A stretch of DNA of 12,808 nt, from UHGV virus genome UHGV-1333727. One strand, given 5' to 3'. This stretch comes from a virus. How positions within the stretch are numbered: the stretch's first letter is position 1; the number at the start of each line of letters is the position of its first letter. The notes below the pieces were generated by a model. That model ran no database searches and had not been told where the DNA came from. It worked only from the letters and a program-made list of their open reading frames with translations. Made by a program: the position numbers and the translations under genes. This document shows, piece by piece, positions 1-12,808 of this stretch.

Positions 1-138
1 CAAAAACGCTACGTGATACACGATGTGGCGCTCTTTGACCAACCACGATCTGCAAAAATCCAAAATTACCCACAAAACAACCTCACCGGCGAGCTAAAAC
101 ACGCATGGTGCTACGACTGCATATCTTTAGCGGTCTAG
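1..138 (+). CDS. possible 3' end of a CDS that starts upstream of the window (partial)
   Basis: Frame 1 is open from base 1 to TAG at 136-138 (45 sense codons, ...RYVIHDVALFDQPRSAKIQNYPQNNLTGELKHAWCYDCISLAV*); the other plus frames and all minus frames are closed by stops. No start is visible and an open stretch this short can occur by chance. Confidence 0.2.
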   Translation, partial: QKRYVIHDVALFDQPRSAKIQNYPQNNLTGELKHAWCYDCISLAV

Positions 139-171
139 CTCGTTATAGAGCGTTTTAGAGAGGATTTTAAA

Positions 172-273
172 ATGGACGGTAAACACGTTTTCGCCCTGGC
201 CTTTGCCATCGCTGCTGCAATCGCTGTTAACGTCGCTTTGTTCGGCGGTTGGTTCCTTCTTGTCAATCCATAA
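172..273 (+). CDS. small hydrophobic peptide, 33 aa (MDGKHVFALAFAIAAAIAVNVALFGGWFLLVNP), predicted single transmembrane helix
   Basis: ATG at 172 preceded by GAGAGGA about 7 nt upstream; stop TAA 271-273. Below the ORF-track size cut-off, found by manual translation. No homology check possible. Confidence 0.35.
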   Translation: MDGKHVFALAFAIAAAIAVNVALFGGWFLLVNP

Positions 274-440
274 CCTTCATACCAGTCTGTAAATCAAAAA
301 TTAGCCACCTGAAAGCGCCTCTGACGCAATAAGACACTGCAACCTGTGCAAACGGGTTACGCGGTGGGATTTTTGCGTTGTAGCGCGTTTTATTGATTGT
401 ATCTATGTAAAAGCAAATTACTAAATGCGAGGTATTAATA

Positions 441-2258
441 ATGTCTAGATATTTTATATCGATAAGAGGAAGTAAATTGTTTGCAAAAATTGATGAAGGA
501 ATGGTGTTTATGCGGAAGCGTAAATATCAAACGTGGAATCATTGGGGTAAAGAAAGCGAGTTTGTACGCATGGTGGCCGGTGGCTATTGGAAGGAAATAA
601 CAGCGGTGGAAGCTGGCGATATTCAGTACGCTGATTGCAGCCAGTGCGCGGAAAATTGGCCTGAACTGTTTGATTATCATCCTGATGGTTTTCTGATTAG
701 TAAGGTGACTAGGGGGCGTGGGAAATGTCGTATTAAACCAGGCGATATAATTCGCGGGTTTAAATGCAAAAAAGGCACTGATTATGAACGTTTGCAAATC
801 GGTGTAAAAGATCGCTATTATCAACTGCATCGCGTTGTGTGGGAAATGTTTAACGGCCCTATTCCTGATGGGTATGTAATAGAAAACGGCGATAATTCAT
901 GCGCGAAAATTGAAAACCTGAAATTAATATCACGCGGCGAAAGAGGCATAAAACGTAAGCCTTGGGGAAATAGCGGTATCAAGGGCGTTCTATGGAATAA
1001 GGCGAAAAATAAATGGGAAGCAACAATTAAAGTTAATACAATAAATCACGGCTTTGGTTATTTCGATAATATTAACGACGCAATAAAAGAGCGCATCAAC
1101 GGCGAAATTAGATACTACGGTAAGCAAATGAACCACTTCCCTGATTATATCTCACCAGAAGAAGCGGAGCGCATAAAACAGCGTTATTACAAGGGTGACG
1201 AAATGAAACAAGAAAGTAACACGGAACCGCATGAACATGAGTTACCGCGAGTATTCAAATTTCACGGTCATAATATTAGCGTTAATGACGCCGATGAAAT
1301 CAATCTGATGGATATTGCTGCGGCGTATGGTATTAATGAGGATGAATTACGCCACCGCATTGAAAGCTTGAATAAATTACCTGGCTATATTTATTGCACT
1401 GAACAATGTGACATGCAGATCAAAAAAGGATATGCACCGCTTGAGATCGCAGGAATGATCGTGGCACGGATAGGAGCGGAAAAGGACAGGGTTGATTTAT
1501 CAGTAGCTTTTCGCAAATTTAAAGACAACCCTATCAGCGCGGCTATTGCGCAGCAAACAGATAGCAAACAGGTGGGAGATCTTAAATGCCAGGTAAAAAC
1601 GCTGGAGGGACAAATCAAGGAATTACATGGAGTGCTCAACATAGCGAGAGAAGATCGCGACAGCTACCAACTCCGCGTTGATTATTGGAAACACCAATAC
1701 AGCAAGGCGAATAAGGCATTTGGTGACGAACAGGGTAAACGCCAGAAGCTAGAAAGTGAGCGCGACAATCTGGTTAAAACTAATTGCGAACTAAGACAAA
1801 AGGTCAACGCTGCAAATAACGACGACGCAAAAGCGAAAGCTGCGGCAGACAAACAAACAATCAACGACATTCGTACAGATCTGGCAGAAGCGAAGGAAAC
1901 AATCAAAGCGCAACAACAGGAGGCAAGCAACAAGGCTCTAGTTATCAAGGGCTATCAGCTTAAAGTGGCAGAACTTGAGGATGATAAACTGGAACTGCAA
2001 AATAATGTGAACATCTTACAATCTGGCTATAACCAACTATCAGACAGATATAACAAACTGATTGCTCGCAACATGCAACGCCGGGCAGCACAAAAACGGT
2101 ACATGGGCGACCTGAAACAGCGTCAACAGCGCAATCATGAACGTTATCGTAAGCTGATAATGGCATTGCAAGACAAAGTAAAAGAATTACTGTACCGGCT
2201 CGATAAAAAGCCAGAAGACGGATTCTTTAGCAAGGTTAAAGGTTTATTTCACCATTGA
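441..2258 (+). CDS. HNH-endonuclease-like / AP2 DNA-binding domain protein with long C-terminal coiled-coil region (605 aa)
   Basis: ATG 441 with GAGGT 8 nt upstream. The segment ...YYQLHRVVWEMFNGPIPDGYVIENGDNSCAKIENLKLISRGE resembles the phage HNH_3 motif; ...GIKGVLWNKAKNKWEATIKVNTINHGFGYFDNINDAIKERINGEIRYYG matches the AP2 domain pattern (GV.W.K...KW.A.I.....LG.F....A..AY). C-terminal ~230 aa are K/E/Q/A-rich with heptad-like periodicity. Confidence 0.85.
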   Translation: MSRYFISIRGSKLFAKIDEGMVFMRKRKYQTWNHWGKESEFVRMVAGGYWKEITAVEAGDIQYADCSQCAENWPELFDYHPDGFLISKVTRGRGKCRIKPGDIIRGFKCKKGTDYERLQIGVKDRYYQLHRVVWEMFNGPIPDGYVIENGDNSCAKIENLKLISRGERGIKRKPWGNSGIKGVLWNKAKNKWEATIKVNTINHGFGYFDNINDAIKERINGEIRYYGKQMNHFPDYISPEEAERIKQRYYKGDEMKQESNTEPHEHELPRVFKFHGHNISVNDADEINLMDIAAAYGINEDELRHRIESLNKLPGYIYCTEQCDMQIKKGYAPLEIAGMIVARIGAEKDRVDLSVAFRKFKDNPISAAIAQQTDSKQVGDLKCQVKTLEGQIKELHGVLNIAREDRDSYQLRVDYWKHQYSKANKAFGDEQGKRQKLESERDNLVKTNCELRQKVNAANNDDAKAKAAADKQTINDIRTDLAEAKETIKAQQQEASNKALVIKGYQLKVAELEDDKLELQNNVNILQSGYNQLSDRYNKLIARNMQRRAAQKRYMGDLKQRQQRNHERYRKLIMALQDKVKELLYRLDKKPEDGFFSKVKGLFHH

Positions 2259-2339
2259 AAGCATTAGAACCACGTCATTTATGGCGGGTGATGTCAATTT
2301 TCTTTGTGAATATATATTCAGTAAACCGGAGAAAATAAA

Positions 2340-3008
2340 ATGTCTGAATTAATGGCGCTTAATGGGGCGAACGAAGTATTAACAATGTCTTCTCGTGAGA
2401 TCGCCAAGCTAACTGGTAAACGGCACGATCACATATTGAGAGACATTGACGCCATTGCCCCAAATTTGGGGGAATCAAGCAAATCAGTAACTTACAAAGG
2501 ATACAACAATCAAACACAGAGGGAATGGCTTTTAACTAAGCGTGACTCTTTGCTGGTTGTATCTGGCTATAGCGTTGAGTTACGTGCTCGCATCATCGAC
2601 CGCTGGCAGGAACTTGAAAAACGGGTACAGCAAAACGCCCCTGCAATTCCTCAAACATTAAGCGAAGCGTTGCGCCTTGCTGCCGATCTTGCTGAGGAAA
2701 AAGAACGGCTTGCACTGGTTAATAAGGAACTTGCGCCAAAAGCGGCTGTATGTGACGCGATAGTCAAAAACGATATGCACCGAACGGCTTCAGAGGTTGC
2801 TAAACCGCTGGGAATGTCAGCCGTAAAATTAAACAGAAAACTTTCGGCTGTTGGTGTTTACGATCTTCGCTGTCGCCGCCGTGTATTTAGTCAGTGGTTT
2901 ATTGATGAGGGCTACGGTGAAATGAGGGTAACTCACGATGGATATGAGCAGGCTGTATTCACTGCTAAAGGACAAGTATGGATCACTGAGCTTTTAACTT
3001 GTAACTAA
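2340..3008 (+). CDS. phage antirepressor, Rha-family N-terminal domain plus KilAC-type C-terminal domain (222 aa)
   Basis: ATG 2340 with GGAGA upstream. N-terminal ...LTMSSREIAKLTGKRHDHILRDIDAI... is the characteristic Rha regulatory-protein signature; C-terminal region resembles antirepressor KilAC domains. Assignment by recalled family signatures, not by search. Confidence 0.88.
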   Translation: MSELMALNGANEVLTMSSREIAKLTGKRHDHILRDIDAIAPNLGESSKSVTYKGYNNQTQREWLLTKRDSLLVVSGYSVELRARIIDRWQELEKRVQQNAPAIPQTLSEALRLAADLAEEKERLALVNKELAPKAAVCDAIVKNDMHRTASEVAKPLGMSAVKLNRKLSAVGVYDLRCRRRVFSQWFIDEGYGEMRVTHDGYEQAVFTAKGQVWITELLTCN

Positions 3009-3042
3009 GTATACAATTTGTTATTCGTGAGGAAATGACACT

Positions 3043-4161
3043 ATGTCACAAAGAAAGATAAGCGATGAGCAATTGATCGCTGAATATAACAACGGTTTAA
3101 CGTATAAACAGATCGCTGAAAAATATTGCATGTCAAAACGCAACGTCGAGCGTCTGGGCGCAAAACTTGCGAAACGTGGTTTATTATCAACACGCCGCGC
3201 GCCTGGTTTTGGCGTCAATGGCGAGTCGTTGCTAGTCGATAAAAACGGCAATGTGATCATGCGCTGGATTAAAACAGCCCGTGACCGCGACGAAATGGAA
3301 CAGCTAATGGAAGCGGCCCGCGACGCTTTCACGGATGAGATACCACGCGCGGAGGCTGTGCCAGTGCCTGAAATTGATTTCCAAAAAAGCCTGGCCCTTT
3401 ATCCGGTATTCGATCTGCATATCGGGGCACTTGCTCACAAAGCAGAATGCGGCGAGAGCTACGACACTGGGATCGCTGAGCGCGTGTTAAATGACTTCTT
3501 TGACTACGCTGTGGGCGCCGCGCCGATGTCTGAAAAAGCCGTTTTGCTTCTCGGTGGCGACCTGCTTCACTCTGATGGAATGGTTCCTGTTACACCAACA
3601 AGCGGGCACATTCTTGATCAAGATAGTCGCTATGCAAAACTTGTCTATGTAGCGATCCGGTCGGTACGGCGGGCGGTCGGGAAGATGTTGTTAAATCATA
3701 AGGATGTAGAAATCCAGGTGTTATCCGGCAATCACGACCAGTCAGGAATGATCTGGCTACGTGCTGCGCTGGCAGCTTTTTACGAAGACGAACCGCGCGT
3801 AACTGTTGATGTGTCCCCTGCTATCGTCCACCACACGCAGTACGGCAAAACATTCCTCGCTTACCACCACGGGCACACTATCAAAAAGCCAGAAAATTTA
3901 TTGTCGGCTTGCGTATCTGACTGGCGGGAGGATTTCGGCAAGTCTGCGGCGGTTTACGCTCATTGCGGGCACTGGCATCATCAACGGCTGATTGAATCAT
4001 CGTTAGGCGTTGTTGAGTATCACGGCACGTTAGCGGGTAAAGACGCTTACTCAACTAATGGCGGCTGGCGGTCACGTCGTATGGCAGCGGTGATTATTTA
4101 CAGCCAGGATCATGGGGAGATCGGGCGCTTTGTTTATTACCCTGAATATTCCATTTTGTAA
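3043..4161 (+). CDS. HTH-domain protein fused to calcineurin-like (Mre11/SbcD-type) metallophosphoesterase core; putative replication-associated protein (372 aa)
   Basis: ATG 3043 with GAGGA upstream; stop 18 nt before the helicase start. N-terminus ...GLTYKQIAEKYCMSKRNVERLGAKLAKRGL is HTH-like. Ordered phosphoesterase motifs: FDLHIG (res 123-128), GGDLLH (171-176), GNHD (229-232), HHGH (275-278), GHWHH (309-313). Confidence 0.85.
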   Translation: MSQRKISDEQLIAEYNNGLTYKQIAEKYCMSKRNVERLGAKLAKRGLLSTRRAPGFGVNGESLLVDKNGNVIMRWIKTARDRDEMEQLMEAARDAFTDEIPRAEAVPVPEIDFQKSLALYPVFDLHIGALAHKAECGESYDTGIAERVLNDFFDYAVGAAPMSEKAVLLLGGDLLHSDGMVPVTPTSGHILDQDSRYAKLVYVAIRSVRRAVGKMLLNHKDVEIQVLSGNHDQSGMIWLRAALAAFYEDEPRVTVDVSPAIVHHTQYGKTFLAYHHGHTIKKPENLLSACVSDWREDFGKSAAVYAHCGHWHHQRLIESSLGVVEYHGTLAGKDAYSTNGGWRSRRMAAVIIYSQDHGEIGRFVYYPEYSIL

Positions 4162-4179
4162 ACCGGAGGTAATGACATA

Positions 4180-5595
4180 ATGGTAACTGAGCAAATAAAC
4201 TCACTACGGCAGGAACGTGAAGCGTCAGTTATCGGCGGGCTGCTGTTAGGCGGCCTCACTCCTAACGCGCAAGATGTTCTCGCCACTCTGGATCCTGAAG
4301 TGTTCACGAGCCCGCTTTACAAACGTGCGTTTGAGGTTATCCGGGCGCAAGCCAGAAACAGGAATCTTATCGACGCGTTATTGGTTGGCGATGAGATTGG
4401 CAATGAAAACTTTGTTCCTCTGATGCAAACGGCGCGATCGTGTCCTTCTGCCGCAAACCTGAAAGGATACGCACAGCTACTACGTGAAGAGCACCAGCGG
4501 CGGCAGATGTTGGAACTCATCGACGATATGCGCTACAAACTGGAAACGGGGACGCTTGAGGTCGTCAAAGAGACGATGAAAGATTTTGATTCCCGGTATT
4601 CAAAATTGAAGGTAACGAAAGATAAGATCATTCCGGTTCTGTTGCGCGATGCGGTACAGGAATATACGGATGTTTTAAGCAAGCGCATGGAATGCGGTGT
4701 CAATTCTGACAACATCAAAACAGGTATAGAACCACTCGACGAAATGTTGGGCGGCATTAACGCTACTGATTTGGTACTTCTCGCCGGACGCCCTGGGTCT
4801 GGTAAATCTGCGTTGGCGCTGACAATTGCCCGCGCAGCCGCTGAACGCCCTTACCCTGGTGGTAAAGAACAGCGGGTTGGCGTTTTGCTCTTCACGCTTG
4901 AAATGTCACTCGATCAGATGACTGAGCGTGCTATCGCTGGCGCTGGTAATTTATCAACTGACTGCCTGCGCAATCCGGTAAAACTTGATGATGAGGGTTG
5001 GGCGCATGTAGGCCAGGGGATGAGCGCACTTGCTAATCTTGAGGTGTGGATCGTTGACGCGTCGCAGTTGACGGTTGAGGAAATACGCGCAACAACGGAA
5101 CGCATGAAGCAGGAACACCCGAACCTGGGTATGGTAATGATTGACTACATCGGTCTAATGAAGCTGGCTAAGGCCGAACGTCACGATCTCGCTGTAGGGC
5201 AATTGTCATGGTCGTTGAAGATGATGGCGAAAGAATTGCGCGTACCAGTGTTGGCGCTGGCGCAATTATCCCGCCGCGTTGAGGAACGACCGAACAAGCG
5301 CCCGAATAATTCTGATCTGCGCGATTCCGGGAATCTTGAACAGGACGCAGACCGGATCATCATGGTCTATCGCGACGGGTACTATGATGAACAGTCTGTT
5401 GCCCGCGAATATATGGAGATCATTGTTTCGAAAAACCGTCACGGGAAAACGGGGACTGTTTACCAGCGATTTGACGACAACGGCAATATCCTCCCTTGCG
5501 ACCAGGCCCGCGCAGCGTCTGCATGTATTCAGTCGATGAATCATCGCACAAGTCGATTTAACCAACGAAACAACCAGAATAACGCATCCTTTTAA
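4180..5595 (+). CDS. replicative DNA helicase, DnaB family (phage type, 471 aa)
   Basis: ATG 4180 with GGAGG upstream. N-terminal ...EREASVIGGLLLGG... DnaB N-domain signature, Walker A GRPGSGKS, ...MVMIDYIGLM..., ...LAQLSR..., and DLRDSGNLEQDADRIIMVYRD (DnaB motif H4/arginine finger region). Confidence 0.95.
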   Translation: MVTEQINSLRQEREASVIGGLLLGGLTPNAQDVLATLDPEVFTSPLYKRAFEVIRAQARNRNLIDALLVGDEIGNENFVPLMQTARSCPSAANLKGYAQLLREEHQRRQMLELIDDMRYKLETGTLEVVKETMKDFDSRYSKLKVTKDKIIPVLLRDAVQEYTDVLSKRMECGVNSDNIKTGIEPLDEMLGGINATDLVLLAGRPGSGKSALALTIARAAAERPYPGGKEQRVGVLLFTLEMSLDQMTERAIAGAGNLSTDCLRNPVKLDDEGWAHVGQGMSALANLEVWIVDASQLTVEEIRATTERMKQEHPNLGMVMIDYIGLMKLAKAERHDLAVGQLSWSLKMMAKELRVPVLALAQLSRRVEERPNKRPNNSDLRDSGNLEQDADRIIMVYRDGYYDEQSVAREYMEIIVSKNRHGKTGTVYQRFDDNGNILPCDQARAASACIQSMNHRTSRFNQRNNQNNASF

Positions 5596-5615
5596 TTAAC
5601 TTGAGCAAACGGCTT

Positions 5616-5650
5616 ACCGGAAAGTTGACCGCTTTCTGGTGGCTGTTTTT
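5616..5650 (+). terminator. candidate intrinsic terminator/attenuator between helicase gene and nin-like operon
   Basis: ACCGGAAAG (5616-5624), loop TTGACCG, CTTTCTGGT (5632-5640, one G-U pair), then GGCTGTTTTTGTG. The U-tract is offset about 5 nt from the stem, so likely weak. Confidence 0.3.
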
Positions 5651-5674
5651 GTGCTTAAAACGAGGCGAAAAACA

Positions 5675-6232
5675 ATGAGCATTGAACTTGAAGCAAAAAT
5701 TATCAATATCCTTGAACTTGATGGCATCGACACAATGCACCAGTTACGCCAGAAAACAGGATTATCAGCGGAATATGACGAAGCCGGATGCTTACCTGAG
5801 ACAATTAAACACTTAATCGACACTGGTATTGTTGAGCGTGTATATACATATTTTGGACCGCGCCGCCGCTTGTTGGGGTATCGAATTAAATATTTGTATG
5901 CGCAACGGCGCGATCGTGTGGCGGCGTTATTTAGTGACTACAGCGTTAAAAAGCGTATGCGCGACATTAGCGCTGAAACGGGAATACCGTGGAATTATCT
6001 TTCTCGTACTATGCGTTTAATGGTGATTGATGAAACGCTTTGCGTTGATCCAAATAGGCACGGGGTTAATTTTTACTCACTGTTTAAACCTGGGCGATTC
6101 GGTCACGCTAATGATTTGGCGTTTGACTTTGACAGTCGTCTGAACGAATACCGGAAAAATAACGGCCTGCTACCGGATAAACCAGTATTTGAGATTGAAA
6201 AACTTAACGGCGAAACGGGGTTGGAATTATGA
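5675..6232 (+). CDS. hypothetical protein (185 aa), first gene of nin-like operon
   Basis: The ORF track starts at a GTG (5639) with no RBS; the ATG at 5675 has GAGG about 9 nt upstream and is preferred. Stop overlaps the next start (ATGA at 6229-6232). No recognisable motif. Confidence 0.75.
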   Translation: MSIELEAKIINILELDGIDTMHQLRQKTGLSAEYDEAGCLPETIKHLIDTGIVERVYTYFGPRRRLLGYRIKYLYAQRRDRVAALFSDYSVKKRMRDISAETGIPWNYLSRTMRLMVIDETLCVDPNRHGVNFYSLFKPGRFGHANDLAFDFDSRLNEYRKNNGLLPDKPVFEIEKLNGETGLEL

Positions 6233-6435
6233 GACGGGTAATTTTTTATTCAGTTGAAACGTTTGTTGACGAATCTCACTTTAAATTCGCATGCGATCCT
6301 TGCGGCACAATGGTTTATACGCCGCCACTAATGCGCAAGTATAAGCACGTAAAATTTAACCGGGCTTTTGTGCCGATTCGTTACGCTTTGCAGGCGTTGC
6401 GCGGTGAATTACGAAACACAATGCGGATTGTGTAA
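6229..6435 (+). CDS. hypothetical small protein (68 aa)
   Basis: ATG 6229 overlaps the upstream stop (ATGA), indicating translational coupling; contains a single CDPCG motif. Same-strand position inside the operon supports a real gene. Confidence 0.6.
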   Translation: MRRVIFYSVETFVDESHFKFACDPCGTMVYTPPLMRKYKHVKFNRAFVPIRYALQALRGELRNTMRIV

Positions 6436-6444
6436 GGGGCGACC

Positions 6445-6642
6445 ATGAATAGGGAATTAGATTTGACCGTGGAAGACTTAAGCACAATTGCGGAATACAT
6501 GCGCGGCGACGATCCTGATAAGCCTGTTGTTGTTGATATGAGGTACTTAAAAAGCGCTTTTATGACAAGCTCGCGCCTAATTTCTTTGCGGGCGATCATG
6601 TATGCGCGGGCACAGTGGAAAAATAGCAACGGTGTATCATGA
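6445..6642 (+). CDS. hypothetical small protein (65 aa)
   Basis: ATG 6445 with AAGGGG 5 nt upstream; its stop overlaps the ninB start (ATGA at 6639-6642). Confidence 0.6.
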   Translation: MNRELDLTVEDLSTIAEYMRGDDPDKPVVVDMRYLKSAFMTSSRLISLRAIMYARAQWKNSNGVS

Positions 6643-7070
6643 GGCAAATCAGATTTGAAATAGTAAACGACGCCGTAAAAGAAAACGCTATCAGGCAGAT
6701 AAGGGAGATCCAGCCTGATAGCAAAAGCCCGCTGGTAATTACCATCCAGGAGAAAACCCGCTCACTGAGTCAAAACAGCCTTTTATGGGCGCTATTAACA
6801 GACGTTAGCGATCAGGTTAATTGGTACGGTAAAAAGCTGTCACCGGAAGACTGGAAGGCGGTATTCACTGCCGGGCTTAAGAAATATGGCGTTGTCCCTA
6901 ATCTGGATAAATCCGGCTTTGTTGTGCTGGGAACGTCAACCAGCCGGATGAGTAAAACAGAATTTAGCGAATTAATTGAACTGATCTACTCGTTCGGCGC
7001 TGAACATAATGTTCAATGGTCTGGTGACACTAAGTTGAACGAGGAATTTATAAAACGCTGGGGGCAATAA
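6639..7070 (+). CDS. ninB: NinB-family recombination protein (lambda NinB/Orf homologue, 143 aa)
   Basis: Protein aligns by eye along its length with lambda NinB as recalled from memory: shared blocks ...VITIQE..RSL.QN.LW..L.DVS.QV.W.G..L..E.WK.VFTA.LK...VVPNL...GFVV.G.STSRM...EF.EL.ELI..FG.E..V.WS... Confidence 0.9.
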   Translation: MRQIRFEIVNDAVKENAIRQIREIQPDSKSPLVITIQEKTRSLSQNSLLWALLTDVSDQVNWYGKKLSPEDWKAVFTAGLKKYGVVPNLDKSGFVVLGTSTSRMSKTEFSELIELIYSFGAEHNVQWSGDTKLNEEFIKRWGQ

Positions 7071-7246
7071 TGGTTAGTTATTACATGGCTAAACCTACAG
7101 GCATTTTGTATAAGATTGATGGCGAATACGTTTATTATTTTCACAACCAGGCGCGTGATTGGCGATTGTGTCACGCGCACTTTAAGCACGAAATAGAAAA
7201 TCACCCTGAATATTTTATCAAAGTTGACAATGTAACTGTGGCGTAA
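7070..7246 (+). CDS. hypothetical small protein (58 aa, MVSYYMAKPTGILYKIDGEYVYYFHNQARDWRLCHAHFKHEIENHPEYFIKVDNVTVA)
   Basis: Found by manual translation (below ORF-track cut-off). ATG at 7070 overlaps the ninB stop (TAATG); stop TAA 7244-7246, 14 nt before the next gene's start. Confidence 0.5.
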   Translation: MVSYYMAKPTGILYKIDGEYVYYFHNQARDWRLCHAHFKHEIENHPEYFIKVDNVTVA

Positions 7247-7260
7247 TTGAGGATAAGCAA

Positions 7261-7920
7261 ATGAATAAACTTAAAGTAATTGGCGTGATTAGCCATCGCA
7301 CTAACCCTGAGTGTTACCCATCGTTTGAGGTAACAACATGCCGCACAGAATATAATTTTGGATCATACTATTTATTGGGTGTTCGCGCGGATGGCGGCAC
7401 TTATTCGGTTATGGCTGCAAGCTGGAAATTTGATAAATACGCTAATTTATCTAATAAGGATGATGACGGCATGAATAAAGAAAGTGAGATCATTGATGAA
7501 TTAATCGAAGATGAGCGGCATGATTGCGAAACGCAACCGGAAAAAACTGAATGGTTGGCAGGCGAAAAGCCTCCTGTTGGTGTGTGGCTTGATTGTGTAG
7601 GTCTTACGAGCGGAACGGTTCTCGATGTCGTTAAATTTAAATATGTTGGTGATAAATGGGCTATATGTGAAAGCAAGGAAGATTTAGGCTTAGAGAGGCC
7701 GATATCATGGACGACATGCGCTTTCAGGATTCATGTTGGTCCGATAGAAAAGGCGCTTGCTGAAATAGCGTTCGCACTTGCAACTAAGGTCATGGGTGAA
7801 GACGCGGCAAAAGAGATTGACTTTAAACGTGACAACGATTTTACGTGCGATTATCGCAATATGGCGCAAGCAATTATTGATGGATGTATCGGACACGTTG
7901 AATACACGGGGAAAAGATAA
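7261..7920 (+). CDS. hypothetical protein (219 aa), two regions separated by an acidic linker
   Basis: ATG 7261 with GAGGA 8 nt upstream; stop overlaps the downstream start (TAATG at 7918-7922). No recognisable catalytic motif. Confidence 0.8.
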   Translation: MNKLKVIGVISHRTNPECYPSFEVTTCRTEYNFGSYYLLGVRADGGTYSVMAASWKFDKYANLSNKDDDGMNKESEIIDELIEDERHDCETQPEKTEWLAGEKPPVGVWLDCVGLTSGTVLDVVKFKYVGDKWAICESKEDLGLERPISWTTCAFRIHVGPIEKALAEIAFALATKVMGEDAAKEIDFKRDNDFTCDYRNMAQAIIDGCIGHVEYTGKR

Positions 7921-8150
7921 TGGATAAGACGGCAACAATTCTTCTTAGTCGCCCTGCCATCTGCCGTATGCTTGGGGGAATTAGCAGGGGAACGTTCTAT
8001 TCATGGCGTAAAAAGTGGGAGGAAAACGGAACTCCATTCCCGGACCCTGTTGATGTGTTGGGGACCGGGCGGGGCGTCATGTACCGCTATCAGGAGGTGA
8101 TGCGGTTCTTTGATAAGATCGGATTAACGCCAGCCAGGGATAAGACGTAA
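7920..8150 (+). CDS. AlpA-family (MerR-like) small DNA-binding protein, probable excisionase/integrase regulator (76 aa)
   Basis: ATG 7920 with GGGGA upstream. ...LLSRPAICRMLGGISRGTFYSWRKKWEENGTPFPDPVDVLGTGRGVMYRYQEVMRFFD fits the AlpA/Xis pattern (HTH followed by 'FP.P...G.R...W...EV..W'); it sits next to an integrase. Confidence 0.8.
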   Translation: MDKTATILLSRPAICRMLGGISRGTFYSWRKKWEENGTPFPDPVDVLGTGRGVMYRYQEVMRFFDKIGLTPARDKT

Positions 8151-9304
8151 TCCGCAAATTTATTTAACGCCTCCTTTTGTTCATCAAGATAATCATATTT
8201 GTCGTACACTGCCAGTATTCCCCTGAGTGAATGGCCTAATACCTTTTCCGCGACATGTACCGGAACACCTATAGCTGAAAGGTGTGTACGGCACGTCCTG
8301 CGGAGGTCGTGACAGGACCATGATTTGCCTCCCATCCTTTTACGCACGAAGATTGCAGCTACTTTTATCACTGATGCGTTTACTGGTCTGTTCCCTCCGT
8401 TAATCACTGGCGGGAACACATAATCATACTCATGGGAGGATAATACCTCCCTGAGCATTTTTATCGACAAATCTGATAATCCACGCCTGATTTCACTTCT
8501 TGTCTTCGCCACCGCCGCCGGGACGGTCCATACTCCGTTGTCCAGGTCGAGGTGTTCCCTTCTCATTTTCTGCAACTCCCCCACCCTGCACCCGGTTAGC
8601 AATAATAGCTTTAATGCTATCTTGTTCTGACGGTAGATCTGCGAATCATCCACCGTTCGCCAGAAATGGCCTATTTCATCGCACGATAAATAACGCTCGC
8701 CAACCGCATAATTTTCGCCTACGTCAACAACCCTGATATTGTTTATCGCTGTACTGGTCATTAGCCCGCGCCGGATAGCGCTGTTCACAACAATCTTCAT
8801 TCGCTTGAGTATCAGCCCAGCCGTAACCGCGTGGCCCGCCGCAGTGATCTCGCCGAATATGTCCATCCATTGTTTAGTGCTGACATCATCGGCAATATAC
8901 TCACCGAATTTATCGACAACATGGCGCTTAAGCGCGCTCCTGACGTCATTATATGCAACCAGCTTAATAACGTTCGGCAGGGATAAATAGTCACTCACAA
9001 TGGCGCTTATTGTTAATTTGCCACGCTCAATATTTATCGCTTGCTTTACTGAAACAGTTGGGTTTTTCCCCTTCGCTAATAGCTCTTTGTATTCTGCCAC
9101 CGCGTAGCGTGCATCTTTCAATGTCATACTGCCGTAATCGCCAATCTTCATCCTTACAGGCTTACCGTTGAACCTGTACCTGAACTGGAAAATAATTTTC
9201 CCCTTCGGGCTTATCCTGGCAGACAAGCCGTCGCGATCCGCTATCTCGTTCGGGCCGTCATATGGCTTGTTTGCTATTGCGCGTAATTTCGTATCCGTCA
9301 GCAT
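8090..9304 (-). CDS. int: tyrosine recombinase / integrase, P4-type (404 aa)
   Basis: ATG at 9304 (minus) with AGAGG 7 nt upstream. N-terminal LTDTKLRAIANKP...GLSARISPKGKIIFQFRYRFNGKPVRMKIGDY is the P4-type integrase arm-binding N-domain; catalytic region has ...TGCRVGE (Arg), HDLRRT (H-x-x-R) and ...GHSLRGILAVYDKYDY (His...Tyr). Confidence 0.95.
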   Translation of the reverse strand: MLTDTKLRAIANKPYDGPNEIADRDGLSARISPKGKIIFQFRYRFNGKPVRMKIGDYGSMTLKDARYAVAEYKELLAKGKNPTVSVKQAINIERGKLTISAIVSDYLSLPNVIKLVAYNDVRSALKRHVVDKFGEYIADDVSTKQWMDIFGEITAAGHAVTAGLILKRMKIVVNSAIRRGLMTSTAINNIRVVDVGENYAVGERYLSCDEIGHFWRTVDDSQIYRQNKIALKLLLLTGCRVGELQKMRREHLDLDNGVWTVPAAVAKTRSEIRRGLSDLSIKMLREVLSSHEYDYVFPPVINGGNRPVNASVIKVAAIFVRKRMGGKSWSCHDLRRTCRTHLSAIGVPVHVAEKVLGHSLRGILAVYDKYDYLDEQKEALNKFADYVLSLAGVNPILSKNRITS

Positions 9305-9320
9305 TCTGATACCTCTTTTT

Positions 9321-9342
9321 TTTGGTCACGATTTGGTACACA
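9321..9342. repeat. 22-bp direct repeat, copy 1 (TTTGGTCACGATTTGGTACACA)
   Basis: Matches copy 2 at 9562-9583 at 21 of 22 positions; contains GGTCACGAT. Confidence 0.7.
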
Positions 9343-9350
9343 GTTTTATC

Positions 9351-9472
9351 TGAACGGATATTAACACCATTGAACGGATTTAAACACACGACAGGATGAT
9401 TGAGATGTAACTTAGTGAATTTAAATGATATTTTTTATCAACCGTGAACGAGTCTGAACGGGATTGAACACC
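9351..9472. repeat. cluster of five TGAAC(G)-type iteron-like motifs
   Basis: TGAACGGATATTAACACC (9351-9368) and TGAACGGATTTAAACACA (9371-9388) are 20 bp apart; TGAACGAG (9445), TGAACGGGA (9455) and TGAACACC (9465) are phased at exactly 10 bp. Confidence 0.6.
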
Positions 9473-9561
9473 ACGAATCGTTACTGTCTGGAATGGTTAG
9501 CTTTGTGAATAATAATTTATAAAACAGTATGTTGCAGTGCTTTTGTTTTTGGTTTTGGGTA

Positions 9562-9583
9562 TTTGGTCACTATTTGGTACACA
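9562..9583. repeat. 22-bp direct repeat, copy 2 (TTTGGTCACTATTTGGTACACA), preceded by phased TTTGG tracts
   Basis: Copy of 9321-9342 with one mismatch; contains GGTCACTAT. Immediately upstream, TTTTTGG / TTTTGGG / ATTTGGT recur at roughly 8-10-bp spacing (9545-9580). Confidence 0.7.
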
Positions 9584-9608
9584 AAAAGAAACGAGGCGTT
9601 AGCCTCGT
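9583..9608 (-). terminator. rho-independent terminator of tail-fibre gene
   Basis: On the minus strand: stem ACGAGGC, loop TAAC, stem GCCTCGT (plus 9591-9608), followed by UUCUUUUU (plus 9583-9590), about 35 nt after the stop at 9641-9643. Confidence 0.6.
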
Positions 9609-9640
9609 TTCGCGCGGCGATGTTCTTCGCACATCACCTC

Positions 9641-11845
9641 TTATTCTTCGCTTCCGGTCAACTGACTGATAAGCGCTTCAAGTTTTGCTATCCGCTCATC
9701 CATTGCGGCAATGTTAGCTTTCAGGCTTGCGTTCTCCTCTTCCAGTTCGGTGACGCGGTTATCCGTTTCGCGTGCCACCTGGACAAGTAAACCAGTCACC
9801 GCCGCATAGTCAACATTAAGGTAACGTGTTTCTTCTCGTAGCTCGTTGCCGTCAACGGTCGGACCCTGCAATTCTTCACCGTAACGAGTAAACGATCCTA
9901 CGGCTTCCGGTAGCGCCTCCATTACTTCCTGTGCAATAACGCCAGCATAAGGAAGGCCGTTTTCCTTGAGCGTGTAGGTGTACCCGTTCATTTTGCGGAT
10001 TAATTCAGTGGCTTCACCTATAACCTGAATGTTATCTTTAAGGTCGCGGTCAGATGATTGGTGAAGTGTCTGGCATGTGATATTACCGCTAACTTCTGCG
10101 GTGGCGCTTTTAATCTTATACTCTACTGAGAGATCACGGACTTCAACCCTCCCATCGTGGCGAACAATAAGATCACCGTTTGTTTCACCTTTTGCGTTTT
10201 TAGCCCTGATGTGAACTTCTCCAAGCGTATCAGTATTTGTAGGCGCAAAAATAACGCCGCGTTCCGACTGATCCTCATTTTGGAACCATACATGGGCGGT
10301 TCCACTTTTTGAACGCAGGTATAGTGAAGGTGTTGCTTTAGTGATCGACAGATCACCTGACATAATGTCGCCGGATTTTTTCACCTGCGCATCGTTAGTT
10401 ACGTTACCAAGTCCAACATCCGATTTCGACGGCTTGTATTTGGTTCCGTATAGCTCATTTATGTTAAAAGTACCATTGTTGAGTCTATTATCGTTACTAG
10501 AGTAAATCTTTACTCTACCGCTTTCGTAATCGATATTAATAGCTGACCACGTATCGCCGCACCGCGAGAATATACCAGAACCGTGGCTGAAAATTGTTGA
10601 TTCGCTACCTGTTGGTTTTCCTGACCTCCAGAAACACCCACCTTTCGCCCTTAGCTCTTGTAGTAGTTCCTTATCGGTCATTTTACCATCCAAAGTAAGA
10701 CCGCTACCGCCAAGACCAAAAGCGCCTATAAGCATAGCATTAGAAAGGCCTAAATCTGCTTTAGTAGGTTTGTTTACCTGGTCGTAAATCCTTGCTGCTG
10801 GGCTTTCAATAAATCCTGAAGGTGCATTGTCTTGTTTAACAAATCCTTCAGGAATGTATAATTCCGTGTTGCCAGTCTGCGCCAGCACCGCTACTTTTGT
10901 GCCTTGAATATAAGATCGCTGGTAGCACCAGACCTCGATATAGCCGTCACCTTTAACCAGGCCGTAACGCATTTGACTATTATTGGGAAGGTTTGGTGAA
11001 CCGAGTCGGCGAATACTTAAAAATTTAGATATATTTTCACTGGTTACTTCGCCTGTGTCGTTAAGATCTCGAGCGGAGATCTCTATAAAGTCAATATTCC
11101 CGTAACTTAAACCGTAGCCACCGCCATTTGTAACCATTAGCGTTAAGTGGCACTCTGAAAACTTTGGATCGCTAAGTTTAGCAATCTTAACGTAAGCGCC
11201 ATTACCGCTAGTATTAACAGGCCAAGCACATTGGACCATTGGGCTGGTAAGCCTTCCCATTTGATTCAGATATTTTTGCGCCCTGTTCTCTGATGTTTTG
11301 GCGTTGGTTTCGCTTGTTTTCGCTGCCGTCTCACTTGCCTTAGCGTTGGTTTCTGATGTTTTCGCTGCCGTGGCGGATTTTGCAGCCGCTGTTTTTGACG
11401 CTTCTGCTGCGTTTTTGTCGGATCCTGTTTTTTGAGCGTTGGCGGTTGATTTGGCTGTCTCTGCGCGAATGTTGGTAAGAAGCTGATCCAACTGACCTTC
11501 GCCGCCAAAATCCTCCCACCACTCGACAGCGGCGGCGATCTCTGTTTCCTTGCCCTGGTAGTAACGCAGGGTTTCAGCCACATCCTGAGCAAGCCCATCA
11601 ACTGAGATCGAGTCAGATAGCAGGATGCTGAATTTTGTCCCGGCAGGGATGGCGGGGTTAGCCGCTGGCGTCACTGACAGTTCAGTGCCGCTTTTAATTT
11701 CTGTGATGGTAAAGATCTGTACCGGATTGCCAACAGCAATGAGCGTGCAACCTACACGAATAAGAGAAAGCGGCGCGGAAAAGTTTGTTCCCGTGCCTGT
11801 AACAGTATTGCCGTTGATGGCAATTGTTCCAGTTGTGTAAATCAT
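9641..11845 (-). CDS. phage tail fibre protein with Stf-like Ala/Lys/Thr/Ser repeat region and C-terminal intramolecular chaperone (peptidase S74-like) auto-processing domain (734 aa)
   Basis: ATG 11845 (minus) with GGAG upstream. Residues about 125-190 carry AAKTSETNAK-type repeats like those in lambdoid side tail fibres. C-terminal ~140 aa (...SSDRDLKDNIQVIGEATELIRKMNGYTYTLKENGLPYAGVIAQEV... then coiled coil) match the endosialidase-type chaperone domain with the Ser...Lys (S-x4-K) dyad. Confidence 0.9.
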   Translation of the reverse strand: MIYTTGTIAINGNTVTGTGTNFSAPLSLIRVGCTLIAVGNPVQIFTITEIKSGTELSVTPAANPAIPAGTKFSILLSDSISVDGLAQDVAETLRYYQGKETEIAAAVEWWEDFGGEGQLDQLLTNIRAETAKSTANAQKTGSDKNAAEASKTAAAKSATAAKTSETNAKASETAAKTSETNAKTSENRAQKYLNQMGRLTSPMVQCAWPVNTSGNGAYVKIAKLSDPKFSECHLTLMVTNGGGYGLSYGNIDFIEISARDLNDTGEVTSENISKFLSIRRLGSPNLPNNSQMRYGLVKGDGYIEVWCYQRSYIQGTKVAVLAQTGNTELYIPEGFVKQDNAPSGFIESPAARIYDQVNKPTKADLGLSNAMLIGAFGLGGSGLTLDGKMTDKELLQELRAKGGCFWRSGKPTGSESTIFSHGSGIFSRCGDTWSAINIDYESGRVKIYSSNDNRLNNGTFNINELYGTKYKPSKSDVGLGNVTNDAQVKKSGDIMSGDLSITKATPSLYLRSKSGTAHVWFQNEDQSERGVIFAPTNTDTLGEVHIRAKNAKGETNGDLIVRHDGRVEVRDLSVEYKIKSATAEVSGNITCQTLHQSSDRDLKDNIQVIGEATELIRKMNGYTYTLKENGLPYAGVIAQEVMEALPEAVGSFTRYGEELQGPTVDGNELREETRYLNVDYAAVTGLLVQVARETDNRVTELEEENASLKANIAAMDERIAKLEALISQLTGSEE

Positions 11846-11855
11846 CGCAATGACT

Positions 11856-11926
11856 CCATTTTGTTAATTAACGGAATAATTCTACCATTTTGTGATCTGT
11901 GTTGCATTTTCTGCTTACACAAAATG
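11856..11926. promoter_or_regulatory. candidate operator/promoter elements in the divergent tail-fibre/lipoprotein control region
   Basis: CCATTTTGTT (11856-11865), CCATTTTGTG (11885-11894) and the inverted copy CACAAAATG (11918-11926). No confident -35/-10 could be assigned by eye. Confidence 0.3.
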
Positions 11927-12022
11927 TATTTGTTGATTTGTGTCAATATACGAAATGTGCTTTTGTCGGATATTTAAGCCACCGGATGAACCGGATGAAC
12001 AAACGAGAATGAGGCTTTAAAA

Positions 12023-12271
12023 ATGAAAAACATGTTCAAAGTGGTTTTGTTCGCTGCGGCTGTAGCTCTTACTGGATGTGCTGTTGATAAGGAAGCTGCA
12101 TTGCATAACCTGCCGAATAGTGGAGTAATTCCACAGGATGTTGTTTATGATGTTAACGGGCATCTTGTCTATGACACTGAAAAACTGCCTTATACTGGTC
12201 AATGGTGTCACGAACTCGATCACAACATGCGCCGCATCGGTAGCCCTTCTAACTGTGTAGCTAACTACTAA
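12023..12271 (+). CDS. small lipoprotein (82 aa); candidate phage superinfection-exclusion / receptor-masking lipoprotein
   Basis: ATG 12023 with TGAGG upstream. Signal peptide MKNMFKVVLFAAAVALTG followed by Cys (lipobox LTGC); mature part ~63 aa with three further Cys; followed directly by a strong terminator. The functional call is inference from context. Confidence 0.85.
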   Translation: MKNMFKVVLFAAAVALTGCAVDKEAALHNLPNSGVIPQDVVYDVNGHLVYDTEKLPYTGQWCHELDHNMRRIGSPSNCVANY

Positions 12272-12278
12272 AAGAAAA

Positions 12279-12305
12279 CCCCGCGCGAAGCGGGGTTATT
12301 TTTTA
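12279..12305. terminator. bidirectional rho-independent terminator
   Basis: Stem CCCCGC (12279-12284), loop GCGAA, stem GCGGGG (12290-12295), then TTATTTTTTAT on plus; an A-run (AAAAGAAAA) precedes the stem, giving a U-tract for the convergent minus-strand transcript as well. Confidence 0.8.
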
Positions 12306-12686
12306 TATCCATGTTCCTGAACTTCTTGTTATAAGTATTAAACCTGGTTTTCTTTTTGCTGCATTAGATGTATTGGTAAAGTTTTCCGTCACCTCTACTG
12401 TAATTGTTGGGTATGTGAGGCCAGATACACAGTGCACCGCGACAGTTGACATTGCTGGGGTTGATGCTGGCCTTTCTATATCAATTGTTTTTGCGTGTCC
12501 GCTTATATTTATAGTTACATTGATGCGAGAAGATTCCCCATATGTATAGTATGACAAATCATATGGAATCATAACGTAAACTGTTTTTGATAAACTTGAT
12601 GAACTTGAATCAAGATAAGTTTTCGAAACGCGCCTGCTGCCATTTCCCCTCATTGACGGAAATACATCCTCGTTTATCACTGACAT
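12303..12686 (-). CDS. hypothetical protein (127 aa), Ser/Thr/Tyr-rich, in an AT-rich block; possibly a gene fragment
   Basis: Only long ORF in 12303-12808 and it ends at the bidirectional terminator. RBS is weak (GGTGA about 10 nt upstream), there is no signal peptide, and an in-frame stop lies directly upstream. Confidence 0.45.
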   Translation of the reverse strand: MSVINEDVFPSMRGNGSRRVSKTYLDSSSSSLSKTVYVMIPYDLSYYTYGESSRINVTINISGHAKTIDIERPASTPAMSTVAVHCVSGLTYPTITVEVTENFTNTSNAAKRKPGLILITRSSGTWI

Positions 12687-12724
12687 ACTTGCTACGTCAC
12701 CAACAAAACTTGTAGCTTTGGATT

Positions 12725-12808
12725 ATGGATCACTTTAAGTGGTTCTTCATTATGCTGGGTATGATAGGTATATATCTTTCTTTTGTTTTATGGTATAGCC
12801 TTTCTTTT
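12725..12808 (+). CDS. possible 5' end of a membrane-protein gene running off the window (partial; MDHFKWFFIMLGMIGIYLSFVLWYSLSF...)
   Basis: ATG at 12725 opens a frame with 28 sense codons to the window edge, encoding a strongly hydrophobic helix. RBS is weak (GGA 3-5 nt upstream). Manual translation only. Confidence 0.3.
   Translation, partial: MDHFKWFFIMLGMIGIYLSFVLWYSLSF

Follow-up and report, generated by a model that had tools for sequence, protein, structure and literature searches.

What does an enzyme that joins a helix-turn-helix (HTH) to a calcineurin-like phosphoesterase do directly upstream of a replicative helicase gene? Such a gene is found in the window analyzed here, a stretch of 12,808 nucleotides from the virus genome UHGV-1333727. 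The preliminary description of this DNA placed the gene in the initiator slot of a lambdoid replication module. Its recognition of an HTH-phosphoesterase is supported by the analysis presented below, while the initiator slot and the lambdoid framing are not. The product of this gene is probably, though by no means surely, a nuclease that depends on metal, is tethered to DNA and acts in early phage DNA metabolism.

Gene order and the replication initiator

The HTH-metallophosphoesterase gene (3043..4161, + strand) begins with an ATG at 3043, ends with a TAA at 4159-4161 and encodes 372 aa; mEp021_11 (gp11), its homolog in phage mEp021, is 93% identical. Two translation signals were read from the sequence: a Shine-Dalgarno-like GAGGA (3029..3033, +) 9 nt 5' of the phosphoesterase ATG, and a GGAGG ribosome-binding site for dnaB (4165..4169, +) within the 18-nt gap that separates the two genes. 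Both the reading frame and this gap to the helicase ATG at 4180 agree with what was first described. The downstream neighbor (4180..5595, +) is indeed a phage DnaB-family replicative helicase, matching Pfam DnaB_C (2.9e-76), the DnaB N-terminal domain (3e-12) and PHROG 19. The two genes are apparently co-transcribed in an early operon, and the dN/dS of the phosphoesterase gene, 0.071, equals that of DnaB. Directly 3' of dnaB lies a terminator-like hairpin with a 12-bp stem and a T-run (5614..5652, +), the longest-stemmed such site in nt 1-8200, a region where the total count of terminator-like sites is no higher than chance.

The source is a temperate coliphage of the mEp021 type, with a tyrosine integrase, and not a lambdoid phage. 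Plasmid origin was rejected, as 4 of 72,556 records matched and all were phage-sized. The window opens on the last 11 codons and stop of an O-like replication initiator gene (3..38, +), the remainder of which lies off the window. The frame-3 peptide encoded there, KTLRDTRCGAL-stop, matches the C-terminus (KTLRDTRAGAL-stop) of a Lin1244_N-domain protein of the close relative L007. The L007 initiator gene contains four GGTCA(T/G)GA 8-mers with 11-bp spacing (L007 6382-6422), flanked by AT-rich repeats, and across the lineage its N-terminal domain is swappable, being either Lin1244_N or HTH_36/DnaD_N. The upstream O-like gene is taken as the real initiator, with a predicted origin inside it.

Two cargo genes fill a variable slot separating the initiator from the phosphoesterase gene. 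The first (441..2258, +) encodes a 605-aa protein with an HNH_3 domain (2.1e-11; PHROG 99 HNH endonuclease, 3.6e-36), which also matches AP2 weakly and contains a long coiled coil; SMC-type matches at aa 370-583 (E 2e-5) are weak, fall far below the cut-off and are read as coiled coil. Elsewhere in the lineage this position is empty or occupied by other genes. The second (2340..3008, +) encodes a Rha/KilAC-type antirepressor (Phage_pRha 3.6e-17, ANT 2.2e-11, PHROG 63) whose presence and sequence vary among 41 mEp-like loci. The initiator-slot reading therefore fails, given a separate O-like initiator ending at nt 38, the cargo genes in between and a phage that is not lambdoid.

The protein could still act as a replication initiator or DnaB loader, its HTH binding the origin while the protein recruits or loads DnaB and possibly nicks DNA. 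It carries an HTH, its gene lies directly upstream of dnaB and is apparently co-transcribed with it in an order fixed in the mEp lineage, and Bxb1 gp47 is an example of a phage metallophosphoesterase reported to be needed for replication. The initiator-X-helicase order also resembles SPP1 G38-G39-G40. However, the internal iterons and the swappable N-terminal domain belong to the separate initiator upstream; the phosphoesterase gene and its surroundings are free of iterons, window positions 2200-4300 contain no phased repeat array, and an invariant catalytic center would be superfluous for a pure loader. A profile match that would have supported an initiator role was sought among the initiator and loader families of Pfam, NCBIfam and PHROGs, and none to the 372-aa protein was found.

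The pairing with dnaB, which the preliminary description had proposed to survey, proved to be fixed only in the mEp lineage. There, the phosphoesterase gene has dnaB directly after it in 41/41 and in 43/43 loci; an HNH gene intervenes in 4 of the 41, so tight coupling is not needed. At 46 loci outside the lineage, no DnaB-type gene was found in flanks of 4.5-8 kb. Among these relatives, the Drexlerviridae orthologs are 60-67% identical, of equal length and collinear, yet have no DnaB-type gene in their flanks; the helicases of two Drexlerviridae phages that were checked are of the DUF3987 and SF2 types. Loader or initiator identity was rejected on the separate initiator, the lack of iterons and of a profile match, and the lineage-limited pairing; it is very unlikely. 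By analogy with Bxb1 gp47, whose need in replication has been reported, in mEp021-type phages the HTH-phosphoesterase might instead be an obligatory partner of the DnaB replisome, serving as an editing, flap- or primer-removing nuclease or as the maker of 3' ends for recombination-dependent replication; we regard this as doubtful.

Architecture of the HTH-phosphoesterase

The metallophosphoesterase beta-sandwich domain spans aa 114-366 (3382..4140, +). Its five motifs occur in the order originally claimed, and the residue numbers given for D124, H126 and N230 were correct. Motif I, FDLHIG from aa 123 (3409..3426, +), contains D124 and H126; motif II, GGDLLH from aa 171 (3553..3570, +), contains the bridging D173 and H176, the histidine of GDxxH; motif III, GNHD from aa 229 (3727..3738, +), contains the predicted metal ligand N230 and the putative general acid H231; motif IV, HHGH from aa 275 (3865..3876, +), contains H276 and H278; and motif V, GHWHH from aa 309 (3967..3981, +), contains H310 and H312. 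Among 131 distant homologs with ~30-57% identity, D124, H126, D173, N230, H231, H276 and H312 are invariant, H176 and H310 are conserved in at least 90% and H278 in at least 85-90%. Such an ordered, conserved motif set is far beyond chance. Motif II is followed by a family-specific conserved loop, VTPxSGHxLDxDxR (aa 183-196; 3589..3630, +), in which T184 is invariant and D192, D194 and R196 are at least 90% conserved; the structure model is of low confidence at aa 188-193.

The structure model of the whole protein (pLDDT 80.2) displays a beta-sandwich fold and, like the canonical fold, has every motif at the C-terminal end of a beta-strand. Ordered motifs and modeled fold together assign the protein to the calcineurin-like metallophosphoesterase superfamily, as first proposed. 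The 372-aa protein had no match to PF00149 or PF12850 at E <=0.1, and a search of Pfam and NCBIfam returned weak HTH matches only, Metallophos being absent; among 82 distant family members, 18 matched Metallophos and 13 Metallophos_2 (E <=0.01). Searching PDB chains with the 372-aa sequence gave nothing meaningful, while family profiles gave matches to Mre11/SbcD and GerE that were sub-threshold only. The BFVD fold search matched only other uncharacterized phage phosphoesterases. Since the fold-search Z scores of MJ0936 and LpxH differ from that of SbcD by no more than 1 unit, fold likeness cannot separate nucleases from small-molecule phosphodiesterases.

To our knowledge, the known anti-CBASS and anti-Pycsar enzymes have other folds, which speaks against a small-molecule phosphodiesterase that would serve counter-defense, by acting on immune cyclic nucleotide or oligonucleotide signals, or nucleotide metabolism. 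Also unexpected for such an enzyme are the conserved fusion to a DNA-binding domain and the conservation of nuclease-type histidines. PADLOC defense profiles gave no match at E <=0.01, for which reason defense-system identity was rejected, and a literature search found no anti-defense link for PHROG 704, the family to which the protein belongs. On the other side, the superfamily includes cNMP phosphodiesterases, with Rv0805 and GpdQ among the fold matches; D29 gp66 is reported to hydrolyze cAMP in addition to monoesters and diesters; and at some loci the family gene has nucleotide-metabolism neighbors (dNMP kinase, dGTP diphosphohydrolase, thymidylate synthases). A small-molecule substrate appears distinctly unlikely when both sides are considered.

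The DNA-binding module occupies aa 1-80 (3043..3282, +) and is delineated by the model, conservation and profile matches. It consists of a tri-helical HTH, with modeled helices at 8-16, 21-27 and 32-44, and a conserved beta-hairpin "wing" at 58-78 in which G69 and W75 are nearly invariant. The N-terminal HTH noted from the sequence is upheld by the three modeled helices, by HTH matches of homologs (Sigma70_r4_2, GerE and HTH_23) and by a GerE match obtained with the family profile (E=0.015). The type of HTH differs within the family and includes LysR, Fis, sigma70 r4, GerE and others. Conservation is highest in the catalytic domain (0.53), the wing (0.46) being better conserved than the HTH helices (0.35).

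The phage family and its gene neighborhoods

The protein matches PHROG 704 nearly end to end (1.4e-140; aa 4-368 against positions 2-387 of a 390-column profile). The same family is pVOG VOG9929, represented in Drexlerviridae, Jerseyvirus/Kagunavirus and others; its label alternates between "DNA repair exonuclease" and "putative phosphoesterase" of T1-like and other tailed phages. PHROG 704, named "DNA repair exonuclease", is found in ~2,000 phage genomes and comprises ~4,400 clusters at 50% identity; it is very large and essentially phage-restricted. A chromosomal homolog is present in Stutzerimonas (P0297). The "exonuclease" name derives from automated annotation: a literature search on phrog_704, T1 genetics and host-DNA degradation found no experiment on any PHROG 704 member, the mEpimmI paper does not discuss gp11, and papers on retron triggers and Druantia hold nothing on the phosphoesterase gene.

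Klebsiella phage Sushi is annotated with the same HTH and phosphoesterase architecture. In Drexlerviridae the gene closes an SF2-helicase/VRR-NUC/Dam operon and adjoins the lysis cassette, whereas here it lies directly upstream of dnaB in a temperate phage. Outside the mEp lineage, neighborhoods are diverse, ranging from the lysis cassette to a tail-gene island, and therefore gene context does not fix the biological role.

Lysis-associated neighborhoods bear on the notion that the protein is a transcription regulator, whose sigma-70 region-4-like or LuxR-like HTH would control a late or lysis promoter with the phosphoesterase as sensor or accessory. The HTH does resemble sigma70 r4 and GerE, and the gene is reported directly upstream of holin-endolysin-spanin in 508 of 522 Drexlerviridae; RcPutin and a Vibrio phage also have it near lysis genes. 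A position ahead of the lysis genes is reminiscent of lambda Q. The mEp lineage, however, places the gene among replication genes, away from lysis genes, one HTH type can stand in for another within the family, and it is the catalytic domain rather than the HTH that is better conserved. A regulatory role is thus very unlikely.

Other neighbors point to end healing, whereby the phosphoesterase would strip 2',3'-cyclic phosphates, 3'-phosphates or other blocks from broken DNA or RNA ends, working alongside a polynucleotide kinase/3'-phosphatase against damage by host nucleases. Phage Sushi and an unrelated podovirus-like contig both have a HAD-type PNKP phosphatase gene directly 3', and in Drexlerviridae without the SH3 gene, the genes that reportedly come directly after the PHROG 704 gene most often are those for polynucleotide kinase and dNMP kinase. 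In bacterial Pnkp, a calcineurin-type phosphoesterase module heals ends, and the mixed ends left by the Pseudomonas putida MPE described below also fit such a role, which we nonetheless consider unlikely.

Comparison with known phosphoesterases and a proposed role

The likeness to Mre11/SbcD claimed in the preliminary description stands in part. The nuclease-type histidines of motifs II and III (GDxxH and GNH) are present as H176 and H231, but the capping domain and the Rad50/SbcC-binding region are both absent, the HTH taking the place of these accessories for DNA binding. No SMC-type ATPase gene is present in the window, as the 605-aa neighbor combines HNH with a coiled coil and has no ATPase domain. 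Alignment of the family profile to E. coli SbcD by hhalign was limited to GNHD, at 3% probability.

A small nuclease with neither cap nor Rad50 partner is found in the P. putida MPE of the Lhr-Core-MPE operon, which also has an adjacent helicase gene and shares the histidine pair essential for nuclease activity. Its His81, the equivalent of H176, is essential for nuclease but not for bis-pNPP hydrolysis; its His113, the equivalent of H231, is essential for DNA cleavage; and its products carry mixed 3'-PO4 and 3'-OH ends. Unlike the phage protein, this 216-aa bacterial repair enzyme has no HTH and is partnered by Lhr (SF2) rather than DnaB, and its similarity to the family profile is confined to the GNHD region (E 1.3). 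The DP1 subunit of PolD and the eukaryotic polymerase B-subunits have an OB-fold domain that the present protein lacks; their superposition on the model is only partial, with large rmsd values, and neither the window nor any annotated mEp-lineage region that was examined has a polymerase gene. Lambda NinI, a PPP Ser/Thr phosphatase, belongs to the same superfamily and is likewise encoded in a phage early region. Neither a PPP-type motif II nor close structural likeness to PPP phosphatases was found in the present protein, in agreement with the original reading of its motif II as distinct from that of NinI.

Stand-alone metallophosphoesterases encoded among the replication genes of cluster A mycobacteriophages, namely Bxb1 gp47, L5 gp54 and A10ZJ24 Gp48, offer a further comparison. 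[quoted passage not shown] One study found no phosphoesterase activity for Bxb1 gp47; together with the broad range of D29 gp66, this indicates that phage metallophosphoesterases are functionally heterogeneous. In a second role, Bxb1 gp47 is the recombination directionality factor that works with a serine integrase; the integrase of the present phage, by contrast, is a tyrosine enzyme. For gp47, the published structural neighbors (Mre11, DP1 and LpxH) coincide with those of the present model, but the gp47 group is ~255 aa long, with motif I from residue 10 and no N-terminal HTH. An hhalign comparison with a 27-sequence gp47 alignment matched 133 columns covering motifs II-V but not motif I, at a probability of 48.7% (E 1.8e-4), and the single Bxb1 gp47 sequence gave 13%. 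As a probability of 49% is too low, the gp47 family and PHROG 704 were not merged, and the alignments suggest a relationship at the superfamily level only.

The data presented above lead us to propose a model in which the N-terminal HTH and wing would hold the phosphoesterase on DNA, D124, H126, D173, N230, H276, H310 and H312 would form the di-metal center, and H176 and H231 would assist hydrolysis of DNA phosphodiesters. Ends, single-stranded stretches or branched intermediates would be cleaved with neither a Rad50/SbcC partner nor a capping domain. The reading frame, motifs, fold, family membership, conservation and gene order are what the analysis shows; metal binding, DNA as the substrate, nuclease activity and the biological role are what we infer, and by analogy Bxb1 gp47 and A10ZJ24 Gp48 would, on the best reading, be the closest functional counterparts. 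The location of the gene downstream of a separate, origin-containing O-like initiator argues for an accessory nuclease and not an initiator; it may take part in phage replication and recombination or in host-DNA breakdown.

Although the claim of an enzyme in the initiator's place falls, what remains is a conserved gene whose family is very common among phages. It is found in almost all T1-like phages and in temperate gut coliphages, and its phosphoesterase is constrained like a replicative helicase. Knowledge of the substrate and of what the DNA-binding domain is for would close an annotation gap shared by thousands of phage genomes, among them many candidates for therapy of Klebsiella, Salmonella and E. 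coli infections. The same answer would tell whether phage DNA replication in general requires a stand-alone metallophosphoesterase nuclease, as work on mycobacteriophages suggests. Were the doubtful reading as a DnaB partner true, PHROG 704 would represent a widespread, unrecognized group of Rad50-independent, HTH-guided replication nucleases serving phages that lack a DNA polymerase of their own.

The phosphoesterase gene and its likely co-transcription with dnaB

Translation of the + strand bears out an ORF at window 3043–4161 (372 aa), with an ATG start behind a GAGGA and a TAA stop, and the five motifs in the order given by the preliminary description: FDLHIG (aa 123), GGDLLH (171), GNHD (229), HHGH (275) and GHWHH (309). 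The gene beginning 18 nt downstream (4180–5595, +), with a GGAGG site ahead of its start, was also correctly identified as encoding a DnaB-family helicase, as confirmed by matches to Pfam DnaB_C (2.9e-76), the DnaB N-terminal domain (3e-12) and PHROG 19. No promoter-like or terminator-like site was found in the gap between the two genes, and the longest-stemmed terminator-like site within the first 8.2 kb, a hairpin with a 12-bp stem (5614–5642, +) followed by a T-run to 5652, lies 19 nt past the dnaB stop. Therefore, the two genes are likely co-transcribed, upholding the co-expression proposed previously. The hairpin and T-run may constitute a terminator inside the early operon, which may fit the Nus-dependent antitermination described for the mEp021 group. 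A 26-nt stretch at 2316–2341, upstream of the antirepressor gene, recurs with 77% identity at 4153–4178, upstream of dnaB; its core, GTAAACCGGAG, spans a stop codon and the ribosome-binding site, and it may be a recombination scar from module exchange or a product of chance. The 197-aa protein encoded 3' of dnaB (5639–6232, +) gave no match in Pfam and weak PHROG matches to a MarR-family regulator (2e-7) and a Ren-like exclusion protein (4e-4); two divergent allelic forms exist in the lineage, about 35% and about 90% identical to the window copy.

A separate replication protein upstream

The phosphoesterase gene had been placed in the initiator slot of a lambdoid replication module. The window shares 87–92% identity with temperate coliphages of the mEp021 group, described as Nus-dependent and non-lambdoid (PMC11893012), and the lambdoid framing is not borne out. 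In mEp021 and the closest E. coli prophage (L007), the gene order is a divergent LexA-type repressor, a small MarR-like HTH gene, a “replication protein” of 332–348 aa, variable cargo, the phosphoesterase and DnaB. This initiator-like gene escaped the preliminary description because the window opens 11 codons before its stop. Comparison of its two forms (locus L001, 1120–2118, and L007, 5734–7038, along with loci L008–L046) revealed interchangeable N-terminal domains, Lin1244_N (7.8e-11) in one and HTH_36 (1.1e-14) with a weak DnaD_N in the other, joined to a C-terminal half that both share (about 190 aa, 84–93% identity); ahead of the Lin1244_N form stands a separate gene for an 84-aa MarR-like protein. 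The pattern resembles an exchange of origin-specificity modules inside one immunity group. In L007, four GGTCA(T/G)GA 8-mers with exact 11-bp spacing (6382–6422), flanked by AT-rich repeats (6344–6357 and 6422–6435), occur inside the initiator-like gene, where its variable N-terminal half meets the conserved C-terminal one. This array probably represents the phage origin, in a layout like the classic one of lambda, where ori lies inside gene O; the homologous region falls immediately outside the left edge of the window. No phased repeat array of this kind was found in or around the phosphoesterase gene. An initiator or loader role for the phosphoesterase would draw on its HTH and its place ahead of dnaB; with a separate replication protein carrying an internal array upstream, the initiator-slot claim is not supported and such a role is most unlikely.

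The interval from initiator to phosphoesterase (window 441–3008 and its equivalents in L001–L046) is a variable cargo slot, occupied, depending on the phage, by a Rha/KilAC antirepressor, a DUF4379/CapR/T5orf172 protein, the HNH/coiled-coil protein of the window, or no recognised gene. The second of these, with five DUF4379 zinc-ribbon and CapR repeats and a T5orf172 domain, corresponds at full length to mEp021 gp12, and many loci match part of it. The window protein (605 aa; 441–2258, +) carries HNH_3 at its N terminus and shows a weak AP2-like match; its C-terminal ~350 aa are read, on weak SMC-type matches, as a putative coiled coil. Such an architecture is unusual for a homing endonuclease. 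Toward the other end of the window, the tyrosine integrase gene (8090–9304, −) is adjoined by a gene for a tail fibre bearing a Peptidase_S74 chaperone domain (9641–11845, −) rather than by host DNA, indicating that the window derives from the genome in its phage (attP) form; phage MagusPhagus is arranged alike. The attP should lie at about 9305–9640, and no tRNA gene was found within the window.

Pairing with DnaB and other gene contexts

The phosphoesterase ORF is intact in 36 of 36 comparable lineage loci, with a median dN/dS against the window copy of 0.071 (range 0.026–0.124; DnaB, 0.080). DnaB lies directly downstream in all 41 mEp-like loci, four of which (L001, 5136–5639; L040; L041; L046) carry an HNH homing-endonuclease gene in between, probably a mobile element using that junction. 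Surveyed from DnaB (43 loci, at least 92% identity), the phosphoesterase is upstream in every case, with a gap of about 20 nt in 40 and an HNH insertion in three. The pairing, whose frequency the preliminary description had left to be surveyed, is thus fixed in the lineage but vanishes outside it, as judged on flanks of 4.5–8 kb: no DnaB-type gene was present in those fetched for 46 loci with a phosphoesterase 45–71% identical. In two Drexlerviridae phages checked, the helicases are of the DUF3987 and SF2 types. Since Drexlerviridae orthologs (60–67% identity) are of equal length and collinear, the mEp protein has not acquired an extra module to account for a novel role tied to DnaB.

Elsewhere, the contexts differ. 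In a Jerseyvirus the gene belongs to a small island within the tail genes, with an antirepressor and a superinfection-immunity gene alongside; in other settings it follows genes for a DUF3799 exonuclease and an AAA_24 recombinase, or faces a PolA/primase-helicase module in convergent orientation. In a podovirus-like contig it is flanked by Endonuclease_7 and a HAD-PNKP phosphatase, and in a Vibrio phage, as in Rhodobacter phage RcPutin, it adjoins lysis genes. A HAD-type PNKP 3'-phosphatase gene lies directly 3' of it in two unrelated phage backbones (Klebsiella phage Sushi, L006, 5661–6149; L093, 8176–8757). A published Drexlerviridae survey likewise reports a PNKP-type gene following it, polynucleotide kinase and dNMP kinase being the commonest next genes (PMC13164509). 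This suggests a possible nuclease/end-cleaning pair. That the enzyme itself heals ends together with PNKP is unlikely.

Fold, active site and proposed function

The protein matches PHROG 704 (“DNA repair exonuclease”) over its full length (1.4e-140). This family is already catalogued yet uncharacterised, and no experiment on any member was found in the literature. Homologs were detected by tblastn in 2,039 of 50,697 phage records, from hosts including Escherichia, Klebsiella, Salmonella, Vibrio, Campylobacter and Rhodobacter, while only four of 72,556 plasmid records matched, each phage-sized; exhaustive searching yielded 4,421 clusters (50% identity), of which 952 fell below 1e-30. Among 131 representatives (about 30–57% identity), D124, H126, D173, N230, H231, H276 and H312 are invariant, and H176, D178, H310 and a family-specific loop, VTPxSGHxLDxDxR (aa 183–196), are at least 90% conserved.

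Pfam gave weak HTH matches alone (aa 14–64) and none to its Metallophos model, which 18 of 82 family members reach, and NCBIfam gave no useful match. An AlphaFold2 model from 57 homologs (mean pLDDT 80, pTM 0.72, core > 90) contains three N-terminal helices (8–44), a beta-hairpin (58–78), a helix (82–98) and an alpha/beta sandwich (114–366), with each of the motifs following a strand. Foldseek against the PDB placed Mre11-DNA and PolD on top, followed by LpxH, Vps29, Rv0805 and GpdQ. Model topology and this ranking therefore confirm the metallophosphoesterase fold at the level of prediction, as previously proposed, and place the protein nearer to the nuclease/phosphodiesterase branch than to the protein phosphatases; the leading matches differ too little for a subfamily to be assigned. 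The Mre11/SbcD likeness holds to that extent; the protein is not a bona fide Mre11/SbcD, since the family profile matches T. maritima Mre11/SbcD at E 0.2 at best and “nuclease MPE” at E 1.3, hhalign aligns GNHD alone with E. coli SbcD, the capping domain and Rad50-binding region are absent, and no SMC ATPase gene lies near.

The data have led us to favour, as most likely, a nuclease, in the form of a metal-dependent phosphodiesterase tethered to DNA. This reading draws on the intact di-metal site predicted from conserved ligands and on the extra histidines H176 (GDxxH) and H231 (GNH), whose equivalents in P. putida MPE are strictly required for cutting ssDNA though not for hydrolysing generic diesters (PMC7826289); a small-molecule phosphodiesterase, which would also suit the fold, is quite improbable. 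It draws further on the conserved DNA-binding fusion. An N-terminal HTH is detectable in many members, of diverse Pfam types (LysR, Fis, sigma70 r4, GerE, HTH_23 and others), and could speak for a transcription regulator; the best-conserved part of the protein is the catalytic domain, and that role is very doubtful. A nuclease is also suggested by recurrent neighbours (helicases, resolvases, recombinases, a 3'-phosphatase) and by the precedent of two stand-alone phage metallophosphoesterases studied experimentally and encoded amid replication genes, mycobacteriophage Bxb1 gp47 and A10ZJ24 Gp48. Between motifs II and V the gp47 family can be aligned with the present one (E 1.8e-4, 49% probability), which points to a relationship within the superfamily rather than common family membership, and gp47 lacks the HTH. 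The literature on phage metallophosphoesterases is varied and in part contradictory. In the infected cell, the putative nuclease could act on intermediates of replication or recombination, break down host DNA, or clean DNA ends. Thus, the original observation was correct and its structural inference largely so, while its functional reading, a stand-in for the initiator, is unsupported; the window gene adds a lineage-specific position to a known, uncharacterised phage family.

Follow-up and report, generated by a model that had tools for sequence, protein, structure and literature searches.

A five-gene block around ninB as a probable, ordinary early-operon segment of an mEp021-like coliphage

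In phage lambda, the nin region (ren, ninB/orf ... ninI) lies between P and Q, and its NinB protein, also named Orf, is functional as a homodimer without phage partners. Along lambda O-P-ren and from ninB through Q, reading frames overlap by at least 4 nt at 10 of 11 junctions, and the genes joined in this way encode unrelated activities. Closer to the DNA analyzed here are the mEpimmI phages, a group classed as non-lambdoid for which antitermination by Gp17 has been described and whose frequency in the human gut reportedly equals that of lambdoid phages (PMC11893012). The supplements of that paper name none of the genes considered below; in public records of mEp021-type phages, these genes are labeled "hypothetical protein," and the 58-aa gene of mEp021 is unannotated.

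Phage identity and gene layout

The DNA analyzed, hereafter the window, is a stretch of 12,808 nucleotides (UHGV-1333727), and the relevant features are as follows.

5608..5647, + strand: hairpin between the helicase and 185-aa genes; candidate terminator or processing site
5675-6232, + strand: 185-aa gene, open reading frame (ORF) with ATG start
6229-6435, + strand: 68-aa gene, ORF
6445-6642, + strand: 65-aa gene, ORF
6639-7070, + strand: NinB, 143 aa, ORF
7070-7246, + strand: 58-aa gene, ORF
7261-7920, + strand: 219-aa gene, in the same packed block and outside the five-gene finding; no family matches
7920-8150, + strand: 76-aa AlpA/Xis-like HTH gene, last in the block (HTH_23, E 4.8e-7; phrog_4745, E 2.2e-10)

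Nucleotide similarity and synteny place the window among the mEp021-like (mEpimmI) temperate coliphages. Its block shares gene order and 87-93% nucleotide identity with those of mEp515, mEp021, mEp044, mEp554, mEp010, mEp013, and MagusPhagus, and MagusPhagus further shares with the window the order helicase ... int, tail fibre. Gene order was kept in 7 phage records and 42 IMG/VR contigs. The block was present, within mEpimmI prophages, in 35 of 5,426 complete E. coli genomes (approximately 0.6%), and this count was the same for the 68- and 65-aa genes, for this type of ninB, and for the whole block; the small genes were found in all 35 genomes and in the 42 contigs, each being truncated in one contig. 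A distant relative, L020, retains the block order with a helicase 55% and a NinB 67% identical to those of the window. The sequence-only reading had placed these genes in a lambdoid nin hotspot for accessory genes, a view at odds with the non-lambdoid classification of the phage (PMC11893012), the presence of the small genes in all relatives examined, and their typical GC content. Altogether, the results demonstrate that the block is lineage-core and syntenic. It is probably the distal part of a replication/recombination operon, and the five genes would be an ordinary early-operon segment of an already sequenced E. coli phage group.

The five ORFs and their junctions were confirmed as previously claimed, with ATGA at 6229, a 9-nt gap after the stop of the 68-aa gene, ATGA at 6639, and TAATG at 7068-7072. 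Tight packing runs past 7246, through the 219-aa and Xis/AlpA-like genes; the latter shares 1 nt with the 219-aa gene and 61 nt with the 3' end of the convergent integrase gene, and the 219-aa gene keeps its place in every relative, with identities of 50-94%. The 185-aa gene also has an in-frame GTG at 5639, but this codon is not its conserved start, because MagusPhagus has a 1-nt deletion between 5639 and the ATG.

Upstream of the block, a terminator scan flagged positions 5614-5642, and RNA folding of the hairpin gave -28.2 kcal/mol (z -4.2). A short U-run follows the stem in the window; conservation across 18 relatives extends to the stem and not to the U-tract, and the hairpin is absent from L020. 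We rejected its designation as a firm intrinsic terminator since the U-tract is not conserved, and treat it as a candidate. A search of the window against Rfam matched no RNA family.

Coding status and protein families

All five ORFs are intact in 14 relatives with 80-99% nucleotide identity. Pooled in-frame dN/dS values were 0.118, 0.204, 0.122, and 0.060 for the 185-, 68-, 65-, and 58-aa genes, respectively, compared to 1.3-3.3 in the two alternative frames, and variable columns were concentrated at codon position 3 (in the 185-aa gene, 103 versus 32 and 18). A lack of conservation would have pointed to non-coding DNA; the ORFs are instead conserved and under purifying selection, so that the substitution patterns identify all five genes as protein-coding.

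NinB matched Pfam PF05772 over residues 5-128 of its 143 aa (E 2.7e-46; 157.1 bits, with a cutoff of 23.8) and phrog_72 (E 3.9e-44), and it is 53.5% identical to lambda NinB (Orf) over 142 aa (E 8e-55); on these alignments it is a bona fide NinB/Orf. The four proteins flanking it had no Pfam or NCBIfam matches. BLASTP against lambda Ren and NinC-NinI returned nothing, with the best value against NinC-NinI not below E 0.029; the 68-, 65-, and 58-aa proteins did not match Pfam Nin families at E ≤ 0.1, even when diverged alignment members were included, and profile searches of the PDB found nothing. PADLOC, which models defence rather than anti-defence, matched none of the five proteins at E ≤ 0.1. 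None of the four flanking proteins belongs by these searches to a known Nin/Ren family, apart from a non-significant Ren-like resemblance of the 185-aa protein. That resemblance (phrog_142, E 0.0029 over 47 aa) contained no stretch significant alone, and Ren homology was rejected when hhalign of the family alignment against lambda Ren gave a probability of 1%.

The 185-aa protein is a homologue of mEp021 gp08 and matched phrog_1687 (E 1.6e-7), and a profile search of 1.84 billion representatives recovered only 8 relatives. Its AlphaFold2 (AF2) model (pLDDT 74.8), built like that of the 58-aa protein from a shallow alignment (15 and 4 sequences), predicts winged-helix domains at residues 3-71 and 95-136 followed by a disordered tail. 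In the model, an H-T-H precedes a beta-hairpin wing and structural matches agree with this fold; over the whole chain, the model is closest to the tandem winged helix of the RNA binder SelB. The best match among PDB sequences reached only E=1 and covered the winged helix alone. Homologues have been named MarR or Lrp/AsnC by Pharokka/PHROGs and PGAP. Membership in either family was rejected, as no Pfam (E ≤ 0.1) or NCBIfam match was obtained; MarR has dimerisation helices and Lrp/AsnC a RAM domain, whereas the model lacks both and has a second winged helix where Lrp/AsnC has its RAM domain.

Three allelic classes of this protein (185, 175, and 178 aa) share 29-37% identity between classes and have in common a near-invariant C-terminal motif, YRKxNGLLP..FE..KLN. 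The gene in the window is a recombinant, with domains one and two derived from different classes, and is unique in this among 65 loci. A DNA motif, ACCGGAWA, chosen post hoc, occurs at 5 sites versus 0.7 expected, including the hairpin and two positions in the sequence that encodes the tail; its candidacy as a cis element was discarded, since the internal sites are lost through synonymous changes in mEp021, L018, and L020, and the tail is therefore conserved as protein, not as DNA. We likewise rejected the idea, modeled on lambda O/ori, that an origin or iteron array lies within or close to the gene, as no repeat families were found in 5400-7400. Altogether, the predicted structure of the 185-aa protein comprises two winged helices in tandem and a disordered C-terminal peptide, and this peptide, conserved at the protein level, offers a concrete handle for experiments.

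In the 68-aa protein, an N-terminal strand and a YTPPLxRKYxH segment are conserved, while residues 14-28 are hypervariable and come in three or more unrelated versions, with conserved sequence to either side. The ORF is intact in all relatives but one, and the L020 homologue is 40% identical over 42 aa; the NCBI annotation pipeline (PGAP) systematically misses this gene. The protein had no Pfam, PDB, or PADLOC match. A common allele has YYPWEVYD in place of the CDPCG sequence singled out by the sequence-only reading, and a CxxC zinc site or zinc ribbon, for which four conserved metal ligands would be expected, was rejected because the protein has only two Cys, both replaced (W, Y) in that allele; zinc-ribbon Pfam matches within the family are weak (E 0.015-0.044, 2 of 8 members).

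The 65-aa protein matched phrog_21123 (E 2.2e-10) and has 99 close E. coli relatives; a homologue that is 46% identical, Eta_0038 of Serratia phage Eta, adjoins terS with no NinB nearby. Word-indexed searches with the 65- and 58-aa proteins recovered only E. coli relatives, and the 68- and 65-aa proteins are clade-restricted orphans. The 58-aa gene is under the strongest constraint (dN/dS 0.06), and its product models as a small Sm/SH3-like beta-barrel. The His-rich character once ascribed to it does not hold across alleles, with the histidines replaced in another allele, and a His-rich site was rejected on the same lack of conservation. As a highly constrained predicted beta-barrel adjoining NinB, this protein is a second handle for experiments.

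Gene packing and competing explanations

We consider it likely that this region forms, in an mEp021-like phage, the promoter-distal part of an early replication/recombination operon in which independent genes are packed in the ordinary manner. The operon would comprise the replication genes, the DnaB-type helicase gene, the genes for the 185-, 68-, and 65-aa proteins, NinB, and the 58- and 219-aa proteins, and the Xis-like gene, ending against the convergent integrase gene. The block would be co-transcribed with the replication genes under N-like (Gp17) antitermination, and the conserved hairpin ahead of it may terminate or process the transcript. Each gene appears to be preceded, 8-12 nt upstream, by a G-rich Shine-Dalgarno sequence of its own, and the ATGA and TAATG overlaps would reflect a compact genome and the ordinary re-initiation of translation, as in lambda nin, with no obligate complex. 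By analogy with lambda, NinB would serve as a mediator on ssDNA coated with SSB, in the manner of RecFOR. For the 185-aa protein, a role as a nucleic-acid-binding adaptor or regulator is proposed, in which the exchangeable winged-helix part would set specificity and the constant tail would dock onto a conserved partner; the 68-, 65-, and 58-aa proteins are probably independent early accessory proteins.

Several features of the junctions bear on this explanation. Between 2340 and 8150 of the window, 4 of 9 junctions overlap, including the one between the 219-aa and Xis-like genes outside the finding. A DNA methyltransferase (MTase) gene lies between the 65-aa gene and ninB in mEp021, mEp515, and L063, in L052, ninB and the 58-aa gene are split by an HNH endonuclease gene, and both inserted genes take the same overlap style; in L020, a 182-nt gap follows ninB. 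The L052 NinB is chimeric, with two thirds swapped and 53% identity to the NinB of the window, whereas the 65- and 58-aa proteins beside it are nearly unchanged (98% and 97% identical). Mosaic breakpoints occur within and between block genes, and all allele combinations of neighboring genes are found. The earlier proposal that such coupling implies fixed stoichiometry is not supported, given these insertions, the gap, the free mixing of alleles, and the lambda overlaps between unrelated genes. Phages normally pack their genes with stop and start codons overlapping, and this is not evidence of a complex or an anti-defence system; what stands of the sequence-only reading is a real, co-directional set of genes packed around a genuine NinB, and what lacks support is the stoichiometry, the nin hotspot, and the anti-defence role. 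A tempting over-interpretation, in which overlap is taken to mean a complex or anti-defence, is thereby removed. It should be added that order kept across approximately 55-67% protein identity is also expected of a functional module and counts against independence.

It is unlikely that the small genes, perhaps together with the 185-aa gene, are host-takeover or anti-defence factors riding in the early operon, as had been suggested. They are small, early, clade-restricted orphans, and both the hypervariable residues 14-28 of the 68-aa protein and the three allelic classes of the 185-aa protein show diversification typical of proteins facing variable targets. However, they bear no likeness to systems described in PADLOC, Pfam, NCBIfam, or the PDB, their GC content is typical of the neighborhood, and they are lineage-core genes under strong purifying selection rather than presence/absence cargo; the variable cargo at the junctions of the block consists instead of the MTase and HNH genes. 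With no defence-system matches and genes that are not cargo-like, the proposal was not supported.

Similarly doubtful is a joint reading in which the 185-aa protein is a modular adaptor, with a logic comparable to that of lambda O, and the orphans form a lineage-specific accessory set for replication-recombination or counter-defence. Candidate docking partners of the tail under such a reading are the phage helicase and NinB, and the set, previously unrecognised, would consist of the three orphan proteins that always travel with NinB.

That the small proteins are dedicated partners of NinB, held by translational coupling at fixed ratios in a recombination-mediator complex, we regard as quite improbable. 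The order 65 aa-NinB-58 aa is found in every mEpimmI genome examined and in L020, in most genomes ninB has a stop/start overlap with each of its two neighbors, and the 58-aa gene, under the strongest constraint (dN/dS 0.06), was never found away from NinB. Nevertheless, the MTase gene parts the 65-aa gene from ninB in three relatives, the HNH gene of L052 parts ninB from the 58-aa gene where NinB was swapped and its neighbors kept, and L020 has its gap after ninB; the 65-aa homologue of phage Eta has no NinB nearby, lambda joins unrelated genes in the same overlap style, and the lambda Orf homodimer needs no phage partners. Finally, that some small ORFs, especially the 68-aa one, are non-coding spacer is very improbable and is already refuted by the substitution pattern: PGAP skips the 68-aa ORF in every E. 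coli prophage inspected and in some of them also the 58-aa ORF, and neither has a family match, but almost all of roughly 60 relatives have the ORFs intact, in-frame dN/dS is 0.20 (68-aa) and 0.06 (58-aa) versus more than 1.3 out of frame, L020 keeps both homologues at 37-40% identity, and the AF2 model of the 58-aa protein is confident.

Comparison with lambda and mEp021-type phages

The preferred explanation, an ordinary operon segment of independent genes, leaves the mEpimmI phages with four lineage-core early proteins without assigned function, a result of modest importance. Like the lambda nin region, the block has NinB/Orf just downstream of the replication genes, is a run of small genes with ATGA-type overlaps in an N-antiterminated early operon, and is preceded by a terminator-like hairpin. 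In contrast, lambda nin lies upstream of Q and the late genes, whereas the operon of the block ends at xis/int; lambda uses P, whereas the phage of the window encodes a DnaB helicase; lambda Ren and NinC-NinI have no match among the non-NinB proteins of the block; and the phage, unlike lambda, is non-lambdoid in the published classification (PMC11893012). Relative to mEp021-type phages, the window differs from mEp021 and mEp515 in carrying no MTase gene, and its block genes are direct orthologues of mEp021 gp08-gp04 and their homologues in mEp515, mEp044, mEp554, mEp010, mEp013, and MagusPhagus, with gene order and junctions alike.

Gene layout and coding status of the block

An ORF list and reading of the sequence placed five co-directional genes in the block at 5675-7246, and the ORFs and junctions were as the sequence-only reading had described them: an ATGA at 6229, a 9-nt gap between the 68-aa and 65-aa genes, an ATGA at 6639, and a TAATG at 7068-7072. 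Every block start is preceded at 8-12 nt by a G-rich Shine-Dalgarno run of its own.

Features of the block and its surroundings (strand where recorded; the five block genes from ORF list and sequence)
2340-3008, Ant/Rha gene, upstream of the 372-aa gene
3043-4161, 372-aa protein matching phrog_704 (E = 1e-140; labelled "DNA repair exonuclease")
4180-5595, DnaB-type helicase, directly before the block
5608-5647, hairpin between the helicase and 185-aa genes (-28.2 kcal/mol, z -4.2)
5675-6232, +, 185-aa gene
6229-6435, +, 68-aa gene
6445-6642, +, 65-aa gene
6639-7070, +, NinB gene, 143 aa
7070-7246, +, 58-aa gene
7261-7920, 219-aa protein, after the 58-aa gene
7920-8150, +, AlpA/Xis-like HTH protein, after the 219-aa gene
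8090-9304, -, integrase, convergent with the AlpA/Xis-like gene
9641-11845, -, tail fibre, 734 aa, with a Peptidase_S74 chaperone domain

The conserved start of the 185-aa gene is ATG 5675 rather than the in-frame GTG 5639 upstream: a GAGG lies 9-11 nt before the ATG, the interval between the two codons has lost 1 nt in MagusPhagus, and divergence of the 175-aa allele starts exactly at the ATG.

At 87-93% identity, the block region matched 7 phage records and 35 E. coli chromosomes; 14 of these relatives were used in the coding tests. The ORFs were intact in all 14, except that the 58-aa gene of MagusPhagus is cut short at 46 aa. In the annotated frame, pooled dN/dS was 0.118, 0.204, 0.122, and 0.060 for the 185-, 68-, 65-, and 58-aa genes, respectively, compared to 1.3-3.3 in the other two frames. 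These sequence comparisons show the five ORFs to be real, conserved genes. In the RefSeq E. coli prophages inspected (L005-L009, L013, and L014), the 68-aa gene was never annotated by the NCBI pipeline (PGAP), and the 58-aa gene is annotated only sometimes in E. coli prophages; the 68-aa gene, intact and under purifying selection yet unannotated, is a systematic annotation gap.

The 68- plus 65-aa pair, this ninB type, and the whole block were each found in 35 of 5,426 complete E. coli genomes, one copy each. In IMG/VR, the 185-aa family occurred in 42 contigs and the 58-aa family in 41, essentially the same ~50- to 57-kb genomes, and a scripted survey recovered the order 185/175 aa, 68 aa, 65 aa, NinB, 58 aa, 219 aa, and Xis-like in 42 of 42 loci, with the 68-aa gene truncated in one and the 65-aa gene in another. 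A far more distant relative, L020 (helicase 55% and NinB 67% identical), retains the block order, with homologues of the 185-aa (29% identity, E = 7e-9), 68-aa (40%, E = 2e-10), and 58-aa (37%, E = 1.5e-8) proteins and one of the 65-aa protein recognised by alignment. The block genes are thus lineage-core rather than variable cargo. In GC content (0.40-0.47) they are similar to neighbouring genes.

Phage identity and operon setting

The closest records to the block, Escherichia phages mEp515, mEp021, mEp044, mEp554, mEp010, mEp013, and MagusPhagus, are members of the mEpimmI group, ~54-kb Nus-dependent temperate phages that have been described as non-lambdoid and as a candidate new family and that encode the N-like antiterminator Gp17 (PMC11893012). 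The block sequences are already in public records, listed as hypothetical proteins from a phage group that has been described; "conserved, uncharacterised" is an apt label for the genes. Since the window gene order is that of mEp021 gp09 to gp01 and of MagusPhagus, the block is the distal part of the replication/recombination operon of this group. Close gene packing runs beyond its right edge, up to 8150. Under Gp17 antitermination, the block and the replication genes would be co-transcribed, with overlapping stops and starts serving ordinary re-initiation.

The hairpin at 5608-5647 is kept in close relatives and absent from L020, and the U-run after it is not conserved; the hairpin, positionally analogous to lambda tR2, may be a terminator or a processing site. 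An Rfam search matched no RNA family, a search for iterons found none, and a DNA motif picked post hoc as a cis element was not conserved.

The 372-aa protein has weak N-terminal HTH matches and no significant Pfam domain; given its position directly before the helicase in every relative, it is a conserved, uncharacterised replication-module partner. A 605-aa protein at 441-2258 carries an HNH_3 endonuclease domain (E = 2e-11) and, after it, a long region rich in Lys, Glu, and Gln that is probably coiled-coil; its operon position is highly variable, relatives having zinc-ribbon, Lin1244, or BRO genes there. The 61-nt convergent overlap of the Xis/AlpA-like and integrase genes is kept in relatives; early-operon read-through would thus be antisense to int and could serve in its regulation. 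The tail-fibre gene directly follows the integrase gene (8090-11845), as in MagusPhagus, which places the window in the phage (attP) configuration, unlike the E. coli relatives, integrated beside ogt/abgT or dgcM. An 82-aa ORF at 12023-12271 has a lipoprotein-like signal (..ALTGC..), in a region where mEpimmI phages reportedly encode Lpp superinfection-exclusion lipoproteins (PMC11893012).

Proteins of the block

The block NinB matched PF05772 (E = 2.7e-46) and shares 53.5% identity with lambda NinB/Orf; by these matches it is a genuine NinB and a clear member of that family, and may, like its lambda counterpart, serve as a RecFOR-like mediator.

The 185-aa protein matched phrog_1687, labelled MarR family (E = 1.6e-7), and no Pfam or NCBIfam model. 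Its family is tiny: a word-indexed search gave 26 clusters, and 1.84 billion proteins included just 8 representatives. Over the first ~150 residues, identity between its three allelic classes (185, 175, and 178 aa) is only 29-37%, but all end in a nearly invariant C-terminal peptide, LNEYRKNNGLLPDKPVFEIEKLN (in L020, YRKENGLLPQAIDFEADKLN). The AlphaFold model (pLDDT 74.8) predicts two tandem winged-helix domains and a low-confidence tail, and its viral-model matches were generic tandem winged-helix proteins only; similarity to lambda Ren was unsupported. The protein may be a nucleic-acid-binding adaptor or regulator, in which an exchangeable specificity part is joined to a constant docking peptide. 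The window's gene is itself recombinant, pairing a class A first winged-helix domain with a second domain of the type that elsewhere accompanies class B; among 65 loci this hybrid, with breakpoints at ~5780-5980, occurs in the window only.

The 68- and 65-aa proteins had no match in Pfam, PDB, or PADLOC; the 65-aa protein belongs to phrog_21123. In the 68-aa protein, a hypervariable segment lies between conserved flanks, MRxVIFxSVxT and YTPPLxRKYxH. The CDPCG (CxxC) motif singled out by the sequence-only reading falls within that segment and is not conserved, nor is the His-rich motif of the 58-aa protein, and no evidence was found for the nin-hotspot and anti-defence reading. A small-barrel fold was predicted among the block proteins, beside the tandem winged-helix fold. 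The 68-, 65-, and 58-aa proteins would act independently. A reading of these genes as a modular winged-helix adaptor together with an accessory set linked to NinB is improbable. The features that had made the block look special are either normal or unsupported.

Junctions, recombination, and comparison with lambda

Overlapping junctions had been taken to imply fixed stoichiometry. Nucleotide identity profiles placed mosaic breakpoints inside and between block genes, and alleles of the 185-, 68-, and 58-aa genes were found in every combination among 65 loci. In mEp021, mEp515, and L063, a DNA methyltransferase gene separates the 65-aa gene from ninB. This insert, lacking in the window, is of N4/N6 type (mEp021 locus L001, 7051-7788; mEp515 locus L003, 4057-4788), and the L063 enzyme is only 55% identical to that of mEp021. 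In L052 (IMGVR_UViG_2737471838_000004), an HNH homing endonuclease gene (152 aa; region 4965-5835) separates ninB from the 58-aa gene; NinB there is chimeric, its first ~46 aa of local type and its C-terminal two thirds replaced (53% identity overall), while neighbours on both sides remain 97-98% identical. The arrangement resembles the outcome of homing with co-conversion. In L020, ninB is followed by a 182-nt gap and junctions elsewhere do not overlap, and the 65-aa homologue of Serratia phage Eta adjoins terS, with no NinB nearby. These data show that recombination is free and insertions are tolerated between neighbouring block genes. That inserted genes take up the same overlap style points to a general packing habit.

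None of the junction or allele evidence supports an obligate stoichiometric complex, and the fixed-stoichiometry claim gives way to the tolerated insertions, the free mixing of alleles, the Eta homologue without NinB, and the overlaps of lambda itself. In the window, 4 of 9 junctions overlap between 2340 and 8150, one of them outside the block; in lambda O-P-ren and ninB-ninC-ninD-ninE-ninF-ninG-ninH-ninI-Q, 10 of 11 do, mostly by 4 nt, although the products there include a recombination mediator, nuclease, phosphatase, and antiterminator. Coupling of the kind seen in the block is normal for phage early operons.

Follow-up and report, generated by a model that had tools for sequence, protein, structure and literature searches.

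The temperate coliphages of the mEpimmI group were defined together with four types of integrase (PMC11893012, Front Microbiol 2025). Integrases of types Ia and Ib target the 5' end of ydaM (= dgcM), type II targets abgT and type III targets mppA, which was placed about 7 kb further along (PMC11893012). For mEp021, the insertion in ydaM was mapped and validated by PCR; furthermore, the att motifs of types Ia and Ib were reported to differ by 3 bp (PMC11893012). The terms arm-type, excisionase and origin of replication are absent from the text of that paper; arm-type sites, type-specific repeat arrays and a candidate excisionase are therefore not described there. For KplE1, arm sites of IntS and sites of TorI were shown to overlap the promoter PintS, resulting in negative autoregulation by IntS and TorI, and Int and Vis of P4 are cited in the same paper on KplE1 (PMC2951348).

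Here, a stretch of 12,808 nucleotides of the virus genome UHGV-1333727, referred to as the window, was analyzed. Positions 9305-9640 of the window are almost certainly the un-recombined attP of an mEp021-like temperate coliphage of the mEpimmI group with an integrase of type Ib. The integrase (Int) encoded in the window showed 96.5-97.5% identity to those of mEp021, mEp515 and mEp554, and the MIN12 prophage, assigned to type Ib (PMC11893012), is 100% identical to window positions 8900-9492. The location and the target of the att site were already known from the publication on the mEpimmI group. The present analysis adds a map of candidate arm sites, candidate sites for the recombination directionality factor (RDF, excisionase) and the cassette boundaries, as deduced from comparison with related phages.

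Features of the att region and its flanking genes

The features of the region and of the adjacent genes are as follows.

7920-8150, plus strand: 76-aa HTH protein, candidate excisionase/RDF; convergent with int, 61-nt overlap with the 3' end of int
8090-9304, minus strand: tyrosine integrase of 404 aa (mEpimmI type Ib), with the start codon directly adjacent to the att site
9321-9342, plus strand: int-proximal arm with two candidate Int arm-type sites in tandem (TTTGGTCAC ga TTTGGTACACA), located 17 nt ahead of the start codon of int
9351-9387, plus strand: two copies of the 17-bp motif (TGAACGGATATTAACAC, TGAACGGATTTAAACAC), 20 bp apart, specific for the integrase type
9388-9444, no strand: A/T-rich spacer of the int-proximal arm, recognized by composition and alignment, varying between integrase types
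9445-9471, plus strand: three TGAAC repeats with 10-bp phasing (TGAACGAGTC TGAACGGGAT TGAACAC), ending 12 bp before the core; candidate array for an RDF or for further Int protomers
9484-9492, plus strand: common core CTGTCTGGA
9493-9561, no strand: spacer of the tail-fibre-proximal arm, with an A/T-rich stretch and T-rich TTTGG tracts (9548, 9554)
9562-9583, plus strand: tail-fibre-proximal arm with two further candidate Int arm-type sites in tandem (TTTGGTCAC ta TTTGGTACACA), oriented like the first pair
9578-9611, minus strand: intrinsic terminator of the tail-fibre (late) transcript, with a hairpin from 9611 to 9588 and a T-run from 9587 to 9578; outer edge of the att region
9641-11845, minus strand: tail fibre gene, 734 aa with a C-terminal S74 chaperone domain (Pfam Peptidase_S74 and PHROG tail fibre families), the last late gene

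Two Pfam domains were identified in Int, namely Arm-DNA-bind_3 (PF13356) at residues 2-88 with an E-value of 1.3e-20 and Phage_integrase (PF00589) at residues 206-367 with an E-value of 1.3e-21; among the Pfam arm-binding families, including that of lambda, PF13356 was the only one matched.

The original prediction had interpreted the repeats next to the integrase as a candidate attP or, alternatively, as a replication origin. The 22-bp direct repeat, the five TGAAC motifs and the TTTGG tracts on which it was based were found at, or within 1 nt of, the places where it had located them, and they occur far above chance. The two copies of the 22-bp repeat, TTTGGTCACGATTTGGTACACA (9321-9342) and TTTGGTCACTATTTGGTACACA (9562-9583), are located 241 bp apart on the same strand and are identical in 21 of 22 positions; when the 336-bp region was shuffled 200 times, 22-mers matched in 13-18 positions at best. 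Each copy is itself a tandem pair of TTTGGTCAC / TTTGGTACAC with a period of 11 bp. TGAAC occurs on the plus strand at 9351, 9371, 9445, 9455 and 9465, with a spacing of 20 bp between the first two copies and of exactly 10 bp between the last three. These are five copies, whereas the remainder of the window contains 0.67 per 336 bp, and the minus strand of the region contains none. At three of these sites, TGAAC is part of a 17-bp motif, TGAACGGnnnTnAACAC (9351-9367, 9371-9387 and 9455-9471). TTTGG is present six times, at 9321, 9332, 9548, 9554, 9562 and 9573, as compared to 0.40 expected copies. The predicted AT-rich stretches were also confirmed, with a GC content of 0.35-0.37 across 9300-9600 versus about 0.5 in the flanking genes.

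The terminator at the outer edge of the region was detected by a terminator scan (RNA fold of -30.4 kcal/mol, z -4.75), and it is annotated in mEp554 and mEp013. The sole Rfam match was at chance level (E 0.49), and a structured RNA was therefore rejected. The IHF consensus WATCAANNNNTTR was not matched with one mismatch or fewer on either strand of 9300-9645; IHF sites are a feature of lambda and are not required of every attP.

Strand exchange within a 9-bp core in dgcM

Among 5,426 complete E. coli genomes that were searched, nine carried prophages matching window positions 8900-9492 with 94-100% identity. The match ends at 9492 in all nine of them, and the chromosome then runs into dgcM (ydaM). 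On the tail-fibre side, the similarity of the integrated relatives to the window resumes from position 9484, and both flanks of the prophages consist of dgcM. In MIN12, the int-side junction reads CGTTACTGTCTGGA, directly followed by TCGTTTCGCC, and the far junction, about 54 kb away and beside ynaN/zntB, reads CCAGTCCTGTCTGGA, directly followed by ATGGTTAGC. The uninterrupted attB of K-12 inside dgcM has the sequence CCAGTCCTGTCTGGATCGTT. The core CTGTCTGGA is the only stretch common to attP, attB and both prophage junctions; therefore, strand exchange takes place within these 9 bp (9484-9492). The core corresponds to codons 15-18 of dgcM and is located between the two 22-bp repeats. Since both arms are intact and flank this core in the window, the window represents the un-recombined phage form and not the integrated one.

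These results support the attP reading of the original prediction, including its view that the contig shows the element in the phage form. The attL/attR-type junctions and the core that were to be sought in related prophages and bacterial genes were found in E. coli prophages and in dgcM, respectively; the junctions lie inside the region and not elsewhere, and the repeats are conserved among homologous elements. The lack of a recognizable tRNA end, which had been pointed out for a P4-type integrase, was confirmed by ARAGORN, which detected no tRNA gene in the window, and is explained by the target being a protein-coding gene.

Identity between attP and attB extends over 12 bp in type Ia (GTCCTGTCTGGA) versus 9 bp in type Ib, which fits the published 3-bp difference between the att motifs of these types (PMC11893012). 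Furthermore, the host primers B1 and B2 of the same study flank the core within dgcM, and primer T1 of that study closely matches window positions of about 9066-9088 within int (PMC11893012). Inspection by eye of attP of types Ia and Ib and of attB revealed no conserved core-type inverted repeats.

Upon integration, attP is divided between two junctions, and a dgcM stub of 19 codons remains. The dgcM reading frame meets a TAG two codons past the core, and the portion of dgcM on the other side does not regain a canonical start codon.

Conserved arm repeats and type-specific arrays

Ten intact or reconstructed attP sites were aligned, namely three of type Ib (window, mEp554 and L013), five of type Ia (IMG/VR contigs) and two of type II (mEp013 and MagusPhagus). 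The 22-bp double repeats were the sole non-coding blocks that were invariant on both arms. The terminator was invariant as well, except for one loop substitution in L013, and GAATG beside the core, in the tail-fibre-proximal spacer, was kept in all three integrase types. In all types, equivalent positions of the alignment were taken by the core, by the 17-bp motifs and by the phased array adjacent to the core, albeit with type-specific sequences. In the columns of the 17-bp motifs, TGTACGG... was found in type Ia and GCATGG/GGGAACGAT... in type II; the array adjacent to the core consists of T(G/A)AAC in type Ia, and type II carries the repeats GnAACGAT/GTGACACGAT.

In line with this pattern, the proteins encoded next to the att site diverge to different extents between types Ib and II:

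Int residues 1-90 (arm-binding): 69% identity
Int residues 91-200 (core-binding): 34-38% identity
Int residues 201-404 (catalytic): 53-55% identity
76-aa HTH protein (7920-8150): 44% identity

At the nucleotide level, the window and the type II phages are about 90% identical through the helicase and the early genes up to position ~7952, where the similarity is lost; it is regained at ~9541. Thus, an exchangeable cassette is made up of int and the HTH gene together with the inner arms and the core, and the outer arm sites are located at or beyond its edges.

Additionally, more distant relatives were compared. Int of Salmonella phage vB_SosS_Oslo and of Proteus phage Pm34 is 46% and 43.5% identical to the window Int, respectively, and the Int N-domains of Oslo, Pm34 and the E. 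coli element EcPF15 are 56-66% identical to that of the window. In each of these elements, two GTACAC pairs with a period of 11-12 bp were found on one strand, at about +20/+31 and about +255/+270 relative to the start of int; in EcPF15, the far pair is degenerate. Repeats of the TGAA(A)C type are present between the first GTACAC pair and the core in all three, and an HTH homologue is convergent with the 3' end of int. The geometry shared with Oslo and Pm34 is consistent with a role of the conserved pairs as Int arm-type sites. Arrays with a phasing of about 10 bp occur at the same place in types Ia and II, Oslo and Pm34, again with type-specific sequences. A scan of genome contigs for Int revealed only relatives with 30-34% identity (Xenorhabdus, Photorhabdus) and provided no comparison at intermediate distance.

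The 22-bp repeats were tentatively assigned to Int, and the TGAAC repeats to an RDF, on the basis of conservation and co-variation across only three integrase types and three outgroups. The candidate for such an RDF is the 76-aa protein. It matched Pfam HTH_23 with an E-value of 4.8e-7 and HTH_17 weakly; the match to the NCBIfam family Xis_Gifsy_1 (E 0.004, 17 bits) was below the cut-off of 60. An AF2 model obtained from single-sequence input, in which two of five models were confident, showed a winged helix (pLDDT 82.7). The top PDB fold match of this model in Foldseek was the GIsul2 excisionase (probability 0.97, E 0.08), and the excisionase RdfS was also among the fold matches; a comparison with PDB by sequence gave no meaningful match. 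A homologue was found at the same int-adjacent position in six lineages, i.e. in every lineage examined, with an identity of 87-88% in type Ia and of 41-50% in the type II phages, Oslo, Pm34 and EcPF15. Together, these observations lend modest support to a role of the winged-helix protein as an excisionase.

A different assignment within an attP would treat the TGAAC-type repeats as extra Int arm-type sites or as host-factor sites and the 76-aa protein as a regulator unrelated to excision. The 17-bp motifs end in AACAC, which resembles the GGTACAC of the arm pairs, and the evidence for an excisionase function of the HTH protein is weak; moreover, the N-domain of Int itself diverges between types, so that type-specific arm sites are possible. 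However, within Int this N-domain is best conserved, and the 22-bp pairs do not vary at all, whereas the TGAAC-type motifs diverge to the same degree as the HTH protein (44% identity). The repeats are furthermore confined to one arm, phased by about 10 bp and adjacent to the core, which is the layout of the Xis/RDF arrays of lambda and of mycobacteriophage L5. Sites for a host factor should also remain the same regardless of the integrase type. We consider this assignment rather unlikely.

The replication origin, which the original prediction had offered as an alternative, is very improbable. On this reading, the region would be or contain the origin of phage replication, and the TGAAC and TTTGG motifs would be initiator iterons beside unwinding A/T-rich DNA. 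The direct repeats with their 10-bp phasing and the dip in GC content to 0.35 agree with such a function, and replication genes are encoded in the same window (DnaB-like helicase, 4180-5595). Yet the sequences of the TGAAC-type repeats are entirely different in types Ib and II, although the helicase and O-like genes are about 90% identical to the window in both; since the repeats change with the type and the replication genes remain constant, the repeats follow the cassette of int and RDF and not the replication module. In the close relative mEp554, at least four iterons resembling those of the lambda origin (GGTGTCTCTCTGACACTACCC, period of about 22 bp) are located inside the O-like HTH_36 initiator gene, which maps just upstream of window position 1. 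Furthermore, the region is physically split upon integration. The origin was rejected on account of the co-variation with the integrase cassette and of the iterons in the O-like gene of mEp554.

Virion DNA ends (cos or pac) in this region are practically negligible as an explanation and were rejected: the GenBank records of mEp554, mEp021 and mEp515 do start and end between window positions 9489 and 9490, but this cut lies inside the 9-bp core common to dgcM, the records run from int first to tail fibre last and thus in prophage order, the prophage junctions are found at the same place, and MagusPhagus and several IMG/VR contigs, linearized elsewhere, read straight through the region.

A possible retargeting cassette compared with known systems

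Recombination at the attP site may be envisaged as follows. The adjacent heterobivalent Int would bind the core through its central and catalytic domains, and its Arm-DNA-bind_3 N-domain would bind the two tandem pairs TTTGGTCAC/TTTGGTACAC at 9321-9342 and 9562-9583. Through this contact with the arms, an intasome comprising about 260 bp of folded A/T-rich DNA would be formed, and the divergent core-binding and catalytic region of Int presumably reads the type-specific core. The TGAAC-type repeats, which are present on the int-proximal arm only, would most likely be bound head-to-tail by the winged-helix protein encoded at 7920-8150, acting as excisionase; the array with 10-bp phasing beside the core is the clearest case of candidate RDF sites. 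By analogy with KplE1 and P4, binding of Int and RDF probably also regulates int.

The promoter of int must lie inside the int-proximal arm, because int points away from the core and the DNA beyond the core is host DNA in the prophage. A consensus scan of the int (minus) strand revealed no sigma-70 consensus promoter. Reading by hand, a candidate extended -10 element for int, TGtTAATAT, was noticed on the minus strand from 9366 to 9358, within the first 17-bp motif; it is kept in types Ia and Ib.

We tentatively propose, as a possibility slightly less probable than its opposite, that int, the HTH (RDF) gene and attP (~7952-9540) constitute a portable, self-regulating retargeting cassette of fixed architecture. 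This architecture would comprise two tandem GTACAC pairs of the same orientation about 230-240 bp apart, a one-sided array with 10-bp phasing by the core and an int promoter buried in the arm, and it would have been kept from E. coli phages to those of Salmonella and Proteus at about 44-46% Int identity. Phages that are otherwise almost identical would move between dgcM and abgT if the core-binding region, the RDF and the inner arm were exchanged and the outer arm sites retained. Recombination between prophages residing in the same chromosome could then delete the host genes between their sites; such a deletion is seen in MLI107.

The attP and its 9-bp core fix the ends of this prophage family, and the cassette boundaries explain how closely related gut phages use neighbouring chromosomal sites. 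The conserved geometry delimits an attP fragment of about 263 bp (9321-9583) with named motifs for biochemistry, which could also serve as an integration tool for a non-tRNA locus. The current understanding of site-specific recombination remains unchanged by these findings. The diguanylate cyclase DgcM is required for the control of curli and biofilm. Lysogeny cuts its gene after codon 17, a link already raised in the study of the mEpimmI group (PMC11893012).

The closest described site is that of mEp021 and the other mEpimmI phages, which share with the window the integrase type, the target and the position of the att site between int and the tail fibre gene. The window represents a further member of this group, with several attP positions differing from both L013 and mEp554.

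The attP of lambda resembles that of the window in comprising a short core flanked by repeated arm-type sites within about 260 bp of A/T-rich DNA, a heterobivalent Int and direct-repeat accessory sites on one arm only. The original prediction had also noted a likeness of the 22-bp repeat to the arm-type consensus of lambda Int. This holds for the letters, as GGTCACTAT (9565-9573) is identical to the 9-mer of P'1 when lambda attP is read directly; in the relatives, however, only TTTGGTCAC and TTTGGTACAC are kept and TAT is not. Because only GGTCAC/GGTACAC persists in the relatives and the Int N-domain matches PF13356 only, and not the lambda-type arm-binding family, the resemblance is regarded as a functional analogy that is partly coincidental and not as family membership. 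The four arm sites of the window are arranged in one orientation as two tandem pairs, whereas P2 is inverted and P' holds three sites in lambda. Moreover, attP is located upstream of int in the window but downstream of the 3' end of int in lambda, and the window phage targets a coding gene, unlike lambda. The window attP also differs from that of lambda in the missing IHF consensus match, and a lambda-style dependence on host bending factors is unsupported.

The systems IntS-TorI of KplE1/HK620 and Int-Vis of P4 share with the window a P4-like integrase with an Arm-DNA-bind_3 domain and an int gene abutting an att arm, so that in the window, too, the int promoter would overlap the candidate sites of Int and RDF. 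KplE1/HK620 and P4 integrate in tRNA genes, whereas the window phage integrates in dgcM. The P' arm sites of KplE1 have TAAA in common (PMC2951348), and the arm-site sequences of the window differ from them. Autoregulation is known for KplE1 and would apply to the window phage by analogy. Finally, the candidate RDF gene of the window is convergent with int and overlaps it, unlike the modules of KplE1/HK620 and P4.

Hybrid prophage between the dgcM and abgT sites

A prophage was found to join the junctions of two integrase types:

L032 about 1501 and L033 about 2158 (stretches of E. coli MLI107, NZ_CP116987.1): hybrid prophage

The tail-fibre end of this prophage lies at the dgcM (type I) junction with CTGTCTGGA, beside ynaN/zntB, and its int end lies at the abgT (type II) junction, adjoining ogt. 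The host genes that span roughly 7 kb between the dgcM and abgT att sites are missing from MLI107, and the arrangement in E. coli strain 127 (NZ_CP023377.1) looks the same. A ">7 kb deletion" had been left open in the mEpimmI study (PMC11893012); it is probably explained by recombination of two co-resident prophages at these neighbouring att sites.

Attachment site and the adjoining int and HTH genes

Alignment of attP from int types Ia, Ib, and II revealed that GAATG, directly right of the crossover (window 9491-9496), is kept in all three types despite their differing cores and attB sites; GAATG is possibly a core-type half site common to the int types. A related module was found in a bacterial chromosome:

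L009 2776-3031 (stretch of E. coli EcPF15, NZ_CP054227.1): int/HTH module

The DLP12-like genes ybcK, emrE, and ren lie on one side of this module and espL1 on the other. Its two arm repeats remain next to an Oslo-like core (GATCACATACAAAG); the site therefore looks like an intact attP unused as a junction.

In the window, the gene of the HTH protein, a candidate excisionase/RDF (7920-8150, plus strand), and int (8090-9304, minus strand) are convergent, and their 3' ends overlap by 61 nt. The two genes likewise overlap or closely abut in mEp013, Oslo, and Pm34. As this arrangement recurs, control of the HTH/RDF candidate and int by antisense or transcriptional interference is conceivable.

Further features of the window

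Three additional features were identified:

441-2258, plus strand: 605-aa ORF with HNH_3 endonuclease domain
11287-11391, minus strand: 42-nt/21-nt tandem repeats inside the tail fibre gene
12023-12271, plus strand: 82-aa ORF between tail genes that run on the other strand

Only 59-68% of window 1-8100 is covered by relatives, and some of these have a homing endonuclease annotated at the position of the 605-aa ORF, which together suggests that the early region holds a mobile insertion. The tail fibre repeats, located in the N-terminal part of the coding sequence, show 79% and 62% identity to the reference copy. For the 82-aa ORF, there is a match to a lipoprotein family of PHROG at E 9e-27; its product is possibly Lpp, the superinfection-exclusion lipoprotein that mEpimmI phages have been described to carry.

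Iterons in the O-like gene of mEp554

An iteron array was located within the O-like HTH_36 initiator gene of mEp554:

L031 4392-4503 (about 8191-8302 of the mEp554 record): at least four copies of GGTGTCTCTCTGACACTACCC

The period is about 22 bp, and the array has its place just upstream of window position 1. The term "origin of replication" is absent from the mEpimmI paper (PMC11893012). The iterons of mEp554 are a lambda-style origin inside the initiator gene.

Follow-up and report, generated by a model that had tools for sequence, protein, structure and literature searches.

A tail-fibre gene that seems isolated beside a phage integrase is very probably the last tail gene of an mEp021-like phage

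Introduction

Is a tail-fibre gene that sits beside an integrase gene, with no complete tail gene in view, a self-contained host-range cassette or the visible end of a tail operon? The question is raised by virus genome UHGV-1333727, a window of 12,808 nt that is the whole stretch of DNA analysed here. An earlier note, made from the sequence alone, had described a stand-alone fibre gene, with a repeat region by the integrase on one side and a divergent lipoprotein gene on the other. These flanks are as described. In our reading, to which we give a probability of about 0.88, the gene is stf, the side tail-fibre gene and last gene of the tail module of an mEp021-like (mEpimmI) temperate E. coli siphophage, and the window represents the excised form of that phage. 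The gene looks isolated because the sequence crosses attP and because the neighbouring tail gene J is truncated, probably as an artefact of assembly. The features on which this reading is based are collected in Table 1.

Table 1. Features of the stf locus, with positions in the window.
Feature	Position	Strand	Evidence
Tyrosine integrase (int)	8090..9304	-	Pfam Phage_integrase and Arm-DNA-bind_3
attP; 9-bp core CTGTCTGGA at 9484-9492	9321..9583	.	Core common to window, attL and attR
Intrinsic terminator after stf, 10-bp stem then TTTTTGT	9588..9611	-	Hairpin and inverted-repeat scan
stf, 734-aa side tail-fibre precursor, stop included	9641..11845	-	ORF, PHROG, homologues
Peptidase_S74 intramolecular chaperone and C-terminal coiled coil, aa 598-734	9641..10054	-	PF13884; predicted self-cleavage just before Ser598
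Variable shaft and distal (putative receptor-binding) region of mature fibre, aa 196-597	10055..11260	-	Comparison with relatives
N-terminal anchor and helical bundle, A/K/S/T/E-rich repeats (AAKTSETNAK, two copies), aa 1-195	11261..11845	-	Homologue and structure alignments
RBS GGAG, 8 nt upstream of ATG	11854..11857	-	Read from sequence
Divergent lipoprotein Lpp, 82 aa	12023..12271	+	PHROG lipoprotein family, E=9e-27
Bidirectional terminator between J and lpp	12277..12297	.	Terminator scan
J 3' end, last 138 codons of central tail-fibre/host-specificity gene, broken at 12718	12303..12718	-	100% identity to intact J
Foreign 90 nt, first transmembrane segment of BCCT-type transporter	12719..12808	+	Homology; probable chimeric-assembly junction

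Results

The stf gene encodes a tail-fibre precursor with an S74 chaperone

The open reading frame assigned to the locus proved to be real, running for 734 codons on the minus strand without interruption. Its product matches tail-fibre families in PHROG, with E values down to 7e-209, and has more than 3000 homologues; the best 120 listed come from E. coli or are metagenome proteins without a name, and the names among them are tail fibre or S74 peptidase. The identical 734-aa protein is encoded on six metagenome contigs. NCBIfam placed neither the fibre nor the lipoprotein nor the J remnant in a family. In E. coli, close homologues with as much as 88% identity already carry the annotation tail fibre or S74 peptidase. 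The assignment itself is known and ordinary.

The protein had been described as combining Stf-like repeats with a self-cleaving chaperone, and both are present, the cleavage being predicted. The S74 profile PF13884 matches aa 598-649 with 51.7 bits, where the cut-off is 22 (E=1.1e-13), and is covered from position 1 to 57 of its 58 positions. The earlier note had given the lack of an S74 match as one ground for refutation, and this ground falls away. The S-x4-K dyad lies in 'SSDRDLK' (S598-D-R-D-L-K603), which puts Ser598 and Lys603 five residues apart as claimed; S598, D599, L602 and K603 are invariant among 18 homologues, and the motif aligns with 'SSDRRIKKDI' of 6F45. A profile search with the chaperone also matched 7DC3 and, weakly, 4UW8 (E=0.003) and 3GUD (E=0.08). 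The S74 domain forms the C-terminus of the protein (aa 598-734 of 734), and the regions upstream of it match fibre families. As computed from the sequence, the predicted cleavage would yield a 597-aa subunit of 63.9 kDa and a 137-aa C-terminal fragment of 15.2 kDa. An AlphaFold2 monomer model built from an 18-sequence alignment was of low confidence (mean pLDDT 43.9, pTM 0.30; chaperone region pLDDT 40-54).

A variable centre lies between conserved ends

The AAKTSETNAK repeat occurs in two copies at aa 160-183, and the 9-mer AAKTSETNA is likewise found twice in lambda Stf orf-401. Residues 1-195 share 63-85% identity with the N-terminal parts of the fibres of mEp021 (mEp021_82), mEp554 (mEp554_113) and MagusPhagus. 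Pfam gave nothing on aa 1-197 or in the centre, even at E<10; PF08400, the prophage tail fibre N-terminal domain that marks a lambda-type Stf, was among the profiles without a match in aa 1-197 at this threshold, and it is carried by some homologues of the distal part of the protein.

When the central domain was compared among relatives, as the earlier note had suggested, no similarity was detected between the centre of the stf protein and the same region of the mEp021, mEp554 and Magus fibres. Within the 734-aa class, conservation is 57-88% in the centre and 97-100% at both ends. At the nucleotide level, the centre shares about 85% identity with two kinds of lambdoid fibre, the Stf of phage Ayreon and prophage fibres with a different N-terminus, and an 88-nt stretch of it is 92% identical to T5 ltf. 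These alignments point to exchange at the level of domains, with both ends conserved (anchor, aa 1-195; chaperone, aa 580-734) and the centre swapped among relatives, a pattern that is already well known as classic tail-fibre mosaicism. The borders of exchange lie inside the protein and not at the ends of the gene.

An attachment site separates stf from the integrase gene

The repeats beside the integrase are attP. They comprise 22-nt direct repeats (9321-9342 and 9562-9583) and four TGAACGG-type repeats within 9351-9479, and the core is common to the window, to attL beside zntB/ynaN and to attR beside dgcM. The prophage occupies about 54 kb between zntB/ynaN and dgcM in E. coli. The integrase end of the window has 100% nucleotide identity to prophages in E. 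coli MIN12 and PRO_A-1370, where it adjoins dgcM. Integration at ydaM (=dgcM) has been published for this phage group (PMC11893012), and the window carries a type I integrase of that specificity, as mEpimmI phages do. In the prophage form, stf and int stand at opposite ends; they adjoin each other in the window because attP lies between them.

On the other side of stf, Lpp is identical at 77 of 82 residues to the type-C lipoprotein of mEp554. The type-C protein Lpp010 excluded LamB-dependent phages (PMC11893012), and by similarity Lpp is probably a superinfection-exclusion moron.

The signals attributed to stf were confirmed. The gene has its own RBS, GGAG, and its own terminator, a hairpin followed by a T-run (9611-9588, minus strand). 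The 148 nt between the stf stop codon and the att core hold this terminator and no ORF. A separate tfa gene, as would accompany a lambda-type Stf, is absent downstream, presumably because the chaperone is built into the fibre protein. In the stf-lpp spacer (11846-12022) a consensus promoter scan found no sigma-70 site; by eye, a weak candidate with an extended -10 (TGgTAGAAT) can be placed at about 11887-11879. Since a bidirectional terminator and an opposite-strand gene lie between J and stf, expression of stf needs either antiterminated late transcription or its own promoter.

Tail genes lie directly upstream of stf in relatives

Over its replication and integrase genes the window is 86-92% identical in nucleotides to mEp554, mEp515, mEp021 and MagusPhagus, with the same gene order, which places it among the mEpimmI phages. 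Strains MIN12, 2-331 and STEC306-308 are listed as mEpimmI (PMC11893012), and the integrase end of the window is 100% identical to prophages of strains on that list. Contrary to the claim that stf is not flanked by tail genes, a contiguous tail cluster lies just beyond the window edge in the relatives and in the contigs that encode the identical fibre: J, I, K, L and M are directly upstream in five of the six contigs. There, and in related phages and prophages, the order is M-L-K-I-J, divergent exclusion lipoprotein, stf, attP, int, and the same order of tail genes was found in phage MagusPhagus, an E. coli prophage, mEp021 and mEp554. That stf follows J as the last gene of the tail operon, like a lambda-type Stf, thus holds for all complete relatives and for five of six contigs, and the window itself has only a remnant of J. 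The earlier note had itself named a tail cluster just beyond the window as a result that would refute its view. The counterpart of the stf protein in mEp021 carries the annotation 'tail structural protein', and mEp021 virion proteins have been mapped by mass spectrometry.

Nor is the window free of tail genes, as had been stated. The minus-strand segment 12303-12718 holds the 3' end of J. It shows 100% identity to the final 416 nt of J, which codes for 1813 aa, on the five contigs and, over the same bases, to the J of an E. coli prophage; it also has a weak PHROG match, 'tail protein and host specificity'. The ORF list gives only a 127-aa ORF at this place because the gene is broken at 12718. 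With J truncated there, the window molecule itself does not show an intact tail cluster.

The J gene breaks off at a probable assembly junction

Identity to J ends abruptly at 12718/12719. For the 90 nt that follow, neither 5426 E. coli genomes nor phage records contain a match, and among the phage records the last 94 nt drew only chance hits in BLAST. Exact-match scans for the junction and the foreign 90 nt found none in viral_contigs or genome_contigs, and a metagenome exact-match scan returned one already-known contig only; for the native source of the last 90 nt homologues alone were found. The foreign piece is homologous to a gene downstream of mttB in gut MAGs, and past the junction the DNA shares about 88% identity with MAGs of Eggerthellaceae and with other, unclassified gut MAGs. 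In the sole public contig with the foreign sequence, which has 3.4x coverage, this piece runs in the opposite direction to the 5' part of a gene of the same type. The break of J into gut-anaerobe transporter DNA is thus most likely a chimeric, low-coverage assembly.

A second assembly, 99.6% identical overall, has the same junction; it is identical to the window from 8808 to the end and differs at 51 positions elsewhere. A shared junction is unexpected under purely random assembly error, and both assemblies could derive from the same reads.

Discussion

Alternative readings of the locus

The features of stf could be taken to describe an autonomous receptor-binding cassette by the integration module, transcribed alone, exchanged as a whole gene and independent of the tail operon: it comes with an RBS and a terminator of its own, J is kept apart from it by another terminator and an opposite-strand gene, no complete tail gene is present in the window, and fibres in the same slot vary in length among relatives (449, 734, 841 and 1160 aa). 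We consider this highly improbable, given the contiguous tail cluster in every complete relative and in five of the six contigs with the identical protein, the J remnant inside the window, the proximity of stf to int as an effect of attP, and exchange borders at about aa 195 and 580, within the protein and not at the borders of the gene. The idea of a swappable host-range cassette therefore holds for the central domain of the protein only and fails for an independent gene. A different fate would await J if its break at 12718 were genuine, that is, if the window came from a rearranged or defective mEpimmI derivative that had lost most of J and been joined to DNA resembling a Gram-positive gut anaerobe. 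The occurrence of one junction in two assemblies that differ at 51 other positions speaks for such an event, and if it were real, the S74-bearing Stf would be the element's only intact receptor-binding protein. Against it stand the likeness of the joined DNA to gut MAGs and its absence from E. coli genomes, the fold-back in which an inverted transporter piece lies beside the 5' part of a gene of the same type, the low coverage, and the intact J in the other five identical-protein contigs. The two assemblies, identical from 8808 onward, fit a single set of reads that was assembled twice; a true rearrangement is accordingly very unlikely.

The protein might also be an enzymatic tailspike, a polysaccharide depolymerase, instead of a fibre, because the part from aa 3 to 236 can be aligned to residues 4-223 of the depolymerases 7VYV, 7VZ3 and 7LZJ from Klebsiella phages at E of about 1e-37; for the N-terminal region against 7VYV and 7LZJ the value is 5e-37. 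In these depolymerases the residues up to 185 are anchor and helical-bundle domains (PMC10581125), so the match covers essentially those domains and not the beta-helix catalytic domain (residues 272-642). The centre of the stf protein has no Pfam enzyme or beta-helix match, even at E<10; in PHROG and the PDB it matches proteins of fibres, namely the T4-type long tail fibre, the SU10 fibre and T5 pb1. With the similarity limited in this way, we rejected the tailspike identity as extremely unlikely.

A proposed mechanism for the side fibre

The features, synteny and att site were read directly; homology to known fibres suggests how the product of stf would work as the side fibre of an mEp021-like phage. 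The C-terminal S74 chaperone would nucleate trimerisation of the precursor, and once the trimer has folded, the Ser598/Lys603 dyad would cut just before Ser598 and free the 15.2-kDa fragment. The mature 63.9-kDa subunits would then build the fibre, with the anchor and helical bundle docking on the tail tip. The variable region may make the first, reversible contact with a cell-surface receptor, and J would make the committed contact with an outer-membrane protein.

The main value of the analysis lies in correct annotation: a receptor-binding gene that seems to stand alone by an integrase may be no more than the last part of a tail operon viewed across attP, and a neighbour that breaks off may owe this to chimeric assembly. 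The conserved anchor and chaperone are also natural splice points for fibre engineering in a common group of gut coliphages, whose group-defining paper did not analyse the side fibres of mEpimmI phages.

Comparison with known systems

Close counterparts are E. coli prophage proteins of 75-89% identity, named in RefSeq 'tail fiber domain-containing protein' or 'pyocin knob domain-containing S74 family peptidase'. They form a class of 733-737 aa, collinear with the stf protein over its full length, and a class of 1106-1136 aa with an extra 370-390 aa between '...KIKSATAE' (aa 584) and 'VSGNITCQTL...'. This insert, the distal part behind the 'pyocin knob' name, is missing from the window protein. 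A reading of low probability makes the 734-aa class a natural in-frame deletion that fuses the chaperone straight to a shaft domain and gives rise to a new fibre tip.

Within the phage group, mEp554_113 (841 aa), MagusPhagus CDS0019 (1160 aa) and mEp021_82 (449 aa) occupy the same slot, after J and the opposite-strand lipoprotein gene and last before attP. The central 384 aa of the stf protein are unrelated to theirs, and the S74 chaperone is 85% identical in the mEp554 and Magus fibres but only 32% in the corresponding region of mEp021.

Lambda Stf (orf-401/orf-314) offers a model for gene order: J, the outer-membrane moron lom, stf, attP and int are arranged essentially as in mEpimmI phages, and the J, outer-membrane moron, stf ... 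int layout is that of lambdoid phages. The two fibres have AAKTSETNA-type repeats in common, and by analogy the stf protein may act as an accessory fibre. Lambda Stf works with Tfa, whereas the stf of the window has neither PF08400 nor tfa and carries an S74 domain instead; in lambda, a 5-kb b region lies between tfa and attP.

A C-terminal S74 domain with a Ser/Lys dyad is shared with T5 pb1 (4UW8), K1F endosialidase, the GA-1 neck appendage (3GUD) and S16 gp37 (6F45). In these chaperone fibres and spikes the rest of the protein is unrelated to the stf protein, apart from the 88-nt stretch of ltf; T5 is a virulent phage. The Klebsiella depolymerases Depo32 (7VYV/7VZ3) and RAD2 (7LZJ) begin, like the stf protein, with an N-terminal anchor and helical bundle, but they lack an S74 domain, and what follows the bundle is a beta-helix enzyme in them and fibre domains in the stf protein.

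Position of the fibre gene in the tail module

The identical 734-aa product of the fibre gene under study, stf, is encoded on six public metagenome contigs. On five of the six, genes for Phage_min_tail, Phage_tail_L, an NlpC/P60 protein, a 176-aa protein in the tail-assembly I position of relatives, and a 1813-aa GpJ-type protein (J, the central tail-fibre/host-specificity protein) lie directly upstream; the GpJ-type gene is followed by an opposite-strand gene for an 82-aa lipoprotein and then by the fibre gene. The same order was found in MagusPhagus, one E. coli prophage, mEp021 and mEp554, and an equivalent layout of J, outer-membrane moron, stf ... int is present in lambda, in the lambdoid phage Ayreon and in one lambdoid prophage. 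In the window itself, 12303-12718 (minus strand) matches the final 416 nt of the J gene for the 1813-aa protein at 100% identity, and the earlier statement that the window holds no tail genes is thus incorrect. The gene had also been called isolated, a stand-alone cassette; given the contiguous upstream cluster in these contigs and relatives, that interpretation is refuted by synteny, and stf does not stand alone.

The lipoprotein gene (12023-12271, plus strand) encodes a product identical at 77/82 residues (94%) to the type-C lipoprotein of mEp554; type C, tested as Lpp010, excluded LamB-dependent phages, lambda included (PMC11893012). Despite the lipoprotein match, the C-terminus of J in the window shares only ~21% identity with that of mEp554, and 56% with that of MagusPhagus.

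Features of the window and of the stf product
Feature	Position	Strand	Detail
HNH_3 endonuclease	441-2258		605 aa, long coiled-coil tail
Rha/Ant protein	2340-3008		222 aa
22-nt direct repeats	9321-9342 and 9562-9583		both arms of att core
TGAACGG-type repeats	within 9321-9583		n=4, integrase side of att core
Hairpin and T-run	9611-9588	minus	3' of stf stop codon
stf ORF	9641-11845	minus	734 codons, unbroken (ORF reading)
Anchor and helical bundle	aa 1-195 of stf product
S74 chaperone and heptad-rich tail	aa 580-734 of stf product		85% identity in mEp554, MagusPhagus
Peptidase_S74 domain	aa 598-649 of stf product		Pfam, 51.7 bits, E=1.1e-13

Domain content and mosaicism of the fibre

The gene features listed in the earlier note were borne out by the ORF, although its minus strand had been left unsaid and the remnant of J overlooked. 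The Peptidase_S74 match lies far above the Pfam threshold of 22 bits, and the claimed S-x4-K dyad is present as Ser598 and Lys603, set five residues apart by the motif SSDRDLK; a predicted cut before Ser598 would split the protein into a mature chain of 63.9 kDa and a fragment of 15.2 kDa, as computed from the sequence. The claimed Stf-like repeat AAKTSETNAK occurs twice, and AAKTSETNA is likewise found twice in lambda Stf (orf-401), in a low-complexity stretch resembling that of the window protein. A GGAG motif 8 nt 5' of the ATG and the hairpin after the stop codon agree with the gene having its own ribosome-binding site and terminator. In PHROG, the product matched tail-fibre families (best E 7e-209), and, over the S74 region, its family profile matches chaperone-bearing proteins of solved structure (6F45, 7DC3, 4UW8 (T5 pb1) and 3GUD).

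Across the fibres of mEp021, mEp554 and MagusPhagus, residues 1-195 show 63-85% identity. They are also homologous (E=5e-37) to the N-terminal region of two Klebsiella phage depolymerases, Depo32 and RAD2; in Depo32, residues up to 185 are described as the anchor and helical-bundle domains (PMC10581125). Residues 196-579 are unrelated among these three phages and the window phage; this region shows ~85% nucleotide identity to Ayreon Stf and resembles fibres of many lambdoid prophages with a different N-terminus, among them the PF08400-bearing homologue P0119. Conservation within the 733-737-aa class is 97-100% at the ends but only 57-88% over aa 181-540. In a longer class (1106-1136 aa; RefSeq name 'pyocin knob domain-containing S74 family peptidase'), 370-390 additional residues separate aa 584 from the chaperone, the difference mapping around aa 584/585, between KIKSATAE and VSGNITCQTL. 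Since the 734-aa class is without this distal 'pyocin knob' part, its chaperone is fused directly to a shaft-type domain; at least 14 protein clusters, 80-100% identical, contain the class in intact form.

An 88-nt segment (10350-10437) matches the gene for the L-shaped tail fibre of T5, a virulent phage, at 92% identity and encodes KPSKSDVGLGNVTNDAQVKKSGDIMSGDL, a motif that may be a conserved hinge or recombination linker. In the E. coli PRO_A-1370 prophage (L002:14158-16547), otherwise the closest chromosomal relative, annotation of the fibre gene is limited to a C-terminal pseudogene fragment; even so, a single alignment containing 21 gaps covers its DNA, and the fibre appears to be decaying in this lysogen.

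Phage group, attP and the break in J

Across its replication and integrase part, the window shares 86-92% identity with mEp554, mEp515, mEp021 and MagusPhagus, members of the mEpimmI group, which was described in 2025 and comprises temperate E. coli siphophages of ~54 kb (PMC11893012). The window's two halves are separated by ~54 kb in E. coli chromosomes: sequence up to 9492 adjoins dgcM, and sequence from 9484 rightwards adjoins zntB/ynaN. A 9-bp core, CTGTCTGGA (9484-9492), is common to the window, attL and attR. The separation of the halves and the shared core identify what had been described as an integrase-proximal repeat region as attP, spanning 9321-9583, and the window as the excised form of the phage genome. 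The TGAACGG-type repeats are probably either arm sites for Int or sites for Xis. Type I integrases of mEpimmI insert at ydaM (=dgcM), and the strains matched here, MIN12, 2-331 and STEC306-308, appear in the same study (PMC11893012). The integrase gene (minus) and a 76-aa AlpA/Xis-like helix-turn-helix gene (7920-8150, plus) are convergent, with a 61-nt overlap (8090-8150). MagusPhagus lacks any equivalent of the HNH_3 and Rha/Ant genes, its flanking sequences directly adjoining each other, and this segment (393-3002) looks like an inserted homing-endonuclease/anti-repressor cassette.

The identity to J stops abruptly at 12718/12719, and the last 90 nt of the window (12719-12808; plus strand, reading WIMDHFKWFFIMLG...) encode the initial membrane segment of a transporter of BCCT type. 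One public metagenome contig, L004 (OQVO01000263.1; ERZ1745232 NODE_263), has the same junction; from window position 8808 onwards the two sequences do not differ, and overall identity is 99.6%. A genuine rearrangement is a rival reading of low probability. The coverage of L004 is 3.4x, and past the window end (L004:1-2936) it carries the 5' end of a transporter gene of the same kind, inverted, then mttB and an AP_endonuc_2 gene. This flank shares ~88% identity with gut MAGs, of which one is labelled Eggerthellaceae, and had no match in 5426 E. coli genomes. A foreign fold-back at low coverage, together with the intact J of five other contigs, argues for a chimeric assembly (probability about 0.9).

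Proposed function and relation to known fibres

The domain content, conserved dyad, attP and position at the end of the tail module were established in this analysis; for the mechanism, S74 chaperones such as those of K1F endosialidase and T5 pb1 are the established models. By analogy, the C-terminal domain would nucleate folding of the trimer and then cut itself off before Ser598, the anchor would dock the mature fibre on the tail tip, and the variable part may make a first, reversible contact that speeds adsorption, with J probably binding an outer-membrane protein receptor. Transcription of stf past the terminator after J could be by antiterminated late read-through or from a weak candidate promoter in the spacer. 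The mEp021 protein in the stf slot is annotated 'tail structural protein', and the virion proteins of mEp021 have been mapped by mass spectrometry.

In its predicted role the stf product resembles lambda Stf, but two defining features place it outside that family, since a Pfam search found no PF08400 N-terminal domain and the locus has no tfa gene (an ORF search of the interval between stf and attP found no tfa-like ORF). It is clearly a member of the S74-chaperone fibre class and is the orthologous-slot fibre of the published mEpimmI group. Close homologues are already annotated in E. coli, with up to 88% full-length identity among the matches listed, and tail fibres have long been known to be mosaic at the level of domains, with conserved ends. 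The finding is thus real, ordinary and already known, and a specialist would see nothing surprising in stf or its setting.

Follow-up and report, generated by a model that had tools for sequence, protein, structure and literature searches.

The window, by which we mean the whole stretch of 12,808 nucleotides that was analysed, can be assigned by its sequence to a mEp021-like temperate coliphage of the mEpimmI group (the name given to this phage group by Negrete-Mendez et al. 2025, PMC11893012). It is colinear with the phages mEp010, mEp013, mEp021, mEp044, mEp515, mEp554 and MagusPhagus, and contains replication genes, an integrase gene (8090-9304, minus strand), a side tail-fibre gene, the lipoprotein gene lpp and the 3' end of gene J. 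The tail-fibre gene forms the end of the phage genome in E. coli prophages and lies beside ydaN/zntB, whereas here the integrase gene lies beside it, so that the window is in a circular or virion arrangement. The gap between the integrase and side tail-fibre genes measures about 335 nt (9305-9640), and attP should lie within it. At the other end of the window, the N-terminus of a 605-aa ORF (441-2258) resembles a homing-endonuclease module of the HNH/AP2 type, followed by a long C-terminal coiled coil; the relatives have 'homing endonuclease' genes annotated in the matching region.

The side (lateral) tail-fibre gene (9641-11845, minus strand) encodes a protein of 734 aa with a C-terminal intramolecular chaperone domain (Peptidase_S74, PF13884, E=1e-13) and matches to tail-fibre PHROGs, and it is annotated as 'tail fiber' in the relatives. 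Within this gene, a stretch of 88 nt (10350-10437) is 92% identical to the gene of the L-shaped tail fibre of T5 (ltf/pb1) and is a mosaic piece common to a temperate and a virulent siphophage. The 3' end of J (12303-12718, minus strand; 137 aa plus stop) encodes the receptor-binding domain at the C-terminus of the central tail fibre; up to position 12718 its DNA is an exact match to J genes of E. coli prophages, and the last 137 or so residues of the window J equal the end of J in the H11 prophage. Between these two genes of the late tail operon, and on the opposite strand, lies lpp (12023-12271, plus strand; 82 aa plus stop), convergent with J and, as the first-pass annotation had it, back-to-back with the tail-fibre gene, from which it diverges across 177 nt. 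The order side fibre (minus), lipoprotein (plus), bidirectional terminator, J (minus) was found in all relatives, and the matching lpp layout in mEp010, mEp013, mEp044, mEp554, MagusPhagus and E. coli prophages.

Translation of lpp gives a signal peptide of 18 residues (12023-12076), MKNMFKVVLFAAAVALTGC, followed by the mature part (12077-12268), AVDKEAALHNLPNSGVIPQDVVYDVNGHLVYDTEKLPYTGQWCHELDHNMRRIGSPSNCVANY; the precursor starts with MKNMFKVVLFAAAVALTGCAVDK and ends with SNCVANY. The signal peptide has a basic n-region (K2 and K6), the h-region VVLFAAAVAL and the lipobox L16-T17-G18-C19 (12068-12079), in agreement with the pattern [LVI][ASTVI][GAS]C after a signal peptide, with the codon of the lipidated Cys19 at 12077-12079. 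The 82-aa lipoprotein with an LTGC lipobox read earlier was thus borne out, with a mature part of 64 residues when the lipidated cysteine is included. Residue +2 after this cysteine is Ala, and none of the homologues has Asp there. According to the +2 rule of the E. coli Lol system, lipoproteins without Asp at this position are sorted to the outer membrane, and because of its Ala we predict that Lpp is an outer-membrane lipoprotein. The C-terminal core of the mature part is conserved (TEKLPxTGQWC(62)HE..H..RRIGSPSNC(78)V..Y). Across the homologues C19 (kept in 27 of 27) and C78 (codon 12254-12256) are invariant and C62 (codon 12206-12208) almost so. By analogy with the Cys11-Cys58 disulfide of the exclusion lipoprotein Llp of phage T5 (PMC9586334), C62 and C78 probably form a disulfide in mature Lpp.

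Codon differences between lpp and five close relatives are mostly synonymous (synonymous to non-synonymous from 9:3 to 23:5), as expected under purifying selection. Because homologues are numerous in phages and prophages, the cysteines are kept and synonymous differences dominate, lpp is clearly a genuine gene rather than a chance reading frame. Its GC content (0.438, against 0.455 in the phage part of the window) is not distinctive. An antisense ORF (12017-12223, minus strand, 68 aa) was rejected, the pattern of synonymous and non-synonymous differences being that of the plus-strand frame.

The ribosome-binding site of lpp, GAGG (12011-12014), lies 8 nt before the ATG and is unchanged in seven relatives. 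The 177 nt that separate the side tail-fibre gene from lpp (11846-12022), with a mean column identity of 94% over seven relatives, are the presumed site of the lpp promoter; a scan of this spacer found no sigma-70 consensus promoter, the top lenient match reaching 8/12. Just 5' of the ribosome-binding site there is a direct repeat, CCGGATGAA-CCGGATGAA (11980-12000), mostly kept in seven relatives, which could be an operator or another regulatory site. Small ORFs called 5' of lpp in relatives (e.g. mEp010_117) are PHANOTATE predictions that we regard as unsupported, and in the window no ORF of at least 40 aa is present directly upstream of lpp. Downstream, an intrinsic terminator (12272-12306) was called on both strands. 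It consists of a GC-rich stem-loop (12277-12297) directly after the lpp stop codon, preceded by an A-tract and followed by a T-tract, and its fold is indeed as strong as the first reading had supposed (-19.7 kcal/mol, z = -5.4; none of 200 shuffled sequences was equally stable). The terminator is shared with the convergent J gene, a point that had gone unmentioned; a terminator is annotated at the corresponding place in mEp010, mEp013, mEp044 and mEp554.

The homology to J ends at position 12718, and the last 90 bases of the window (12719-12808), which cut J short, occur in no relative. The metagenome contig from which the window derives (OQVO01000263.1; 99.98% identity over 5271 bases) runs on into the gene of an MttB-family methyltransferase and a TIM-barrel gene, and in three other metagenome contigs these two genes are found free of phage sequence. 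At the joint, 52 nt stand in inverted orientation. All 10 of the 10 prophage copies examined that carry an identical Lpp have a full-length J (1777-1935 aa). Since the sequence passes here into the genome of an unrelated bacterium, with an inversion of 52 nt, and J is full-length in prophages, these 90 bases are most likely a chimeric joint of metagenome assembly and not phage sequence. A defective prophage or an insertion element was considered as the cause of the truncated J and rejected, as the joint enters an unrelated bacterial genome.

A known family of exclusion lipoproteins

The closest characterized relative of the window protein is gp116 of mEp010 (Lpp010, WWQ70279.1), to which it is 96% identical over 82 aa without gaps. 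The mature parts agree in 62 of 64 residues (97%); three residues differ, one in the signal peptide (M4V) and two (V44G and N45S) in a loop of variable sequence across the family. Lpp010 also shares with Lpp the lipobox, the cysteines, the spacer, the terminator and a gene flanked by J and the side fibre, both on the other strand, and differs in its neighbour, in that the receptor-binding domain of J next to the mEp010 gene is of another subtype. Lpp is 100% identical to an E. coli prophage protein (WP_075660626.1), and E. coli MIN12, whose prophage belongs to the 38 studied in PMC11893012, carries lpp with 100% identical DNA. Given the 96% identity to Lpp010 and the identical DNA in MIN12, the window lpp is to be classed on sequence as the type-C Lpp of the mEpimmI phages, a family that has already been described and functionally tested.

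The family is narrow. Homologues occur in 44 phage records and in many E. coli prophage contigs, and among 5426 complete E. coli genomes 11 have Lpp, under the annotation 'hypothetical protein'. It matches the PHROG family phrog_12984 'lipoprotein' (E=8.9e-27; residues 7-82 aligned with 5-77 of the 77 profile positions). When 1.84 billion representative proteins were searched exhaustively with a profile, three true clusters at 50% identity were found and no distant relatives that would clarify the mechanism; two giant repetitive proteins in that search were regarded as spurious matches. Scans against Pfam, NCBIfam and PADLOC assigned Lpp to no family and gave at most noise at the level of the signal peptide, and a sequence search of the PDB at E<=10 returned nothing. 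AlphaFold2 models of the full precursor (pLDDT 55.8) and of the mature part (pLDDT 52.9), each from an alignment of 23 sequences, are unreliable, and a Foldseek comparison of these models with the PDB, with nothing below E=6, is uninformative at such model quality, also as to an Llp-like fold.

In the published work, mEpimmI genomes were searched for lipobox proteins, which fell into four sequence types, two of which were cloned (PMC11893012). Plasmid-expressed Lpp010 ('type C') excluded mEp010, mEp044, mEp554 and lambda, all of which are LamB-dependent by knock-out, and left the OmpA-dependent mEp021 and mEp515 unexcluded, while Lpp021 (gp81 of mEp021, 'type A') excluded mEp021 and mEp515 (PMC11893012). 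The effect of exclusion thus follows the receptor, although mEp013, which is LamB-dependent, escaped both lipoproteins (PMC11893012). The first-pass annotation had proposed superinfection exclusion for the window gene from its context, a reading now carried by the activity of Lpp010, with its 97% identical mature part, against LamB-dependent phages including lambda (PMC11893012). For the window allele, which differs in two mature residues from the sole type-C allele assayed, exclusion is a prediction from Lpp010. We consider it very probable that type-C Lpp makes LamB unusable as a receptor for phages that dock with the tip of J, and so protects the lysogen from superinfection; the three other explanations that we weighed are each less likely.

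One of these takes the published effect as indirect, an overproduced foreign lipoprotein lowering the abundance or assembly of LamB, for instance through envelope stress, without binding it. Every published test did rely on IPTG-induced expression from a plasmid (PMC11893012), but the same vector with two different lipoproteins gave reciprocal, receptor-specific patterns, and mEp013 still plates, so functional LamB must be present. Moreover, the mature domain is strongly conserved, under purifying selection, across temperate and virulent lineages, which points to a specific interaction surface. An indirect effect is therefore very improbable.

Still fainter is the chance that Lpp is a lipoprotein of lysogenic conversion with a role in host fitness (serum resistance or adhesion, as with Bor of lambda) that merely happens to reside in a moron slot. 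This slot does correspond to the position of lom in lambda, and the RefSeq label 'hypothetical' as well as the empty Pfam, NCBIfam and PADLOC scans would fit such a role. Against it stand the exclusion demonstrated for the ortholog Lpp010 (PMC11893012) and the fact that strictly virulent phages of the genera Seuratvirus, Nonagvirus and Dhillonvirus, which cannot gain from lysogenic conversion, keep homologues.

The lipoproteins encoded downstream of gpJ in Seuratvirus and Dhillonvirus phages (bas21_0021 of GottfriedDienst, and those of CAjan, Seurat, EP23 and HH3) belong to the same family as Lpp. In Bas21 and HH3 the mature part is 61-64% identical to that of Lpp, with core and cysteines kept; they differ in belonging to virulent phages and in having a shorter and different N-terminal tether (GNGLNTG...). 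They have been predicted to be exclusion proteins (PMC9586334, PMC8594841), and the literature that we searched contained no experimental test of them.

Outside the family the resemblance is one of organization. T5 Llp shares with Lpp a precursor of about 77-82 aa, a lipobox, two further cysteines in the mature part, a gene that adjoins that of the receptor-binding protein (divergent from oad in T5) and the exclusion of phages using the same receptor. It differs in its target, FhuA, a TonB-dependent transporter that is blocked from the periplasm via its plug (PMC9586334), whereas LamB is plug-less. Cor (of phi80, N15, HK022 and T1; exclusion at FhuA) is likewise a lipoprotein of the outer membrane, of similar length and with two extra cysteines; in temperate siphophages its gene follows J, and it excludes phages sharing its receptor, which is again another one than LamB. 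The locus accordingly fits the pattern of Llp and Cor, a lipoprotein gene beside a receptor-binding gene, as had been suggested, and the lack of similarity that had been noted by eye held in profile comparisons, which align only or mainly the signal peptide. With hhalign, Lpp and Llp aligned over 19 signal-peptide columns only (probability 57%), with no detectable homology in the mature domain, and for HK022 Cor (probability 89%) the confident columns were limited to signal peptide and lipobox; the Cor family phrog_1119 matched residues 4-29 only (E=0.058). Lpp021 occupies the same slot in the same orientation in a sister phage, with exclusion shown experimentally, but its mature sequence is unrelated to Lpp (hhalign probability 20%, signal peptide only), and it goes with OmpA-dependent phages and has an additional structural gene behind it. 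Lpp would work like Llp and Cor, but these comparisons did not show it to belong to either family.

The tip of J as the likely partner and LamB as the likely receptor

The pairing of lpp with a receptor-binding gene, as proposed earlier, stands, but the cognate receptor binder is most probably to be sought in J, in its C-terminal domain, and not in the side tail fibre. The tip of the window J is 56% identical to J of MagusPhagus and about 41-45% identical to J-like tips of Seuratvirus and Dhillonvirus phages. A tblastn search with this tip matched 32 phage records, and among the 30 listed an Lpp homologue was found in every one (30 of 30), the co-occurrence spanning three phage groups among the listed records. 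In both loci examined (Bas21 and HH3) the lpp homologue lies directly downstream of J and convergent with it.

The same comparisons bear on the receptor. The Seuratvirus phages Bas21-24 of the BASEL collection use LamB as terminal receptor; Bas21, Bas23 and Bas24 carry a J domain of the window type together with an Lpp homologue, and Bas22, also a LamB user, likewise has a homologue. Bas25, an LptD-dependent Seuratvirus, is absent from the Lpp matches (44 phage records). Van den Berg et al. 2022 (PMC9586334) had already written of LamB phages such as Bas23 that, behind gpJ, they 'likely do have SE lipoproteins'. By its identity of about 41-45% to the tips of the BASEL LamB phages, the receptor of the window phage would most likely be LamB as well. 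LamB was one of several candidate receptors named in the first-pass annotation, and the BASEL tips and exclusion by Lpp010 now single it out as the most likely of them.

In mEp021 the slot holds the unrelated type-A lipoprotein gp81, beside a J that confers OmpA dependence. As the type of lipoprotein switches with J and the receptor, the tip of J and the lipoprotein act as one exchangeable module. In mEp021, gp81 is followed on the same strand by a 311-aa 'virion structural protein' (gp80), which lies in the slot as well and has no counterpart in the LamB-type cassette; gp80 may serve as a receptor-binding protein of its own, directed at OmpA.

Two subtypes of the J C-terminus accompany type-C Lpp; they can be aligned, are about 30% identical and differ by two inserted segments. 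The short subtype is found in mEp010, mEp013, mEp044 and mEp554, and the long one, with the two extra segments, in the window, MagusPhagus, the prophages, Seuratvirus and Dhillonvirus. Between the window and mEp010 the mature lipoproteins are 97% identical and the receptor-binding domains of J only 30%. Lpp is the more conserved of the two in every comparison (64% against 45% for Bas21 and 61% against 43% for HH3). The C-terminus of lambda J has no detectable similarity to the J domain of the window, and its match to the mEp010 protein is confined to the stalk that precedes the tip. Because Lpp stays at 97% identity where the tip of J falls to 30%, and because lambda, with an unrelated tip, is excluded as well, we infer that the target of Lpp is the LamB of the host rather than the fibre of the phage.

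How the lipoprotein may act, and its wider meaning

In the scheme that we favour, the Lpp precursor would, after export, receive its lipid at Cys19, be cut by signal peptidase II and, going by its Ala at +2, be sorted to the outer membrane. There the mature protein of 64 residues, probably stabilised by the C62-C78 disulfide, would disable the maltoporin LamB, its presumed direct target, as a terminal receptor. In a lysogen Lpp would guard against superinfecting LamB phages, and during lytic growth it would spare the progeny wasteful adsorption to debris. Together with the receptor-binding domain of J, lpp, which runs against J and the side fibre on either side of it, would form a cassette that can be swapped.

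LamB has neither a plug nor known allostery (PMC9586334), and the mechanism of Llp is therefore not simply transferable to Lpp. In addition, mEp013 carries the same mature Lpp, depends on LamB and is not excluded by Lpp010, from which it follows that Lpp does not simply remove LamB or occlude it completely, and that LamB is still present and usable. These same two points, the absence from LamB of the plug and allostery exploited by Llp and the escape of mEp013, would also suit a block after adsorption, in which LamB binds the phage and the insertion of the tail tip or the passage of DNA is prevented; to 'interfere with DNA ejection' is one of the two modes named by the authors of the exclusion study (PMC11893012). 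Exclusion, however, tracks the type of receptor (LamB or OmpA), phages with unrelated tails (lambda and mEpimmI) are both excluded, and the gene is tightly coupled in the genome to the receptor-binding domain of J and not to ejection proteins. We therefore consider a post-adsorption block unlikely, and retain the reading that Lpp makes LamB unusable as a receptor.

It is conceivable, at a little under even chances in our estimate, that the Lpp family disables the plug-less, non-allosteric LamB in a way unlike the periplasmic 'reverse allostery' of Llp and, as part of the same tentative reading, that one conserved Lpp covers unrelated LamB-binding tips (lambda J, the mEp010 type and the window type), with some tips (mEp013) having evolved escape. 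The disulfide-bonded C-terminal core of Lpp might for instance be threaded into the LamB channel from the periplasm, or Lpp might be displayed on the cell surface. This reading concerns the whole described family and is not specific to the window.

An exclusion lipoprotein could be recognised here from context alone by a reader that had only the sequence. Biologically this adds little, as a publication of 2025 already covers the gene family, where it sits and what it does, and its presence in LamB phages was pointed out in 2021-2022. The contrast in identity between Lpp and the tip of J and the co-occurrence of Lpp with the J tip both support a host-directed target, LamB, and the conservation of Lpp together with this co-occurrence could guide structural work and the design of cocktails for phage therapy.
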